Source: an uncultured Aquiluna sp. (GTDB taxonomy: Bacteria > Actinomycetota > Actinomycetes > Actinomycetales > Microbacteriaceae). Taken from it: 64,000 bases of DNA. The translations under genes were made by a program, and so were the position numbers. The notes under the pieces are model-generated. The model ran no database searches. It worked only from the letters and a program-made list of their open reading frames with translations, and was not told where the DNA came from. Where the stretch lies: contig CAJYLB010000001.1 in the NCBI GenBank assembly GCA_913775595.1, positions 930,001-994,000 on the forward strand, written 5' to 3'. This document shows positions 1 through 64,000 of this stretch, in pieces. How positions within the stretch are numbered: the first letter of the stretch is position 1; every line of letters starts with the position of its first letter.

Positions 1-2
1 GG

Positions 3-758
3 CTCCATGAGCTACTGCCACTGCTTGCGGAGGTGAACCTAGGTGGTACTGCCGTCGGCACCGAGCTGAACACTCCCCGCGGCTACACCAAGAAAGTTGT
101 CGCGGAGCTCAGCAAGCTGTCTGGGGTCAAGCTGACGTCCGCAAAGGATCTCGTAGAAGCCACGCAGTCTTCCGGTGTGCTGGTCACATTTAGCTCAGTC
201 CTCAAGCGCATTGCTGTGAAGCAGTCAAAGATTGCTAGCGACCTCAGACTCCTCAGCTCCGGGCCAAGGGCAGGGCTAAACGAGATAAACCTCCCGGAAA
301 AACAAGCTGGCTCTTCGATCATGCCGGGGAAGGTTAATCCAGTTGTCCCCGAGGTCATAAACCAGATTGCCTTCACGGTGATTGGCAATGACCTTACTGT
401 GACCATGGCTGCCGAGTCAGGCCAGCTCCAGCTCAACGCATTTGAGCCGATTATGGCCAGGTCAATCCTCATGAGCATCACCTACCTGCGAAACGGCTTT
501 GCGACCTTCACCAAGAACTGCGTGGATGGCATCGAGCCGAATGTGGACCTACTCAAGTCGGCTGTAGAGAACTCAATTGGCCTTGTTACGGTCCTCAGCC
601 CAAAGTTGGGTTATGAGAATGCCACCAAGGTTGCCCGCTATGCCAAGAAGAATGACTGCTCAGTTAGGCAGGCTGTCACGGAACTGACTCTCATGACAGA
701 AGCCGAATTCGATGCCGCTCTCGGCGACCTCGTCTCGATCGCGAAGCGAGCTCAGTAA
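3..758 (+). CDS. aspA: Aspartate ammonia-lyase, C-terminal part (5' end outside window)
   Basis: Fumarate lyase signature GSSIMPGKVNPVVPE; also NLGGTAVGT, SSGPRAGLNEINLP and GQLQLNAFEP. The frame is open to the window edge. Confidence 0.85.
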   Translation, partial: LHELLPLLAEVNLGGTAVGTELNTPRGYTKKVVAELSKLSGVKLTSAKDLVEATQSSGVLVTFSSVLKRIAVKQSKIASDLRLLSSGPRAGLNEINLPEKQAGSSIMPGKVNPVVPEVINQIAFTVIGNDLTVTMAAESGQLQLNAFEPIMARSILMSITYLRNGFATFTKNCVDGIEPNVDLLKSAVENSIGLVTVLSPKLGYENATKVARYAKKNDCSVRQAVTELTLMTEAEFDAALGDLVSIAKRAQ

Positions 759-2165
759 TTAGTTGCGCAGCGCCTTCGCCAGCTCCCTAAAGGAATCAAC
801 CAGCTTGTCCATGTCGGCTTGCTTGTGGGCAAGAGAGACAAGCCACTGCTCATCAAGTCCTGGAGGGGTTAGCACGCCTCTGTTGACACCCCAGAGCCAT
901 GAAAGCTCCGCAACCTCGAAGTCTGTTGCCTTGAAATCACGGTAGTTGCGAACTGGAGTCTCGGACCAGATGACAGCTCCCTTCACACCGAAACCAATGG
1001 TGTGGGCTGGTAGCTCGTACTCGGCAATCACCGCGTCAAGCTTCTTGAGGGTAGAAATGTTTATTGCCTCTGCCTTGCCTACCGCTGCCTCGGTTGCAAC
1101 CTCATCGACCGCAATCGCAGCTGCCATGACAAGTGGATTGCCGTTATAGGTCCCAAAGTGAGCCATGCGGCCGTCAACAACCGCGTCCATGTACTTCTGC
1201 TTACCGCCAAAGGCAGCGAGGGGGAAGCCGCCACCAATGCTCTTGGCAAGGCAGATGATGTCTGGCTCAACACCAAGCTTCTTGGCAGCTCCTGCAACAC
1301 CAGCGGTCAATCCGGTCTTCACCTCATCAAAGATCAAGGCAATGCCGTACTTATCGCAAAGCTCTCTCACACCCTTTAGATAGCCGGCGTCAGGCATGAT
1401 GATGGAAAGGTTCTCAACCACTGGCTCGACAACGAAGCATGCGATGCGATCGCCGTGTTCGATGAAGATTTCCTGAAGCCTCTCGAGGTTGTTGAAGGGA
1501 ACCGTGAAGACCTCTCCGGGCTCAACGTCGAATGGGACCTGCGGGGTTGGCGCATGAGCGTCGCCGATGTCCTCGAGGGCAGGCTTGACCGAGACTTGCA
1601 GCGGGTCATAACCACCGTGATAACCACCCTCGACCTTAACAATGGCCTTCTTGCCGGTGACAGCTCTTGCGGTCCTGATTGCATACATCGTTGACTCGGT
1701 GCCGGAGTTGGTGAACCTGATCATGTCAAGGCCAAAACGCCTCTTAAAACGCTCGGCTGCCTCCGTAGCGATTGGGGCAGGGGTAACGAAAAGAGTGCCC
1801 ACACTTCGCATTGCCTTCTTGGCAGCTGCAATGACCTTAGGGTGCAGGTGACCCACCAGCATTGCCCCGAATCCCATCGAAAGATCTAGGAGCTTCCTAC
1901 CGTCAATGTCCTTTACGTATGCACCCTTGGCGGAGACGATTGAAATTGGGTAGGGGTCCCAGTGCTGAAAACTTGAAGTGACGCCAAGTGGCAGGGTCTT
2001 CTTCGCTTGAGCGTTGTGGCTCCCTGAACCGGAGGTGGTCTTTTCGAATCTTTCCCACTCGCTAGCAAGTAGCTTTTCAACCTTGGCTCTATCGATTGGC
2101 TTTGAGGATGCTGGGACGTTTCTCCAGCCCGCAGGATCATGTTGCAGATTAATCTCTGTTTTCAC
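759..2165 (-). CDS. Class III PLP aminotransferase, glutamate-1-semialdehyde aminomutase-like
   Basis: RFTNSGTES, GGYHG, FDEVKTG, PLP-lysine motif LAKSIGGGFP, GTYNGNP. Confidence 0.8.
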   Translation of the reverse strand: MKTEINLQHDPAGWRNVPASSKPIDRAKVEKLLASEWERFEKTTSGSGSHNAQAKKTLPLGVTSSFQHWDPYPISIVSAKGAYVKDIDGRKLLDLSMGFGAMLVGHLHPKVIAAAKKAMRSVGTLFVTPAPIATEAAERFKRRFGLDMIRFTNSGTESTMYAIRTARAVTGKKAIVKVEGGYHGGYDPLQVSVKPALEDIGDAHAPTPQVPFDVEPGEVFTVPFNNLERLQEIFIEHGDRIACFVVEPVVENLSIIMPDAGYLKGVRELCDKYGIALIFDEVKTGLTAGVAGAAKKLGVEPDIICLAKSIGGGFPLAAFGGKQKYMDAVVDGRMAHFGTYNGNPLVMAAAIAVDEVATEAAVGKAEAINISTLKKLDAVIAEYELPAHTIGFGVKGAVIWSETPVRNYRDFKATDFEVAELSWLWGVNRGVLTPPGLDEQWLVSLAHKQADMDKLVDSFRELAKALRN

Positions 2166-2280
2166 TTTGTACTCCTTTGTCCTGCCATTGTCACCTAAGC
2201 GGAACTTTATAGCGAACTTAGAAGCCTATTTAGACTGAATCAGTTGAGGATTACTCGCTTTTTTGCGAAATCAGCAGTTT

Positions 2281-2751
2281 TTAGTCAAACCATTCAGTTG
2301 GCGGTCCGAGGAACAAAAGAAAGGCAAAGATTGCTGGCAGCACCAAAACAATGAGCAGAATCAACAGCACAGGCCTTGCGATAAACCACCTAAACAGCCT
2401 GTCTATAAAGCCCTTGTCCCTGGGGTCATCACTGGGCACTGTGCGCCAGGTGCCCTCGAGGGCATTTTGTCTTAGGAGCCGCCTGTCGAAAGGAACCGTT
2501 GCAAAGGGAACTATGGCGAGTGCCACAGCACCCGCGATCCTTCCAAAAGCCCAACGTTGATTTATGCCCACCAAAACTGCAACCACGCAGTAGCTGAGAA
2601 ACATAGCTCCGTGGATGCTTCCGGCAATCGTCACGGCATGCGGAATCAAATCACCCAGTGCTCTGGAAACGAGTGCTGAAATTAGCAGCCCCCAGGTGAT
2701 GGCCTCCCCAGTTGCAAAAAACTTGTAGATCGATTTTGGGCTGGTTCTCAA
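2281..2751 (-). CDS. DUF3817-like integral membrane protein
   Basis: EAITWGLL, GSIHGAMFLSY and AIVPFATVPFDR pattern; hydrophobic helices; AGGAGAG SD before the TTG start. Confidence 0.7.
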   Translation of the reverse strand: MRTSPKSIYKFFATGEAITWGLLISALVSRALGDLIPHAVTIAGSIHGAMFLSYCVVAVLVGINQRWAFGRIAGAVALAIVPFATVPFDRRLLRQNALEGTWRTVPSDDPRDKGFIDRLFRWFIARPVLLILLIVLVLPAIFAFLLFLGPPTEWFD

Positions 2752-2801
2752 GGTCTCTCCTAACAGCTAAAAGCCTAAGTCACTCCCCTAGGCTCGTAGC
2801 T

Positions 2802-3722
2802 GTGAAGCCAGCTCCGACCCGCCAATTAGCAATCCTTGCTGTGGTGGTGGCAGGTGGCTTCATGGCGGTCCAAGCAAGGGTCAACTCTGGTTTGGCAGCT
2901 GAGGTTGAAAGCGGCTTTCTGGCTGCGCTAATTTCTTTCTCGATTGGGCTCGTTCTCATCTCTGCAGTCTCCCTACCTCGTAAGGACTTCCGGACTGCTC
3001 TTAGAGACTCTCTCGGCGCAATTCGCGCGGGCAAACTTAAAGTCTGGATGCTGTTCGCAGGAGCTTTGGGCGGCTTCTTTGTTCTGACCCAGGGATTAGT
3101 TGCGGGCATCACCGGTATTGCGCTTTTTTCCTTGGGGGTTGTTACGGGCCAAACACTCTCAGCCTTATTGATTGATGGCAAAGGGCTCTTGGGTCTTGCA
3201 AGACGCAAACTCACCGGCAATCGCCTGTTCGGCTCGGCAGTCGCGATTGCTGGTCTAGTTCTTGCCTCCAGTCCAACTGTTGCGGGCTTTGACATCGCCA
3301 TTTTGGTTCCCGTGGTGGCCGGGATAGGAATCGGGCTTCAGGATGCCATCAACTCTCAGGTTGGCCGCGAAAGCGGTTCTGCCTCGGTAGCCACGTTTTT
3401 CAATTTCCTTGCAGGAACGCTGTTTCTGCTCTTGATGTTTCTATTGAGCCCAGTACAAGCCGGATCAGTCGACCTGGCCACCATTAACCCGGTTCTCTTC
3501 TTGGGAGGACTAGTTGGCGTCGGCTTTATCCTCATCCGGGTTGTGGTGCTGCCAGTGATTGGTTCGCTTGCAACTGGGCTATCGCTACTTGCGGGTCAGC
3601 TACTGGTTTCCCTGGTGCTTGATTTCTTAGCTCCGGTTGCAATCAGGGATATCACAGTCTGGACGCTCGCGGGGCTGCTGCTTGTGTTCGCAGGCGCCTC
3701 TTTTGCGATGCTCCGCCGCTAG
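2802..3722 (+). CDS. DMT family transporter (YdcZ/DUF606-like, two repeats)
   Basis: AVQARVNSGLA and GLQDAINSQVG repeats, about 10 TM segments. Start moved to GTG 2802, 7 nt after a TAGGCT -10 hexamer. Confidence 0.75.
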   Translation: MKPAPTRQLAILAVVVAGGFMAVQARVNSGLAAEVESGFLAALISFSIGLVLISAVSLPRKDFRTALRDSLGAIRAGKLKVWMLFAGALGGFFVLTQGLVAGITGIALFSLGVVTGQTLSALLIDGKGLLGLARRKLTGNRLFGSAVAIAGLVLASSPTVAGFDIAILVPVVAGIGIGLQDAINSQVGRESGSASVATFFNFLAGTLFLLLMFLLSPVQAGSVDLATINPVLFLGGLVGVGFILIRVVVLPVIGSLATGLSLLAGQLLVSLVLDFLAPVAIRDITVWTLAGLLLVFAGASFAMLRR

Positions 3723-4312
3723 AGCTTCTCGATCAGAACATCGGGGTGGTTGTCGAATCGATAACCCTTGCCGCGTGCTGTTCTAACAATGTCCTCATAG
3801 AGCCCGAGCTTCGAGCGGAGTCTCCGAACGTGTACGTCAATGGTCCTAAAGTTCGGTGTGGCCTCGCCGCAGCGCTCAGAGATTGACGCGATCGTCTCGC
3901 GGGTCACAGTCTCGCCTTCGTTTTCGATAAGAAGTGCGAGCAGCTCATACTCCTTGCAGGTCAGCGGGGCGTGAGTGCCATCGACAAAGACCTTCTTGCG
4001 GCTGAGGTCAACAACAACGCCCCTGGCTGCCTCGACCTCTTCGGGCTCTGGCTTCGCAGCTCGCACTGCCCTTGGTTCTCCTAGGGCAAGCCTGGTTATG
4101 TCGATTGCCCTTCCGCTTGCGTCCTCAGGCGCAATCGCTAGAGCTGCGTAGGTGTCATTTGCTGCTGCCGGGACTAGCTCTGCGAGTTTCCCCTTGAGGG
4201 CAGATGCGATATCCGCGAGGGTAAGGCCCGCTTGCTGGGCCTGCTGCTCAGTTATGCCTACATAGAGTGCGAAGCCCTTGGCCTCGGTCTGCTTTTTGGT
4301 TGCTGTTGTCAT
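3719..4312 (-). CDS. Orphan winged helix-turn-helix transcriptional regulator (OmpR/PhoB-type DNA-binding domain, no receiver domain)
   Basis: C-terminal LTCKEYELLALL...RTIDVHVRRLRSKLG...IVRTARGKGYRF. The N-terminal half lacks receiver-domain motifs. Confidence 0.85.
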   Translation of the reverse strand: MTTATKKQTEAKGFALYVGITEQQAQQAGLTLADIASALKGKLAELVPAAANDTYAALAIAPEDASGRAIDITRLALGEPRAVRAAKPEPEEVEAARGVVVDLSRKKVFVDGTHAPLTCKEYELLALLIENEGETVTRETIASISERCGEATPNFRTIDVHVRRLRSKLGLYEDIVRTARGKGYRFDNHPDVLIEKL

Positions 4313-4411
4313 TTTTATGAGTCCTTTGTGAGTGCATGGAAATTGGGTGCACGAATCACGTGCGTTTGTTGGGGTGCTGGTGCCTATTTGCTAATCAGTA
4401 AGCAAGGTTGA

Positions 4412-4501
4412 TTAGCGGCACATGCGCATGCACATGCACATTGCCATCGAGCAGGAGAACGCGGCGCCCGTGGCGCTCATCTCGACTGATCGACTACTCA
4501 T
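4412..4501 (-). CDS. Putative Cys/Met-rich leader peptide, 29 aa (MSSRSVEMSATGAAFSCSMAMCMCMRMCR)
   Basis: Hand translation. ATG at 4501 lies 8 nt after a TTGACA-N18-CATTAT promoter; stop at 4414-4412; same strand as and about 100 nt upstream of the wHTH gene. Confidence 0.7.
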   Translation of the reverse strand: MSSRSVEMSATGAAFSCSMAMCMCMRMCR

Positions 4502-4509
4502 TGCTGTAA

Positions 4510-4539
4510 ATAATGGGCCAACAGCCCTGCGTGTGTCAA
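4510..4539 (-). promoter_or_regulatory. Sigma-70-type promoter for a leaderless transcript
   Basis: -35 TTGACA (4539-4534), 18-nt spacer, -10 CATTAT (4515-4510). Confidence 0.55.
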
Positions 4540-4564
4540 ATTCTTACGCTTTGTTACGGATCTC

Positions 4565-5377
4565 TTAGACCCTGGCTAGAAGCCACTCGAAGAGGTCCTC
4601 TTCAACCTCGCTCTTGCAAAGATCATTGAGTAGCTCGTGGTGTCCGCCGGGGTAGATCTTGAGCTCCTTGTCCGGACTCGCAATTGCCTGGTGAAGGCCC
4701 ATGGAGTTTAGGTGCGAGGTTGAGGTGTCTTTGTTTCCGTGGATGATCAGCGTAGGCGCCTTCCAGTTATCGGTTGCGGCCCAAACCTGATCCGAGACCT
4801 CAAGCACCGTCTTTGCAACTAGGTTCTTTGCCTTGCCCTCGTAGAACAGCTCGTCTTTTTGAACCTCTGCCAAAAAGGCCTTGTCTCTTGAAAGAGCCTC
4901 GATGCCTGGCCTCGGAAGGGGCATTGGAGCACCGGGTGCAACTCTGGTCGAGACTGATGCCAGGATTCGCTCCCAGCGCTTCGAAGGAGTCTGCATGGCA
5001 GCGGAGCTGATCACGGCAGCTGAGATGTTGCCGCGTTCGCGAACTATGCTGGCGGCAGTAATAAGCCCGCCAAGGGAGTGTCCATAGAGAACGGTTGGAA
5101 GTCCGACAGGTAGACGGGAGCGAGCCTGCAGGTGGAGAGCAACGCCCTGATTGACATCAACCAGTCCACGCTCACCGGCAGTCCGACCGTGTCCGGGAAG
5201 ATCAAAGGCATAGACATCGATACCCTGCTGGTTGAGCTTTGGGATTAGTTCGCTGTAGAAAGAGAGATATCGCTCTGAATACTCCCCAAGACCGTGCATC
5301 AATAAAAGCTGCGCCCTTGGGCTTGCCGACTTCCAAGTGAAAGCCGCTACCGGAGCGCCGATGTCCCATGTAGCCAT
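4565..5377 (-). CDS. Alpha/beta hydrolase, lysophospholipase/monoglyceride lipase family
   Basis: HGLGEYSERY, DLPGHG, GHSLGG nucleophile elbow, HGNKD, HHELLND. Confidence 0.85.
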   Translation of the reverse strand: MATWDIGAPVAAFTWKSASPRAQLLLMHGLGEYSERYLSFYSELIPKLNQQGIDVYAFDLPGHGRTAGERGLVDVNQGVALHLQARSRLPVGLPTVLYGHSLGGLITAASIVRERGNISAAVISSAAMQTPSKRWERILASVSTRVAPGAPMPLPRPGIEALSRDKAFLAEVQKDELFYEGKAKNLVAKTVLEVSDQVWAATDNWKAPTLIIHGNKDTSTSHLNSMGLHQAIASPDKELKIYPGGHHELLNDLCKSEVEEDLFEWLLARV

Positions 5378-5540
5378 GAGTAAAGGCTAGAACAACCTCA
5401 TGCCAAACTCGCAGCTGGCTCTCCGAAATGGTGCAGCAGATAGCTAGTAAATAATTCTGAGGCTGTCTGGTGGGCTAACCTATAGGTACCTATGCGCCCA
5501 GCGTCGCGCGAGCTACTTCTTTAGCTAAGGACTAGAACCA

Positions 5541-6977
5541 ATGAGTGAAAAAGCAAACATCGGTGTCGTTGGGCTGGCCGTGATGGGATCAAACCTTGCG
5601 CGCAACCTCGCCTCTAGAGAGGGCAACAGGGTTGCCATCTACAACCGCAGTGTTGAAAAGACCAACCAGCTAACAAGTGAGCACCCAGAGGCGAACTTTG
5701 TTGCTAGTGAGACCATCGATGACTTTGTGGCATCGCTCGCAAAGCCAAGGACCGCAATCATCATGGTCCAGGCAGGGGCTGGCACCGACGCCGTAATCAG
5801 CCAGCTCACGGAAAGATTTGAGAAGGGCGACATCATTGTCGATGGCGGGAATGCCCTTTACACAGACACCATGAGACGCGAGAAAGAGGTCTCGGCCAAA
5901 GGAATTCACTTTGTTGGTGCAGGTATCTCAGGTGGCGAAGAAGGTGCCCTAAGAGGACCATCGATTATGCCCGGAGGAACCAAGGAGGCCTACGCAACCC
6001 TGGGCCCAATTCTTGAGTCCATTGCCGCGGTCGCAGAGGGAGAGCCATGTGTTACGCACGTTGGTACCGATGGCGCAGGGCACTTTGTGAAGATGATCCA
6101 CAACGGCATCGAATACGCCGACATGCAGCTGATCGCAGAGGCCTACGACATGCTCCGCCAAGCAGGAGGTTTCTCGCCGGAAGAAATTGCAGACATTTTC
6201 TCTGAGTGGAACAAGGGTGAGCTCGAGAGCTACCTAATTGAAATCACAGCTGAGGTTCTCAAGCAGAAGGACGAAAAGACCGGCAAGCCACTTGTTGATG
6301 TCATCCTGGATGCCGCAGGCAGCAAGGGCACGGGTGTCTGGACAGTGCAGACAGCTCTAGATCTTGGAACCCCGGTCTCGGGAATTGCAGAGGCCGTTTT
6401 TGCTCGCTCGCTTTCCGCGCAGTCAGCTCAGCGGGCGGGAAAGCCAGAGTTACCCGCCGCCAACCAGGTATGGGCGGTCGAAGACAAGCCAGCTTTTGTT
6501 GAGGCAGTTCGCAGGGCTCTCTACGCTTCCAAGATCGTCGCCTACGCCCAAGGCTTTGACGCAATCAGGGCAGGTGCCAAGGAATTCGACTGGGAGATCA
6601 ATCTCGGAGAGGTTGCAAGAATCTGGCGCGGAGGCTGCATCATCAGGGCGCAGTTTTTGAACCGCATAACTGAGGCTTACCGCAAGGACGAGAATCTCTT
6701 GTCGCTGCTCTTTGATGAGTACTTCGTTGCGGCTATTGCAGGAACCGTTGCGTCTTGGCGAGAGATTGTTGCCATGGCAGCACTGACTGGTGTGCCATCG
6801 CCTGCGTTTGCATCATCGCTGAGCTACTACGACGGACTAAGGGCAGAGAGGCTCCCTGCCGCGCTGGTGCAGGGACAGCGAGATTTCTTCGGAGCTCACA
6901 CCTACAAGCGAGTCGACGCCGAGGGCAGCTACCACACAATGTGGTCTGGCGATCGCTCAGAAATAAAGACCGACTAA
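5541..6977 (+). CDS. gndA: NADP-dependent 6-phosphogluconate dehydrogenase
   Basis: GLAVMGSNLARN, GISGGEEGA, VKMIHNGIEY, KGTGVWT, QRDFFGAHTY. Confidence 0.97.
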   Translation: MSEKANIGVVGLAVMGSNLARNLASREGNRVAIYNRSVEKTNQLTSEHPEANFVASETIDDFVASLAKPRTAIIMVQAGAGTDAVISQLTERFEKGDIIVDGGNALYTDTMRREKEVSAKGIHFVGAGISGGEEGALRGPSIMPGGTKEAYATLGPILESIAAVAEGEPCVTHVGTDGAGHFVKMIHNGIEYADMQLIAEAYDMLRQAGGFSPEEIADIFSEWNKGELESYLIEITAEVLKQKDEKTGKPLVDVILDAAGSKGTGVWTVQTALDLGTPVSGIAEAVFARSLSAQSAQRAGKPELPAANQVWAVEDKPAFVEAVRRALYASKIVAYAQGFDAIRAGAKEFDWEINLGEVARIWRGGCIIRAQFLNRITEAYRKDENLLSLLFDEYFVAAIAGTVASWREIVAMAALTGVPSPAFASSLSYYDGLRAERLPAALVQGQRDFFGAHTYKRVDAEGSYHTMWSGDRSEIKTD

Positions 6978-7877
6978 TTGCTCAGCCACTGGGTATTCAA
7001 GTTCATCCCAATGGCCCTGATTTGGGGCTCTAGCTTTCTATTTATCGAGCTGTCGCTCGAGCTCACCACCGCGCTCGGTGTCGCATTCTGGCGAACCGCG
7101 CTCGGTGCTGCGGCGATGCTGACAATTGGCTTTTTGCTCAAGATTCAGCTGCCAAAAAGGCTGAAGCAATGGGGGCATTTGTGGGTGGCTGGTTTTTTGA
7201 TGTCGGCATTTCCATTCACGATGTATGCATTCGCCCAGCAGTACACAACGAGCATCTTGGCCGCGATCCTGAATGCCACCACGCCGATCTTCACACTCCT
7301 TGCAATCCTCGCGATCTTTCGCGGCCAGAAGCAGTCATCAACCGCAATCATTGGACTATTGATCGGAATTGTTGGAGTGGGCATCACCCTCGGGGTCTGG
7401 CAAGGATTCGGAGACAATGACCAACTTGCGATTCTGGCGCTTGTTCTCGCAAGCATCTCCTACGGAATCGGGACGCCCTATATTCGCCGCCACATCACGC
7501 CCATGGCCCTCCCACCCACCTCCACTGCTGCGGTGCAGGTGCTAACAAGTTCACTAACGTTGCTCCCCTTCTATGTCCTCACCGGCCCACTGTTTGTGGC
7601 CGAACCAAGGCTTGAGACCGTTGGTGCGCTGCTGCTGCTTGGGGTTCTGGGCAGCGGAGTTGCCTACTGGCTCTTCCACCAGATTGTTGCCCAGGCAGGC
7701 AGTGCGGTCGCGGCAACTGTGACCTATACCAACCCGGTGATCGCAACCTTCTGGGGAGTATTGCTCCTTGGTGAGACCCTGCACTGGTACGAACCGGTTG
7801 GTGCGATCCTAGTTATCACCGGCGCCTACCTCACCCAGGGAAGAGGGCTAAAGCTGTTCGGAGTCAGAAAAAGCTAG
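6978..7877 (+). CDS. DMT/EamA family transporter
   Basis: LIWGSSFLFI, LNATTPIFT, VTYTNPVIA; two EamA repeats. Confidence 0.85.
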   Translation: MLSHWVFKFIPMALIWGSSFLFIELSLELTTALGVAFWRTALGAAAMLTIGFLLKIQLPKRLKQWGHLWVAGFLMSAFPFTMYAFAQQYTTSILAAILNATTPIFTLLAILAIFRGQKQSSTAIIGLLIGIVGVGITLGVWQGFGDNDQLAILALVLASISYGIGTPYIRRHITPMALPPTSTAAVQVLTSSLTLLPFYVLTGPLFVAEPRLETVGALLLLGVLGSGVAYWLFHQIVAQAGSAVAATVTYTNPVIATFWGVLLLGETLHWYEPVGAILVITGAYLTQGRGLKLFGVRKS

Positions 7878-8747
7878 CCAGATGTTCATCGGCCTAAAGC
7901 CGGCCTTTTCATAGAGCGCAACGGCACCAGTGGCATTTCCGGTGTCGACACCGAGTGCAACATCTTTGAAACCTCTCGCCACCGAGTAGGCGCAGCCCCA
8001 ACGTAATAGGAGCTCTCCGTAGCCTTTGCCGCGGTGAGACTTGAGGACACCGATCTTGTCAATAAAACCACCCTGGTTCTCTTGGCGATGGTTGGTGCAG
8101 ACCAAAAGCCCCACCGGCTCACCCTCCTCCTCTAGAAAGAACACCCCGTCTGGATCCTGCAGCACCTGTTCACGCTGCTTCTTCTCCCACTCGGCAAAGT
8201 CCTTCTGTTTGAACCCGTAATGCTCAGCGAAGGAGTCCATCAACAGCCGGTGCCAGGTAGCGCGCTCAGTATCAAACCCTGCTTGTCGAATCACGACTCC
8301 CTTGGGGAGTTTTGGGAAAGACTTGTCTGGCTGGTGGTTTCGCATGGTCCAGTACTTGCGGACCAAGTAGAAACCCAATGCCTCGATTGCCGCTTTGAGC
8401 TCCAAGTCCTTCGAGTTACACATTGCCCTCAGCTCAAACTCCGGGAAGTTCTCCTTTGACCACTCAAGCGCTCGGGCAAATGACCGTGCGTAGTCGTGTT
8501 TAGCCGGCAACCCAAAGACATCAATCTCAACGCGCTTTCGCTTTTTATCAACCTGCGCTGTGACGAGGTCTGTAATTACGCCATCGTCCTCGAAGACCTC
8601 GGCCTTCACCTCGTCATAGAAACCAGTTAGCTCTTCTCTGATCTCCTCAACGCTCGAGTCTTCAAACTCGGGATCGATAGCGCTGTCATGGGCATTGCAA
8701 AGAGCCACCAATTGGCCCAGGTCTTCCTCGCACCAGGGTCTAAACAT
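7848..8747 (-). CDS. GNAT family N-acetyltransferase (tandem GNAT folds)
   Basis: IGVLKSHRGKGYG acetyl-CoA motif; LGVDTGNATGAVALYEKAGF. Confidence 0.8.
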   Translation of the reverse strand: MFRPWCEEDLGQLVALCNAHDSAIDPEFEDSSVEEIREELTGFYDEVKAEVFEDDGVITDLVTAQVDKKRKRVEIDVFGLPAKHDYARSFARALEWSKENFPEFELRAMCNSKDLELKAAIEALGFYLVRKYWTMRNHQPDKSFPKLPKGVVIRQAGFDTERATWHRLLMDSFAEHYGFKQKDFAEWEKKQREQVLQDPDGVFFLEEEGEPVGLLVCTNHRQENQGGFIDKIGVLKSHRGKGYGELLLRWGCAYSVARGFKDVALGVDTGNATGAVALYEKAGFRPMNIWLAFSDSEQL

Positions 8748-9999
8748 CTGCCTTCCTCAGGTCCGGCAGCTCCCAGGGTCTTGAGATAAATATCAAGGTC
8801 ACAAACGACCCACCAAAGAGCAGGCCGATGAGCACTCCAAGGTCCGCCGTGACGGTGCTATCGAGCATGAAGTAGATGCCTGAGATGAGGCTAGCGAGAG
8901 TGAAATTGAAAACTCCCAAGAGCGATGATGCCGTCCCGGCCTCGGAACCGTGGTTGTAGAGAGCAATGGTTGGAATCACCGTCAACCCGGCTCCAAAGAT
9001 AAACAGCTCGATAAAGAAGAAGGTCTCCGCCCAGAAGAAGGATGTCCCAGAAGTCAGCACCAGCCCAACACCTACCCCAACACCAATGATGCTGTAGGCG
9101 GCGAGCAGCCAGTGGCCCTGGATGAACTTTGCAAGGTATGCACCAACCTGTACGCCAACATAAGAGGCTGCGCCATTGATGGCCATCCAGACCCCGAAGT
9201 CCGTGGGGCTAACACCAAAGCCGTCCTGGAAGATAAACGGCACGAAGTTGAGATAGCTGAAGAGCGCACTCAATTGGAATGCGGCGTAGAACATAAGTCC
9301 AATAAAGACCCTGTCTTTCAGCACATTCACATAGCCCCTCGCAAGACCCAGAGGTGAACTGCTGCGCCTTGCAGCAACAGGTAGCGTCTCGATCAAGAAG
9401 ACATTCGCAAAGAGCAGCAGCACCAAGGTCACAAGCGCAAAAAACAAAAAGACGCCCTGCCACGCCACCAGCTCAGTCAGCTGGGAACCCAGGATCGGGC
9501 CCAGAATCGGGGCCAGCGATTGAACCAGAAACACCCTGGCCAGCATTTGCCGCATTGGCTGACCCCGGAACAGATCCCGAATCACGGCCCTGGCAACTAC
9601 ATCGCCACCCGCTGCAAAAAAGCCCATGAAGAATCTCAGGGCTATGAAGGTCTCAATGTTTGGGGCGAAGAAGGCGAGCGCCGTGGAGATTAAGTAGCCG
9701 CTCATTGTTAGAAGCAGCAGCGGCCTCCGCCCAAATGCGTCTGACAGCGGGCCAATTAACAGCTGCCCCAAGGCAATACCAACGGTGACCCCAGTGAAGG
9801 ACGCCTGCACCACTCCGTTGGCAACCCCAAAGAACTGACCTATCGCAGGAAAGGCGGGTAGGTAGGGGTCAATCGTGAATGGAATAAGGCTCATCGACAG
9901 AGCCAGAATGAAGATGTAGACCACTAGCAGCTTTTTGCTTAGCTGGTCGCCGGAATCTATGACCCTGCCCTTTGCGCTGGGAATCTTGGGTAAGGGCAC
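8740..9999 (-). CDS. Bcr/CflA family multidrug efflux MFS transporter
   Basis: IDPYLPAFP, GQLLIGPLSDAFGRRP, ARAVIRDLF, APILGPILG. Start placed at GTG 9999, just after the Dyp stop. Confidence 0.85.
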   Translation of the reverse strand: MPLPKIPSAKGRVIDSGDQLSKKLLVVYIFILALSMSLIPFTIDPYLPAFPAIGQFFGVANGVVQASFTGVTVGIALGQLLIGPLSDAFGRRPLLLLTMSGYLISTALAFFAPNIETFIALRFFMGFFAAGGDVVARAVIRDLFRGQPMRQMLARVFLVQSLAPILGPILGSQLTELVAWQGVFLFFALVTLVLLLFANVFLIETLPVAARRSSSPLGLARGYVNVLKDRVFIGLMFYAAFQLSALFSYLNFVPFIFQDGFGVSPTDFGVWMAINGAASYVGVQVGAYLAKFIQGHWLLAAYSIIGVGVGVGLVLTSGTSFFWAETFFFIELFIFGAGLTVIPTIALYNHGSEAGTASSLLGVFNFTLASLISGIYFMLDSTVTADLGVLIGLLFGGSFVTLIFISRPWELPDLRKADV

Positions 10000-10000
10000 G

Positions 10001-11197
10001 CTAAGAGAATAGTGCTTCGGCGAGCAGCTCAGACTCCCCAGCTCCGCGCGCAATTGCGTAGACACCAGACCCAATTGGCACGGTCCACTTATTCAGAAGA
10101 TCCAGCTGGTCGAGCCGGCGCTGAATCGGCAAGTACTGCTTTGAGATATCCCTTTGGTAGGCGGTCCAAAGTAGCCCCACATCCATGGAGCCCTGCTCGT
10201 TCATTCCGTTGTCATAGCTAAACGGCCTGCGGAAGATTCGCTCGCCCTCGGCCCCTGGTGCAGCTCGCCTAATGTGAGCAAATTCTGGAATCACCAGCAG
10301 CCCGTTTGGGTGCCTTGCACCTAAGTCCGGAATGTCAGTCTCGTTTTCTCCCGTGAGGGGTGCTCCGTTTGAAAGCTTTCGGCCTATGACCTCTTCTTTG
10401 CTCGGCGTGCCAAGCTGGTCCCAGGTATCAAGCTGCATTGCAATACGCCTGAAAACTAGAAGCGTTCCGCCCCTAATCCACTCAGGACCTTCATCAATCC
10501 AAACCACAGAGTCAAAGTCGCTTGAACCAAGCTCGGGGTTGGCGGTGCCATCAACCTGGCCCATGAGATTTCTATGGGTCAAGCCGGCAGGAATCATCCC
10601 TGGTGAGTGTGCGAAGCCTGGCTGCACCCATCGAACACTTGCAAACGGCATCGAGTCACGAACGAGCCCTCGGGTTCCATGAGCCAGGACGATGGGATCA
10701 TCAGCGGCGATGTGAATCAGCACATCGCCACCTGAGTAGCGCTCTTCCAACCTGTCGACATCGAAGGCAGGCAGTTCCTCAAATCCAGTTGGAAGCTCTG
10801 ACTCGAGCCCGAGCTTTGCAAACAAACTGGGTCCGAACCCCACATAAGCGGTAAACCGCGCTGGCCCAACTGCCAGCTCGGGAGCTGGATCCGCGAGCAC
10901 CGGCTCTCCTCGCATCAGCCTAGAAATGTCATCGGTGAGAAGCCTCATCCAGCGCAGCATGTCGGCCTTGGTAACGCTGTCTTTGATATCCAGCGCGACC
11001 ATGTTGGTGACGGCCTGGATCTCGAGCTCAATGCCGGGTTGGTTCTTGCCGTAGAAATCTGCGCTGCGCCCGGCGGCAAAGGTGTCGAGGTTCTGCTCCG
11101 CAGCGATAGAGGCTCCCGCGGCACCGACCGCAATACCCGCGGCACCAGATGCCGCGGCGGCAGCACTACCTGCTAGAAAGCCCCTGCGCGAAACCAA
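10001..11197 (-). CDS. Tat-exported Dyp-type heme peroxidase (EfeB-like)
   Basis: Twin-arginine SRRGFL; RNLMGQVDGTANP (GxxDG); AHIRRA proximal His; IFRRPFSY. Confidence 0.9.
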   Translation of the reverse strand: MVSRRGFLAGSAAAAASGAAGIAVGAAGASIAAEQNLDTFAAGRSADFYGKNQPGIELEIQAVTNMVALDIKDSVTKADMLRWMRLLTDDISRLMRGEPVLADPAPELAVGPARFTAYVGFGPSLFAKLGLESELPTGFEELPAFDVDRLEERYSGGDVLIHIAADDPIVLAHGTRGLVRDSMPFASVRWVQPGFAHSPGMIPAGLTHRNLMGQVDGTANPELGSSDFDSVVWIDEGPEWIRGGTLLVFRRIAMQLDTWDQLGTPSKEEVIGRKLSNGAPLTGENETDIPDLGARHPNGLLVIPEFAHIRRAAPGAEGERIFRRPFSYDNGMNEQGSMDVGLLWTAYQRDISKQYLPIQRRLDQLDLLNKWTVPIGSGVYAIARGAGESELLAEALFS

Positions 11198-11680
11198 TTA
11201 GTTGTCCATCTCCGTATCGCTGTGGTACTCCTCGTCGCCGCCCTCTGCGGGCTTTGCGACGATGCCATCAATTGTCAGATCCTCGGCACCATCAAAGTCA
11301 AAGGTAACTGAGATTTCTTCCCCTGCCTCCAGGTCGTCAGTAAGCATCATCAGCATTAGGTGGTTTCCGCCCGGCTCGAGGACTATCGACTTCCCGGCAG
11401 GGATTACTAGGCCACCGTCTATCTCCTGCATCATCATCTCGCCACCGATCATGCTCATCTCGTGGACCTCGACAACTCCAGCAATCTCAGTGGCACCGCC
11501 TACCAGCACCACATCTTGTGATGAGTTGTTAGTGAGCGTTCCATAGACCGCGGTCATGCCTCCGCGGGTGCTCATCTCGGAAGATTTCACCCAGAGATCT
11601 TTAGCCACGACATCGCCCGAGGAAGCACAACCTGCAAGAAATATTGGAATTGAGAGAAAAAGTAAGAGGGTCTTCCGCAT
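11198..11680 (-). CDS. Copper chaperone PCu(A)C lipoprotein
   Basis: Lipobox LAGC; Cu(I) motif HEM...M...LEPGGNHLML. Confidence 0.9.
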   Translation of the reverse strand: MRKTLLLFLSIPIFLAGCASSGDVVAKDLWVKSSEMSTRGGMTAVYGTLTNNSSQDVVLVGGATEIAGVVEVHEMSMIGGEMMMQEIDGGLVIPAGKSIVLEPGGNHLMLMMLTDDLEAGEEISVTFDFDGAEDLTIDGIVAKPAEGGDEEYHSDTEMDN

Positions 11681-11874
11681 TTCTTTCCTTAGATGTCGGT
11701 ACTCAGGCGCATAATTTGTGAGCCTCAGATGCTAATTCTACACCTTGTAGAAACAGAGTTTTAGGAATTTAGGTAAACATGTCCCGACACGCGGGAGTTG
11801 TTACCGCCTTAAAGTTCAAGTTGTGGGTTAATGTTGGGGAAAATAACTAAATAAGTGAATTTTTTCGCATTTCA

Positions 11875-11890
11875 CTACTAGATGTAGTGG
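11875..11890 (+). promoter_or_regulatory. NrdR box upstream of nrdH
   Basis: ctaCtAgATgTaGtgg fits the palindromic NrdR consensus acaCwAtATaTwGtgt and lies about 100 nt before nrdH. Confidence 0.7.
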
Positions 11891-11986
11891 TTTGGTGCTA
11901 ATGTTTGAAGTCTGAAATTTGCGAGAAATTTCACAAGAATTTGCCGAAAATGAGGCCAAAAGGCCAAAGAAATGGGGAGGGAACCA

Positions 11987-12211
11987 ATGGCGGTGACCGT
12001 TTACACATTGCCAGCTTGCGTTCAGTGCGACAGCACTAAGCGCATGCTGCAGCGCAACCAGGTCGAATACAACGAGGTAGACATGAGTCAGGACCCAGTT
12101 GCGCTTGAGATGGTAAAGACCATGGGGTACACAGCAGCACCAGTAGTCGTCGCAGACGAAGAGCACTGGTCAGGCTTCCGCATGGACAAGATCCAGGCTC
12201 TTTCGGCTTAG
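11987..12211 (+). CDS. nrdH: Glutaredoxin-like NrdH
   Basis: CVQC redox motif, WSGFRMDKI; GGAGG SD before ATG 11987. Confidence 0.95.
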   Translation: MAVTVYTLPACVQCDSTKRMLQRNQVEYNEVDMSQDPVALEMVKTMGYTAAPVVVADEEHWSGFRMDKIQALSA

Positions 12212-12223
12212 CTGAGGTATGAG

Positions 12224-12612
12224 ATGTTCGATGTTGTTTACTTCTCGAGCGTCTCGGAAAACACTAAGCGCTTCGTTGACAAGCTAGAGGCCAAAGCCGT
12301 TCGGATTCCGATCCGGACCGAGGAAGCCGCAGAGTTTGTTCACGACAGGGACAGCGTTTTGGTTCTCCCCACCTACGGTGGCGGGAACGACAACTCGACT
12401 GTCCCAAAGCAGGTAATCAAATTTTTGAATAACCCTGACAACCGGAAACACATCAAGGCAGTAATTGCCGGAGGAAACACCAATTTTGGTTCTCACTTCG
12501 GCAAGGCCGGCGACATCGTCGCCGACAAGCTGGGAGTGCCAGTGCTTTATCGCTTTGAAATCACTGGCACACCAGAGGACGTAGTAGAGGTCAAGGAAAG
12601 GCTGGCACAGTT

Positions 12613-12631
<19 letters not shown>
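12224..12631 (+). CDS. nrdI: Class Ib RNR flavodoxin-like assembly protein
   Basis: [26 protein letters not shown]. Confidence 0.95.
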
Positions 12632-15775
<3,144 letters not shown>

Positions 15776-15784
15776 GGAGGGAAC

Positions 15785-15832
15785 ATGGACTGCAACTGCG
15801 GTAAGGATTCTTGCAACTGCGGCAAGCACTAA
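15785..15832 (+). CDS. Putative 15-aa Cys-rich micropeptide MDCNCGKDSCNCGKH
   Basis: Hand translation. AGGAGG SD (15775-15780) overlaps the nrdF stop; two CNCGK repeats; ORF ends before the operon terminator. Confidence 0.65.
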   Translation: MDCNCGKDSCNCGKH

Positions 15833-15846
15833 ATCAAACCAAAGCT

Positions 15847-15880
15847 GCCGGGTGACCAATTGGTTACCCGGCTTCTTTGT
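15847..15880 (+). terminator. Intrinsic terminator of the nrdHIEF operon
   Basis: GCCGGGTGACC-aatt-GGTTACCCGGC stem followed by TTCTTTGT. Confidence 0.8.
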
Positions 15881-15895
15881 CTCTAGAGTGAAGGA

Positions 15896-16732
15896 ATGAA
15901 CATGGACAGCGCGCTACTTCTGGCATTCGCTGTCACCCTGGGCGCTGGCCTGGCAACCGGAATTGGTTCAACAATTGCCTTTTTTGCAAAGACAACCAAC
16001 AAGAGCTTCTTTGCAGTCTCGATGGGATTCTCAGCTGGCGTGATGATTTATCTCAGCTTCGCTGAGATCCTCCCCAAAGCAACGCAGTATGTCGAGGAGT
16101 ATGTAACCGCCACTGAGGCTGCCGGCATTGCAGCTGGTGCTCTGATCGCAGGGCTTGTCTTGATGGCGGTAATCGATGCTCTGGTTCCCTCTGGAGCAAA
16201 CCCCCACGAGAACACAGATGTTGAGCTCCTGGGGAGCTCTGACACACCCCTGCAAGGTGTCGATGAAGTAAGGAACAAGGCCCTCCTGAGGATGGGAGTG
16301 TTTGTAGCCCTGGCAATTGCCATCCACAACTTCCCCGAGGGTCTCGCCACATTCTTGCTGGTGCTCGATGACCCACAGATTGGAATTGCGCTTGCAATTG
16401 CGGTTGCCATGCACAACATCCCTGAGGGCATTGCGGTCTCAGTGCCGGTTTATTACGCCACCAAGTCAAGACTCAAGGCTTTCAGGCTTAGCTTCCTCTC
16501 AGGTCTGGCCGAGCCCGCAGGAGCCGTCATTGGCTACCTAATCCTCGCCCAGTTCCTAAACCACTTCGTACTGGGCATCATCTTTGCAATGGTGGCCGGA
16601 GTCATGGTCTTTCTCGCCATAGACACCCTGTTGCCTACGGCTAGGAACTCAGCCAGGGGTCACCTAACCGTTTATGGTGTGATTGCAGGCATGGCGGTGA
16701 TGGCTGCCAGCTTGGTGCTGCTTCGGCTTTAG
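15896..16732 (+). CDS. zupT: ZIP family divalent metal transporter
   Basis: GFSAGVMIYLSF, AIAIHNFPEG, MHNIPEGIAVSVP, SGLAEP. Confidence 0.9.
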   Translation: MNMDSALLLAFAVTLGAGLATGIGSTIAFFAKTTNKSFFAVSMGFSAGVMIYLSFAEILPKATQYVEEYVTATEAAGIAAGALIAGLVLMAVIDALVPSGANPHENTDVELLGSSDTPLQGVDEVRNKALLRMGVFVALAIAIHNFPEGLATFLLVLDDPQIGIALAIAVAMHNIPEGIAVSVPVYYATKSRLKAFRLSFLSGLAEPAGAVIGYLILAQFLNHFVLGIIFAMVAGVMVFLAIDTLLPTARNSARGHLTVYGVIAGMAVMAASLVLLRL

Positions 16733-19700
16733 CGAGTTCGGGTCGTAGTCCGAATGTAGAACTGTCGGTTGATATAAACATCAACGATGATGTCGTATCC
16801 GGCTCCAGTGAAGCGGACTATTCGTGAGTAGGTGAAACGTTTATAAGGACTGATCGGGTCTTGGACCAGCCACTTCCCTGCGACCTTGGCACTGAGCCTT
16901 TGGCCATCGAGATCTGCGGTGTAGATGGCAATGTAGCCCTTGAATGTTCCAACCGTCACCTTGCCCTTCACGATGACAGGTATTGACATGGTCACGAGCT
17001 GTCCCTGAGCGTTCAAAGTTCCAATCTGAAGCGTGTGCTCACCAGGCAGCAAATCACTTGGCAGCGGCAGCTCTGATGCAAATGCGCCGAGGGCGTCAAT
17101 TTCTACGGTGCCAAGGTATTTAGGCGTTGAGAATATCCAAACCTCCACATAGCTGTTTGGTTTCAGCCCTTTCCCGCTCACCTTTGCCTTAGAGGCTATC
17201 TGGAGCTCTAGAGTCAGACTCTCGGTTACCTGAGAGACGGTCTCCTCACTCCTCACAGCACCGACGGAGACCTCCCAGTCAGTTCCCTTTGCAACCAGAT
17301 TCTTTTCGGTGGTATCCGGAGTAAAGATCACCTTCTCGGTATCACCACTCTCGTCGCCAACCGGACCCGAATCCTTTGCAGGCGTCGATGGTGGAGTTGG
17401 TATAAAGCCGATCTTTGTTGGTGGAGCATCTTCGGGTGGAGTCACCACTGGTGGCGTTGGAACAACAGGTACTACGGGTGCTGGCTGGGGGTTGTTCGAC
17501 ACCGCGGTCCAAAGTGCATAGAGAGTCACATTGTTGTCTATACCCGGGTCATAAGGGAATGTGACCTTTGTGGAGACGTCGTTCAAAGTTGTTGACCAAC
17601 CACTGAAGGTGAAACCGGATCTTGACGGCGATGCGGGTTGAGCTATGGTGCCACCGGCGATGAAGCTACCGCTTGCAACCGCCGAGCCGCTGTTGGAGTT
17701 GAAGGTCACAGCGTAGTTCGCAAGCGCTGGGGTGACTGCGGTAGAGGCTGTACTTGCTACCGAGTCACCGACGACGTTGGTCGCTTTCACGCTGAATGTG
17801 TAGGAAGTTCCATTAGTCAGGCCAGCCACGGTGCAGGAAGTAGTTGCAGTGGTGCAGGTTTGGCCGCCAGAGGAGGTGACTGTGTAGCCAGTGATGGCGG
17901 AACCTCCGTCGGAGGTTGGTGCCGTCCAACTAACTACTGCCTCTTCGCTGGCAGCAGTTGCGGATACTCCAGTCGGCTTATCCGGAACCGTCGAGGCAAC
18001 AACAATCTCTGGGTCCTCGGTGAGCTCAACCGTGATGGTGCCGTCCGCGGTTGCTCGACCAAGCTCAGTGATCTCCGTTCCAATGACCTGGTAGATCAGC
18101 TGGCCCTTCTTGATTGCAGCTGAATTCAATGTGACTGAGATGGCCTTACCGGCATCTGTATTCGGAACGGTTGCGGTTTTTCCTGAGCCATTAATCCAGG
18201 AAACAAGCAAAGAGAAGATGAAGTTATTGTCGCCGGGGATCAATGACTCCTGCCGCTCAGTGTCCTTGAAGTATTGTGCGGTAACCACCGTGTTGGCTGG
18301 CAAGGCAGCGTCCGGCACACTTACCGTTGCACTAGCACCCGTTGCAGCATGGTTTCGGGTAATGTCTCCTCCGCTTCGCCCAGCATCATTTCCAACTGTT
18401 AGAACTGCTGCGGTCTCCAAAGCAGATGGGTCAACACCGTACAGCGACTTCTGCACCCAGCGGGCATACATCTTCTTGGACTTGTTTGGCGTGTGGCTCT
18501 GACCGCCATTTCCAATCTTGTTGCCACCTGTCTCGGAGTCGTACCAACCGGTAAAGACAAAGCCGGGTCGCACGGGAGTGGGAAGAGTAATTGCAGATCC
18601 TCTGCCGACCGAGCCAGCTCCTCCCGCACCTGTTGTCGCGCCATAGCCGTCGTAGGTCAAGGTGTAAGAGCCGTCATCCCATAGTGCGTAGAGGATGCCG
18701 TCTGCGGTTGGACTGTGGGTGGTCAAGGCAGCGCCACCTGGAACTGTCGACCAGCCTGCAAACTCGTAACCGTCTCGGAAGTATGTCGTGCCATTAGGCA
18801 GGCTCATATTTCCAGTACCAACGGTGTAACTGTCAGAGACCTTGGCATTCTCGCCAACCTTGACTTGACCCCCTTGCCAGTCATAGGTAACCGTGTAGAT
18901 GTTTGGAGTCCAGTTAGCAACAAAAGACACGTTCGAGGAGCCAACGACAAAATTGGCACCGGCAGGATAGTTATTCGACCCGTCTGACCAGTGCGAGAAG
19001 GTGTAGCCAGCCTTGTTGCCGGCAGATGGCAGTGTCAGAGTCTGACCGATTGTCCGACCCAGAGGGCTGTTGATTACTGCATCTCCACCGTCAGTGTCAA
19101 AGTTCAGGTTGTAGGTAGTTGCAGTCCACTGTGCATAGAAAACTGTATTCGCACTTGGTGTGTACGTACTCAGCTCACCTACCGCGTTCTGAGCAGCGTC
19201 ATACCTGTCGCTAGTTCCTGCCGCGTCGGTTGTCCAGTGAGAGAAGGTGTAGCCGGTTCGCGCTATGTCTCCCTTTGAGCGAATCGAATATGCCTGTCCG
19301 ACAGTCGCTGTGTCGTAACCACTCGTTGCGCTGAGATCAGGTCCGCCCGTGCCACCGTTTGCGTTATAGGAAATCCTGTACTGATTTGGGACCCAAACTG
19401 CATAGAGCGTTTCGCCACCTATTGGGATGGTCACCGTGCTGCCCGGTGCGTAGCTGTTTCCAGACCCATCGCTCTCGGTGCTCCACCCAGCGAACCAGTG
19501 GTTTGCCTTTGCCACATCCCCGCCAACATTCGAGACAACCACGGTGTTCTCGATGTTTTCGCTCTGCGCTGTCGGGATGGTGCCGCCACCTCCATTCAGG
19601 TTATAGGTGAAGGTGTAGTCGACCGGTGTCCAAATTGCATAGAGCGTGACGTCCTGAGTAGGTGCAAGGGTGGCACCAATGTCACCCCCGGCTCCCGAGG

Positions 19701-22700
19701 GAGAAGTGTTCCAGCCGTCGAAGGTGTACCCAGCCTTAACCATGGTTCCGCGTCCAGGAAGCGTGACACTGGTTCCTGGTGAAGTCGTGTAGTTGTCGGA
19801 TGCCTTGGCAAGCGACCCCGAGGTTGCACCATTGCTTGAGTAGGTGATTGTGAAGGTGCCGGCTGTCCACTTTGGATAAAGATTTAGGTTTGCAGCAGAA
19901 CTGAACTGGATGGTCTCGCCTGCGTTTTTGGCGGTTCCGCTGCCATCGGCGTTCGTTACCCAGCCGGAGAATACATAGCCCGTTCTGGTCAAACCACCAC
20001 TGTTCGCCTTGATAGTTGCGGAGCTCAAGTAGGTATAGGTGGAGCCATCAACCGGAACAGATCCGGAGGTCTTATTTGTGCCGTTATATGTAAGTGTGAA
20101 GGGGTCTGCACTCCATTTGGCATTCAATGTCACGTTCACCGATGGGGTGTAGGCGTCGCCCGCACCGCCAACTCGGGCCAGATAATCGCCCACATACCAA
20201 CCCTCAAATGTGTAGCCGGTTCGAGTTGGTGTCGGCAGGGTAATCGCGGCTCCGCCTGTTTGGTAGGACTTAGAAGCATCGTTATCTCCACCATCAGCTC
20301 CGTGGTAATCAAAACCAACGGTGTAAGTGTTGGCAGTCCACTGGGCATAGAGGATGTCGTCGGCAGCGAGATTAATGTCCGCCTCGTCCGCGTAGTCAGT
20401 GCCCGAGCCATCAGCTGCAGTATCCCAACCGGCAAAAGAATATCCGGTCCGGGTAAAGGTGTTTTCTCTAAGTGCTGTCGCCGTGCTTACCGGCACTCGC
20501 TGGGTTACGTCTCCAGCTCCACCAACATAGTTGGACTTAAAGGTGACGGTAGGGTTCGAGAGATACTTGGCATACAGGGTCAGAGACCTCGCGGTGCTGT
20601 AGTTAGAGCCCGGAGCAACATCGGTTCCATTGCCGTCAGCCTGCGTGTTCCAGCCGCTGATGTACTTATTCTCCGGAGGAGTGATGCCGGTGGTTGCCTC
20701 GATCTGATAGACAGAGCCGCCCTGCTCATAAGTTCCAGAGCTTGGCAGCGTGCCGGAACCTCCGTTTATGTCGTAGGCGATGGTGTATTCATAGCCACTT
20801 CCAGCCAGAGCAAGTGATGGTCCTGGATAGGTTGCGTTCTCTGAAGAGGCCAGAGTTAGGTTTGCCTGGCTGTCCGTATCGCTCCGGCGCATGTAGATCG
20901 TTACTGCGCCATCTGCATCGCCATTTAGGAAATTGTCCAGAGCAGCGGTTGCTAACGCGTATTTCTTGCCAACCGTTGAATTACTCGTTGGAATCGAGAT
21001 TGTGCCCAGATAGGTTGCGCTCTTGGGGTTCCATGGCCAGCTGTTTGCTGTATCAAGACCCCATCCCTGTCCAGTTGTCCGTGCCTCTGTGAAGTCGAGC
21101 GAATTTTCGTCCCAAGAAGCGTCAGATGCGCCATAAACGTCAATGTTGAAGCTCGTGTAGGTGCGGTTGTAGCCGTTATTCCTGCTGCCGTCAGAGTTGC
21201 CGGTTACATAAACCTCTAGTGCAGCACCTGACCAATTGAACGCGGGGTCATAAGAAAACTCCGCATAGGAGACTCGGTTGTAGCTGTTCCCAATCGAGCT
21301 GGAGGCGTTCTTGAAGAGAAGGTCTGTACGGGCGCCAAATACAGTATTGGCACTAGAGCCTGACTGGACCCAGGTGTCGCCGAGAGCCTCAATAGAAGTT
21401 GACTCCCAAACTGGGTAGAGAGTGATGTCAGCCTCAGTTGTGTATGCAGCACCTAGGGCATGGTCGGTAGTTGACCCATCGCTGTTGACAGACCAGCCTG
21501 CGATTTGATGGTTCGCCCGAGTGAACCAACCCTCTGCCGTTGCCTTGTTGGCTAGAGTCAGGTCAACTCCATGAGTCTTTGTGGCAGTTTGACTGGAGCC
21601 CGCACCACTATCCCCGGACTGATAGGTAACGGTGTAGGAGTTTGGGGTCCACTTTGCATAAAGGGTTAGCCCTGAATCGGTCGAGTAATTGGCGCTTTCT
21701 GCATAGTCAGTACCTTCTCCGTCAGCCTGGGTGTTCCATCCTGCGAATGTGTACCCCGTCTTTGCCAAGGTCCCACTGTTGGAAGCTAGCTGTAAGGCAA
21801 CTCCTTCAATCTTGACCTGACTCGAGGGAACGCTTCCTGAGTTAGAACCATTGTCGTTGTAGGTCACGGTATGGGAAGACAGCGTGGTGACACTTGCCTT
21901 TGCTGATTCACTGCTCGTGACATAATTCCCCGTGCCTACGGCAGTCAGGGAGATCTGGTACTGCGTGGCATCCGCTATATTTTCGAAACTTCCGGCAGCG
22001 GCGCTAATCGTGTAGCTTGTCAGCCCGCTCGCAAGAGAAATAGTGTCCAGCAATGAGGTTCCGGCCGAGTCATAAATCTTTAGAGTGTACGAAGATGCGT
22101 TGGCAACTGCTGTCCAAGAGACATCGATTGACTTCAAGGTTTGTGCAGTAGTCGCCACCGTAGGGGTCCCAACGTTGGTCAGATTGATCGTTGGAACCGT
22201 AATCGTAAAGTTAGAGGTAGTCTCTGCCGTGCCTGCTTGATCAGTTGCCGTTACAGCCAATGAATAGCTTCCCGCCGTAGTTGGAGTTCCGCTAATTGCC
22301 CCGCTAGATGCGGATATGCTCAACCCGGGGGGCAGGCTGCCTGAACTTACTGAAAAGGTCTTGCTTCCTTTACCACCTGGTGCAAATCCTGGAAGGTTGT
22401 AAGCAGCTCCAAGAGTCGCCGACAGACCAGATGATGGTGCCCGAATACCAAGATCGAAATCTGCATAGGACACGGCTGTTCCGGTGCCATTTTCGGACAG
22501 GTCTTTTGAACCAACAGAGTCCTCGCCTCTATTGGAGGAGTTGTCAAAGGTGTACAGGTGTTCGAGGTTGCTCACACCTCCGCTACTTGCGCTATGCATC
22601 GAGGTTTGCACCTCGGACAGAGTCAAGGGCTTTGACCAAACTTTGACTTGGTCCACGTAGCCAAAGAAGACGTGGCGTGGGGTCCCGGCTTGGTAGTAGG

Positions 22701-25700
22701 AATTCTCGCCGACAAAGAAATTGCCGTTTTGGCTTGAGCCAGAAATTGACCCGGACTCAGCCAATACACCATCAATAAAGAGCTCATAGTTCCCATTGTC
22801 GAATGCATATGCAAAGTGGTGCCATGCACTTTGAGCCAAAGGAATTGATGTTGTGATCCAGTCTCCATCGACCACGTAAAGCTCTCGATTTGCCCCATCA
22901 TTCGCAACCATTACTGTGAAGCCACTTCCATCCGATGACCCATCCGTGCCTTGGGACAGAATTGGATTTTGGTTGCCAGCGTGATTCTTCTCGTAGAACC
23001 AGGCCTCAATGGACCAGCTTGACCTGTCATCAGGCAATACAGTGCCCGTTCTCTTTAGAGACTTCCCGGTTGTAGCACCGCTACCAGGGCTGGCACTTGT
23101 GAAGTTTGCATAGTTGTTTAGCAGGTTCTGCTGCCAAACCGGGTACAAAGTCAGGTTTGCATCCGTTGAGTAATTAGCCCCCAACGCATGAGTCTCAGCA
23201 CCGCCGTCAGTCGTGGACCAGCCAGTGACCGTGTAGCCGGCACGGGTGAAGTAGGAGTTCGCGGTTGCAGAATTTGGGAGACTGAAAGTGTCTCCGTCAT
23301 ATTTAAACCCTGTAACCGTTGCTCCGGTGCCATTTGTTCCGGCCTTGAACTCGATATTTGCCAAACCATAGGTTGCAGCTTTTGCCTTGAAACCGGTTTG
23401 TATTTCAGTTGAGGTTAGGGCCTTGTTGTAGATGCGGAACTCGCTCATCTTGCCGAAAAAGCCGATGTTGTTCCGGCCATCTCCCAGCCACAAGTAAGGG
23501 TTAGTGCTTGCGGTTCGATTCACTCCAGTGATCGGATCGCCATCAGGAGATCCATTCACGTAGAACTGCAATTTGCCAGACGCGTCTAATGTGAAGCCGA
23601 CGAGATACCAATCGGTTGACGAATTAGCAGCGGTCCCGATTTCAAAAACATACGACCCATAAAGATTGTTACCAGTTGGGCTGATCGTAGAACCATTCTC
23701 AGAGGTGAAGACGTTGAGGCGAGCGTTATTCACACCTTCTCTTCTGATCGCGAAATGCCAGTCTGGCGAGGACGCCCCGCCCGAGTTCGTAAACCACTGG
23801 GTGGCGAGGATGTTCCAACCGTCTCGAAGAGATGTTGGCTGAACCCACGCCTCGACAGTGATTGCCCCGCTGACTGCAGTCTCACTGCCGGAGAACTGGA
23901 TTGCATCGCCACTTCCATCAAACGTAAAACCCTCAATGTTGCCATCTGATCCAAAGTACGCCGCATTTCCTAGGGCCGTTCCTTGGGCATTAGATGCTCC
24001 AGGCAGCACGCTAGTCCAGGTGTTGCCACTGTTAGCAAGGCTGTCACCGTTAGCGCCATCGAGATTAATGAACAGGTTGGTCCAGCGAGCGTAAAGGTTC
24101 CCGTTTGCAGAGGGAGAGTAAGAGTCTCCGGCATAACCCACAAAAGTAGTCAGTCCATTGTCGGAGTACCATCCGCCAAATAGTCTTCCGTCCGAGATGG
24201 TTGGCGTTGGGAGTGTAATTGCCAGGCCGCCAACTGTGTAATCGGCATCGACAGGTCTCGTCCCACCGTCAGCACCGTTGTAGTTGTAAGTGATTGTGTA
24301 GGACGCAGTGCTCGTGACACTGACCTTGCTGGATTCACTGCTTGTGACGTAATTGCCGCTTCCAACCGCAGTCAAAGAAATCTGATATTGAGTTCCGTCT
24401 GCGATGTTTTCGAAGCTTCCAACAGCATCTGTAACCGTGTAGCTAGTTAGGTTGTTTGCAAGAGAAATTGTGTCCAAGAGAGTTGTGCCGGCAGCGTCAT
24501 AAATCTTTAGAGCATAGGAGGAGGCATTCGCTACCGCAGACCAGGACACATCAATTGACTTCAAAGTGCCCGCCGTGGCCCCAACTGTGGGGGCACCAAT
24601 ATTGGAAAGCGTTGCTGCCGCCACAGAAATGGTGAAGGTTCCTGTTGTTGCTGTTGCTGCTGAGCTGTCCGTAACTGAAACAGTTATTGCCGAGTCACCA
24701 GCCGTGGTTGGAGTGCCCGCAATAACACCAGTGGATCCGTTTAGGGAAAGGCCAGCTGGCAAACTGCCCGAGGTGACGGCATAGCTAAAGCCACCAGCGC
24801 CAGAAGCCGAAAGCGACAGCGAGTAGGCCGAATCAACCGTTGCAGCCAGTCCAGAAGTTGGGGTGGTTATGGAAATTGGCGTGAGGTAACGGATTGCGAC
24901 CAAGCCGGAGCCACCTGCACCACCGGATGCGCAGCCTGAGCTTCCACCACCACCGCCGCCGCCGCGATTGGCAACTCCAGGTGAGCCAACGGCGCCGTCG
25001 GACCCTGCACCAGCTCCAGCTCCTGAGCCTCCAGATGCCGCCGCAGCTGTTCCCCAAGATCCACCGCCACCACCGGAGCCATAAATCACAGCGGAGCCGA
25101 AGAAGTTGATGCTGTAGCCTGCTGCTCCAGACGAGCCCGCTTGGCCGCTGCCGGTCGCTAGAGCAGCACCTCCTGAGGCTCCCTGACCTCCGGCATCCGA
25201 TCCAGCTGAAATAGTTCCGCCTGATGTTGCGACGCTAACAGCGGGTGAGCCGGGTGAAGCACAAATATTGTCTGACCAATGCGTCTGACCACCCGTGCCG
25301 CCGTTAGCAAAATAATTCAAGCCGCTTATGTCGATCGTGGAACTTCCTCCAGCACCGCCGTCTCTCGCGGCGTCAACAACGGTGGAGTTGCCAGCACTTT
25401 TTCCCGCTCGTCCGCCTGAACCTACTGAAACAATTACGCCGTCGGCCGAGCTAACGTCAACACCGGATTTATAGAACACGCCACCACCGGCACCACCGGC
25501 ACCAACGTTTTCACCGCCACCGCCACCACCGCCGACGACTAGGGTGTCAATGCTGGAAACCCCGGAAGGTAGAGCTACTGCACAGTCACTCCCGCTGAGC
25601 ACAGAAATTGAGTTGTAGTTGTTGCCTGAAGCAGTGAAACTGCCTGTTTGTGTCGTGCACGGCTCGTACCATATCGCGTGCAGGGTGGAAGCGGCTGTTG

Positions 25701-28700
25701 CTGGCGACGAATACGGCCAGCTCTCAATGCGATTACCGATATCACCCTGATCGCCGGAGGTATCAGTGGTAGACCACCCAACAAAAACTTTGCCGGACTT
25801 GGTTGGACTTACGGGCTTTGCGATAGTGCCACCGGTTGTGAAGCTGGAGTCGCTGACAGCCGAGCCCCCATTTGAATCCCATGTCACCGTATTTGATGTC
25901 GCAGACCAGAGCGCATAGACGGTGTCAGGTGAGCTTGAAGGGGTAATCGATCCCCCAAGGTCCGCTCCCTCGCTAGATTCAGCCCAGCCTGCGAAAGTGT
26001 AGCCAGCCTTGGTTGGACCGGAGCCTGGCAAAGCAAGCGTTCCGCTTGTGACCAGCGAACTCGGGGTTGAATTCAAACTTCCGCCGTCGGCATTTAAGTT
26101 GACGGTTGTGTAGGTTAGGTCGCCGGCGTTGTAAGCATCAATCTCTGCCGGCGTAAGAGGCGAAGAAAAAATTCTTAGTGAGCGAATCTTGCCCTCTTGC
26201 CAGGTATCTGCGGTCCAGTTTGAACGACCTATGTAAAGGTTTTCCCATTCGGCAGCTGCGGGTGGTAGCGCCGTCATTGACGTGTCATTAGTTACCCGAG
26301 TTTCATCAACCCATATCTGACATGAGCTTCCGTCGAGCCTTACCGTATAGCGCTTTAGTGTGCCATCGAGCGCATTTGGAGCGACACAATCGTCGTCAAG
26401 GACCGCACCGCTGTAAATCTGAAAAATCAAATCATTCGTGTTTCCAGAACGCGAGAGAAGTAGATTGCTTCTTCCGTCAGCCCACTCCCCATCATTCGCA
26501 TCTCCAAAGTCAAAAATTCGATCCCAAACATGCGAATCGTCTAGATCCTGGGGCAGAGCAGCGTAGGTGTCGATTGTGATGCCAGAGCTGAACTGGCTGG
26601 CTGACATAGTGCCGGCAACATCGATGAAGGCACCATCGTTTCCGGTCGGGAAATCGAAAGCTTGATCTACAACTGACACAGAGGCCGCCGACGGCGCTCG
26701 AGTAGTTAACGTCCCATTTCCGACATGAGAGCCATGATTTGTAATCGAAGAGCCCGAACTAAATGAGTTGGTGTCTGTTGCATCTAGGGCTAATACGAGG
26801 GTTGACTCCCATACCGGATAAAAAGTCTCGGCTGCGTTAGTTGAGTAGGTTGCACCAAAGGCATGGGTAACAGAACCACCGTCTGTCGTTGACCAGCCCA
26901 CTACTCGATAGCCCGTTCGAGAAAACCAGCCGTTTGAAGTAGCTGAAGACGGCAGTAAGTAGTCCGAACCTTGACCTTTGAACTGGGTCTGATTTGCAGA
27001 GGCGCTCTGGCCTCCCGAATCCAGTGTTATCAAGTACTGGGTCTGGTAGCGAACAACAATTACTCCGGAGCCCCCCGGGGCCCCATAGTTGGCTAACCCG
27101 AGATAGCTCCCTCCTCCACCGCCTGAACCTGTATTAGGTGCACCTCCTGATGCATCCGAGGCTCCGACACCACCTTTGCCGCCGATTGAATTTGTCGAAA
27201 TCTGGCTAGTTGAGTTTGGGTATGAACTATTTCCATAGCCGCCGGAACCGCCGGCCGCGTACCATAGCGCGGATCCCGTAATGTCATTTTGGACTCCAGC
27301 GCCGCCTGCTCGATCAGTTGCTGCCGATCCGGCACCGCCGCCGCCACCGCCGACCGATCCGCTACCAGAAGCACCCCCGCTTCCCTGTCCTACGGTTCCG
27401 GTGCCAGCACTGCCTGACAAGTTCTCTCCCGCACCACCGCCGCCGGAGCCACCAGAATGCCCATTTTTTACGGTGCCAGAATTTGTAGCGTCGCCACCGC
27501 CGCCACCGCCAATTGGGGCTAGCCGATCACCCGACCCATCCCCAAATGTTGAATCTTGCCCGTCCCCCGATTGATAACCCTGGGTCGATGCGTCAACAGC
27601 GTAGCCGCCTATACCGCCCTGACCGACCACAACCGACTCAACTCCAGAAACAGCTAGCGAGGTTGAAGTGAGGTAGCCTCCGGCACCGCCACCTCCACCC
27701 TCGTCCGCACCACCACCTCCACCGCCTGCAACTGCGAGAGCTCGAACGGTGAAAACATCGCCGGGAACGGTCCAACCCCCCACTCCAGGTAAATAAGTTC
27801 TCGGGAAGGTGAGAATTGTGTCGGAACCCGAGGTTTGTGAATTCTTCACATCCTCATGAGCCACTGTGCCGACAGATGTGAGGTCGGCAGAGCCAACCCT
27901 GTCGTATGCGGTACCAGACGCTGAGTTAAAGTCATAAACAGCTCGCAAGCTAGGAGAGCCCGAAGCCCCTCCCGCAAGGAGGTGCATGCTCTCGCTAACC
28001 TGGCTTTGATTGAGCGCAGTGTCCCAGATTTTGAGCTGATCAATTTCGCCGTCAAACGCTCTGTCCTCAGACGCGGAGAAATAACCTACATATAAATCGT
28101 CATAAAGGTTTTGGAAACTTACCCCCGTCATGACGTGACTCTCCACAAGTTGCCCGTTTTTGTAAGAGTTAAGCGTGTAGGTTGAGCCGCTTATAGAAAC
28201 AGCAACTGCAATGTGGGTCCATTCGCCAATAGGTGCCGTGAGTCCTGCGGGCTTTCTGTTTGAAGCCTTTGAGGTGTCGCTAGTTCGGGGGGCATAGACA
28301 ACCTGAACTTGATCAGATCCAATGACTCCTCCGCCTATGTTTATATCGAATCTTCCATAGTTTGAGCCACCTCTGTTGTGTACGATCTGATTCCACTTAT
28401 TGGTCAAGCTATCTGGCTTGACCCATACCTCCACCGTGAAGGATGTTCTTTGCGGAATCGACTGGTGACCCTCAAGAACGAAGCCTTGTTGGTTACTTCC
28501 GCCTGAGAGAGATAGGGCGTAGTCAACAGTCGAACCTGCCCCTGGATCGGACGCAGCTGCCGGAGCAGCACCGAAAGACGTTAGTGAAATCAGAGCCAGA
28601 GAAATGGAGGTGGCAGCGGCAGCAAGGCGCCTGAGTGAGCGCTTAGCCAAGGCGAAGCTGGCCGAAAGCGGTGCGCCTTTGTTACTGCACACTGGAGGCC

Positions 28701-28713
28701 GCCATTGTTTCAT
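16729..28713 (-). CDS. Giant (3994 aa) secreted modular surface protein: about 4 LamG-like, 2 Gly-rich, about 18 InlB B-type repeats, 2 Ig(He_PIG)-FN3 pairs, 1 DNRLRE/CBM96-like and 1 further FN3 domain
   Basis: Uninterrupted 12-kb ORF. Signal peptide ends APAAA. Repeats of the form YTVTY..NGG...PTRTGYTFxGW...TLYAxW; FTVEVWVKP/WTHIAV LamG motifs; LPAGLSLNGSTGVIAGTPT He_PIG; VSWTAPTSDGGSAITGYTV FN3. Domain calls made by eye. Confidence 0.85.
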   Translation of the reverse strand: MKQWRPPVCSNKGAPLSASFALAKRSLRRLAAAATSISLALISLTSFGAAPAAASDPGAGSTVDYALSLSGGSNQQGFVLEGHQSIPQRTSFTVEVWVKPDSLTNKWNQIVHNRGGSNYGRFDINIGGGVIGSDQVQVVYAPRTSDTSKASNRKPAGLTAPIGEWTHIAVAVSISGSTYTLNSYKNGQLVESHVMTGVSFQNLYDDLYVGYFSASEDRAFDGEIDQLKIWDTALNQSQVSESMHLLAGGASGSPSLRAVYDFNSASGTAYDRVGSADLTSVGTVAHEDVKNSQTSGSDTILTFPRTYLPGVGGWTVPGDVFTVRALAVAGGGGGGADEGGGGGAGGYLTSTSLAVSGVESVVVGQGGIGGYAVDASTQGYQSGDGQDSTFGDGSGDRLAPIGGGGGGDATNSGTVKNGHSGGSGGGGAGENLSGSAGTGTVGQGSGGASGSGSVGGGGGGAGSAATDRAGGAGVQNDITGSALWYAAGGSGGYGNSSYPNSTSQISTNSIGGKGGVGASDASGGAPNTGSGGGGGSYLGLANYGAPGGSGVIVVRYQTQYLITLDSGGQSASANQTQFKGQGSDYLLPSSATSNGWFSRTGYRVVGWSTTDGGSVTHAFGATYSTNAAETFYPVWESTLVLALDATDTNSFSSGSSITNHGSHVGNGTLTTRAPSAASVSVVDQAFDFPTGNDGAFIDVAGTMSASQFSSGITIDTYAALPQDLDDSHVWDRIFDFGDANDGEWADGRSNLLLSRSGNTNDLIFQIYSGAVLDDDCVAPNALDGTLKRYTVRLDGSSCQIWVDETRVTNDTSMTALPPAAAEWENLYIGRSNWTADTWQEGKIRSLRIFSSPLTPAEIDAYNAGDLTYTTVNLNADGGSLNSTPSSLVTSGTLALPGSGPTKAGYTFAGWAESSEGADLGGSITPSSSPDTVYALWSATSNTVTWDSNGGSAVSDSSFTTGGTIAKPVSPTKSGKVFVGWSTTDTSGDQGDIGNRIESWPYSSPATAASTLHAIWYEPCTTQTGSFTASGNNYNSISVLSGSDCAVALPSGVSSIDTLVVGGGGGGGENVGAGGAGGGVFYKSGVDVSSADGVIVSVGSGGRAGKSAGNSTVVDAARDGGAGGSSTIDISGLNYFANGGTGGQTHWSDNICASPGSPAVSVATSGGTISAGSDAGGQGASGGAALATGSGQAGSSGAAGYSINFFGSAVIYGSGGGGGSWGTAAAASGGSGAGAGAGSDGAVGSPGVANRGGGGGGGSSGCASGGAGGSGLVAIRYLTPISITTPTSGLAATVDSAYSLSLSASGAGGFSYAVTSGSLPAGLSLNGSTGVIAGTPTTAGDSAITVSVTDSSAATATTGTFTISVAAATLSNIGAPTVGATAGTLKSIDVSWSAVANASSYALKIYDAAGTTLLDTISLANNLTSYTVTDAVGSFENIADGTQYQISLTAVGSGNYVTSSESSKVSVTSTASYTITYNYNGADGGTRPVDADYTVGGLAITLPTPTISDGRLFGGWYSDNGLTTFVGYAGDSYSPSANGNLYARWTNLFINLDGANGDSLANSGNTWTSVLPGASNAQGTALGNAAYFGSDGNIEGFTFDGSGDAIQFSGSETAVSGAITVEAWVQPTSLRDGWNILATQWFTNSGGASSPDWHFAIRREGVNNARLNVFTSENGSTISPTGNNLYGSYVFEIGTAANSSTDWYLVGFTLDASGKLQFYVNGSPDGDPITGVNRTASTNPYLWLGDGRNNIGFFGKMSEFRIYNKALTSTEIQTGFKAKAATYGLANIEFKAGTNGTGATVTGFKYDGDTFSLPNSATANSYFTRAGYTVTGWSTTDGGAETHALGANYSTDANLTLYPVWQQNLLNNYANFTSASPGSGATTGKSLKRTGTVLPDDRSSWSIEAWFYEKNHAGNQNPILSQGTDGSSDGSGFTVMVANDGANRELYVVDGDWITTSIPLAQSAWHHFAYAFDNGNYELFIDGVLAESGSISGSSQNGNFFVGENSYYQAGTPRHVFFGYVDQVKVWSKPLTLSEVQTSMHSASSGGVSNLEHLYTFDNSSNRGEDSVGSKDLSENGTGTAVSYADFDLGIRAPSSGLSATLGAAYNLPGFAPGGKGSKTFSVSSGSLPPGLSISASSGAISGTPTTAGSYSLAVTATDQAGTAETTSNFTITVPTINLTNVGTPTVATTAQTLKSIDVSWTAVANASSYTLKIYDSAGTSLLDTISLASGLTSYTISAAAGSFENIADATQYQISLTAVGTGNYVTSSESAKASVTTLSSHTVTYNDNGSNSGSVPSSQVKIEGVALQLASNSGTLAKTGYTFAGWNTQADGEGTDYAESANYSTDSGLTLYAKWTPNSYTVTYQSGDSGAGSSQTATKTHGVDLTLANKATAEGWFTRANHQIAGWSVNSDGSTTDHALGAAYTTEADITLYPVWESTSIEALGDTWVQSGSSANTVFGARTDLLFKNASSSIGNSYNRVSYAEFSYDPAFNWSGAALEVYVTGNSDGSRNNGYNRTYTSFNIDVYGASDASWDENSLDFTEARTTGQGWGLDTANSWPWNPKSATYLGTISIPTSNSTVGKKYALATAALDNFLNGDADGAVTIYMRRSDTDSQANLTLASSENATYPGPSLALAGSGYEYTIAYDINGGSGTLPSSGTYEQGGSVYQIEATTGITPPENKYISGWNTQADGNGTDVAPGSNYSTARSLTLYAKYLSNPTVTFKSNYVGGAGDVTQRVPVSTATALRENTFTRTGYSFAGWDTAADGSGTDYADEADINLAADDILYAQWTANTYTVGFDYHGADGGDNDASKSYQTGGAAITLPTPTRTGYTFEGWYVGDYLARVGGAGDAYTPSVNVTLNAKWSADPFTLTYNGTNKTSGSVPVDGSTYTYLSSATIKANSGGLTRTGYVFSGWVTNADGSGTAKNAGETIQFSSAANLNLYPKWTAGTFTITYSSNGATSGSLAKASDNYTTSPGTSVTLPGRGTMVKAGYTFDGWNTSPSGAGGDIGATLAPTQDVTLYAIWTPVDYTFTYNLNGGGGTIPTAQSENIENTVVVSNVGGDVAKANHWFAGWSTESDGSGNSYAPGSTVTIPIGGETLYAVWVPNQYRISYNANGGTGGPDLSATSGYDTATVGQAYSIRSKGDIARTGYTFSHWTTDAAGTSDRYDAAQNAVGELSTYTPSANTVFYAQWTATTYNLNFDTDGGDAVINSPLGRTIGQTLTLPSAGNKAGYTFSHWSDGSNNYPAGANFVVGSSNVSFVANWTPNIYTVTYDWQGGQVKVGENAKVSDSYTVGTGNMSLPNGTTYFRDGYEFAGWSTVPGGAALTTHSPTADGILYALWDDGSYTLTYDGYGATTGAGGAGSVGRGSAITLPTPVRPGFVFTGWYDSETGGNKIGNGGQSHTPNKSKKMYARWVQKSLYGVDPSALETAAVLTVGNDAGRSGGDITRNHAATGASATVSVPDAALPANTVVTAQYFKDTERQESLIPGDNNFIFSLLVSWINGSGKTATVPNTDAGKAISVTLNSAAIKKGQLIYQVIGTEITELGRATADGTITVELTEDPEIVVASTVPDKPTGVSATAASEEAVVSWTAPTSDGGSAITGYTVTSSGGQTCTTATTSCTVAGLTNGTSYTFSVKATNVVGDSVASTASTAVTPALANYAVTFNSNSGSAVASGSFIAGGTIAQPASPSRSGFTFSGWSTTLNDVSTKVTFPYDPGIDNNVTLYALWTAVSNNPQPAPVVPVVPTPPVVTPPEDAPPTKIGFIPTPPSTPAKDSGPVGDESGDTEKVIFTPDTTEKNLVAKGTDWEVSVGAVRSEETVSQVTESLTLELQIASKAKVSGKGLKPNSYVEVWIFSTPKYLGTVEIDALGAFASELPLPSDLLPGEHTLQIGTLNAQGQLVTMSIPVIVKGKVTVGTFKGYIAIYTADLDGQRLSAKVAGKWLVQDPISPYKRFTYSRIVRFTGAGYDIIVDVYINRQFYIRTTTRTR
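21880..22450 (-). repeat. Second copy of the internal He_PIG + FN3 module (first copy about 24310-24870)
   Basis: TLKSIDVSWTAVANASSYTLKIYD...GSFENIADATQYQISLTAVGTGNYVTSSES is nearly identical to TLKSIDVSWSAVANASSYALKIYD...GSFENIADGTQYQISLTAVGSGNYVTSSES. Confidence 0.85.
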
Positions 28714-28804
28714 GTTTAGTGCATTGCTTTATTCGATAGACAAAAGTGGTGTAAGGATAACGAGCCTGCACTGAGCCAAGCCGAATAAAGTGTGGATACC
28801 CGAA

Positions 28805-28840
28805 CATAAACAAACCCCCGAGAGTCTTGCTCTCGGGGGT
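28805..28840 (-). terminator. Intrinsic terminator of rplJL
   Basis: ACCCCCGAGAG/CTCTCGGGGGT stem (28814-28840) followed on the minus strand by TTGTTTAT. Confidence 0.85.
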
Positions 28841-28858
28841 CTATCTTTTTGAAGCTAA

Positions 28859-29245
28859 TTACTTGAGGGTAACCTTGCCGCCGGCAGCCTCGATCTTTGC
28901 CTTGGCCTCTTCAGCTGCTTCCTTCTTTGCACCCTCTAGCAGGGTTGAAGGAGCACCATCAACGAGTGCCTTAGCCTCACCCAGTCCTAGACCGGTGATG
29001 CCACGCACCTCCTTGATGACCTGAATCTTCTGGTCGCCAGCTGCATCAAGAACGACGTCGTACTCGTCCTTCTCCTCAGCTGCCTCAGCTGCGCCGCCTG
29101 CTGCGCCGCCTGCTGCTGCAACAGCTACTGGAGCTGCAGCGGTTACGTCGAACTCCTCCTCGAACTTCTTGACGAAGTCAGATAGCTCGATAAGGGATAG
29201 CTCCTTGAAAGCCTCAATGAGCTGGTCGGCAGTCATCTTTGCCAT
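28859..29245 (-). CDS. rplL: 50S ribosomal protein L7/L12
   Basis: [43 protein letters not shown]. Confidence 0.98.
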
Positions 29246-29267
29246 TGTTTTCTCCTAGTTTTTACGT

Positions 29268-29780
29268 TTAGTTGGACTCTTGCTTTTGACGCAGCGCGTC
29301 GACAACGCGAACCGCCTTGGAAGGCAGTGCGTTGAAGGTGTAGGCAGCCTTGAACAGCGAAGCCTTGAAGGCGCCTGCGGCCTTGCCGAGCAGCACCTCC
29401 CTGGTGTCGAGATCTGCGAGCTGCTTGACCTCTGCATCGGTAAGTGCAGTGCCGTCCATGAGGCCGGACTTCACAACGAGCAGTGGCTGTGCCTTTGCGA
29501 ACTCCTTCAGAGCCTTTGCAGCGTTTACCGGGTCGCCGTGAACAAAGGTCATGGCGGTTGGACCAGCAAGCTGACCATCGAAGGCGGTTACTCCGGCTTC
29601 TTTGGCTGCAATGGTTAGAAGGGTGTTCTTTGCAACGACGTAAGTTGCGTCATTAGCCATTGAGCGACGGAGCTCCTTGAGCTCAGTCACGGTGAGTCCG
29701 CGGTATTCAGTCAGGTAGATTGCGCTTGAGTCAGCAAATAGCTGCTTCAGCTCTGCAACCTTCTCCTTCTTGTCTGCCAT
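29268..29780 (-). CDS. rplJ: 50S ribosomal protein L10
   Basis: LTEYRGLTV, VAKNTLL, GPTAMTF; directly upstream of rplL. Confidence 0.97.
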   Translation of the reverse strand: MADKKEKVAELKQLFADSSAIYLTEYRGLTVTELKELRRSMANDATYVVAKNTLLTIAAKEAGVTAFDGQLAGPTAMTFVHGDPVNAAKALKEFAKAQPLLVVKSGLMDGTALTDAEVKQLADLDTREVLLGKAAGAFKASLFKAAYTFNALPSKAVRVVDALRQKQESN

Positions 29781-29811
29781 GGCACTCCTTTAGTTGGTGC
29801 CGGCCTGAAGA

Positions 29812-29957
29812 ATCAAAAAAGCTCCGGCGCAAATGAACACCGGAGCTCAAGCTCTAATACTCACCTGCGCGGGCCGTCTTTTCAGACTCTTCGTAGGCCA
29901 GGCGAATCTAGAGAGAAGTTCTTTTGATTACCTGGACCTAGACCGGCGGTCTTTGGC
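29812..29957 (-). ncRNA. L10 leader (rplJL autoregulatory RNA) with terminator hairpin
   Basis: Minus strand GCCAAAGACCGCCGG...CCCGCGCAGGTGA as in actinobacterial L10 leaders, then AGCTCCGG...CCGGAGCT-TTTTT (29847-29815). Confidence 0.75.
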
Positions 29958-31418
29958 TGCGTATAGCTTATTTGGGCGGTGCTTGGCCCGCAAGTCCTTT
30001 TTGACCTTGTTCTTATTTGGGGCATCAAACCGTGAGTCTCCAAAGTCCAAGGAGTCGACAACAGGTGGCGGGGCAATAGGTCCTGCAAGCTCCTCAATCA
30101 ACTTGTCGCCTGGGAAGACCTGGTGGAAGATCGCTTCGCGATCTGCCATCTTCATGATGGTCTCGACCTTTCTAGTTCTGCCAACCGGAACAATCGACAC
30201 CACGCTGCCGCTTCGGCCAGCGCGGCCGGTTCTTCCGGCTCTGTGGAGGTAAGTCTTGTAGTCCTCGGGGAGATCAAGCTGCACAACCAACTTCACGTCA
30301 TCGACGTGAATACCTCTGGCGGCAACGTCTGTTGCAATCATGACCCTTGCCGCTCCCTTAGTGAAGCGCTCAAGGTTTCGGGTTCGCTGGGCTTGATTCA
30401 GGTCTCCATGCAGCCTTGCCGTTGGAACCCCAGCGTCATTTAGTGACTGGGCAAGAGCCTCTGCAGTCTGCTTGGTGCGGACAAAGACAATGCTCTTGCC
30501 TGAGCCCTGGACTAGACGGTGGAAAACCTTCGAGCGGTGACCAGGCTCGATGACCAAAACAATGTGGTCGATGTCCGAGGTCTCTTGGACCTCTCCTGGC
30601 ACCTCATAGACAAAAGGCGACGGCATGAACTTGCGCACAAGTGCCGATACCTCTTTATCCAGGGTTGCAGAGAACAGTAGCTTCTGGCTCTCGCCGGTCT
30701 GCTCCAAGATTCGGGTCACTGGCTCAATAAAACCAAGGTCGCACATGTGGTCGGCCTCATCAACTACCACCTGGGTGCAGTCGGAGAGATCTACCAGCCC
30801 CTGGCGAATAAGGTCTTCTAGCCTGCCGGGAGTGGCAATGGCAATGTCGACTCCGCGCTTGAGCGCCTGCTCCTGCTTGAACTGAGAGACGCCGCCATAA
30901 ATAGTGGTCGTAAAGAAACCAACCGACTTGGCAATCGGGCCAAGGGTCTTGTTGATCTGCTCAGCGAGTTCTCTGGTTGGTGCAAGAACCAGCGCCCTCG
31001 GCTTACCCGGTACTCGGGTTTGGTTGCCGCCTGCTGCAAGCTTCACAACAAGTGGAACACCAAAGGCAATGGTCTTGCCGCTACCGGTCTTACCCCTACC
31101 TAGAACATGCTTGCCTTCGATTGCGGCGGGGATGGTTGCGGCTTGGATTGGGAACGGACTTACTGCTCCCTGTTTTGCAAGCTCTTGGGTGATGCGCTCT
31201 GGCAGCTCCATATCTTGAAAAGTTGCAAAGCTAGCGTGCTGAGTGGTTGATTCAAACCGCTCCTGCTTTTCAAAAGTTGGCTTTGCGGTCCTTGCCTTCG
31301 GGCTTTGACCCTGAGGCTTAGAGGCCTTGTGGCGAGGTTTGTAGTCGCCACGCTTTGAGGCGTAGCCTCTGCGGCCATTGGTTTTCGTAGGCGCGGCAGA
31401 AAATGATTTGTTTGACAT
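29928..31418 (-). CDS. DEAD-box RNA helicase
   Basis: Q motif FPIQ, GKTGSGKT, PTRELA, TPGRL, DEAD, SAT, ARGIH, HRAGRTGR. Start ATG 31418 preferred over the upstream TTG. Confidence 0.93.
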   Translation of the reverse strand: MSNKSFSAAPTKTNGRRGYASKRGDYKPRHKASKPQGQSPKARTAKPTFEKQERFESTTQHASFATFQDMELPERITQELAKQGAVSPFPIQAATIPAAIEGKHVLGRGKTGSGKTIAFGVPLVVKLAAGGNQTRVPGKPRALVLAPTRELAEQINKTLGPIAKSVGFFTTTIYGGVSQFKQEQALKRGVDIAIATPGRLEDLIRQGLVDLSDCTQVVVDEADHMCDLGFIEPVTRILEQTGESQKLLFSATLDKEVSALVRKFMPSPFVYEVPGEVQETSDIDHIVLVIEPGHRSKVFHRLVQGSGKSIVFVRTKQTAEALAQSLNDAGVPTARLHGDLNQAQRTRNLERFTKGAARVMIATDVAARGIHVDDVKLVVQLDLPEDYKTYLHRAGRTGRAGRSGSVVSIVPVGRTRKVETIMKMADREAIFHQVFPGDKLIEELAGPIAPPPVVDSLDFGDSRFDAPNKNKVKKDLRAKHRPNKLYAAKDRRSRSR

Positions 31419-31506
31419 CTTTGGGGGGTTATCTCTCTTTGGTGAAACCGGAGAGCCCGACATCACATGTCTCAAGCCTAGGGGCTTTGCCCCCAAAAGG
31501 ATAGTG

Positions 31507-31758
31507 CTAGCTGATTAGGCCGCGAACCTTCAGCTCTGCGTGGAGTATGGCATCAGAAGGCTCCACCAGGTGCGTGCCGTCCTTGAACCTGATCACTGGA
31601 ATGTTGGTTCTGCCTGAAATCTCTTGCGCCTTGTCGGCATTCTCCTTGCTCTGCTCAACATCAAACTCGTCGTACTGAACCTCAAGGGTGTCAAGGAGTG
31701 ACTTCGAACGGCGGCAATCGCCACACCACTGTGCTCCGTAGTACTCAACCTCAGCCAT
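31507..31758 (-). CDS. Glutaredoxin-family protein (mycoredoxin/NrdH-redoxin-like)
   Basis: WCGDC, GRTNIPVI, LVEPS. Confidence 0.8.
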   Translation of the reverse strand: MAEVEYYGAQWCGDCRRSKSLLDTLEVQYDEFDVEQSKENADKAQEISGRTNIPVIRFKDGTHLVEPSDAILHAELKVRGLIS

Positions 31759-31760
31759 GG

Positions 31761-32402
31761 TTACCTCAATCTGTTGCTATCTGGTATTTCTAATTCGCCA
31801 GTTGAAAATCTAATTCCTTCAAGCGAAGACACAACAACGTTTGCCTCTGTCTCCATGGCAGCATGGCCAACGCCCATCACTGCAAATGCTCCCGCTGCAA
31901 TGCCTGCTCTGATACCAGAGGGCGCATCTTCAAAGACCACGCACTCAGCAATTGGGATTCCTAGATTCTGAGCCCCTTTTAGATACGGCTCTGGGTTTGG
32001 CTTGCCGCTGGTGACATCGTCGGCGCTAACTAGCTCAGCCGGAACAGGCAGGCCAGCAGCTTGCAGCCTTCCCTCTCCAAGCTGTCTCCCTGCAGAGGTG
32101 ACAACGGTCCAGGTTCCAGGCTGCAGTTGGGCTAGGAGCTCGCGAGCGCCGGGCATGGGTTTGGTGGTTTTCGTTAGCTCTAGCTCAAGCCTGTTGATTT
32201 CATCAAGTGCTTCCTGGAAGAGCTCCTCTGTCACCAGATCTCTCACAATTTCGCTGGCTGGTCTGCCGTGGTGCGCGTAGGTCAACTTGAACTCGGGTGC
32301 GTAAGTTTTTGCCCACTCTCCCCAGGAGCCATCTACCGAACCCATTGAATCGACCAGCACTCCGTCGTTATCGAAGAGTAGGCCGGAAGCCTGAAAAATC
32401 AT
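31761..32402 (-). CDS. HAD-superfamily sugar phosphatase
   Basis: FDNDGVLVDS, VVTSA, GKPNPEPY, FEDAPSG. Confidence 0.88.
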   Translation of the reverse strand: MIFQASGLLFDNDGVLVDSMGSVDGSWGEWAKTYAPEFKLTYAHHGRPASEIVRDLVTEELFQEALDEINRLELELTKTTKPMPGARELLAQLQPGTWTVVTSAGRQLGEGRLQAAGLPVPAELVSADDVTSGKPNPEPYLKGAQNLGIPIAECVVFEDAPSGIRAGIAAGAFAVMGVGHAAMETEANVVVSSLEGIRFSTGELEIPDSNRLR

Positions 32403-33437
32403 CTAGTTCGTCTTAGCTTCCTCGTTGCGAATAACGATGGTGCGGTAGATGCCCCACTCAGCAAGAAGCAGCAAAAGTATCGGTGGCAACATGTCCTCAA
32501 TTAGCCAACCGATGGAGGGCGCAACGAGCGTTCTCTCAAAGTTGTAGACCTCTTTGCCATCAACCATGTCCATGCGGTCGGTGTATTCAATCAGGCTATC
32601 TACCCCGGCAAAGCCTAGAGAGAAAGCCATGATCAACACCACAACCCCGAAAACAATAGAAAGAACGAAGTTGAGGTTCACCGCTGCCACACCACTCTTG
32701 CGCTCTCTCGGTGGCAGCGCCCTTGCCGACTTAGCCCGAGCGGCGAAGGTGGTGCCGAGAATTATCGAGATCCCGATGATGGCCTGAATTATGACCCAGA
32801 TCCATGCGTCCAAAGAGGTCTTCGTGATGTCGTAAACCGTGAGCCCAAAGATGATTGCAATTGCGGTGCCGATAACTGGAACCGCATATGCAAGGCCAAC
32901 GGCCCTCTGCAGCTTTGCCCGGTCTTCGTCTTTTTCGCCCTCTGGGATATCGGGTGCATTTTTTCTAAAAACAAAGGCAGATAGCAGGGTATAAACAACC
33001 AAAGCCGTTGCCAGAACAATGGGCAGATATACGTTTACAAGCCTCATCCAAATAGGTTCGTCGCGCATGTCGTAGCTGTTCCAAGCACCAAGGAAGTTGC
33101 CGACCCCAAAGACAGCTCCCGCGACCAACGAGAGAATCACGGCGAGGTTTGTAAACCTGTGGGCAGATTTTGATAGCGGGTGCTCCCAGCTGACTCGGAG
33201 GCTCACCGCACTATGCAAAGACCTCAGCGCCACCAGCGCGAACACTGTTATCCCGGCAAGAAAGATGTAGATCTGCCACTGGATTGAAGCGTCTGGATAG
33301 ATTGGTCCATCCTCTGCCCATTGGGTGTCGGGGGCAACCATGTCAACATAGCTGCCGGCCATAAACAGGACCCAGGTGAGGATTAGTGCAAGGAGAGGGT
33401 TGCGTATTGAACGCTTCGCAGTTGCGATTTGAGCCAT
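32403..33437 (-). CDS. Multi-pass membrane protein of unknown function
   Basis: About 8 hydrophobic segments; abuts the HAD gene; TAGGCT -10 hexamer 6 nt before ATG. Confidence 0.75.
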   Translation of the reverse strand: MAQIATAKRSIRNPLLALILTWVLFMAGSYVDMVAPDTQWAEDGPIYPDASIQWQIYIFLAGITVFALVALRSLHSAVSLRVSWEHPLSKSAHRFTNLAVILSLVAGAVFGVGNFLGAWNSYDMRDEPIWMRLVNVYLPIVLATALVVYTLLSAFVFRKNAPDIPEGEKDEDRAKLQRAVGLAYAVPVIGTAIAIIFGLTVYDITKTSLDAWIWVIIQAIIGISIILGTTFAARAKSARALPPRERKSGVAAVNLNFVLSIVFGVVVLIMAFSLGFAGVDSLIEYTDRMDMVDGKEVYNFERTLVAPSIGWLIEDMLPPILLLLLAEWGIYRTIVIRNEEAKTN

Positions 33438-33459
33438 ACCTAAAGCCTAGACTTGCGGC

Positions 33460-34431
33460 ATGATTTTGGTAATTGGCGAGGCACTGATTGACCTAATTGG
33501 CGAAGAAGGCTCAGGTGGCCATTACACCGCAGTAGTTGGCGGAGCCAATGCCAATGTCGCGCTTGCTCTTGCCCTTAGAGGCGAGGGGCAACGCTTCTTG
33601 GGTCGAATCTCAAAAGATGGCTTCGGAAGGCAGATTGCCAATCACCTCTCATCGCAGGGCGTGGATCTATCGCTTTCAATAGATGCGGAGGAACAAACCA
33701 CTCTTGCGGTTGCAACCATTGATACCGCCGGCGTTGCCTCCTACTCCTTCTATACAAAAGACACTGCCGACTGGGGCTGGACTCCCAGTGAGCTACCCGA
33801 TTTGGATTTGGTTACCTCTTTGAATACCCAAGCCATTCAATACGGCTGCCTTGGTATGGCTATTGGCCCGGGAAACCTAGTAATTGAGGCCTGGCTGAGG
33901 GAGTTTTTTGACAAGGACCTGCTAACGCTCTCGCATGATCTAAACATTCGTCCGGCCCTTGGCTTCGAAAGAGAAGCTGAGCTGGCGCGAGTCCTGAGAG
34001 TCAATGGCCAAAGTCACATCATCAAGGCCTCGGATGCTGACATCGAGTGGCTATATGGTCTAGAGCCAGGCGCCGAATTAGGTGAAATTGCCGCTGGATG
34101 GTCTAAGGGGAAGCTCGTTGTAGTAACCAAGGGGCCAGATGGGGTAAGCCTCTACCGAGACGGTGTGCGACTCGATGCACCTGGACACAAGGTGAACCTT
34201 GTCGACACCGTTGGTGCAGGAGATACGTTTATGGCCAACTTCTTGGGAGAGCTTAGGCTCCTCGACGCTCTTGGCGGCAATCCCCTGTCACGGCTTTCGC
34301 GACTGAGTGATCAAGACCTAATCCAAGCCGCACTGACTGCTAACGCAGCAGCGGCGATTGTTTGTGAGAGGCAAGGCTGCCAGCCACCTACCCTGCAGGA
34401 GACTCGCTCACGAGCTCTAGAGTCGTTGTGA
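33460..34431 (+). CDS. PfkB family carbohydrate kinase (fructokinase-like)
   Basis: IGEALIDL, GGANANVA, DLNIRP, VDTVGAGDTF. Confidence 0.9.
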   Translation: MILVIGEALIDLIGEEGSGGHYTAVVGGANANVALALALRGEGQRFLGRISKDGFGRQIANHLSSQGVDLSLSIDAEEQTTLAVATIDTAGVASYSFYTKDTADWGWTPSELPDLDLVTSLNTQAIQYGCLGMAIGPGNLVIEAWLREFFDKDLLTLSHDLNIRPALGFEREAELARVLRVNGQSHIIKASDADIEWLYGLEPGAELGEIAAGWSKGKLVVVTKGPDGVSLYRDGVRLDAPGHKVNLVDTVGAGDTFMANFLGELRLLDALGGNPLSRLSRLSDQDLIQAALTANAAAAIVCERQGCQPPTLQETRSRALESL

Positions 34432-36136
34432 TTTCGGCCGTGAGCAGCACACCGTCATCGACATTCTCGAGCTTGTGCCACGCGCTCAACTGATCAAGGA
34501 GCTTCTTCCCCGCGGCCTCGCTCAGGTTAGCTAATGGTGTCCCGTTATTCCAGACCGAAAGCTGCAGGCCCAGCTCAGAAGCGTTGACTTGAAGCCTTAC
34601 TAAAGTTGCCTCGCCGTGCTTCACCGCATTGGTGACCGCCTCGCGCAAAACCTCAAACACGCACCTAGCGATGCCCTCGTCCTTTTCGAGAAGTGATCTC
34701 GCCTTGCTCCCGATTTCGACCTCTATCTCAAGGGTTCCCTCCCAAAGAACTTGGAGGTCATCAACAAGCTTCTCAAAAGAGGAGCCGTCCAGGTAGTCGG
34801 ACTGATCGAGCCGATTCAAGCTCTCTCTAATTTCAACAATTAGTTCGGTTATCTTCTCCGAGTCCCCCGCTCCCATTTTCGAGATGGTCTTTGAAAGGGC
34901 CGTAAGTTTTGACTGGATTGAGCCGTGGAGCTCAAGGGCCAAGTTTCGTTGCCTGAGCCATATCTGCTGACGCAGCCGAGCATTTACAGTGCCAAGTTCG
35001 GTCAAAACTATGGCTAGCTCATCCAGCGTTTTGTTCCAGCCGGCATTCAGAAGGCTGAATGCGTATGTCAGCTGTGAGGCAAGGAACACGTAGGAAGATG
35101 CCTGCCAGACCAACGCGTCTGTTGCAGCAAGGCCGAGAGTGACTGCCAGCCAGCCGCCAAAGGCACCCATCACAAGGCCGTGAACACCGTGGAATATTGC
35201 AAGCTGAATCGAGCCAAGCTGCAAGTGTGCAAACTGGCGAATCATTGTGAGGGTGATAAGAACTGGCCCCGCGGCCGCTGCGACAGTGAGCACGCCTTGG
35301 GAAAGATTTGAGGCAACTATCTGGGCATTGAGGCTGACCGTCAAAAGGATGATCGCAAAGAACCAAATCCTGAAACTTTCTGCAACCGCGATCTTGTCCG
35401 GAAAGGACAGGCGGCTTCTTGATGTGAAGGGCGCTCTCTCAACTTGGCTGAGCGACTGCGTCTGAACGAGCTCTTGAGAAACGGGCCGAACGACGTCGTT
35501 GGTAATGCCTTCCAGCCTGATAAGCGCCTGACGATACTCAACCTGGCTTGGTGATTTCTCAAAAAGCTTTTGCAGCTCCCACATCGCAGGAGTCAACAAC
35601 TGAGTCACTCGATCCCGCTGACGCTGGGTCGCTGCGTTCACTCTTTCTCTGTAGCCGGCGCGAAGCTGGGCTAGCTCCATTCGCTCTTGTTCAAGCTCTC
35701 TAAGTTTTCTTCTAAATTCCAGGTAGCTCTCCACCACCGCATTGGAGGAGAAATATGCCGAGATTACAAATACTGGACCGCCAACAAGCCGAAAAAACAC
35801 CTCGGAACCCTCCAGTGAAAAAAGCCCTAGGGCTGACCCCAGCAGCAAAATGGTTAGCCCTCTAAGAAACCCCGCGATTCCAAGGATTCCGATGGCAGCC
35901 GGCCAACGTCTGGACTTCTGTCCTCTGTAGAGCCTCGCGGCCAACTCGATTGTTACTGCAGTGGTGGCATATCCGAGAGTGCCAACCCAGAACCAGAGAA
36001 GCGGATCCCCGCCAAAACGCTCCTGTTCAAAGAGCGCCGCCGTCAAATACGCCGGGATTGCAAACACCAGATGGTTTCGCCAATTGAAGACGGTTTCCGA
36101 CTCTAGGGAGGAGGAAGGCCTGGCGAGTTCAGTCAA
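34388..36136 (-). CDS. Membrane-bound NarX/HisKA_3-type sensor histidine kinase (divergent)
   Basis: LALELHGSIQ H-box, REAVTNAVKHG N-box, many TM helices; downstream of the response regulator. Confidence 0.7.
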   Translation of the reverse strand: MTELARPSSSLESETVFNWRNHLVFAIPAYLTAALFEQERFGGDPLLWFWVGTLGYATTAVTIELAARLYRGQKSRRWPAAIGILGIAGFLRGLTILLLGSALGLFSLEGSEVFFRLVGGPVFVISAYFSSNAVVESYLEFRRKLRELEQERMELAQLRAGYRERVNAATQRQRDRVTQLLTPAMWELQKLFEKSPSQVEYRQALIRLEGITNDVVRPVSQELVQTQSLSQVERAPFTSRSRLSFPDKIAVAESFRIWFFAIILLTVSLNAQIVASNLSQGVLTVAAAAGPVLITLTMIRQFAHLQLGSIQLAIFHGVHGLVMGAFGGWLAVTLGLAATDALVWQASSYVFLASQLTYAFSLLNAGWNKTLDELAIVLTELGTVNARLRQQIWLRQRNLALELHGSIQSKLTALSKTISKMGAGDSEKITELIVEIRESLNRLDQSDYLDGSSFEKLVDDLQVLWEGTLEIEVEIGSKARSLLEKDEGIARCVFEVLREAVTNAVKHGEATLVRLQVNASELGLQLSVWNNGTPLANLSEAAGKKLLDQLSAWHKLENVDDGVLLTAEITTTLELVSESPAG

Positions 36137-36138
36137 GG

Positions 36139-36819
36139 CTAACCGGCCGAGAGCTTGTGGAACTTGCTCGATGCCTCAACCCTTGCGTTGCTCCCCTTGG
36201 GGTCAATCCCGAGAACCTCAAATATTCGCGAAAGCATTGACTCCACAGCCCTAGTTGAGGTGCCACGGATATCGGCAATCTGCTGATTCGTCTTTCCCTC
36301 GGCAACGAGCCTGAGGGTGGCAATCTGACGCTGAGAGAGGTTGGCGAAGGGGCGATTTGAGGAGAGGTCGTGGCGGTATTGCTTAGTGACCCTGTCCCGA
36401 AGTACTGCCTCTAGGGCCTCCAGGAGCTCCGCTGTTGACTCAATAGCGCCCTTGCGAATGTAGGCCTGGTTCTTGGTTACCTTCCGCGGCTCGCCTTGGC
36501 CAAATCTCGGGTCGGGGAGATTAGTCAAAAAGACAACCCCAATGTCTGGCCTCTGACGCGAGATGACCTCGGCTAAATCGAGACCACTAGGTCCCGGGCC
36601 AAGCTCGATGTCAACAACTAGGGCATCTGGGTCAACGGATTTGATCGCGCGCTTTGCATCGGTCGCGTTTGCTGCGGTCGTGACTACGAAGCCGCTAGCT
36701 TCGATGGATTTAGCAATTAGGTCGCGAAGCAGCGGCTCGTCCTCGACAAGCAGAACATGCCGGGTTGCGATACCTACCTCTTTTGAGCCCACAGGTTCAG
36801 TCTGGACTGCCAAAAACAT
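36139..36819 (-). CDS. NarL/LuxR family response regulator
   Basis: LLVEDE, VVDIELG, VFLT receiver motifs; LSQRQIATLRLVAEGKTNQQIA HTH. Start uncertain. Confidence 0.88.
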   Translation of the reverse strand: MFLAVQTEPVGSKEVGIATRHVLLVEDEPLLRDLIAKSIEASGFVVTTAANATDAKRAIKSVDPDALVVDIELGPGPSGLDLAEVISRQRPDIGVVFLTNLPDPRFGQGEPRKVTKNQAYIRKGAIESTAELLEALEAVLRDRVTKQYRHDLSSNRPFANLSQRQIATLRLVAEGKTNQQIADIRGTSTRAVESMLSRIFEVLGIDPKGSNARVEASSKFHKLSAG

Positions 36820-36905
36820 AGCTTGAGCATAGTATTCGGATATCCGAAGATTTTCGCGAGGCCGCAATCACGCAAATTGTCTCCCTCTCGTGAAAGCCTT
36901 TAGGG

Positions 36906-38492
36906 GTGAAAAAGCGTGGTAGCCACTGGAGCTTCGACTCAAGAGACCTAATGAGGGCAAAATGCTCACATTGCGTCCGTCTGGCCACCGCAAGAGAGCT
37001 TGATGTCTCAGGAGTGAGGGAGCTCACCGACCAATTCAAGGTTCAGCCAGACAACTTGGCTATTCGCTACGGCATGAGGTTTGAAGAGGATCTTGAAAAT
37101 GAGCTAATCGCCAATCTCGGTGACAAAGTGCAAATGCCCGCAGATAGAAACCTTGATTCGACTCTCGAGCTTATGAATGAGGGTGTGCCGGTCATCTACC
37201 AGGGCGTTCTTCAAGGTGGCTCTGGCTCCATGGCATTTTCGGGAAGACCTGACTTCTTGCTCCGAAGTGACTACCGCTTTGAATTCACCTCTTCTGGTTT
37301 GAGCGCAAAGCAGGTAGATGGTTGGTCTGGCGGTTATACCGCATGGGATGCCAAGCTCTCTAGCTCACCCAAGCCCGAGTATCAGAACCAGGTGGGGCTG
37401 TATGCGGACGTACTAAAAGAGCTTGGTTACCTGGCCGAAAACAACCACGGTCTCATCCTGGGTTCCAGAGAGCTCGCAACCTTTGGAGCCGATGCGCTCA
37501 TTTCTCAGATGATTGGCGATCGCAATGCCTATCTGAAGAAGGTCTTTGCGTTCATAGACGAAGACCCACAGCGAGTAGAGGACATTGGGGCTCTAATTTG
37601 CGACGCCTCCAGCTACTGCGATATTTGCGAGTATCCGGATCTATGTCAGCACCAAAGAGTTGAGACCAATCACCTGCAGCTTGTTGCCGGGATCACTAGG
37701 CCTCAGATCGAATCGCTCAACAGGGCAGGCACCAAGACAGTTCGCCAGCTAGCAGAAAGAAGCGAACCGACGGACAAGCTCTCTAAAGAGACAGTTGCCA
37801 AGCTCGCAATGCAAGCACGTCTGCAGCAGCACACCTACGACATCGGCGAGCACATTGTTGAGGTGGTGCATCCGGAGGAGCTCCAGAAGCTTCCCCCTGA
37901 GAACGAAGGGGACATATTTTTTGACCTTGAGGGCTTTACGTTCTTTGCCGAACCGGGAGGCCTCGAATACCTCTTTGGCTACACATCAATTGATGGTGGT
38001 GAGAGGTTTCATGCCGACTGGGCCGATACCCGAGAAGAGGAAAAAGAGATCTTCGAAAAGTTCATGCACGATCTGATGAACAGGCTGCAGTCTTATCCCG
38101 ATGCCAAGGTCTATCACTACGCCAACTATGAACAGGCCGCCCTCAAGAAACTCGCCGAGCGCCACGGCTCTTATGAAGCCGAGGTCGCTGAAGTTCTCAA
38201 CGGCGGGGTCTTCATAGATCTCTACAAACTCGTCAAGGCCTCGATCATGATTTCCCAAGAGAGCTACAGCATCAAAAAACTCGAGAACTACTACAGCTTC
38301 GACAGGGCCTCAGAGGTCAAGGAGGCCATGGGGTCGATGGAGTACTACGACCAATACCTAAGTGCTCTCGCAGAGGATAAAGACGCGGCAGAAAACCTAA
38401 AGCGCCAGGTGATTGCATACAACCAAGATGATTGTGCAAGCACGCTGGCGCTTACTAGGTGGCTTAGGTCTTTAGTAAACCGAGACGTCTAG
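36906..38492 (+). CDS. TM0106-family RecB-like nuclease with C-terminal RNase H-like (YprB-type) exonuclease domain
   Basis: GRPDFLL...DAKLS...QVGLY (PD-(D/E)xK); Cys cluster [10 protein letters not shown]; HhH LVAGI; FFDLEG...YSIKKLE...YNQDDC. Confidence 0.85.
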
Positions 38493-39161
38493 CGGGATGC
38501 CTGGACCAAAAGTGGTCGATACGGCACCCTTCTGAATGTACTTTCCCTTTGAGGTTGCAGGCTTGAGCCTTACTACCTCCTCGATGGCAGCATTCAGGTT
38601 GTCCTTCAGCTGGTCCGCAGAAAAGCTTGCCTTGCCCACAATGAAGTGAAGGTTTGACTGCTTGTCGATACGGAACTCGATCTTTCCGCCCTTGATGTCC
38701 TGGACTGCCTTTGCGGTGTCCATGGTGACGGTTCCGGTCTTTGGGTTAGGCATTAGGTTACGAGGACCCAGGACCTTACCCAGACGTCCAACCTTGCCCA
38801 TTAGATCTGGGGTTGCAACTGCTGAGTCAAAGTCGGTCCAACCGGCCTCAACCTTGGCGATTAGGTCGTCATCGCCGACCTCATCAGCACCGGCTGCCTT
38901 TGCTGCGTCTGCTGCGGCACCTGTAGCAAACACAATCACCTTGGCCGTTTTACCGGTTCCATGAGGGAGGGAAACCGTGCCACGAATCATCTGGTCGGCT
39001 TTTCTTGGGTCAACCCCAAGCTTGAGGGCAACCTCTACGGTTGAGTTCTTCTTCGCGCCCGCGGTCTCAACAGCAAGTGTTGCTGCCTCGGCGGTTGAGT
39101 AGAAGCGACCCTCTTCAATTTTCTTTGCGGCATCCTGATATGCCTTTGAGCGCTTTGCCAT
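38472..39161 (-). CDS. rplA: 50S ribosomal protein L1
   Basis: [40 protein letters not shown]. Confidence 0.98.
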
Positions 39162-39184
39162 TCTGCTTTTCCTTTTCGGTCACA

Positions 39185-39222
39185 GTTCGTGGTTTCTGGG
39201 GAAGCGAACCCCTCCCACGAGC
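39185..39222 (-). promoter_or_regulatory. L1-binding autoregulatory hairpin between rplK and rplA
   Basis: Minus strand GCTCGTGG-GAG-GGG ttcgctt CCCC-AGAAA-CCACGAAC: two helices with an asymmetric purine-rich internal loop just before the rplA SD. Confidence 0.65.
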
Positions 39223-39234
39223 TTTATTGGTTGG

Positions 39235-39666
39235 TTACTGGTCGACGGTGATGCCCATGGAGCGGGCGGTTCCGGCGATGATTTTTGAAGCTGCTGCGAG
39301 GTCATTTGCGTTGAGGTCCTTCATCTTGGCCTCAGCAATGGTCTCAACCTGCTGCTTGGTTAGGTGTGCGACTTTGTCGGTGTGAGGGGTAGAACTACCC
39401 TTCTTGACTCCGGCGGCCTTCTTGATTAGCTCGGCAGCTGGTGGGGTCTTGAGGACGAAGTCGAAACTACGGTCTTCATAAACGGTGATCTCCACTGGAA
39501 CAACGTTGCCGCGCTGGTCAGCGGTTGCATTGTTGTAGGCAGTGCAGAACTCCATGATGTTCACGCCGTGCTGACCTAGAGCAGGTCCAATTGGGGGAGC
39601 TGGGTTAGCAGCGCCCGCCTGGATCTGAAGCTTGATCAGTCCGACAGCTTTTTTCTTCGGTGCCAT
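39235..39666 (-). CDS. rplK: 50S ribosomal protein L11
   Basis: [41 protein letters not shown]. Confidence 0.98.
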
Positions 39667-39678
39667 TTTCTTCTTTCC

Positions 39679-40569
39679 TTAGTTCAGTGGGCCGACCTGG
39701 TCAAAGGACAGCTCAACTGGAGTCTCTCGCTCAAAGAGCGAAACCAGTACGGTGACCTTGCCCGATTCAGGCTTGATCTCCGAGATTGTGCCAGGCAGTC
39801 CGGCGAAGGAGCCATCCTTGATAAGGATGCTCTCGCCAACCTGGAAGTCGATAGTCATTGGAACGACCTTGGCTTTGGCCTTGCCACCGCTCGCTGGCGT
39901 GCCAGCAGCCTTTGCTGCAGCGACCTCTTCGGTCTCCTCAGGGGTGAACAGTGGCTTCAGCATTTCAAACGCCTCGTTTGGCCTGAGCGGAGTTGGGTGC
40001 TGGGAGTTGCCAACGAAACCCGTGACGGCTGGGGTGTGGCGAACAAGGCTCCAACTGTCCTCTGTCATGTCCATGCGAACCAGCACATAGCCCGGAACGC
40101 GAACCTTGGTTACCAGCTTGCGCTGACCGTTTTTGATCTCGATGGTCTCTTCCATCGGAACCTCAACCTGAAATACCTCGTCACCACCAGCAAGAGATGC
40201 CTTACGAACCTCGATGTTCTGCTTCACCCTGCGCTCGTAACCGGCGTAGGAGTGAACTACGTACCACTTACCTGGCTGGCTGCGAAGCTCCTCACGGAAC
40301 TTGCGGTAAGGGTCTTCCTGCTCGACCTCGGGCTCGGCCTTGACCTCTGGCTCCTCAATGTGGAAGCCGTCCATCTCGTGCTCCTGCTCGTTTTCGGCCT
40401 GAGCTAGATCCTTGGCATCGAGGTCAACATTCTCGTCAACTGCTGGCTCGCCAATTTCCATTGGCTCTCCGGCGTCGACAGCCTCTGCCGCCGCCACAGG
40501 CTCGGTAGCCTCTACGGCCTCGGCCTCGGCCTGGTCGACACCCGAGTCACTGAAATTCAAATCTGACAA
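39679..40569 (-). CDS. nusG: Transcription termination/antitermination factor NusG
   Basis: WYVVHSYAGYE, PGYVLVRM, VRHTPAVTGFVG, KOW domain, FERETPVELSFDQV. Confidence 0.96.
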   Translation of the reverse strand: MSDLNFSDSGVDQAEAEAVEATEPVAAAEAVDAGEPMEIGEPAVDENVDLDAKDLAQAENEQEHEMDGFHIEEPEVKAEPEVEQEDPYRKFREELRSQPGKWYVVHSYAGYERRVKQNIEVRKASLAGGDEVFQVEVPMEETIEIKNGQRKLVTKVRVPGYVLVRMDMTEDSWSLVRHTPAVTGFVGNSQHPTPLRPNEAFEMLKPLFTPEETEEVAAAKAAGTPASGGKAKAKVVPMTIDFQVGESILIKDGSFAGLPGTISEIKPESGKVTVLVSLFERETPVELSFDQVGPLN

Positions 40570-40583
40570 CTAACTACCTCTAA

Positions 40584-40847
40584 CTAATCTGCGAAAACAA
40601 AAGTCACTACGTTTAGGAACACCCAGTCGAGGGCCGAGATGATTAGCATCACGACAGCAACGAAGGCCAGCACAACCCCGGTGAACTTGACGAGCTCTTG
40701 CCTGGTTGGCTTGGTTACCTTGCTTAGCTCTGCAAGAACCTGCCTAACAAACAACGCAACGCGCTGGAATGGGTTGCGAGTTTTTGCCGCGTCAGCCTTG
40801 GCCTTTTCGACCAGGTCTTCCGAGGCTCTCTCGTTTTCTTCTGCCAC
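40584..40847 (-). CDS. secE: Preprotein translocase subunit SecE
   Basis: FVRQVLAELSKVTKPTRQEL plus a single TM; lies between tRNA-Trp and nusG. Confidence 0.93.
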   Translation of the reverse strand: MAEENERASEDLVEKAKADAAKTRNPFQRVALFVRQVLAELSKVTKPTRQELVKFTGVVLAFVAVVMLIISALDWVFLNVVTFVFAD

Positions 40848-40870
40848 TTGGTTACCTTCCTAGTGTTTCG

Positions 40871-40943
40871 CAGGGCGGACAGGACTCGAACCTGCAACTT
40901 GCGGTTTTGGAGACCGCTGCTCTACCAATTGAACTACCGCCCT
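40871..40943 (-). tRNA. tRNA-Trp (CCA), 3' CCA not encoded
   Basis: AGGGCGGTAGTTCAATTGGTAGAGCAGCGGTCT-CCA-AAACCGCAAGTTGCAGGTTCGAGTCCTGTCCGCCCTG cloverleaf. Confidence 0.96.
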
Positions 40944-41079
40944 AAAGTTGCCATCGCCATCAACCAAGAACAGGCCCGAGGCTTGGTTTCAAGAGCCACC
41001 TAACGAGGACACACTTCTAGATTGAATCTAGATTTATGATTTTCGCCAGATTAGTTTTTGGCAGATGTCAACTTGTCAA

Positions 41080-41108
41080 AGTCTAGGCCCCTTTCGACTT
41101 TGATGCAA
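41080..41108 (-). promoter_or_regulatory. Promoter for tRNA-Trp-secE-nusG-rplKA
   Basis: TTGCAT (41108-41103), N17, TAGACT (41085-41080). Confidence 0.55.
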
Positions 41109-41158
41109 CGGCTAATTCCCCGCCGTAATGGGGTTAAACCACGGGTATCCTGAAGAAC

Positions 41159-42358
41159 ATGTCTAGCTCTCGAATCTCCCAAAAAATGCTCGCCATTGCC
41201 GAAAGCGCAACGCTAAAAGTTGATAGCAAGGCCAAGGCTCTGAAGGCCCAGGGCCGCCCTGTTATTTCATACGCTGCTGGCGAGCCAGACTTTGAGACTC
41301 CAGAGAACATCGTCGAGGCTGCTCTTAGGGCGGTCAGAGACCCTAAGAACCACCGCTACACCCCAGCAGTTGGTCTTCCTGAGATGCGCGAGGCTATCGC
41401 GGAAAAAACCCTGCGAGACTCGGGAACCAAAGTCGAACCCTCGCAGGTTTTGGTTACAAACGGTGGCAAGCAGGCTGTCTACACCGCATTCCAGGTTGCC
41501 CTGAATGACGGTGATGAGGTTCTAGTTCCCACCCCGTATTGGACCACCTATCCGGAGGCCATCAAGCTTGCAGGCGGCAAGCAGGTGGATGTTTTTGCAG
41601 GTAGTGATCAGGACTACAAGGTCACACCCGAACAGCTCGAGGCCCACTACACGCCTAAGACCAAGGCACTACTTATGTGTTCGCCAAACAACCCAACGGG
41701 TGCTGTCTACTCAAAGGAAGAGCTCGAGGCCATCGGCAAATGGGCACTTGGCAAAGAAGGGCTCTGGGTAATTACGGACGAGATCTATCAGAACCTGGTT
41801 TACGACGGTCTCAAGGCCTACTCGATAACCGAGCTAGTCCCAGAGCTCGCCGAGCGAACCATGATGGTCAATGGTGTTGCGAAAAGCTACGCGATGACTG
41901 GTTGGAGACTGGGTTGGTTAATCGCCCCCGCCGATGCCGCAAAGGCTGCTGCCAACCTCCAGTCCCACCTAACCTCAAATGTTTCTAACGTCTCACAGCG
42001 GGCTGCGATTGAGGCAATAACCGGTGACCAGGAACCTGTTAGACAGATGCTCGAGGCTTTCGACCGGAGGCGAAAGACTGCGGTAGCGGAACTAAACAAG
42101 ATTGAGGGAATCGTCACCCCAACTCCCGAGGGTGCCTTTTACGTCTACCCCGATGTCAGCGGCCTGTTCGGCAGAGACTTCTCAGGTCGCACATTCTCAA
42201 GCTCCCTGGAGCTTGCTGACTTCGTGCTTGATGAGGCTGAGGTTGCACTTGTTCCTGGGGAGGCCTTTGGCCCCAGCGGTTACTTCAGGCTCTCTTATGC
42301 CCTGGGTGACGACCAGCTACTTGAGGGCATCCAGAGATTGCAAAAGCTCTTTAGCTAA
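41159..42358 (+). CDS. aspC: Aspartate aminotransferase (class I PLP)
   Basis: [32 protein letters not shown]; conserved position divergent from secE. Confidence 0.88.
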
Positions 42359-43395
42359 AAACCAATCAGGTTCGGCTCAGGTATTAGATTCATGCCCCAG
42401 CGCGCGCTAACCCGCTCCTGGATATACCGAGCAAGCTCGAGCACCTCGGATGCACTAGCTCCGCCTGTGTTGGTAACTGCCAAAGCATGCTTTTGAGAAA
42501 TTGCAGCCTTTGATCCAGGGATGCTGTAGCCCTTGGGGATACCAGCATTTTCAATTAGCCAACCCGCGGAGAGCTTGACGCTTTCACCATCGTCCATCTT
42601 CCACGTCTGCATATCATCAGGAAACTCGAGAGCCTTTATCGAGCTCACCACAGGGTTGGTGAAGAAGCTGCCGCATGATCTCGAGTTTGGATCACTCTCG
42701 TCGATAACCATGCCCTTTGATCCTCGAAGTTCCAGAACAACATCTCTTACCTGCCCAAGCGGCAGCTGTGAGCCATACTCGGCACCAACGTGATTCGTTA
42801 TCTGCCCTGAAGCCATAGGGACAGAGAGGCCGCCGAGCTTGTAGAGCTTGAACTCAACCCATCCAATTACCCCTTCTAGGCCGCGCTTCAGGGCACTGTC
42901 TCGGTAGCTGAACTCGAAGAACTCCGCTGGCTTAATAGAAACCTCATGGCTTGAGGCATCTAGAAACTCGACGCGAGTGATGACCTGCGAAACCTCTTGG
43001 CCGTAGGCACCAACGTTTTGAACTGGGGTTGCCCCTACGCTCCCTGGTATACCGCTCATGGCCTCGATGCCCGCATAACCGCGCTCGATGCACCACGCCA
43101 CAAACTCATCCCAGCTCTCGCCAGCTTGAACCCTCAGCGTTACCGTCTCGTCCGTCTCGTCGACAACCTCAATGCCTCTGTTTGCAACCTGGATGATGTT
43201 CCACTCGCTCATGTCATCAGCGAAGACCGTGTTGGAGCCGCCGGCGAGGATGTGATGTTTTTCATCTGATAGCCAAGCGGCCTTGGCCGTCTCATACAGC
43301 TCATCGGTACTCTCACAACGAACAAGAGTTTTTGGAACACCGCCAACTTGCATTGTGGTGAGATTTGAGAGTGCTACTGGTTCAACCAGACTCAA
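42355..43395 (-). CDS. murB: UDP-N-acetylenolpyruvoylglucosamine reductase
   Basis: [46 protein letters not shown]. Confidence 0.95.
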
Positions 43396-43808
43396 AACTG
43401 CACCCAGGCCTGTGCCTTGCCCAACACTGTGTTTCCCTCAAAGGTCGTTGTCAGGTCAATTCTTGCCTTTGAGTTCTCCTCATCCAGAGAAGCTACGGTG
43501 GCGACTACGTTTACGAGCGCCTCACCCTGGGGCGGGACCACAACTGGCTTAGTAAACCTCACCGAGTAGTCAACAACTTCGCCTTTACCCTCAAGCCATG
43601 CGATCACTGGCTGAATCGAAAGTCCCATGGTCAGCATCCCGTGAGCGAGGACTCCTGGGAGTCCAACCTGCTTAGCAACATCGTCTCTGTAGTGAATTGG
43701 GTTGAAGTCTCCCGATGCTCCCGCATATCGAACGAGGGAGTCGCGGGTAATTGGAAATTCGCTCTCGGCAACAACCTGACCGACTTCAAGTTTCGCGAAC
43801 TCAGCCAT
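43392..43808 (-). CDS. MaoC-family (HadB-like) hydroxyacyl dehydratase
   Basis: YAGASGDFNPIH, AHGMLTMG; start ATG 43808. Confidence 0.88.
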   Translation of the reverse strand: MAEFAKLEVGQVVAESEFPITRDSLVRYAGASGDFNPIHYRDDVAKQVGLPGVLAHGMLTMGLSIQPVIAWLEGKGEVVDYSVRFTKPVVVPPQGEALVNVVATVASLDEENSKARIDLTTTFEGNTVLGKAQAWVQF

Positions 43809-44208
43809 CTTCTCCCCTAACCACGAGGGTTGATATGGCGGTGCAAACAAGCTTGTCTTGGCTGTCGAATATCTCAGTGTTGAAAGTAACCATGTGGTTT
43901 CCACCGAGGCTCTTTACGCTCGCGACCTCTAGCTCGCTGGTGAGCTCATCGCCTGGCACAAGTTGCCTCTCATAGACAAACCTCTGCTCTCCGTGGACCA
44001 CTCTTGAGAAGTCAAGATTTGCCTCGGGGTCTGAAATCACCAGGGATAGCGAGTGCTCTTGAATTGCAATTGGGAAAGTTGGGGGCACCACAAACCCCTC
44101 GCCTGTCTCTCCAAATGTTGCAGCGGAAAACTCCCGCAGCTTCTCCAGGCCGACTACATAAGGTCTGGTCCGGGGATAACGCTTACCTTGAATTTCTGGA
44201 TTTACCAC
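43801..44208 (-). CDS. MaoC dehydratase N-terminal domain protein (HadA-like)
   Basis: EKLREFSAA, PPTF, VVHGEQRFVYER; paired with the HadB-like gene. Confidence 0.85.
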   Translation of the reverse strand: MVNPEIQGKRYPRTRPYVVGLEKLREFSAATFGETGEGFVVPPTFPIAIQEHSLSLVISDPEANLDFSRVVHGEQRFVYERQLVPGDELTSELEVASVKSLGGNHMVTFNTEIFDSQDKLVCTAISTLVVRGEDG

Positions 44209-44229
44209 GAGATAAGACTATTCGGTGTT

Positions 44230-44306
44230 TGGTAGCGGGGGCGGGGCTCGAACCCGCGACCTCACGATTATGAGCCGTGCGCTCTAACCACCTGAGCTAC
44301 CCCGCC
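44230..44306 (-). tRNA. tRNA-Met (CAT), probably elongator
   Basis: GGCGGGGTAGCTCAGGTGGTTAGAGCGCACGGCT-CAT-AATCGTGAGGTCGCGGGTTCGAGCCCCGCCCCCGCTACCA; lacks the initiator GGG/CCC anticodon stem. Confidence 0.93.
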
Positions 44307-44324
44307 GCGTGATCTGATAGATCG

Positions 44325-44396
<72 letters not shown>

Positions 44397-44422
44397 GCTT
44401 TTGTAACCGACACAGATTAGCA

Positions 44423-46267
44423 CTAGCGAACAGCGCTAGGCAAACGCCAAATCTGAAGATCCAACCCCACCGCGTCGTAACGAACCTTGGACCCAACGAC
44501 CCGCAGATTGCCGTTTCCAAAGAGGTTCTCTGCCCGCTCAGCAGAGGCAATAGCGTCCTTAGGAAACTCCACCCTCCGGTCCTTGCCGCGGCTGACACAA
44601 ACCAGGATTGATTCGGTTTTGGACTCGCGGATGTAGACGAGGGCCTCTTTGGATGCGTAGAGGAATCTCATCGAGCCATCCACTAGAGCGCGGTGCTTCT
44701 TTCGAATTTGCGAGAGCCTGGCGTAGGTTTCGATCATGTTCGGATCAGCACCCCGCTCGCCGTCCCACGGCATCGGAGTTCTCGAACTCTCTCCGTTCCA
44801 ACCGTCAAGGCCAAACTCATCCCCGGAAAAGATCATGGGTATTCCGGGGAAAGTGAACTGCATGCCCGCTGCGACCCGCTGCGCACCAGGAATGGCGAAT
44901 GTCTTGAACCGGCCGGTGTCGTGGGTGTCCAAAGCGTTGAGATTGTGCATGCGGAGATGCCAAGGGAAGATGCCTGCGAAGCGCTTGTGTAGTTGAACTA
45001 GCTCGTTAGCACCAATTCCCTTGCGGCCGACACCAACCTGGCCCTCCTCGCGCTTTTCTTTTGGATTCCAAAGCCAGCGCCAGGTGGGACGGGTGAAGTT
45101 CGAATATGTCATCGTGGACTGGTAGTTATCTCCCTCGACGTGATTCGCGGCATCTGAGGTGAACTCGCCAATCAAAAAGGTCTCCGGGGAGACCTCGTCC
45201 ATGGTGCTCCTGATGGTGTTTGCTATCTCCCGGTTGAAGTTGTCATCGCGAATCCAACCTGTCATGTTGGCAACATCTATGCGCCAGCCATCAAGGCCAT
45301 AGGGAGGCTTTAGCCACTTGGCAACTACGGAGCCCTTGCCACGAATAAAGCGCTTTCTTAGCTCTTCGGAGTTCCAATTGAACTTTGGAAGCGATGGCAC
45401 TCCCCACCACGAGTCGTATTTCTTGTTGCCATCTGAGAAGTAGTAGAACTCGCTCTCTTTTGCTCGCGGGTTCTTATAAGCGGCAACGAACCACTCGTGC
45501 TTGTCTCCGGAGTGGTTGGCCGTCAGATCGCCCATTACCTTCAGGCCCATGGAGTGTGCCTTGGCAACGAGCGACTGAAGAGCCTTGTTGCCTCCCAGCA
45601 TTGGGTCTACCGAGTCAAAGTTCGATGCGTCATAGCGATGGTTTGATCCCCCGGGAAAGAAAGGGGTCATGTACAAAATTGTGGCGCCAAGCTTTTTGAG
45701 GTGGTCGAGGTGTTCCTCAATGCCCTTGAGGTCTCCGCCAAAGAACTGCTCTGCTGTTCCAGGACCCTTGCCAATGACTGGGTCTGACCATTTCTTTGGG
45801 ATCGCCCACTCTGGTGGAGTTCGCTTTTCTGCCTCAGCACTTTTTGCGAAACTGTCAGGAAACACTTGATACAAAACCGCTCCCGATGCCCACTTGGGAA
45901 CACGGTTGTAGGTGTTTATCTTGAAGTCGTCGCGATCCGGCTGGTCCAGTTCGTGAAGCCCAACGGCATTCAGCCAGAAGCTGTCACCGTTTTTGAGCTC
46001 AATGAAAAAGCGATAGTGAATCTCCGGGTTGTACATCACTATCTGGCCCTCGAACCAGCTCCAGCCGTGGCGCTTTGCAAAGACCTTGAACTTAGGAGTT
46101 AGGAAACCCTCACCAGAATCACTCTGGCGCACCATGACCTGTTTGATGGGACCGAATGTCGAGTGAATGCGAATCCGCAGCTTCACCTTGTCGCCGAGCT
46201 TTGGTTTTTGATTCGCTACGTAAAGGGCTGATCCGTCGTGGTGGGGTTGAAGTGCGAGGGATGTCAT
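44423..46267 (-). CDS. GH13 maltodextrin glucosidase/neopullulanase-like alpha-amylase
   Basis: YQVFPDSF, FFGGDLKGI, SNHRYD, DGWRIDVAN, GEF, LDTHDT; start MTSLALQPHHDGS. Confidence 0.88.
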   Translation of the reverse strand: MTSLALQPHHDGSALYVANQKPKLGDKVKLRIRIHSTFGPIKQVMVRQSDSGEGFLTPKFKVFAKRHGWSWFEGQIVMYNPEIHYRFFIELKNGDSFWLNAVGLHELDQPDRDDFKINTYNRVPKWASGAVLYQVFPDSFAKSAEAEKRTPPEWAIPKKWSDPVIGKGPGTAEQFFGGDLKGIEEHLDHLKKLGATILYMTPFFPGGSNHRYDASNFDSVDPMLGGNKALQSLVAKAHSMGLKVMGDLTANHSGDKHEWFVAAYKNPRAKESEFYYFSDGNKKYDSWWGVPSLPKFNWNSEELRKRFIRGKGSVVAKWLKPPYGLDGWRIDVANMTGWIRDDNFNREIANTIRSTMDEVSPETFLIGEFTSDAANHVEGDNYQSTMTYSNFTRPTWRWLWNPKEKREEGQVGVGRKGIGANELVQLHKRFAGIFPWHLRMHNLNALDTHDTGRFKTFAIPGAQRVAAGMQFTFPGIPMIFSGDEFGLDGWNGESSRTPMPWDGERGADPNMIETYARLSQIRKKHRALVDGSMRFLYASKEALVYIRESKTESILVCVSRGKDRRVEFPKDAIASAERAENLFGNGNLRVVGSKVRYDAVGLDLQIWRLPSAVR

Positions 46268-46281
46268 CAAAGACAAACCTA

Positions 46282-47208
46282 CTAACCCTTGACCGCTCCG
46301 CCGGTTAGACCCGACACGATGTACTTCTGAAGGTAAAGGAACAGAGCAACGATTGGGATGGCTGCCAATACTGCACCCGCAGCAAAAATGGTCCAACGCT
46401 GACCGAACTGGTCCGACACATACATGTATAGGCCAACGGCAAGGGTCTTGCTCTCGGGCTTGGTGAGGATGATGTTGGCAAGTACGAAGTCGCTACTGGT
46501 TCCAATGAACGCAAGCAACCCGATCACCGCCAAGATTGGGGCAGCGAGGCGCAGAATAATGCCGTAGAAAATCTGAGTGTGGGTGGCGCCATCGATCTTG
46601 GCAGCCTCATCGAGCTCCTTAGGGATGGTGTTGAAGAACCCATACATCAAATAGGTGTTGGCGCCCAGGGCACCTCCCAGGTAAACCATGATGAGCGCCA
46701 GCTGAGAGCCAATGCCTAAGAATGGAAACACGTTACCGATGTTCACAAGCAGCGCATAGATGGCGACCAAGGCCAGAAGCTGCGGGAACATCTGAACCAG
46801 AATCAGCGTAAGCAGTCCAGCCCTGCGACCGGTAAACCTGAGCCTGGAGAAGGCGTAGGCCGCGAGCGCCGACAAAAATACAGACCCGATTGCCGCCGTG
46901 CCCGAGATAAACAGTGTGTTCACAAACCAATTGGCGAATGGCCGATACGGATCTTGGAAAAGGTCGACGTAGTTCTGAGTCGTGAAAGAAGAAAACAGGG
47001 TCGAGGTGAACTGGTCGGCGTTAGCAAACGAACCGGAGATCACATACACAATTGGGAAGATTGAGTAGACAACCATCACCCAACCAACAAGGTGCTTCCA
47101 ACCCTTCTTGCGAAGCCACCCCATGAAGGTCAACTTGCGCTCGTCAGTGAGCTGGGCCCTGGCCTCTTTGTAGGCCTTCAGCTCGTCCTTGGTTAGCTCA
47201 CTGTCCAT
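46282..47208 (-). CDS. malG: Maltose/maltodextrin ABC transporter permease (MalG-like)
   Basis: AAYAFSRLRF, QMFP, EAA loop IPKELDEAAKIDGA. Confidence 0.85.
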   Translation of the reverse strand: MDSELTKDELKAYKEARAQLTDERKLTFMGWLRKKGWKHLVGWVMVVYSIFPIVYVISGSFANADQFTSTLFSSFTTQNYVDLFQDPYRPFANWFVNTLFISGTAAIGSVFLSALAAYAFSRLRFTGRRAGLLTLILVQMFPQLLALVAIYALLVNIGNVFPFLGIGSQLALIMVYLGGALGANTYLMYGFFNTIPKELDEAAKIDGATHTQIFYGIILRLAAPILAVIGLLAFIGTSSDFVLANIILTKPESKTLAVGLYMYVSDQFGQRWTIFAAGAVLAAIPIVALFLYLQKYIVSGLTGGAVKG

Positions 47209-48839
47209 TAGTTCACATCCTCAAGAGTCTTTGTCCTGCGGAAAGAGAAGTAAGAAATTGTTCCGACGATGAAGAAGATCAGGATCGAGAACGCGCTCGC
47301 AAGACCAAAATCTCTTCCTTCCCCGGTGGAGAAGGCGATCTTGTAGACCATAGAAATCAGGATGTCACTATGGCCAACATTTATGGTCGCGTCAAAGTCT
47401 TTCGGACCGCCCCCGGATAAGAGATATATGAGACTGAAATTATTGAAATTAAAGGCAAACGAGGTAATCAGTAGCGGCGCAACCGAAACCAGTAGCAGCG
47501 GAAGCTTGATTAGCCTTAGCTGCTGCCACGCAGAAGCGCCGTCAATTCTTGCCGACTCCATCAGATCCGAAGGTATCGACTGGAGCGCTCCCGTGGTGAT
47601 CAGGAACATGTAGGGGAAGCCGAGCCAGAGGTTCACAAGCAAGATTGATATCTTCACAAGGAACTCGTCGGTGAGCCACGGTATCTCGGCGCCCCCGAAC
47701 AACACCACGTTGATAAAGCCGTAGTCCTTGTTATAGAGGGCTCGCCAAACAAAAGCGGAAAGAAAGCCTGGGAAGGCATAGGGCAGAATCATTGCCACCC
47801 GATACCAACGCTGGCCACGAAGCTTTGCATCATTGAAAAGCAGTGCCAGGCCCAGGCCAAGAATAAACGTGGAAATCACGGAGATGATCGCGAAGGCAAA
47901 GGTCCAGATGGTGACCCTAACCAGCGGCTCCCGAATACCGGGATCCGTTACCGCGCGCTCGAAGTTTAGAAGCCCAACCTCCACGCGCCAACCTGGGGCG
48001 AGCTCTTCGCCATCCGAGGCTTTGTAGGAACCCTCACCGGAATCCGAGAACACCTTGCCGTCTTCAACTCGGGTCATGGTGTCGGCTACCGGGTCATAGT
48101 CAAGTCGCGGCCCGAACACCACCGCCTGAGCTGCATCTGGTGTCATAAGGAAATAGGAATCGGGGTCTTCAGAGAGGTAGACCTTTGCTCTGACCACTTC
48201 CTCCTGAATTGCCGCAACGTCTCTGAAGGGAAGCTCGGTGTAACCCTCGGCAGCAGTTGCTTTGCCCAGAGAGTTGAACTCGGTCGGATTTACCTGCTGC
48301 AAAACCTCGCCGTCCGCAGCGACCTTGACCTGAGTCGCCCCGGACTCATCAGTCAGGGTGACAAGGAAGTTGAGCTCTCCGGCTTCGTCGGTCACCACCG
48401 TGAGCGGATAAACGGGCTCTCCCGCAATTCTGGTCTGGCCGTTCAGCAAAAGCGCATTTATGGCGTCATCTTTGTCGCTGTTGTGCATGGAGCCGTAGTT
48501 GGTGAAGGCGATGTAGCCCGAGTAGCCAACGACGTAGACCTGAAAAACGGCCATGAAAATAAGTCCTGGGGCCAAGTACTTGGCAGGAAGCCTGCCTCGA
48601 CGAAGATAAACCCAGTTCACAATCACCGTTGCCAAGGCAACGATGCCGGCAAAGAGGTAATCCTCATTGCCAATCAGGATCATGATCGCAAAGACCATCG
48701 CGGCCGACATAAGTCCGAGTAGGACTATCTTCACCAGGGTTCCGAATAGTGAAGGTGTGCCGCCATCATTTAGTGCGGTGTTGGCCTTTGGCCTGCCACC
48801 TGGCAATTGCCAGGTTGGGCCGCGAGTTTCTGTGCTCAA
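47208..48839 (-). CDS. malF: Maltose/maltodextrin ABC transporter permease (MalF-like, large external loop)
   Basis: IAFTNY, VNLWLGFPYM, LQSIPSDLMESARIDGA, FAFNFNNF. Confidence 0.85.
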   Translation of the reverse strand: MSTETRGPTWQLPGGRPKANTALNDGGTPSLFGTLVKIVLLGLMSAAMVFAIMILIGNEDYLFAGIVALATVIVNWVYLRRGRLPAKYLAPGLIFMAVFQVYVVGYSGYIAFTNYGSMHNSDKDDAINALLLNGQTRIAGEPVYPLTVVTDEAGELNFLVTLTDESGATQVKVAADGEVLQQVNPTEFNSLGKATAAEGYTELPFRDVAAIQEEVVRAKVYLSEDPDSYFLMTPDAAQAVVFGPRLDYDPVADTMTRVEDGKVFSDSGEGSYKASDGEELAPGWRVEVGLLNFERAVTDPGIREPLVRVTIWTFAFAIISVISTFILGLGLALLFNDAKLRGQRWYRVAMILPYAFPGFLSAFVWRALYNKDYGFINVVLFGGAEIPWLTDEFLVKISILLVNLWLGFPYMFLITTGALQSIPSDLMESARIDGASAWQQLRLIKLPLLLVSVAPLLITSFAFNFNNFSLIYLLSGGGPKDFDATINVGHSDILISMVYKIAFSTGEGRDFGLASAFSILIFFIVGTISYFSFRRTKTLEDVN

Positions 48840-48857
48840 GAGAATCCTGCTCTTTTG

Positions 48858-48893
48858 AGAGAAAAAGGGGGCGTCTAAAGCTAGACGCCCCCT
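48858..48893 (-). terminator. Intercistronic hairpin/terminator after the binding-protein gene
   Basis: AGGGGGCGTCTA-4nt-TAGACGCCCCCT 12-bp stem followed by TTTTCTC on the minus strand. Confidence 0.75.
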
Positions 48894-48913
48894 CTCTCAG
48901 ATGATGTTGCTAA

Positions 48914-50158
48914 TTAGCCAGCGATGGCGGCGTTGATCTCGTCGATCATCTTCTGCCAACCCTCGGCGGCATCGATCTTGCCAGTCATGATGGCAGCCTC
49001 GGTTGAACCCCATGAGGCCCATACGCTACCCATTTCTGGAATCGATGGCATTGGAGCGGCGTTGACACCGGCAGCACCGAAGCCTGCGGTGATCTTGTCG
49101 CCCGATGCAGCCTCAAACGCACCCTTGTGTGCTGGGATACGTCCACCGATCTCGTAGATCTCGGTCTGAGCTGCCTCGCTACCGATGTACTCACCAAGGA
49201 ACTTGTTCACATACAGTGGGTCATCGGTCTGGCTGGAGACGTAGAAGCCGCGAGCACCCATGAACTGGGAAGCGGTCTCGCCACCAACTGAAGGTAGTGA
49301 GTAGATGGAGTAGCCGTCCTCACCAAGACCCTCACCAATTGAAGGTGCGGCCCATGGACCGGTGATCCAGCAGGCGAGGTCGCCAGCCTTCATCTCGGCC
49401 TCAACGGTTCCGTAGTCCTTGAAGGAGAAGACATCTCCGTTAGCTGCTAGCCAGTCAGCGAAAGCAAAGCCGCCCTCGCCGCCCATGCCGAGCTCTGAAG
49501 TGTAGGAGCCGTCAGCGTTCTGAACGAATACTGGAGCACCGAAAGAGGTCTGGATGTAGTACATGTGGTACGGGTCACCAGAGTCCTCACCCATTGCAAC
49601 CTCAACGCCGGCTGCTACAACCTCGTCCCAGGTGGCTGGCTGCTCTGGAACCATCGAGCTGTTGCATACAAGAGCGATGTTCTCAACGCCAAATGGAAGC
49701 CCATAAAGTGCGCCATCGTAGGAGAAGGCGGAAACTGCGTTCTCGCGGAAGTCGGCAAGTGCTGCACCTAGCTCAACAGGAGCTACAACACCTGCGGCAA
49801 CTAGCTGACCGGTCCAGTCGTGAGCACCAGCAAGAATGTCTGGTCCCTCACCGGTTGGAATTGCGGTGATTGCCTCGTCGCGAATCGAGCCGAAGTCCTT
49901 GATCACGAGCTCAACAGCGATGCCGGTGTCGGCTTCGAACTGTGCAGCAACGCCCTCAAGGGACTTAGCAACCATGTCATCTGCCCATACGGTTAGGGTC
50001 TCGATGTCTGGAGTGTCCTCTGCAGGAGCCTCCGACTCGGTTGCGGTAGAGGTTGCGGTTGGCTCAGCCTCTTCTTCGGCTGCACAACCAGATAGAACTA
50101 GCGCTGAAACTGCGGCAACTGCGCCGACAGCAAACAGGCTGCGCTTAGTGGTTTTCAA
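48914..50158 (-). CDS. malE: Maltose/maltodextrin ABC transporter substrate-binding lipoprotein
   Basis: Lipobox LSGC, GPDILAGAHDW, ITGPW, PMPSIPEMGSVW; TTG 50158 with AAGGTG SD. Confidence 0.85.
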   Translation of the reverse strand: MKTTKRSLFAVGAVAAVSALVLSGCAAEEEAEPTATSTATESEAPAEDTPDIETLTVWADDMVAKSLEGVAAQFEADTGIAVELVIKDFGSIRDEAITAIPTGEGPDILAGAHDWTGQLVAAGVVAPVELGAALADFRENAVSAFSYDGALYGLPFGVENIALVCNSSMVPEQPATWDEVVAAGVEVAMGEDSGDPYHMYYIQTSFGAPVFVQNADGSYTSELGMGGEGGFAFADWLAANGDVFSFKDYGTVEAEMKAGDLACWITGPWAAPSIGEGLGEDGYSIYSLPSVGGETASQFMGARGFYVSSQTDDPLYVNKFLGEYIGSEAAQTEIYEIGGRIPAHKGAFEAASGDKITAGFGAAGVNAAPMPSIPEMGSVWASWGSTEAAIMTGKIDAAEGWQKMIDEINAAIAG

Positions 50159-50248
50159 TAGAGCACCTTTCAGTACCTGAAACGGAAATAGATAAGCCTG
50201 CAAAGGCAAGCCCCTATAGTTCACTCCTAGCGAATCGATGGTGCAAAC

Positions 50249-50264
50249 TTGTAAACGCTTACAA
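50249..50264. promoter_or_regulatory. LacI-family operator 1
   Basis: TTGTAAACGCTTACAA near-palindrome with central CG. Confidence 0.75.
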
Positions 50265-50316
50265 CGATAACAAGTGCGTAACAAACGGCATCTGCCCCCA
50301 GAATTTAGCACTATTC

Positions 50317-50330
50317 TGTAAACGATTACA
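50317..50330. promoter_or_regulatory. LacI-family operator 2
   Basis: TGTAAACGATTACA, one mismatch to operator 1. Confidence 0.7.
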
Positions 50331-50426
50331 TACGCGAATTTATTGGCAAAAGCCCGCATTTTGCCGCTTCTTCAGTGGAATTTCACCTGCAGCCAACAGC
50401 AAGAATCAAGGCCTAAGATTTCGCTC

Positions 50427-52085
50427 ATGACCCACGCCTCAGCTCCATCCGCAGCGCCTGAAAAATGGTGGCGCAATGCAGTCATCTACCAGATTTACCC
50501 CCGCAGCTTTGCTGACGGGAACGGAGATGGCATGGGAGACCTCAAGGGCGTTGAGGCAAGACTTGAAGCGCTTAGCGACCTGGGTGTCGATGCGATCTGG
50601 TTCTCACCATTTATGACCTCTCCCCAAAAGGATGCCGGCTACGACGTCAGCGACTACACGGACATTGACCCACTTTTCGGGACACTTGCGGACTTTGACG
50701 ACGTGTTGGCCAAGGCCCACAAGCTTGGCCTCAAGGTAATCGTGGACCTGGTGCCAAACCATTCTTCGAGTGAGCACCCGCTCTTCAAGGCAGCACTTGC
50801 ATCGCCCAAGGGTTCCATGGAGCGTAGCTACTACCACTTTGCAGATGGCAAAGGTGAGACTGGGGAGCTTCCGCCAAACAACTGGCAGTCAGTATTTGGA
50901 GGACCGGCCTGGACCAGGACCAAAGATGGCCAGTGGTATCTACACATCTTCGATTCCTCCCAACCCGATTTCAACTGGGACAACCCCGAGGTTGAGAAGT
51001 TTTTCCACTCGGTGCTGAGGTTCTGGCTGGACAGGGGCGTTGATGGCTTCAGGGTGGACGTTGCCCACGCGCTAATCAAAGAGTCAGGACTCCCAGACGT
51101 CGACGAGCTCACCAGCTCGATGACCGGAAGCGAAGACCAGCCGACAGAGGATAAGCCTCACCCCCACTGGGGCCAAGAGGGTGTGCACGACATCATCAGA
51201 GGTTTCCGCAAGGTCGTCGACGAATACGAGAACCGGGCCATGGCTGCAGAGGCCTGGATATTGCCGCTGAGCAAGATGGCCAAGTGGGTGAGGGAAGACG
51301 AATACCACCAGGCCTTTAACTTCGAATACCTAGCCACCGAGTGGGAGGCAAAGCGACTCAAAGAAGTTGTCGAAGAGTCGCTAGAAGAGTTTGGAGCGGT
51401 TGGGGCTCCCAGCACCTGGGTGCTTTCGAACCACGATGTGATCAGGCACGTAACCCGGCTCTCATATGACGAGATTCCCAAGCAGGGCGATGGCATTGGT
51501 CCTGACTACCCCCAACCAGACGAGGCCAAAGGCCAAAGAATTGGACGTGCCGCGAGCGCCTTCATGCTCGGTCTTCCTGGCAGCAGCTACCTCTACCAAG
51601 GCGAAGAGTTGGGCCTGCCAGAGCACACCACCTTGGAACCCGAATACCGCCAGGACCCAACCTTCTTTAGAACCAGTGGCGAGCGAGTCGGTAGAGATGG
51701 CTGCAGGGTGCCTATTCCCTGGGAGGCGGACTCCCCGGCATTTGGTTTCAACGAGACCGGAAAGAGCTGGCTGCCTCAGCCAGAGAACTACCGCAGCTAC
51801 AGCCGAGACCAGCAGGAAGGCGTCGCGGGCAGCACACTTGAGCTTTACAAGAGACTCCTTAAGGTTCGCAAGGAGCTCTCGCTCGGTGACGGAAGTCTTG
51901 ATTGGGATAAAAGGCTTTGCTCCGACTCCACCCTCGCCTACAAAAACGGTTCGGTGCTGGTTGTTGCCAACTTTGGTCCCGACTCACTAACCCTCCCAGC
52001 CGGAGAGGTGCTTGCCACCACGCAGCCCGATCTGGGTGTTGAAGGGATGCTTGAGCACGACCAGGTTGCCTGGATTAAGCTCTAA
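50427..52085 (+). CDS. GH13 alpha-glucosidase (paralog 1)
   Basis: WWRNAVIYQIYPRSFAD, DLVPNH, DGFRVDVAH, AEAW, SNHD, YQGEELGL, GRDGCRVP; ATG 50427 lies 7 nt after TAAGAT. Confidence 0.9.
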   Translation: MTHASAPSAAPEKWWRNAVIYQIYPRSFADGNGDGMGDLKGVEARLEALSDLGVDAIWFSPFMTSPQKDAGYDVSDYTDIDPLFGTLADFDDVLAKAHKLGLKVIVDLVPNHSSSEHPLFKAALASPKGSMERSYYHFADGKGETGELPPNNWQSVFGGPAWTRTKDGQWYLHIFDSSQPDFNWDNPEVEKFFHSVLRFWLDRGVDGFRVDVAHALIKESGLPDVDELTSSMTGSEDQPTEDKPHPHWGQEGVHDIIRGFRKVVDEYENRAMAAEAWILPLSKMAKWVREDEYHQAFNFEYLATEWEAKRLKEVVEESLEEFGAVGAPSTWVLSNHDVIRHVTRLSYDEIPKQGDGIGPDYPQPDEAKGQRIGRAASAFMLGLPGSSYLYQGEELGLPEHTTLEPEYRQDPTFFRTSGERVGRDGCRVPIPWEADSPAFGFNETGKSWLPQPENYRSYSRDQQEGVAGSTLELYKRLLKVRKELSLGDGSLDWDKRLCSDSTLAYKNGSVLVVANFGPDSLTLPAGEVLATTQPDLGVEGMLEHDQVAWIKL

Positions 52086-52087
52086 CA

Positions 52088-53710
52088 ATGGCATCTCACG
52101 AGCCGACGAGCGGCTCAGAATGGTGGCGCTCTGGCGTTATCTACCAGGTTTACCCGCGTAGCTTTTTGGACTCCAACGGTGATGGCATGGGAGACCTTGC
52201 TGGCATTACACAGGGCCTAGATGCGCTCAAAGAACTCGGGGTTGATGCCGTTTGGCTCTCTCCGTTTTATCGCTCCCCCCAAAAAGACGCCGGTTATGAC
52301 GTCAGTGACTACAAAGATGTAGACCCGCTCTTTGGAACACTCGAGGATTTCGACCGGATGCTCGAGCGTGCCCATGAGCTTGGGCTCAGGGTCATGATTG
52401 ACCTTGTGCCAAACCACAGCTCTGACCAGCACCAGTGGTTCCAGAACGCACTGAATTCACCGAGGGGATCCAGGGAACGCAGCTTTTACCACTTCGCAGA
52501 CGGCAAGGGTGAAAACGGAGAGCTGCCACCAAACAACTGGGTTTCAATGTTTGGAGGTCCGGCGTGGACCAGAGCCCATGATGGCCAGTGGTACTGCCAC
52601 CTCTTTGACTCTTCCCAGCCCGACCTGAATTGGTCAAACCCCGAGGTCAAACGCGAATTCGAAAAAATCCTCAGGTTCTGGCTCGATAGAGGAGTCGATG
52701 GCTTCCGGGTAGATCAACCCCACGCGATGGCAAAGCAGCAGGGCCTGCCAGACCACCCTTACGTGGCTGAGGCAGGTGCAGGGTTTATCGAGGGACGCGA
52801 GGCTCCGCCGATGTGGTTCCAAGAAGAGGTCCACGAGATCTTTAGGTCTTGGCGCAAGATCTTGGATGAGTACCCCGGTGAAAGAGCGATGTGTGGTGAG
52901 GCATATGTGCTTCCGCTAAGCCTGATGGCGAAGTGGGTAAGAGCTGATGAATTCCACCAGACCTTTAATTTCAGATTTCTGGACGCCGGTTGGAGTAAAG
53001 AGGCACTTGTGGCGGCAATCAACGAGAGCTTCGAGGCCTTCGATGCCGTGGGAGCGCCGAGCACCTGGGTGCTCTCAAATCACGACGTGATTCGTCACGC
53101 ATCAAGGTTCGGCGGAGACTATGGCCGCGCCACAGCCTCAGACGGTATTGGTCCGGATAACCCGCAGCCCGACAACGAGCTTGGCTTGCAAACGGCAAGG
53201 GCGGCAACGCTATTTATGCTTGGCCTCCCTGGCGCGAGCTACCTGTACCAGGGTGAAGAGCTCGGCCTTCCAGAGCACACCACTCTCGCCCCGGAGCACC
53301 GGCAAGACCCAACCTTTGCAAGGACCAACGGTGCGCGAGTAGGTAGAGACGGCTGCCGAGTTCCGCTGCCTTGGGCAGAGGGAGGTCCCTCAAATGGCTT
53401 CTCTGAGGCTGCCGGTTGGCTCCCCCAGCCTGAGGCTTTTGCGCACCTATCAAGGAAGTCGCAGGATGGCCTCCGGGGGTCAACCCTTGAGCTATACAAG
53501 TCAGCGCTGCGACTAAGAAAGAAGCTCGCCCTAGGTGAGGGCAGCTTTGATTGGGTGCTGTTAGGCGATGTTCTCAGCTACAAAAACGGCAACATCACCG
53601 TGGTTCACAACTTTGGAAGTGACCCTTGGCCCTTAGGGGGCAAAGCAATTATTCGCTCTGCAAACAAAGAGGGGCCTCTCGAGCCAAACGAGACTGCCTG
53701 GGTTATTTAG
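52088..53710 (+). CDS. GH13 alpha-glucosidase (paralog 2)
   Basis: WWRSGVIYQVYPRSF, DGFRVDQPH, GEAY, SNHD, GRDGCRVP. Confidence 0.9.
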   Translation: MASHEPTSGSEWWRSGVIYQVYPRSFLDSNGDGMGDLAGITQGLDALKELGVDAVWLSPFYRSPQKDAGYDVSDYKDVDPLFGTLEDFDRMLERAHELGLRVMIDLVPNHSSDQHQWFQNALNSPRGSRERSFYHFADGKGENGELPPNNWVSMFGGPAWTRAHDGQWYCHLFDSSQPDLNWSNPEVKREFEKILRFWLDRGVDGFRVDQPHAMAKQQGLPDHPYVAEAGAGFIEGREAPPMWFQEEVHEIFRSWRKILDEYPGERAMCGEAYVLPLSLMAKWVRADEFHQTFNFRFLDAGWSKEALVAAINESFEAFDAVGAPSTWVLSNHDVIRHASRFGGDYGRATASDGIGPDNPQPDNELGLQTARAATLFMLGLPGASYLYQGEELGLPEHTTLAPEHRQDPTFARTNGARVGRDGCRVPLPWAEGGPSNGFSEAAGWLPQPEAFAHLSRKSQDGLRGSTLELYKSALRLRKKLALGEGSFDWVLLGDVLSYKNGNITVVHNFGSDPWPLGGKAIIRSANKEGPLEPNETAWVI

Positions 53711-55797
53711 TCAGCGAATTCTTTTCTTGGCCACCAGAACTTCTTGCCTGAAATAAAGGCAAGAGCGGGAACGATGATTGTTCTAACGAGCAAGGTGTCA
53801 AGCAGCACACCGATACCCACAATGGTTCCAACCTGGGCAAGTGCGATGAGCGGCAAGACGCCCAACACCGTAAACACTGCGGCCAACAAAATTCCAGCAG
53901 AGGTTATGACGCCGCCTGTAGCACCAAGCGCCTTCTTCATACCCTCGCGTGTTCCCAGAGTTCTCGCCTCTTCTTGAGCCCTGGTCACCAGGAAGATGCT
54001 GTAATCAACACCCAGTGCAACCAAGAACAGGAATGCCAAGATCAAAACGGTTAGATCGAGGGCCGGGAAGCCATATATGTATTGGAAGATTAGCCAGCTA
54101 GCTCCCAAGGCAGAGAAGAACGATCCGACTACCGCAATCATCAAGAAGATTGGTGCCGCCAAAGACCTAAGCAGCAAAATCAGAATCAAGAACACGGAGA
54201 TCAAAATCAGCGGCACCAGAAGCGCCTGGTCTCTTGCGGTCGCGTCCGTCACATCAAGCGTGGATGCGTCCTGACCTCCAACTAGCGCCGTGACTCCCTC
54301 CGGAAGCTCATCTAGAGTGACCCTCAAATCCCGAACCACCTGCAAAGCCTCATTTGACTCGGGCTCCGCATCAAGTACCAGCCTCAGCTCTGAGTAGTTT
54401 CCATCGCTCTGACCCTCGGAGATTTCTGCTACTCCCGCAATGTCTACAAGCTCCCTGGCCTCGTCCAAGTACTCGCTGTCCACCACCACGATGGTCGGCG
54501 TTGCACTACCGGCGGGGAATGCGTCGGCAAGCACCTCTTGACCCAAGACTGCCTCGGGCTTCTCGATGAAGATTTCGGTTGCGCTCAGACCGTTCTTGAT
54601 GCCAAGGCCTCCTGAGGCCAAGCCGCCGAGGACCGCAACTCCAATGGCGGCAACGGCGAGAGGCTTCTTGGAGACCGCCCTACCTAGCTTTGTCCAGATG
54701 GACTTCTCATAGGGATTCTTTCCGCCCACTCTTGGAACAAACGGCCAGAAGATCCAGCGGCCAAATACGACCAGGGCCGACGGCAATACCAACAGTCCTG
54801 CAACCATGGCGACCACGATTCCGACCGCTGAAACCAGACCGAGAACCTGCCTACCCTCAATCTCGGCAAGAAGCAGTAGCGCCAGCGCAACCGCGACGGT
54901 TGAGCCGGATGCCAGGATCGCAGGTCCTGCCCCGCGGATCGCAATGCGCATTGCCTCGCGGCGGTCCTCAAAGTTCAAAAGCTCCTCGCGATAGCGAGCA
55001 ATGAGCAGCAACGCGTAGTTGGTGGCCGCTCCAAACACCAGAACCGACAGGATTCCTGTCACCGAACCATCTGGAACGAAGCCCAAGAAGTCGGCCACGC
55101 GTCTTGCCAAGATGCCCGCCATTCCGTCAGCGGTGCCAACCACCGCAAGCGGAATAAGCCAGAGCACTGGTGAGCGGTAGGTGACAAGGAGCAGGACGGC
55201 GACGACTCCGGCCGTGAAGGCAAGCAGCAGGAAATCAGCACCCTCAAAGATCGAGCCGACGTCTTTGATAAACGCCTCAGGACCTGTGACATAAACATCA
55301 ATGCCTGCTGGCATGTCCTCTGGTGCGAGCTCTCGCATGGTCTCCACGCGCTCAGTGGTGAGCTCGAAGTCATCGGTCGCATCGAGAGGGATAGTGATCA
55401 GTGCTGTCGTGACATCCTCAGAAATCGCGGCTGGAGGCACAAACTTCTCCCCCATCACCTCGGCATTTGAAAACTCAAGAAACTTCTCGTTTGCCCCGCC
55501 CGCGGGCATCATCTTTTGGGGGTCGAAGGTTCCCTGAATCCACTCGAGCTGAGACTCGGTGAACTCGGTGTCGGAGAAGTAGACAATGAATGCCGCGGAA
55601 CCCTCCACCACATCGAAGTTCTCTTGGATCTTGGCCACCTGGACGCTCTCAGCGCTGTCAGAAAGTCCATTGGTTGGTGTGGTTTCGGTGGCCTCTAGCG
55701 GAAGCCCTACAAAAGCAAAAACTGCGAATCCGAGAGCAACCAGCATGTTCAGAGGAGCGGTTGCCTTACCGGTCAGGTATTTCAAAAGGGTGTTCAT
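53707..55797 (-). CDS. MMPL family (RND-type) transporter
   Basis: LVFGAATNYALLLIARYREEL, FLVALGVDYSIFL, GGVITSAG, DTLLVRT. Confidence 0.88.
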   Translation of the reverse strand: MNTLLKYLTGKATAPLNMLVALGFAVFAFVGLPLEATETTPTNGLSDSAESVQVAKIQENFDVVEGSAAFIVYFSDTEFTESQLEWIQGTFDPQKMMPAGGANEKFLEFSNAEVMGEKFVPPAAISEDVTTALITIPLDATDDFELTTERVETMRELAPEDMPAGIDVYVTGPEAFIKDVGSIFEGADFLLLAFTAGVVAVLLLVTYRSPVLWLIPLAVVGTADGMAGILARRVADFLGFVPDGSVTGILSVLVFGAATNYALLLIARYREELLNFEDRREAMRIAIRGAGPAILASGSTVAVALALLLLAEIEGRQVLGLVSAVGIVVAMVAGLLVLPSALVVFGRWIFWPFVPRVGGKNPYEKSIWTKLGRAVSKKPLAVAAIGVAVLGGLASGGLGIKNGLSATEIFIEKPEAVLGQEVLADAFPAGSATPTIVVVDSEYLDEARELVDIAGVAEISEGQSDGNYSELRLVLDAEPESNEALQVVRDLRVTLDELPEGVTALVGGQDASTLDVTDATARDQALLVPLILISVFLILILLLRSLAAPIFLMIAVVGSFFSALGASWLIFQYIYGFPALDLTVLILAFLFLVALGVDYSIFLVTRAQEEARTLGTREGMKKALGATGGVITSAGILLAAVFTVLGVLPLIALAQVGTIVGIGVLLDTLLVRTIIVPALAFISGKKFWWPRKEFAD

Positions 55798-55853
55798 TTT
55801 TTCTCCAGTTGTACCGCTTAGATAACCCCGCGACTACCGGAAATAATCCCCCG

Positions 55854-56456
55854 CTAGTTCAGTAGCTGGGAGATTTGATCCACGTGCTCTGCCGAAATCT
55901 GGTGTCCACCCGGATGCGTAAAACGAGTAACCTCAGCGCCTGCTTCTCTCAGCTCTCGCTCAAAGATCTCAGAGATGGGCTCTGGGGCATACGGATCTTG
56001 CAACCCGTTTGCTATGAACACCCGCTTAGAACTCAAGTTGGCTGGTTTTTCGCTAAGTGGCTTGGTGGAGCCAAATGCGACCACTGCTACCAGGCTGCCC
56101 GGGTGCCGAATGAGGGTTGCAAGGGCAGTGTTGGCGCCATTGGAAAAACCACAGGCGAAAACGGCTCCCGCATCAAAGCCATATTCATCGCTCGCGGCAT
56201 CTAAGAACTCGGCCATTTCAGATGCCGCCCGAATCACGGAGGCCTCTACGAACTCACCTGAGGGTGTTCTCTCGAAGAACCGATTCATACCGTTTTCATT
56301 CACCAAACCCCTTGGAGATAGCAGGTTGTTGTTCGGGGTGAGGCGCTCACCCAGTGGAATTAGGTCGTGCTCATCGGCACCTGTTCCGTGCAGCAGCAGT
56401 GTGGTCGTCTTTGCACTCTTGTCTATCCAGAGGTGCGGGCGGGATAGGGCTGACAA
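55854..56456 (-). CDS. Carboxylesterase/phospholipase-type alpha/beta hydrolase
   Basis: LLLHGTGADE, SPRG, GFSNGAN, GGHQI; usual partner of Mhq dioxygenases. Confidence 0.85.
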   Translation of the reverse strand: MSALSRPHLWIDKSAKTTTLLLHGTGADEHDLIPLGERLTPNNNLLSPRGLVNENGMNRFFERTPSGEFVEASVIRAASEMAEFLDAASDEYGFDAGAVFACGFSNGANTALATLIRHPGSLVAVVAFGSTKPLSEKPANLSSKRVFIANGLQDPYAPEPISEIFERELREAGAEVTRFTHPGGHQISAEHVDQISQLLN

Positions 56457-57395
56457 CTAAACCTCGATTCTTGGAAGGCTTGCCTGGATTTGCTCCCTGG
56501 ATGGCTCTAGCCAGGGAGGGAGCCTTAGGGCCCGTCCGAGCTCTAGCAGGGGCTCATCAATGTCAAAACCTGGGCTGTCGGTTGCGATCTCAAAAAGGAC
56601 CCCACCTGGCTCGCGAAAGTAGATGCTCTTGAAGTACTGCCGGTCCATGATTTCAGTCACTGGAATCCCCTGACTGGTGAGCTCATCGCGCCATGACTCC
56701 ATTGTTTGAAGATCGGGAGCACGAAATGCCACGTGGTGAACCGTGCCACCAGCCTGCAGGCCTCTATCGCTAACACCTGCCTCAACCCGAACCATTGCTC
56801 CGCTTCCCCCTTGTCCCATCTCGAATTGGGCGGCAGAGGTGGTCTCGGTCGAGGTCTGCATACCCAGGAACTCGGTGAGCATGATGGCGGTTGGCTCAAG
56901 CTGAGCTTCGCTGAAAGTCACGGAGCTGAGGCCCTTGATCGCGTGTTCTTGTGGAATACCCGCTTTGCCATCCCAGCCGGACCTGACATCTCCCTCGACA
57001 CCAACTAGCTCCAAACCCATGCCGTCATAGTCGCGAAGCAAAATCTTCTCTTGACCGTCCGATGTTGAGATGCTTTCCCGCTCTACATCAAGAGACCTAA
57101 GCCACTCATTCCACCAGCCAAGAGATTCACGTGGGATCGCGAGGGAGGTAGCAGTCGTTAGCCCGGCACCCTCCTTGCCCTGCCTAATCCCCGGCCACGG
57201 AAAGAAAGTCAGCAGTGACGAAGGAGATCCCTGCTCATCTCCGTAGTAGAGGTGCCAGACATCGGGAGCGTCGAAGTTGACGGTTTGCTTCACCAGCCTC
57301 AGGCCCAAGACCTTGGTGTAAAAATCAACATTCTTTTGGGGATCGCTTGCCAATGCGGTGACGTGGTGAAGGCCGTGGGGGCGGATGTTTGTCAT
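56457..57395 (-). CDS. Ring-cleaving dioxygenase, glyoxalase family (MhqO/MhqA-like)
   Basis: GLHHVTA, LVKQTVNFD, LTFFPW, GTVHHVAFR, DRQYFKSIYFREPGGVLFEIATD; start ATG 57395. Confidence 0.9.
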   Translation of the reverse strand: MTNIRPHGLHHVTALASDPQKNVDFYTKVLGLRLVKQTVNFDAPDVWHLYYGDEQGSPSSLLTFFPWPGIRQGKEGAGLTTATSLAIPRESLGWWNEWLRSLDVERESISTSDGQEKILLRDYDGMGLELVGVEGDVRSGWDGKAGIPQEHAIKGLSSVTFSEAQLEPTAIMLTEFLGMQTSTETTSAAQFEMGQGGSGAMVRVEAGVSDRGLQAGGTVHHVAFRAPDLQTMESWRDELTSQGIPVTEIMDRQYFKSIYFREPGGVLFEIATDSPGFDIDEPLLELGRALRLPPWLEPSREQIQASLPRIEV

Positions 57396-57449
57396 GGCTA
57401 ACTCAACCAGTTGAGGTTGCTTAGATTCCAGAGCTGAAACATTTCGTAA

Positions 57450-57535
57450 TGGTGGCAAGTGAGGGATTCGAACCCCCGTAGGCATACACCAGCTGATTTA
57501 CAGTCAGATCCCTTTGGCCGCTTGGGTAACTTGCC
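57450..57535 (-). tRNA. tRNA-Tyr (GTA)
   Basis: GGCAAGTTACCCAAGCGGCCAAAGGGATCTGACT-GTA-AATCAG, long variable arm, GGTTCGAATCC, ends CTTGCCACCA. Confidence 0.96.
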
Positions 57536-57596
57536 GTGCGCTAGGCGCGATTAGAAAGACTACCCGATTTTCAAATTGTAAAGTAGCGGTAAAAGC

Positions 57597-57610
57597 CATA
57601 AGCGTTTACA
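57597..57610. promoter_or_regulatory. LacI-family operator 3 (autoregulatory), overlapping -10 TACAGT
   Basis: Reverse complement TGTAAACGCTTATG matches operator 1 core at 12 of 14 positions. Confidence 0.6.
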
Positions 57611-57619
57611 GTCTTTTAC

Positions 57620-58648
57620 ATGGTTGGCATCGTCGAGGTCGCGCAGCGCGCCGGAGTCTCGACCGCCACGGTTTCCAGGGCACTAAACGGCAAGTCCCAC
57701 GTCTCAGCCAGAGCGAGAGAGCGGGTGCTTAAAGCAGCCCAGGAGCTTGGCTACGTGGCCTCCTCGTCTGCCTACACTCTTGCAACCGGCCGCTCGAAAA
57801 ACATCGGCGTAGTGATGCCGTTTGTTGCCACCTGGTTTTTCTCAACCGTTCTAGAGGGTGCGGTGAATGCACTTGTAAATCGCGGCTATGACGTCACGCT
57901 CTATAACCTCTCGGGAGGCTCCGGTCACCGCAAACGAGTCTTTGAAGACCTCGTTCTTCGCAAGCGCGTCGACGGAGTATTGACCGTGGCGCTCAAGGTC
58001 TCCGACGAGGAGCTCAAGCGTCTTACGGATCTCAAGAAGCCAATCGTGGGTATTGGTGGGCCGATTCCAGGTGCAAGGTCAATCAGCATCGACGATGAGG
58101 GCGCCGGAAGACTTGCAACCCAGCACCTCATTTCGCTGGGCCACACCAAAATCGGCATGATCTCGGGTAACCCGGCAAGCGAGATGGACTTTCACCAGCC
58201 CTACCTAAGAAAGACCGGCTACCACGAGGCCCTGCTGGATGCGAACCTCGACTTTGTTCCCCAGTGGATGGCGGAGGCTGACTTTACAGTCGCAGGTGGC
58301 TACAACGCTGCTAAGCAGATGCTCGGAGACCCACGGAATGCCCCTACTGCCATTTTCTGCGCAAGTGATGAAATGGGATATGGAGCCATCCAGGCCGCCA
58401 GAGATCTTGGCCTGAGAGTTCCTCAGGACATTTCAGTCCTTGGGATTGACGGTCACCCGCTTGGCATGTTCTACGGCCTCTCAACAATCGATCAAAAGAC
58501 CGCGGATCAGGGCGAGCATGGTGCCAATTGGATTGTTGACATCTTGGAGTCGGGAGACGACAAGCAGCTTGCAAACATCGAGCAGCTCACCACCTGGCCT
58601 ATCGACCTAAACATCCGCTCCTCAACGGCAAGACAAGCAAAGGACTAA
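57620..58648 (+). CDS. LacI family transcriptional regulator
   Basis: [52 protein letters not shown]. Confidence 0.93.
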
Positions 58649-58650
58649 AA

Positions 58651-59139
58651 ATGGCAGATTCATCATTCGACATCGTCAGCAAGGTTGACCGCCAAGAGAC
58701 CGATAACGCCCTAAATCAGGCGGCCAAGGAGATCCAGCAACGCTATGACTTCAAGGGGACCGACGCCGAAATCTCTTGGAGCGGAGAAAGCATTTTGATC
58801 AAGGCAAACTCCGAGGAGCGCGCCAAGGCGGCACTCGATGTCTTCCAGACCAAGCTCATCAAGCGAGGCATTTCGCTAAAGTCTCTCGAGTCCTCCGAGC
58901 CCCAGCCCTCGGGCAAAGAATTCCGCATCACCTCAACGATGAAAAACGGTATTGACCAAGAGAACGCAAAAAAGATCTCCAAGATCATCCGCGACGAGGG
59001 CCCAAAGAGTGTAAAGAGTCAGATTCAGGGTGATGAGCTCAGGGTCAGCTCCAAGAGCCGGGATGACTTGCAGGCTCTAATTGCCCTACTTCGGGGCAAA
59101 GACCTCGATGTTGATCTGCAGTTTGTGAACTACCGCTAG
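58651..59139 (+). CDS. yajQ: YajQ family nucleotide-binding protein
   Basis: [40 protein letters not shown]. Confidence 0.95.
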
Positions 59140-60212
59140 CCCATAGCCAGGTAGCCGGTTCCAGAGCCGAGAACCGAAAAATAAGCCGCATCTGCAAAAT
59201 AGGCAGCCTCGCCCTGACGAAGGCTGAGTGAGTCCTCTTTGGATGTCGAGATAACGAGTTCTCCCGCGACACAAACTGCAATTGCCCGCCCCCTAAGCGG
59301 AACATCTATCAGCATGTTGGCCCCGCTCGGTTCAACCCGATAGAGGCTGAAGTCCTCGGCCAAAGTCTCATACTCGCTCAGCCCGCTCGTGAGCTCGCGA
59401 GATTTAACCACGGGGTCCGCAAGCTCGCTGAAGTCCAAGATCTGCATCAGCTCGGGCTTATCGATTGGCTTACTCGTGAGACCCCCACGAAGGACATTGT
59501 CAGAAGCCGCCATGACCTCAACCCCAAGCCCGGACAGATAGGCGTGGATATTTCCGGCAGGCAGATAGAGCGCTTCTTTTGGACTCAGCACGACATGGTT
59601 CATCAAGATTGTCACCAGGAGCCCCGGGTCGTTTGAATGTGCTGCCGAAATATTCCTTATGAGCTCTGCCCGAGAACCAAGAACATCGGCAGCAGCCAAT
59701 AGCTTGCTTACAAGCTCCGCTTGTGCATCTAAGGCGAAGCGAGTGGCGCCCTCGAGACCGCTGGTTGCAAGCGATGTTAGCCAGGGCGAAAAGGAATCGT
59801 CAGCCCGTGCCAAGAGCTCAAGGTCGCTCTGGATTGCTCCAACTTCCCTAAAGCCACACAGCGCCTCAAATTCAGTGACCGCAACTATGACCTCGGGCTT
59901 GTGGTTGGGATCTGTGTAGCCGGGGTAGGCCTCGGCAAAACGCTTTGCCGCATGCTCCCTTGTTGGGTGTGCCTGAATTGACAAAGGCGCCGCTGCCGCG
60001 AGGAACTTGACCAGAAAACCAAGGGGTTCTTCTCTATCTGCAAGGCTTCCGCCCTGCGGGTCTACTACCTGAGCCGGCGAACCCGGGTGAGTGCCAAACC
60101 AGAGTTCAGCCTGGGGTGTTCCATCTGGCTCGGTACCGAGAAGGTGTGGGATGAGCTCTTGAGAACCCCAGGCGTAGGTCCTGGGTGTGTTGGTGAGCTT
60201 GAGCAGTGTCAC
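59136..60212 (-). CDS. manA: Mannose-6-phosphate isomerase, class I
   Basis: [51 protein letters not shown]. Confidence 0.93.
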
Positions 60213-60221
60213 CCGCCCAGA

Positions 60222-61493
60222 CTACCTATCCTCTTCCGGCACAACTATCACCGAGATTGGGCCTGTGGGAGGAGCGGCTGCGTTGAGCTCATTGCGGCGA
60301 GCTCGTTTGGCCCACTGATCGGCGATGATGCCAGAGATAACGGCCAGAATGACGGGAAAGAAAAAGGCCGCGGAGAGCCCGACACCCTCAACTAGCGCAC
60401 CCATGCCGGCCTTAGCGCCAATTGCCACAGAAGAGTTAAAAAGGCTTAGCCTGCTGACCGCCCATGAGGTCGATACCCCTGGGATGTGTCCACCCGCTGA
60501 AAAGAACGCCGGAGAGGCTGGGGCCAGTCCCAGACCTGCCAGTCCCCACAAAACAGATGCCGTAACCAGTCCCAAAATGGTGTTAAAGCTGCTCACTGCC
60601 CCTGCGCTGAGCGCAGCGATTGCCAAGGCACCTGCCGCTAGGAATGCTCCTCTCGAGGCCAGGTAGTGCGGGTGGTATTTCTCGGCAAGCCTGGTCATTG
60701 AGAGCCTGCCCACGATCATGCCAACCATGAAGACCCCAAAGGGAATCGAGCGAAGTGCCACGTCAACACTCAAGACATCTCTGGCAAAGACGGCTGCCCA
60801 GTCAATGACCGCAACCTCGGGGTAGATTGCTGCAAAAAGGCCGATCGCCAAGAACCAAAGCTGCGAAGGCATCTGGTAGAACCTGCGCTTCACCACCCCC
60901 GCCTTCTCCTCAACGTGGCCGTCCTCCTCGGGGCTAAGTAGCCAGCGCAGCGTGAACTCAAAGATGATGACGGTGACAATTGCAACCAGGATCAGAAACA
61001 GCTCAAGGTTCAGAAAGGTTGTCGAGATCGCGCCTGTGATTGCCGCACCCACCGCACCCAAAGACCACCCGGCATGCATGCGCCCGATGATGTTGATGCT
61101 TATCTGCTTCTGCAGCAGCACCGCATGCGAATTCACGCTCACTCCCAATAGCGACATCGAGAAGTTGAAGAAGATGTTGATGAGCATCCAGAGCGCCGGA
61201 TCGTTTGTCCAACCAAGGAGTATTAAGAAGAACATGCCGGCGTAGTTTGCGATTCGAATTACCGGCCTGGAACCGAAGCGCATCATCAACCTGGATGCGA
61301 ATAGGAGCGGGGTTATCGAACCTATGACGCTGAAGCCGATGATTGTGCCCCAGGTGGCAAATGAGACTCCCAGTCTGTCGATGTATTCGGGGACCCATGC
61401 CACGGATGCGAGGGCGCCGTGGCCCATCAGTACAAATGTTGCGAGTAAGCCAATTTGGGCCTTGCGAAGCCTAGTTCCAGGCAACCTCTGCAA
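60222..61493 (-). CDS. MFS transporter
   Basis: About 12 TM segments; RMHAGWSLGA, EVAVIDWA, GMIVGRL. Confidence 0.8.
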   Translation of the reverse strand: MQRLPGTRLRKAQIGLLATFVLMGHGALASVAWVPEYIDRLGVSFATWGTIIGFSVIGSITPLLFASRLMMRFGSRPVIRIANYAGMFFLILLGWTNDPALWMLINIFFNFSMSLLGVSVNSHAVLLQKQISINIIGRMHAGWSLGAVGAAITGAISTTFLNLELFLILVAIVTVIIFEFTLRWLLSPEEDGHVEEKAGVVKRRFYQMPSQLWFLAIGLFAAIYPEVAVIDWAAVFARDVLSVDVALRSIPFGVFMVGMIVGRLSMTRLAEKYHPHYLASRGAFLAAGALAIAALSAGAVSSFNTILGLVTASVLWGLAGLGLAPASPAFFSAGGHIPGVSTSWAVSRLSLFNSSVAIGAKAGMGALVEGVGLSAAFFFPVILAVISGIIADQWAKRARRNELNAAAPPTGPISVIVVPEEDR

Positions 61494-62846
61494 TTAGCGT
61501 CCTTTTGAAATGTCGAGCATCTGAGCACGATTATGTAGCTTTAGTCGCTCCCTGCCACTCAGCTGGCCAAGGCGTTTTTCTTCGCCGTCAACTTTCAACC
61601 AACCCGGCCACTCCATGAAGTCAATGCCTCGAGAGGAAAGGGTCTCCTCGATTGCGCTTTCCTCCGGTTTTGCTGGCTGCCACCACGAATCTTTGTCGGC
61701 AATTAGGTGGCCAATGGTCTCAATGGCATCAGCTTTGGTGTGGCCAATGAGCCCAACCGGACCGCGCTTAATCCAACCCGTGCAGTAAACACCAGGAATG
61801 TGGCTACCACTGGCGTCTAGCACTCGCCCCTCGGCATTTGCAATGACACCCTCGGCATCATCGAACGGAATGCCATCAAGCTCGCTACCGAAGTAGCCGA
61901 CCGCTCGATAAACCGCCTGAACCGGGAACTCTCGAACTTCGCCGGTTCCCTTTACCCGTCCTGTGCCGTCAAGCTCAGTGCGCTCCAGCCTGATTGCCGA
62001 AACCTTCCCGTCGGTACCCAAAATCTCCTGAGGAGATGAGAAGAAGTGGAGGTGCAGCCTGCGTTCCTGAGGCTCCGCTGGATTCTCGCGCAGGTCCTCC
62101 AGGGTCTTGACCATCACGCGAATCTGGTTGTTCGAGTCGATGGCCTCCTGAGAGCCCTCGTCATACTTGAAGTCCTCGTCATAGACGATTGCCTGCACGC
62201 CTTCAACGTGAAGAGCTTCCCTGAGTTCAAGCGGGGAGAACTTCACCTGCGCCGGGCCCCTTCGGCCAAACACGTGGACATCTGTGACCGGAGATGCCTT
62301 CAGGCCCTCATAGACGTGGTCTGGGATGTCAGTGGACAAAAGATCATCTGGTCGCTTCACCAAAATCCTCGCGACATCGAGAGCGACGTTGCCATTTCCG
62401 ATCACTGCGACCTCTTTGGCCTCGAGAGGCCACTCAAGAGGAAAGTCAGGGTGTGCGTCATACCAGTTCACAAATTCGGCAGCCCCAAAGCTGCCCTCAA
62501 GGTCGGCCCCTGGAATGTTTAGATCAGCATCCTTGATGGCGCCGGTTGCAAAGATCACTGCGTTGTAGTGCTGCTTGAGGTCATCAAGGGTGATGTCGAC
62601 ACCGTACTTCACGTTGCCAAAGAAGCGGATGTCTCCGCGATCTAGCACCTCGAAGAGGGCCCTGATGATGCCCTTGATTCTCGGGTGGTCTGGCGCAACG
62701 CCGTATCGGACAAGACCGTAAGGGGCTGGAAGCAGGTCAAAGAGGTCAATTGAGACGTCAAAGTCGCGCTCGGCCTTCAAGATAAGGTCCGATGCATAAA
62801 TACCGGCAGGACCAGCACCAATAACTGCAAGACGAAGCTTGGACAT
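61494..62846 (-). CDS. Ferredoxin-NADP+ reductase (FprA/adrenodoxin reductase-like)
   Basis: IGAGPAG, PYGLVRYGVAPDH, GNGNVALDVAR, GRRGP, GWIKRGPVG. Confidence 0.9.
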   Translation of the reverse strand: MSKLRLAVIGAGPAGIYASDLILKAERDFDVSIDLFDLLPAPYGLVRYGVAPDHPRIKGIIRALFEVLDRGDIRFFGNVKYGVDITLDDLKQHYNAVIFATGAIKDADLNIPGADLEGSFGAAEFVNWYDAHPDFPLEWPLEAKEVAVIGNGNVALDVARILVKRPDDLLSTDIPDHVYEGLKASPVTDVHVFGRRGPAQVKFSPLELREALHVEGVQAIVYDEDFKYDEGSQEAIDSNNQIRVMVKTLEDLRENPAEPQERRLHLHFFSSPQEILGTDGKVSAIRLERTELDGTGRVKGTGEVREFPVQAVYRAVGYFGSELDGIPFDDAEGVIANAEGRVLDASGSHIPGVYCTGWIKRGPVGLIGHTKADAIETIGHLIADKDSWWQPAKPEESAIEETLSSRGIDFMEWPGWLKVDGEEKRLGQLSGRERLKLHNRAQMLDISKGR

Positions 62847-62861
62847 TTTCTCTTTCTAAAA

Positions 62862-63851
62862 CTAACCTTTGCGGTCAACCACAGCCCGGGCAAAAGCCTC
62901 AAGCGCGGACTTCACGCTACCACTCGGGAGTGCCTGGAGCGCATCGATGGCCATCTCTGCCCAGCTGTCAGTGACCTCTTCCGCCTCTGCGATAACCGGA
63001 TGGTTTCGAAGTCGCTCAAGAACAGATGCAATATTTGCCTCGCTTGCTGAAGCAATATCTGCCGCCAGTTGCTTGGATTCGGCATCCTCATAACCTGAGA
63101 GAAGCAGGGCGGGAAGTGTTGGCACCCCGGCAAGAATGTCGGTTCCGGCCACCTTGCCAGAGTCTTTCTTTGATGCCCTGATATCGATCAGGTCATCGGC
63201 CAACTGGAACGCAATACCCACTCGCTCGCCATATAGCTGCAATGACTCCTGGAAAGATTCGTCGGCTCCTGATAACAGGGCACCCATGCGGGCAGAGAGC
63301 GCAATTAGGGAACCGGTCTTGTCCCGAACCACATCGAGGTAGTGCTGAAGCGGGTCTGCCTCCCCCGGTCCAATGGTCTCGTGGAGCTGACCTAAGACAA
63401 GTTGCTCAAAAACCTTTGCCTGTAGCTGCAAAGCATCAGTCCCAAGGTGGCTAACGATGTTCGCAGCCCTGGCGAAAAGTAGGTCTCCGGTAAGAATGGC
63501 AATGCTGTTCCCCCAGACCACGTGAGCCGCATCTACCCCGCGACGAGTAGATGCCTCGTCCATGACGTCATCGTGATAGAGCGTCGCCAGGTGAGTGACC
63601 TCCATGACCACGGCCGCATCCATGACCTCTGAGTTAGTTCCGGACCCTAGGTGTGATGTGAGGAGCACCAAAAGAGGCCTAAGTCGCTTGCCCCCAGCCT
63701 GTGCGAGGTGGTTAGACATCGTGTCCACGACACTGTCGGTTTGAGCTGTAGCCTCCTGAATTCTGTTCTCCACGACCTTCAGGTCGCTCTCGATTTGCTT
63801 GAGGAGTTTTGCGTCGCCAAGCTTTTGGAACTGCGGAGGTAGGAGAGCCAT
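62862..63851 (-). CDS. Polyprenyl (heptaprenyl-type) diphosphate synthase
   Basis: GGKRLRP, LYHDDVMD..RRG, KTGSL, FQLADDLID. Confidence 0.92.
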   Translation of the reverse strand: MALLPPQFQKLGDAKLLKQIESDLKVVENRIQEATAQTDSVVDTMSNHLAQAGGKRLRPLLVLLTSHLGSGTNSEVMDAAVVMEVTHLATLYHDDVMDEASTRRGVDAAHVVWGNSIAILTGDLLFARAANIVSHLGTDALQLQAKVFEQLVLGQLHETIGPGEADPLQHYLDVVRDKTGSLIALSARMGALLSGADESFQESLQLYGERVGIAFQLADDLIDIRASKKDSGKVAGTDILAGVPTLPALLLSGYEDAESKQLAADIASASEANIASVLERLRNHPVIAEAEEVTDSWAEMAIDALQALPSGSVKSALEAFARAVVDRKG

Positions 63852-64000
63852 CAGTTTCTAAACCCAGTGTGGATGGCAACAATTCCAAAGGTCAGGTTTC
63901 GATATGAGACCTGGTCGAAACCAGCCGCCTCAATGTCCCTGGCAAGCTCATCTTGGTCTGGCCAAGCCTCAATTGAATCTGCCAGATAGCTATAGGCGGC
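63851..64000 (-). CDS. menG: Demethylmenaquinone methyltransferase, C-terminal part (5' end outside window)
   Basis: Hand translation [54 protein letters not shown] overlap with the prenyltransferase start. Confidence 0.85.

Follow-up and report, generated by a model that had tools for sequence, protein, structure and literature searches.

The closest described counterparts of the element analysed here are the polycysteine leaderless small open reading frames (sORFs) of mycobacteria, which act as attenuators (Ms5788A and others; bioRxiv 10.1101/834739) and belong to a type predicted earlier (PMC1262725). The mycobacterial sORFs and the sORF of the present locus share an actinobacterial host, the lack of annotation, a putatively leaderless start and Cys codons near the stop codon. 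Both share a transcript with the gene under control and lack a U-tailed terminator, and in both the region of the Cys codons is complementary to the downstream leader or the ribosome-binding site (RBS). There are also differences. The gene controlled here codes for a transcription factor, whereas the mycobacterial targets are Cys-metabolic operons. Each genome has a single copy, without a multi-locus 'ribulon', Met codons are enriched too, with Cys alternating with Met in the window, and occlusion of the RBS is not evident in the Aquiluna genus. In addition, the mycobacterial sORFs are described from one genus, whereas the present sORF is conserved in at least two, probably three, families.

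The trpL, hisL and ilvB leaders, classical transcription attenuators, resemble the present leader in containing a short ORF rich in the codons to be sensed, which form strand 1 of alternative helices; unlike these leaders, the present one has no intrinsic terminator in the window, no Shine-Dalgarno (SD) sequence in front of the sORF and a regulator as its output gene. To our knowledge, all leader peptides with Cys codons described so far in actinobacteria precede biosynthetic operons. The Cys-codon device considered here appears to gate a transcription factor with no assigned function, which would be a new kind of target. No description of the sORF-regulator unit was found in the literature searched, and no paper was found that joins the term 'polycysteine' with genera of the Microbacteriaceae or Micrococcaceae.

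The window is a stretch of 64,000 nucleotides from an uncultured Aquiluna sp. The original prediction had placed an sORF, its promoter, a hairpin containing the stop codon and a second hairpin on the minus strand, and all of these coordinates were confirmed (Table 1). The last 13 residues of the sORF (CSMAMCMCMRMCR) include four Cys and five Met (9/13). The Met-Cys run consists of tandem copies of a 6-nt unit and could on its own be a product of slippage. The end of the sORF is the richest in Cys and Met of the whole 1.245-Mb genome, with 9/13 versus 5 for the next best among 201 candidates; the background composition of long ORFs in this genome is 0.61% Cys and 1.93% Met. Because of this top score and the conservation across families described below, the run is more than chance, and the Cys/Met-rich sORF is real. 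A genome-wide screen of sORF ends revealed no second similar sORF, and thus no 'ribulon', in the Aquiluna genome; being unique, the window sORF would be expected to act in cis on one gene. None of its four Cys residues is adjacent to another (C-S-M-A-M-C-M-C-M-R-M-C). A collection of 15 billion proteins lacks nine of ten orthologous peptides, and genome annotation would gain a conserved small ORF.

Table 1. Features of the sORF-regulator locus, in coordinates of the window
Feature	Position	Strand	Details
Candidate operator GTAAC-AAAGC-GTAAG	4543..4557	-	ends 3 nt ahead of the -35 box
Promoter	4510..4539	-	TTGACA (4539-4534), N18, CATTAT (4515-4510)
sORF	4412..4501	-	29 codons + TAA, encodes MSSRSVEMSATGAAFSCSMAMCMCMRMCR; unannotated, putatively leaderless
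Helix H1 within the sORF (GCGCC-ACG-GGCGC)	4464..4476	-	MFE fold; compensatory 7/7 pairs in CM alignment, 5/7 in plain MAFFT alignment
ATGTGC hexamer (Met-Cys codons), 4 copies	4418..4441	-	TRF: period 6, 4.0 copies, 88% matches
Helix P1, 5' strand (Cys/Met codons)	4417..4433	-	GUGC(A)UG 4433-4427 and GUGCC 4421-4417; RNAalifold consensus
Helix H2 (stop-codon hairpin)	4390..4416	-	GCUAAUCA 4416-4409 with UGAUUAGC 4397-4390
Near-invariant C-rich block GGCACCAGCACCCCAACAAACGCACGUGAUUCGUGCA	4348..4384	-	37 nt; first 11 nt (4384-4374) = P1 3' strand
Helix H3 (second hairpin) GCACG-UGAUU-CGUGC	4349..4363	-	2/5 pairs compensatory, seen in L011 and L035
Regulator SD sequence AAGGA	4322..4326	-	9 nt before the regulator ATG; conserved in alignment
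Receiver-less OmpR/GlnR-type winged-helix regulator	3719..4312	-	197 aa; Pfam Trans_reg_C (PF00486) only

The TTGACA-N18-CATTAT element is the sole promoter-like match in the region 3500-5600, where shuffled sequences give 0.6 matches on average. It is separated by 8 nt from the ATG of the sORF (4501), which is not preceded by an SD sequence. At 38/44 Microbacteriaceae loci, corresponding to 38/41 of those that bear the sORF, TTGAC is located 36-38 nt ahead of the sORF ATG. This conserved geometry and the missing SD sequence fit the leaderless layout proposed originally, with transcription predicted to start on the AUG of the sORF itself or 1 nt ahead of it. Four metatranscriptome runs contain contigs over the regulator and its leader (e.g. 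4300-4468 in X3); such contigs are uninformative on starts, ends and levels, and a library made from RNA may also contain DNA. Depth is high over 4343-4441, owing to the block that different species have in common.

A Met/Cys-rich sORF was expected to be conserved upstream of homologous regulator genes if the assignment were right, and it is indeed present upstream of the orthologous regulator at 41/44 Microbacteriaceae loci (19/19 in the genus and 22/25 in other genera), so that the assignment survives this comparison. In three genomes of one genus (L037-39) the sORF is absent and the regulator is kept. At 13/21 loci of the Micrococcaceae, a GTG-started poly-Cys homolog is found which ends in SCCRM[SQRH]A and a stop codon, and Cys/Met-rich sORF ends also occur at some loci of a third family. 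Consecutive Cys residues (CC or CCC) are seen in high-GC Microbacteriaceae and at 12 Micrococcaceae loci, and some members of the genus have CC. Across Microbacteriaceae and Micrococcaceae only the Cys codons and an Arg-Met pair are common to the sORFs; the dual sensing of Met and Cys that had been proposed gains no support from this comparison. The sORFs have 22-37 codons, and their frame, start and stop placement are kept through insertions and deletions. In 30/38 of them the last Cys is located one residue before the stop codon, the type of which varies. The endings within the genus are diverse (MCMCMCR, CMSVCR, CMLSCR, MML), and the number of Cys residues varies between relatives. The genera differ in the downstream leader, the sORF being the part common to the Microbacteriaceae as a whole and to their sister family.

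Codon usage in the sORFs shows the synonymous variation that had been looked for: Ser2 is encoded by AGT in 11, TCT in 3 and TCA in 2 sORFs, and Cys by TGC or TGT. Among the sORFs of high-GC genera, CGA encodes the Arg ahead of Met in 13/13 cases versus 3.2% of 315 Arg codons in adjacent genes, and the ratio of TGT to TGC codons for Cys is 26:11 in sORFs versus 11:72 in neighbouring ORFs. The high-GC sORFs thereby appear to place slow, wobble-read codons at the putative sensor position. Judged from these sequence comparisons, the fixed distance to the ATG, the kept frame, the stop-proximal Cys residues and the synonymous changes are probably signs of selection on translation.

The leader RNA of the genus contains four helices with covariation, one of which (P1) joins the Cys/Met codons to the C-rich block. 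In a plain MAFFT alignment 87.5% of the cells pair, versus at most 42.6% with slid partners, and 10 pairs show compensatory changes; in a covariance-model (CM) alignment of 24 sequences these values are 94.4% of the cells and 19/31 pairs. Both alignments support a structured leader. For helix P1, 98.5-100% of the cells are paired and compensatory changes across genera are observed in 2/5 inner pairs, whereas the outer pairs are invariant within the genus and hence uninformative either way. The stop-codon hairpin is a perfect 8-nt inverted repeat (GCTAATCA/TGATTAGC, 4390-4397/4409-4416) with the sORF stop TAA (4414-4412) inside its 5' arm, and its pairs are compensatory in 8/8 cases in the CM alignment and in 4/8 in the MAFFT alignment. 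The C-rich block is invariant or nearly so in 19 leaders of the genus and is found once in the genome; model R1 gives one match per genome in 49/62 genomes of the genus, including 24/24 high-quality ones. In the sORF-less loci L037 and L038, inspection by eye still shows a hairpin that resembles H3 and has the same words in its loop.

How the leader would act on the regulator can be approached from its sequence downstream of the sORF. No U-tailed terminator was found between sORF and regulator in the window. Such terminators are present in the leaders of two other genera (L035 and L040), where an antiterminator was considered and rejected, as the terminator folds with or without the ribosome footprint. 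In Rho-dependent attenuation of the tnaC type, the end of the sORF is located next to a C-rich, G-poor untranslated stretch. The present sORF likewise ends next to such a stretch and Rho is encoded in the genome, with C exceeding G in the spacer at 37/37 loci (median ratio 1.87); the ligand-dependent arrest at the stop codon is a feature of tnaC. In 8/13 motif-bearing high-GC loci, there is complementarity (UGUCGAAU/AUUCGACA) between the Cys-Arg-Met codons and the RBS (AAGGAUUCGACACCAUG), whereas in the Aquiluna genus the Cys/Met codons pair instead with a block upstream of the RBS. On these grounds the control by Rho or at the level of translation suggested originally is plausible.

For an opening of the regulator SD by a ribosome stalled on the last Cys codon, 34 leaders were folded by partition function with the ribosome footprint masked, and no consistent effect was seen (mean unpaired probability of the SD 0.57 free versus 0.55 stalled). 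Duplexes of the 3' codons of the sORF with the pre-RBS region, calculated with RNAduplex, are stronger than those of an N-terminal control in 31/34 leaders, but exceed shuffles of matched composition by a small margin only (mean z -0.87). Within the genus, these duplexes are more stable for self than for non-self combinations (-15.5 versus -14.1 kcal/mol, permutation p 0.0007), a small effect among kin sequences. Pairing of the 5' end with the start region of the regulator gives -4.6 for self versus -3.6 for non-self, mainly from one subclade.

The regulator itself had been described as an orphan OmpR-type factor that lacks a receiver. The latter holds: Pfam identifies Trans_reg_C at residues 114-186 (E 1.5e-16) and gives no match to Response_reg, and structural matches to the effector domains of GlnR and PhoB are found. 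The closest solved DNA-binding domain is that of GlnR, an orphan OmpR-type regulator of actinomycetes (36% identity; PDB 8hml/8hig). Unlike GlnR, the present regulator has no receiver-like domain, its N-terminal ~90 residues being modelled as an unrelated helical domain with no significant fold match (best Z 2.8) and a few ribbon-helix-helix matches at Z ~2.5. In a phylogenetic sense 'orphan' is wrong, as the regulator is single-copy and near-universal, occurring in 292/301 Microbacteriaceae, 59/61 Micrococcaceae and 50/61 genomes of the third family. It spans hundreds of genera of the first two families, with many environmental and industrial strains among them. Downstream of the sORF the gene order is the winged-helix regulator followed by a convergent gene, with no cysteine-metabolism gene.

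In our estimate, the probability that the sORF encodes a leaderless leader peptide controlling the winged-helix regulator is about 0.6. Ribosomes translating it probably sense the supply of sulfur amino acids and thereby set how much of the regulator is made. Its type is most likely that of the mycobacterial polycysteine leader peptides, with a family-wide receiver-less GlnR-like regulator as target. The earlier interpretation as a whole is supported in part: the comparisons favour the proposed layout and structure of the leader, and dual sensing remains a proposal. Ribosomes would translate the 29 codons, the last third of which specify Cys and Met and form the 5' strand of P1. The partner strand would be the invariant C-rich block 30-40 nt downstream, so that P1 would enclose the stop-codon hairpin. 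When Cys-tRNA is scarce, and in Microbacteriaceae probably Met-tRNA too, a ribosome would pause on these codons, P1 and H2 would stay open, the leader would refold and the amount of regulator would change. Starvation would lead to more regulator, a polarity suggested by the mycobacterial analogy and by the complementarity between RBS and Cys-Arg-Met codons seen in several high-GC genera. For the genus, Rho-dependent termination or RNA stability would be a more likely output step than direct occlusion of the RBS.

It is unlikely that the sORF instead makes a working Cys/Met-rich micropeptide, for metal binding, redox sensing or as a partner or anti-factor of the regulator, which is merely co-transcribed. 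In its favour, the peptides of two families share the conserved pattern CC-R-M-C-[AR], they retain M-S/T at the N-terminus, one ortholog carries a hypothetical-protein annotation, and the N-terminal domain of the regulator has no known ligand or fold. However, the middle of the peptide varies freely while the RNA hairpin there covaries, the conserved codons constitute one strand of a conserved helix, with the stop codon in a hairpin, and there is an excess of rare wobble codons at positions from which they would be excluded in a gene coding for a protein. The variable length (22-37 aa) and Cys number, and the lack of any NCBIfam family match for the peptide, also speak against such a function.

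More improbable is an arrest peptide, the nascent chain of which would stall the ribosome on a small molecule (SAM, a thiol or a metal ion), tRNA charging not being the signal. The endings within the genus show that there is no fixed motif, and the variation in copy number of the Met-Cys hexamer fits codon counting better than a defined arrest sequence. On the other side, a specific C-terminal motif is located 1-2 codons before the stop codon in 30/38 sORFs, a placement reminiscent of stop-proximal arrest peptides, and the SAM-IV riboswitch (RF00634) is rare in Microbacteriaceae (20/101 genomes), in contrast to the sister family, where it is common (37/39). The least probable of these alternatives is a protein- or ligand-binding leader RNA as the conserved element, with an incidental open frame. 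It would account for the four covarying helices, for a 37-nt block that is more conserved than the peptide, and for the survival of the H3-like hairpin after loss of the sORF. Yet the downstream leader differs between genera whereas the sORF is common to both families, and indels have left its start codon, frame and stop placement intact. Moreover, a search of Rfam 15 gave no relevant match in the window (the sole row being L19_leader, at 18 bits versus a gathering score of 36) and none at 9 other loci.

For the leader-peptide reading, the question arises which genes the regulator would control. The half-site of GlnR boxes is GTnAC. The candidate half-site RTWAC resembles it, with a repeat spacing of 10 bp here. 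The candidate operator at the sORF promoter reads CTTAC-N5-GTTAC on the opposite strand. Sites of the form GTWAC-N5-GTWA(N) or its complement occur five times in the 1.245-Mb genome, the sORF-promoter site included, and 3/5 are intergenic versus 0.3 expected. The direct repeat RTWAC-N5-RTKWC is common to the promoters of the sORF, metY (NF005872) and cysK (TIGR01139). At the metY promoter the repeat is found in 28/28 genomes of the genus and 27/27 other genera (by eye). At the sORF promoter the strict repeat is present in only 8 other regulator loci, the site being inverted there; the composite metY promoter pattern has 0 matches in 96 regulator loci, and RTTAC repeats upstream of metY in Micrococcaceae were found in 0/30 cases. 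What stands of the proposed role in sulfur metabolism is a circumstantial link via this common candidate repeat; the regulator, which we infer to be the binding protein, would probably bind it at its own, the metY and the cysK promoters. No match to the PAPS-reductase or sulfite-reductase families of assimilatory sulfate reduction was found in the streamlined genome of this aquatic bacterium, so that the cell must rely on reduced sulfur, and a sulfur sensor would therefore matter.

Only tentatively can these elements be combined into a two-tier sulfur circuit, ancestral to several Micrococcales families. In such a circuit, the reading of wobble-decoded Cys (and Met) codons by a ribosome would set the dose of the regulator, which would autoregulate and drive metY and cysK via RTWAC-N5-RTKWC; in Microbacteriaceae, the circuit would have gained the Met run and taken over the methionine-gene control exerted by SAM-IV in the sister family. 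A translational sensor of the 'ribulon' kind would then be wired into a classical regulon. If the leader-peptide reading is correct, the regulator family would gain a signal (charged tRNA-Cys and tRNA-Met) and candidate targets (metY, cysK and its own promoter). It might also account for the scarcity in Microbacteriaceae of the SAM-IV riboswitches of the sister family, which were also not found in the Aquiluna genome. The SAM-IV riboswitch, a different kind of element, is the functional counterpart for Met-gene control in Micrococcaceae, where it is present at metY at 3/3 loci.

The leader in front of the regulator gene is a genuine cis-regulatory unit that is conserved and has escaped annotation; no published description of it was found in the literature searched. 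The interpretation that fits best is a Cys (plus Met) leader peptide on a leaderless transcript, which would control a GlnR-like regulator lacking a receiver domain. The 29-codon sORF of the original prediction was recovered from the minus-strand reading and the ORF listing, with MSSRSVEMSATGAAFSCSMAMCMCMRMCR as its product and Cys or Met at 9 of the last 13 residues, and the postulated promoter TTGACA-N18-CATTAT is likewise present, its end separated by 8 nt from the ATG. This is the sole promoter-like site within window positions 3500-5600, and no SD is found between it and the sORF ATG. As had also been described, a perfect inverted repeat of 8 nt includes the stop codon in its 5′ arm, a second hairpin (GCACG-UGAUU-CGUGC) is found in the leader, and a U-tailed terminator is absent there.

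Positions of the sORF-regulator unit, related sites and side features
Feature	Position	Context
sORF	window 4501-4412 (-)	
sORF promoter	window 4539-4510 (-)	
sORF stop codon	window 4414-4412 (-)	5′ arm of inverted repeat
Second hairpin	window 4363-4349 (-)	
Regulator gene	window 4312-3719 (-)	
Spacer palindrome	window 4515-4527 (-)	between -35 and -10 of sORF promoter
AUGAGU with ACUCAU	window 4496-4501 with 4317-4322 (-)	transcript start; between regulator SD and AUG
GTWAC-N5-GTWA(N) site	window 4557-4543	sORF promoter; intergenic
GTWAC-N5-GTWA(N) site	80 nt upstream of metY (NF005872, 785 bits)	intergenic
GTWAC-N5-GTWAN site	L100 ~2919-2933 (G000:C1:1019718)	27 nt upstream of clpC-like gene; intergenic
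metY promoter direct repeat	L097 752-777 (G000:C1:741551-741576)	likewise in loci L101-L130 and L161-L187
sORF of L035	1155-1247	U-tailed terminator before regulator
sORF of L040	2405-2509	U-tailed terminator before regulator
SAM-IV riboswitch	L134 1301-1417	Micrococcaceae metY
SAM-IV riboswitch	L141 2877-2993	Micrococcaceae metY
SAM-IV riboswitch	L146 2879-2995	Micrococcaceae metY
Cys-rich 15-codon ORF	window 15785-15832 (+)	

The sORF end is the most extreme for Cys and Met among the 201 sORF candidates of the 1.245-Mb genome (9 of 13 residues versus 5 for the next best), in which the long-ORF background is 0.61% Cys and 1.93% Met. Its Met-Cys run consists of a hexamer repeated four times and, judged alone, could be a product of slippage. 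The expected M/C-rich sORF is, however, present upstream of the regulator in 19/19 loci of the genus and in 22/25 loci of other Microbacteriaceae genera, the three genomes without it all belonging to one genus, and TTGAC is placed exactly 36-38 nt before the sORF ATG in 38 of the 41 loci. The peptide takes the form MS[STN]R...A[MF]xCSM[AC]MCMxxC[R] in the window's genus, MSNSAAS..VMMCCMMML in another low-GC genus and MT......GMMMP....VMCCRMC[AR] in high-GC genera. In the Micrococcaceae, 13/21 loci contain a GTG-started sORF that ends in ...SCCRM[SQRH]A* or CCCRMHA*, with the promoter TTGCGG-N17-AAGACT-N7 upstream, while some loci of a third family have sORFs that end in, for example, ...MMVMMPRAMMLSACGCCCC. 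Annotation of the peptides is practically absent: out of ten, nine have no entry among 15 billion proteins and one is listed as 'hypothetical protein', and an NCBIfam search gave no match.

Several features point to translation of the sORF. The start codon keeps its place at the predicted TSS, the frame is kept over lengths of 22-37 codons, and the last Cys is one residue short of the stop in 30/38 sORFs, with varying stop types (TAA, TAG, TGA). The synonymous variation that had been proposed as a check is found, Ser2 being encoded by AGT, TCT or TCA and Cys by TGC or TGT. In high-GC genera, rare, wobble-read codons make up the sensor position: CGA encodes the Arg that precedes Met in 13/13 sORFs but accounts for 3.2% of the 315 Arg codons of adjacent regulator genes, and Cys is TGT:TGC 26:11 versus 11:72 in neighbouring long ORFs. 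This pattern fits a slow-decoding design or a pairing constraint at the nucleotide level, possibly both.

An alignment of 19 genus leaders contains a near-invariant 37-nt block, GGCACCAGCACCCCRACAAACGCACGTGATTCGTGCA, which is present as a single copy in the window's genome; covariance model R1 finds one match per genome in 49/62 genus genomes, including 24/24 high-quality ones. In the RNAalifold consensus, helix P1 joins the Cys/Met codons (GUGC.UG.....GUGCC) to GGCACCAGCAC, and helix H3 is also present. For helices H1, P1, H2 and H3 together, 87.5% of the cells are paired in a plain MAFFT alignment (slid controls ≤42.6%), with 10 compensatory pairs, and 94.4% (slid controls ≤42.3%), with 19/31 compensatory, in a model-fitted alignment of 24 sequences from three genera that is biased towards the structure; in either case 0/500 shuffles reach the covariation score. 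In the latter alignment compensatory pairs amount to 7/7 in H1, 8/8 in H2, 2/5 in inner P1 and 2/5 in H3, while the outer P1 pairs never vary. Beyond these three genera the downstream leader is different, so the sORF itself is the feature common to the families. By eye, two loci that lost the sORF (L037, L038) show an H3-like element, ACAAACGCG-GUGAUUGAUU-CGCG, ~210 nt ahead of the match to the regulator, and H3 may thus have a role of its own. Canonical U-tailed terminator hairpins, absent from the window leader, lie between sORF and regulator in L035 and L040, which represent two other genera.

A short palindrome was seen by eye in the spacer of the sORF promoter, at the same position in loci L002-L031; its sequence varies among species (GGGCTGTTGGCCC, AGCCAGCTGGCT, GGAAAACATTTTCC, TAGTCATCTGACTA), and one possible reading is that the upstream gene has its terminator nested within this promoter. 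The first six bases of the predicted transcript, AUGAGU, are complementary to ACUCAU in front of the regulator AUG and pair with it in both MFE and centroid folds. Across the genus this complement and a codon 2 of AGU are found together, the pairing energy among these kin sequences being -4.6 (self) versus -3.6 kcal/mol (non-self).

How the leader may act on the regulator is suggested by the regulator RBS, which reads AAGGAUUCGAC[AG][CA]CAUG in 8/13 high-GC loci with UGUCGAAUG and is complementary to the Cys-Arg-Met codons. This complementarity matches the mechanism shown for the mycobacterial attenuator Ms5788A (bioRxiv 10.1101/834739). Folding of 34 leaders with ribosome footprints gave no consistent effect on SD opening, the duplex energies between codons and RBS region were hardly above those of shuffles, and the footprint was without effect on the terminators of L035 and L040. 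Rho-dependent attenuation is plausible, because Rho is present and a C-rich, G-poor spacer is found in 37/37 loci (median C/G 1.87; 0.35 vs 0.14 in the window). We infer both the output step and its polarity: from the analogy with the Ms5788A type and the RBS complementarity, sulfur amino acid starvation would raise the regulator.

The 197-aa regulator contains Trans_reg_C as its only domain, in agreement with its prediction as a receiver-less protein. The label 'orphan' does not hold in the phylogenetic sense, since full-length orthologs occur in 292/301 genomes (98/101 genera) of the Microbacteriaceae, 59/61 genomes of the Micrococcaceae and 50/61 of the third family; in 14 further families of the order, at one genome each, only domain-level matches were found. 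Homologs carry generic annotations throughout ('winged helix-turn-helix domain-containing protein'). The names borne by related proteins point to Aquiluna and the Microbacteriaceae for the window and to the Micrococcaceae for the second family. GlnR is closest to the DNA-binding domain (36% identity), and the N-terminal ~90 residues are modelled as helical (pLDDT 74-82), with no significant match in a fold search. The gene order upp (uracil phosphoribosyltransferase), sORF, regulator is kept in three families (L044, L045, L050, L032, L040, L067, L082, L095), with a tadA-like deaminase beyond upp in two loci; in the window an alpha/beta hydrolase gene takes the place of upp.

The motif GTWAC-N5-GTWA(N) or its complement occurs at five sites genome-wide, three of which are intergenic versus 0.3 expected; the match upstream of the clpC-like gene may be due to chance. 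At metY the form AAAGTTAC-N5-[GA]TTAC is present in 28/28 genus genomes (18 strict) with a free spacer, versus a single loose site in the 112,743 nt examined elsewhere in these loci. In 27/27 genomes of other Microbacteriaceae genera, [GA]T[TG]AC-N5-[GA]NKWC with a TTG-type -35 placed 7-8 nt downstream was recognised by eye, and the direct repeat RTTAC-N5-RTKWC in this position is conserved family-wide. Conserved half-sites around a free 5-nt spacer are the footprint of a putative transcription-factor site. The composite promoter pattern matches 46 + 4 loci, all Microbacteriaceae metY, and 0/96 regulator loci and 0/30 Micrococcaceae metY loci. A search for RTWAC-N5-RTKWC alone yields 15 sites spread over 14 regulator loci; nine of them, from 8 loci, are at the sORF promoter and every one of these is inverted. 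A similar site precedes cysK (TIGR01139) by ~85 nt, and 12/30 genus genomes keep it in that position. The regulator presumably binds these candidate operators at the sORF, metY and cysK promoters, because its domain is GlnR-like, a site lies in its own promoter and such regulators are few, only three OmpR-type winged-helix genes being present in the genome.

The organism probably relies on reduced sulfur: PAPS-reductase and sulfite-reductase families have no match in the 97%-complete, single-contig genome, and sulfhydrylases are present. SAM-IV riboswitches precede metY in 3/3 Micrococcaceae loci; Aquiluna metY is without one. SAM-IV was found in 37/39 Micrococcaceae genomes (1-7 copies each), 24/39 third-family genomes and 20/101 Microbacteriaceae genomes, and not in the window's genome; stricter filters applied in the largest of these searches. 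As a single evolutionary contrast to which no statistic is attached, this fits a shift of methionine control to the sORF-regulator circuit where the sORF gained a Met run.

The proposed working mode is that of the mycobacterial polycysteine sORFs, yet the window sORF is no plain member of that group: its target is a transcription factor, its Cys codons are non-consecutive, and RBS occlusion is not evident. Elsewhere in the window, a separate 15-codon ORF, MDCNCGKDSCNCGKH, contains four Cys as two CxC pairs, with a strong SD (AAGGAGG) upstream and a GC-rich hairpin downstream. Its neighbours are a ribonucleotide-reductase-beta-like gene on one side and a ZIP-type metal transporter-like gene on the other, and it could serve as a metal-binding micropeptide or as a leader.

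Follow-up and report, generated by a model that had tools for sequence, protein, structure and literature searches.

Does the class Ib ribonucleotide reductase (RNR) operon of this Aquiluna genome end with nrdF, or does it encode a fifth product, a peptide of 15 residues with four cysteines, and what might so small a peptide do? Within the window, the 64,000-nt stretch of DNA analyzed here, the operon lies on the forward strand and comprises nrdH (11972..12211, with a probable start at 11987; TIGR02194), nrdI (12224..12631; TIGR00333), nrdE (12613..14790; PF02867, PF08343, and PF00317), and nrdF (14810..15775; TIGR04171, 481 bits against a cut-off of 355), where NrdE was called by Pfam and the other three proteins, together with ZupT, by matches over curated NCBIfam cut-offs. 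The metal-dependent class Ib beta subunit encoded by nrdF retains its carboxylate and histidine ligand motifs and is therefore not assigned to class Ie, the motif patterns being those that we take to separate the two classes. The nrdF stop codon (TAA, 15773-15775) is fused to a Shine-Dalgarno (SD) sequence (GGAGG, 15776-15780) followed by the spacer GAAC, a junction that spans 15773..15784 on the plus strand. Immediately beyond, a micro-ORF encoding MDCNCGKDSCNCGKH (CxC-x4-CxC; 15 aa with four Cys, one His, and two Asp) runs on the same strand from the ATG at 15785 to the end of its TAA at 15832. After a gap of 14 nt, the operon is closed by an intrinsic terminator (15847..15880, plus strand) with an 11-bp stem (15847-15872) and a U-tract, the hairpin having a predicted energy of -22.8 kcal/mol (z -6.2), and the ZIP family gene zupT follows (15896..16732, plus strand; NF003243 over cut-off). 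The initial annotation had described this arrangement, and its coordinates, SD fusion, four-nucleotide spacer, ATG, ORF length, distance to the terminator, and placement of zupT were all correct on re-examination, as was the GGT/GGC difference between the two CNCGK units, seen again in the source sequence. Beyond zupT, a giant surface protein-like ORF of 3994 aa with many repeats (16729-28713, minus strand) converges on zupT and overlaps its stop codon.

The micro-ORF is not a chance reading frame; it is a real gene whose coding sequence is conserved throughout the genus. Among ATG ORFs of 10-40 aa in the whole 1.25-Mb genome, 1421 are SD-led and 11 of these encode at least four cysteines, and the ORF at 15785 is the only one that combines at least four cysteines with two CxC motifs. 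The same genome holds, outside the window (G000:C1:178322, plus strand), an SD-led ORF of 39 aa with six cysteines arranged CxxC...C...CxC, a candidate small metal-binding protein. Among 62 genomes of the genus Aquiluna, nrdF was located in 46 and its 3' end was assembled in 44, and the micro-ORF stands directly behind the nrdF stop in 41 of these 44, so that the search of relatives for which the initial annotation had called recovered both the ORF and its cysteine pattern. All 41 copies encode 15 or 16 residues with four cysteines (25-27% of residues) and no Phe, Trp, or Tyr, a terminal His is present in all except one, and an SD-like word whose sequence varies without ever being lost precedes every ATG by 6-9 nt.

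Scanning for the pattern brought in a further 69 metagenome contigs, a sample biased by selection on the N-terminal motif, and the resulting 119 partly redundant loci yielded 56 distinct ORFs encoding 32 peptides, with 54 of the ORFs alignable. In this alignment the four cysteines are invariant while TGC and TGT exchange at three of the four positions, serine is encoded by both TCN and AGY codons, the stop alternates between TAA and TAG in place, and length changes occur as whole codons. Asp2, Lys7, Asp8, and Lys15 are conserved, and a terminal His is found in 40 of the 54. The second motif reads CGC in 29 aligned ORFs, CNC in 24, and CSC in one; the exact CNCGK duplication is thus lineage-specific. 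Two further ORFs, both outside the alignment, have CC as the second motif (CxC...CC).

Three Aquiluna genomes (G003, G022, and G057) lack the micro-ORF yet retain the terminator and zupT; they are close relatives, with 95-98% identical NrdF proteins. A clean deletion is suggested in G003, as the last two codons and the stop of the ORF are still readable there. No second copy was found elsewhere in these three genomes, and a relocated copy was rejected because the sole metallothionein-looking match (G022:C1:1271841) lies antisense within a long membrane-protein ORF, presumably a cytochrome c assembly gene, and is attributable to chance.

The selective regime acting on the micro-ORF was assessed by counting substitutions on an nrdF-based spanning tree of 40 genomes (G058 was dropped). 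Synonymous change (pS 0.21) far exceeded nonsynonymous change (pN 0.053), giving a pN/pS of 0.26 (Fisher p 2e-15) for the whole ORF and 0.39 (Fisher p 2e-7) with the Cys codons removed, although these p values are overstated since kin genomes are not fully independent. The last 90 codons of nrdF gave a pS of 0.26, close to that of the micro-ORF (p 0.07 for the difference), and a ratio of 0.035; a low pN/pS at a pS close to that of nrdF argues for selection on the peptide and not on the RNA. In a test of reading frames, pN/pS was 0.18 in frame against 0.59-2.7 in four other frames, with an antisense shadow frame at 0.25. Purifying constraint thus covers the non-cysteine residues too and is confined to a single frame, with the start, stop, and SD conserved around it. 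The proposal that the micro-ORF is a co-transcribed fifth gene of nrdHIEF is supported by its conservation, its universal SD, this purifying selection, and its linkage to nrdF, and the fused junction further points to translational coupling to nrdF.

The distribution of the gene was traced by an nrdF-anchored pattern scan over 401 Microbacteriaceae genomes, in which a reversed control also gave matches in nine genomes. Matches were obtained in 17 of the 401, comprising 11 real cases (Aquiluna, the sister genus g54, and one Rhodoluna) and six chance ORFs. Both the ORF and zupT are present at all four g54 nrdF loci. Nineteen of 61 Rhodoluna genomes carry this NrdF, and the micro-ORF follows in three of the 18 with a 3' end (one being cut by a contig end). 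It is absent behind nrdF at nine loci of other small-genome Microbacteriaceae and at seven loci of other families. The ORF is kept between nrdF lineages only 84% identical at the protein level. Rows that bear the ORF fall into a single clade of the nrdF trees with moderate support (87/77 for 312 nt and 81 rows; 89/92 for 930 nt and 33 rows), the ORF and zupT arise in the same clade (89/92), and the ORF-bearing Rhodoluna and g54 rows are nested in an Aquiluna subclade (100/100). An AU test on nrdF rejects Rhodoluna monophyly (p 7e-36); the remaining Rhodoluna are paraphyletic as well, so that the rejection does not single out the rows that carry the ORF. A single gain with some losses, together with transfer of an nrdF-ORF-terminator-zupT block, would account for this distribution. 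Inheritance of the ORF with zupT from a donor was also considered and rejected, as no such ORF lies near zupT at 23 other Actinomycetota loci. We thus show that a conserved coding micro-ORF, which lies inside the terminator and whose SD is fused to the stop codon of nrdF, has been inherited and transferred with nrdF.

The gene behind the terminator is more variable. Directly downstream of the ORF is zupT in 31 Aquiluna, with one more case cut by a contig end, and nine genomes keep the ORF without an adjacent zupT. The next gene is convergent in five of these (G015, G045, and G073, where it encodes a PF02113 peptidase, as well as G058 and G063) and another co-directional gene in four, namely three genomes and G065, where it encodes an NRAMP protein (PF01566). 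G063 and G065, each a single contig and 99% complete, keep the ORF and have no ZupT match at E<=1e-20. Conversely, zupT occurs without the ORF in the three ORF-less Aquiluna and in one Rhodoluna (G473). An NRAMP/MntH-type gene stands directly behind nrdF in nine of 15 ORF-less Rhodoluna loci (L265-L267 and L273-L278), as it does in G065 (L169). This exchange of ZIP and NRAMP genes in one slot suggests that the ZupT encoded here may act as a Mn/Fe importer supplying NrdF. ZIP proteins include known Mn importers, and a broad substrate spectrum is described for E. coli ZupT (PMC8844249).

What, then, would the peptide do? Its composition and context make a metal chelator or a redox helper plausible. 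We give an even chance to our preferred reading, that it is a translationally coupled, minimal Cys4 chelator, a micro-metallothionein that would buffer Zn, Cd, or Cu during the loading of Mn into NrdF. Ribosomes finishing nrdF would re-initiate at the fused SD, such that the 15-16-residue peptide would be made in step with NrdF. The two CxC pairs would form a four-thiolate site, by which each peptide would hold a single Zn(II) or Cd(II) ion or oligomers would hold Cu(I) clusters; with only four cysteines, against seven in the 26-aa fungal metallothioneins, a multi-metal cluster would need oligomers, and the count suggests one divalent ion per monomer. As a ribosomally made mimic of phytochelatin, the peptide would sequester soft, tightly binding metals as the neighboring broad-specificity importer (ZupT or NRAMP) supplies the ions that fill the Mn/Fe site of NrdF, and it may also protect the catalytic thiols in NrdE and NrdH; such a role would be helpful and not essential. 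Metallothioneins are recognized by low mass, a high content of cysteine in CxC or CC motifs, and the lack of aromatic residues, and the peptide has each of these features. The chelator reading is further favored by the divalent-metal importer gene that, in most of the clade, comes next after the operon, by the appearance of the ORF and zupT in one clade of the nrdF tree, and by the lack of CDF and small-thiol gene matches and the single P1B ATPase described below. Two published observations provide the background: Mn-dependent NrdF has to choose Mn despite the Irving-Williams order (PMC11672702), and a four-Cys phytochelatin binds Zn(II) 1:1 with up to low-picomolar affinity (PMC11191002).

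Profile searches of the source genome gave no match to PF02069 at E<=10, with the control over the cut-off in Synechococcus, and none to PF00131 or PF01439, two profiles whose controls gave no over-cut-off positive and which have little power on a 15-aa target. Weighing most against a chelator are the three genomes that have lost the ORF yet bear zupT, the two complete genomes in which the ORF persists with no zupT match, and the absence of any sign of metal-responsive control. With regard to the last point, the 21 aligned regions upstream of nrdH contain no recognizable box for a metal sensor or other regulator apart from a palindrome-like element (11866..11883, plus strand; columns ACTA.AT.TAGTGG kept at >=80% of the regions), which resembles an NrdR operator. 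Fur-family and DtxR-family regulators are encoded in the genome. A bolder and more tentative version of the chelator reading would make the peptide a specialized guard of class Ib RNR metallation, produced in stoichiometric amounts by streamlined bacteria that have neither mycothiol nor glutathione, and the smallest of a class of 15-23-aa micro-metallothioneins that has been overlooked and is found also in marine Bacteroidota and viral contigs.

Divergent from nrdH are genes for a PCuAC copper chaperone and a Dyp peroxidase (10001-11680, minus strand), and a PCuAC match adjoins nrdH in 12 of 20 related regions. The intergenic stretch between the PCuAC gene and nrdH (11727-11860) carries more conserved words, namely a TTCTAC...GTAGA inverted repeat, CGACACGC, AAAGTTCAAGTTGTGG, and AACTAAATAAG. 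As for metal export, the source genome has no CDF match by profile search and a single heavy-metal P1B ATPase, presumably CopA-like by its motifs.

The strongest rival to the chelator, possible though unlikely, is a redox or thiol helper, in which the peptide would replace missing small thiols as a dithiol/disulfide buffer or scavenge, at its own expense, superoxide or peroxide leaked by NrdI as Mn-NrdF is activated, metal binding being incidental. Such a role would suit co-expression with NrdH and NrdE, both of which depend on Cys pairs, and NrdI is the source of the superoxide used to assemble the cofactor (PMC11672702). It would also suit the thiol gene content of the genome, in which no MshC, MshA, GshB, or EgtB match exceeded its cut-off (the EgtB control gave no over-cut-off positive); the Luna-1 genomes searched (G000, G022, G057, G063, G065, G086, and G375) likewise have no MshA/MshC, GshB, or EgtB genes over cut-off. 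However, the same genes are missing from ORF-less G022 (all four) and G086 (the three looked for); hence the peptide is dispensable as a thiol substitute. In addition, redoxins have CxxC whereas the motif here is CxC, and no dedicated reductase gene is adjacent.

Less probable is that the peptide serves as a stoichiometric RNR accessory: bound to NrdF, NrdI, or NrdE, it would carry a metal or an Fe-S cofactor used in assembling or repairing the radical cofactor, much as YfaE does for class Ia RNR. The ORF travels with nrdF, its coupling to nrdF suggests matched amounts of the two products, and Asp2, Lys7, Asp8, and Lys15 are conserved. Against such a partnership, the ORF is absent behind most class Ib nrdF genes examined and has been lost in the three close relatives with nearly identical NrdF.

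We regard as improbable, too, a cis-acting sensor, in which stalling on the Cys codons, or a metal-bound nascent chain, would alter termination, read-through, or the translation and stability of nrdF mRNA. This includes the proposal of the initial annotation that the ORF is a leader peptide for zupT read-through. The ORF does end just before the terminator with zupT right behind, leaving little space for a separate promoter, and one RNA-library contig spans 15761-16380, though it may be DNA. Mycobacterial poly-Cys attenuators (10.1101/834739) and Bordetella CruR (PMC9426467) provide precedents. The RNA itself argues otherwise. A hairpin comparable to the terminator is present in 84 distinct ORF-plus-terminator sequences, and the best antiterminator is weak (median -3.5 versus -17.5 kcal/mol), is never the stronger structure, and beats synonymous shuffles (p<=0.05) in five of the 84, about the number expected by chance. 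The proposed pairing of CGGCAAGC (15820-15827) with GCTGCCG is present but no better than in shuffled sequence (z -0.2), and no unusual RNA fold was detected over the micro-ORF. Moreover, the ORF is the last of its operon and not the first, is SD-led, remains intact ahead of convergent or other co-directional genes with no stable link to a functionally matched next gene, is constrained at non-cysteine residues, and has no consecutive Cys codons in 54 of 56 distinct forms. Because the ORF tracks nrdF rather than zupT, as seen in the nine genomes with the ORF and no adjacent zupT and the three with the reverse, and has no conserved antiterminator, the leader-peptide idea is unsupported; an upstream effect on nrdF itself may nonetheless occur. 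Contigs from four RNA libraries cover nrdH-nrdF and three cover position 15818 inside the ORF; their summed depth drops in the bin starting at 15804 and remains low across zupT, a weak hint at most since contigs cannot rank genes and relatives diverge there. Finally, an untranslated or functionless ORF, preserved by recent common descent or RNA constraint, might explain the similarity of non-independent kin and the three losses, but it is very unlikely given the frame-specific constraint, the divergence of the nrdF lineages that retain the ORF, the ever-present yet variable SD, and the ordinary RNA fold.

Cys-rich micro-ORFs were also encountered elsewhere when the pattern was searched without the nrdF anchor. 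Those of 21-23 aa carry 8-9 cysteines, far above the number demanded by the pattern, and occur, among the matches listed, at 13 of 120 genome loci, eight of them from marine-type Bacteroidota, with conserved ORFs at the locus center (L028, L031, L050, L056, L076, L079, L096, L099, L117, L118, L120, L132, and L146). The 21-aa form, CxC-x2-CxC-x3-CxC-x-CC-x-C, is micro-metallothionein-like, and a 21-aa, nine-Cys type is found at nine of 33 viral loci from IMG/VR (L290, L291, L292, L302, L303, L307, L310, L315, and L317). In five viral cases the 21-aa ORF lies just upstream of an ORF of ~430 aa with a GxGxxG-like start, presumably FAD-binding, while two further viral loci (L314 and L321) have a 17-aa CxC-x2-CxC ORF. 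A phage link to RNR was rejected, as none of the 12 viral loci inspected by eye, out of the 33, had an evident RNR gene. All seven sequences looked up (21-27 aa) are missing from a collection of 15 billion proteins, and the best Pfam match among five Cys-rich ORFs scanned was Metallothio_5 (E 0.11). The start that these ORFs share with the Aquiluna peptide is the search pattern itself and hence no sign of homology. A metallothionein-like protein of 45 aa with 11 cysteines (L080:1456-1590, minus strand) holds a segment much like the Aquiluna peptide; it has no NCBIfam match, and its ESM Atlas leads all score below 0.9 (0.82 for a Metallothio_5 cluster). In a member of the Saccharimonadales, a 16-aa, six-Cys ORF with a GGAGG SD (L073:1492-1539, minus strand) has its stop abutting a glyoxalase-family gene (PF00903) that we take to resemble CadI/ArsI.

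If the chelator reading is true, the peptide would move the lower size bound for gene-encoded metal-thiolate chelators to 15 aa from the 26 aa of the fungal metallothioneins (PMC4755600), add a new accessory to the textbook nrdHIEF operon, and provide one answer to how a Mn enzyme is correctly loaded in streamlined bacteria that have neither zinc exporters nor the usual small thiols. The Cys-rich ORFs elsewhere suggest that gene callers overlook a wider set of such peptides. The reading is directly testable, given that the peptide is easily synthesized, natural deletion strains exist, and the sister genus is transformable (PMC11577799).

A literature search that covered few subscription papers returned no description of an nrdF-linked micro-ORF, and the main text of a Luna-1 genomics paper (PMC12422013) does not contain the words zinc, manganese, copper, metal, or ribonucleotide. 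The micro-gene is real and apparently undescribed, and the function proposed for it is probable. Among known peptides, it resembles the fungal family-8 Cu-thioneins of Neurospora crassa and Agaricus bisporus, once the shortest metallothioneins at 26 aa and seven Cys, in its CxC motifs with short Gly/Ser/Lys linkers, its very small size, and its lack of aromatic residues (PMC4755600). In contrast to them, it has 15-16 aa and four Cys (two of three CxC units), is bacterial, and lies inside a nucleotide-metabolism operon. With SmtA/BmtA (PF02069) and mycobacterial MymT it shares small size, richness in cysteine, and putative metal sequestration. It is about one third of their length, and it differs in having no PF02069 match, no adjacent metal-sensor gene, and an NrdR-like promoter box. 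SmtA is metal-induced under SmtB control, and BmtA genes are often overlooked by annotation (PMC3323870). The phytochelatin PC4 (PMC11191002) is likewise a short, flexible four-Cys peptide, as the product described here would be in buffering one Zn(II), but it is derived from glutathione whereas the Aquiluna peptide is gene-encoded in a host with no GshB match. As a short ORF with Cys codons that precedes a transporter gene, the micro-ORF recalls Bordetella CruR and the mycobacterial poly-Cys LL-sORFs, the latter being leaderless first ORFs that contain runs of Cys codons and precede genes of Cys metabolism (10.1101/834739); unlike these, it is the last gene of its operon, is unlinked to the next gene, and has neither a competing RNA structure nor a poly-Cys run. 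The operon itself is that of a class Ib system with standard NrdH, NrdI, NrdE, and NrdF, from which it differs by the extra micro-ORF fused to the nrdF stop.
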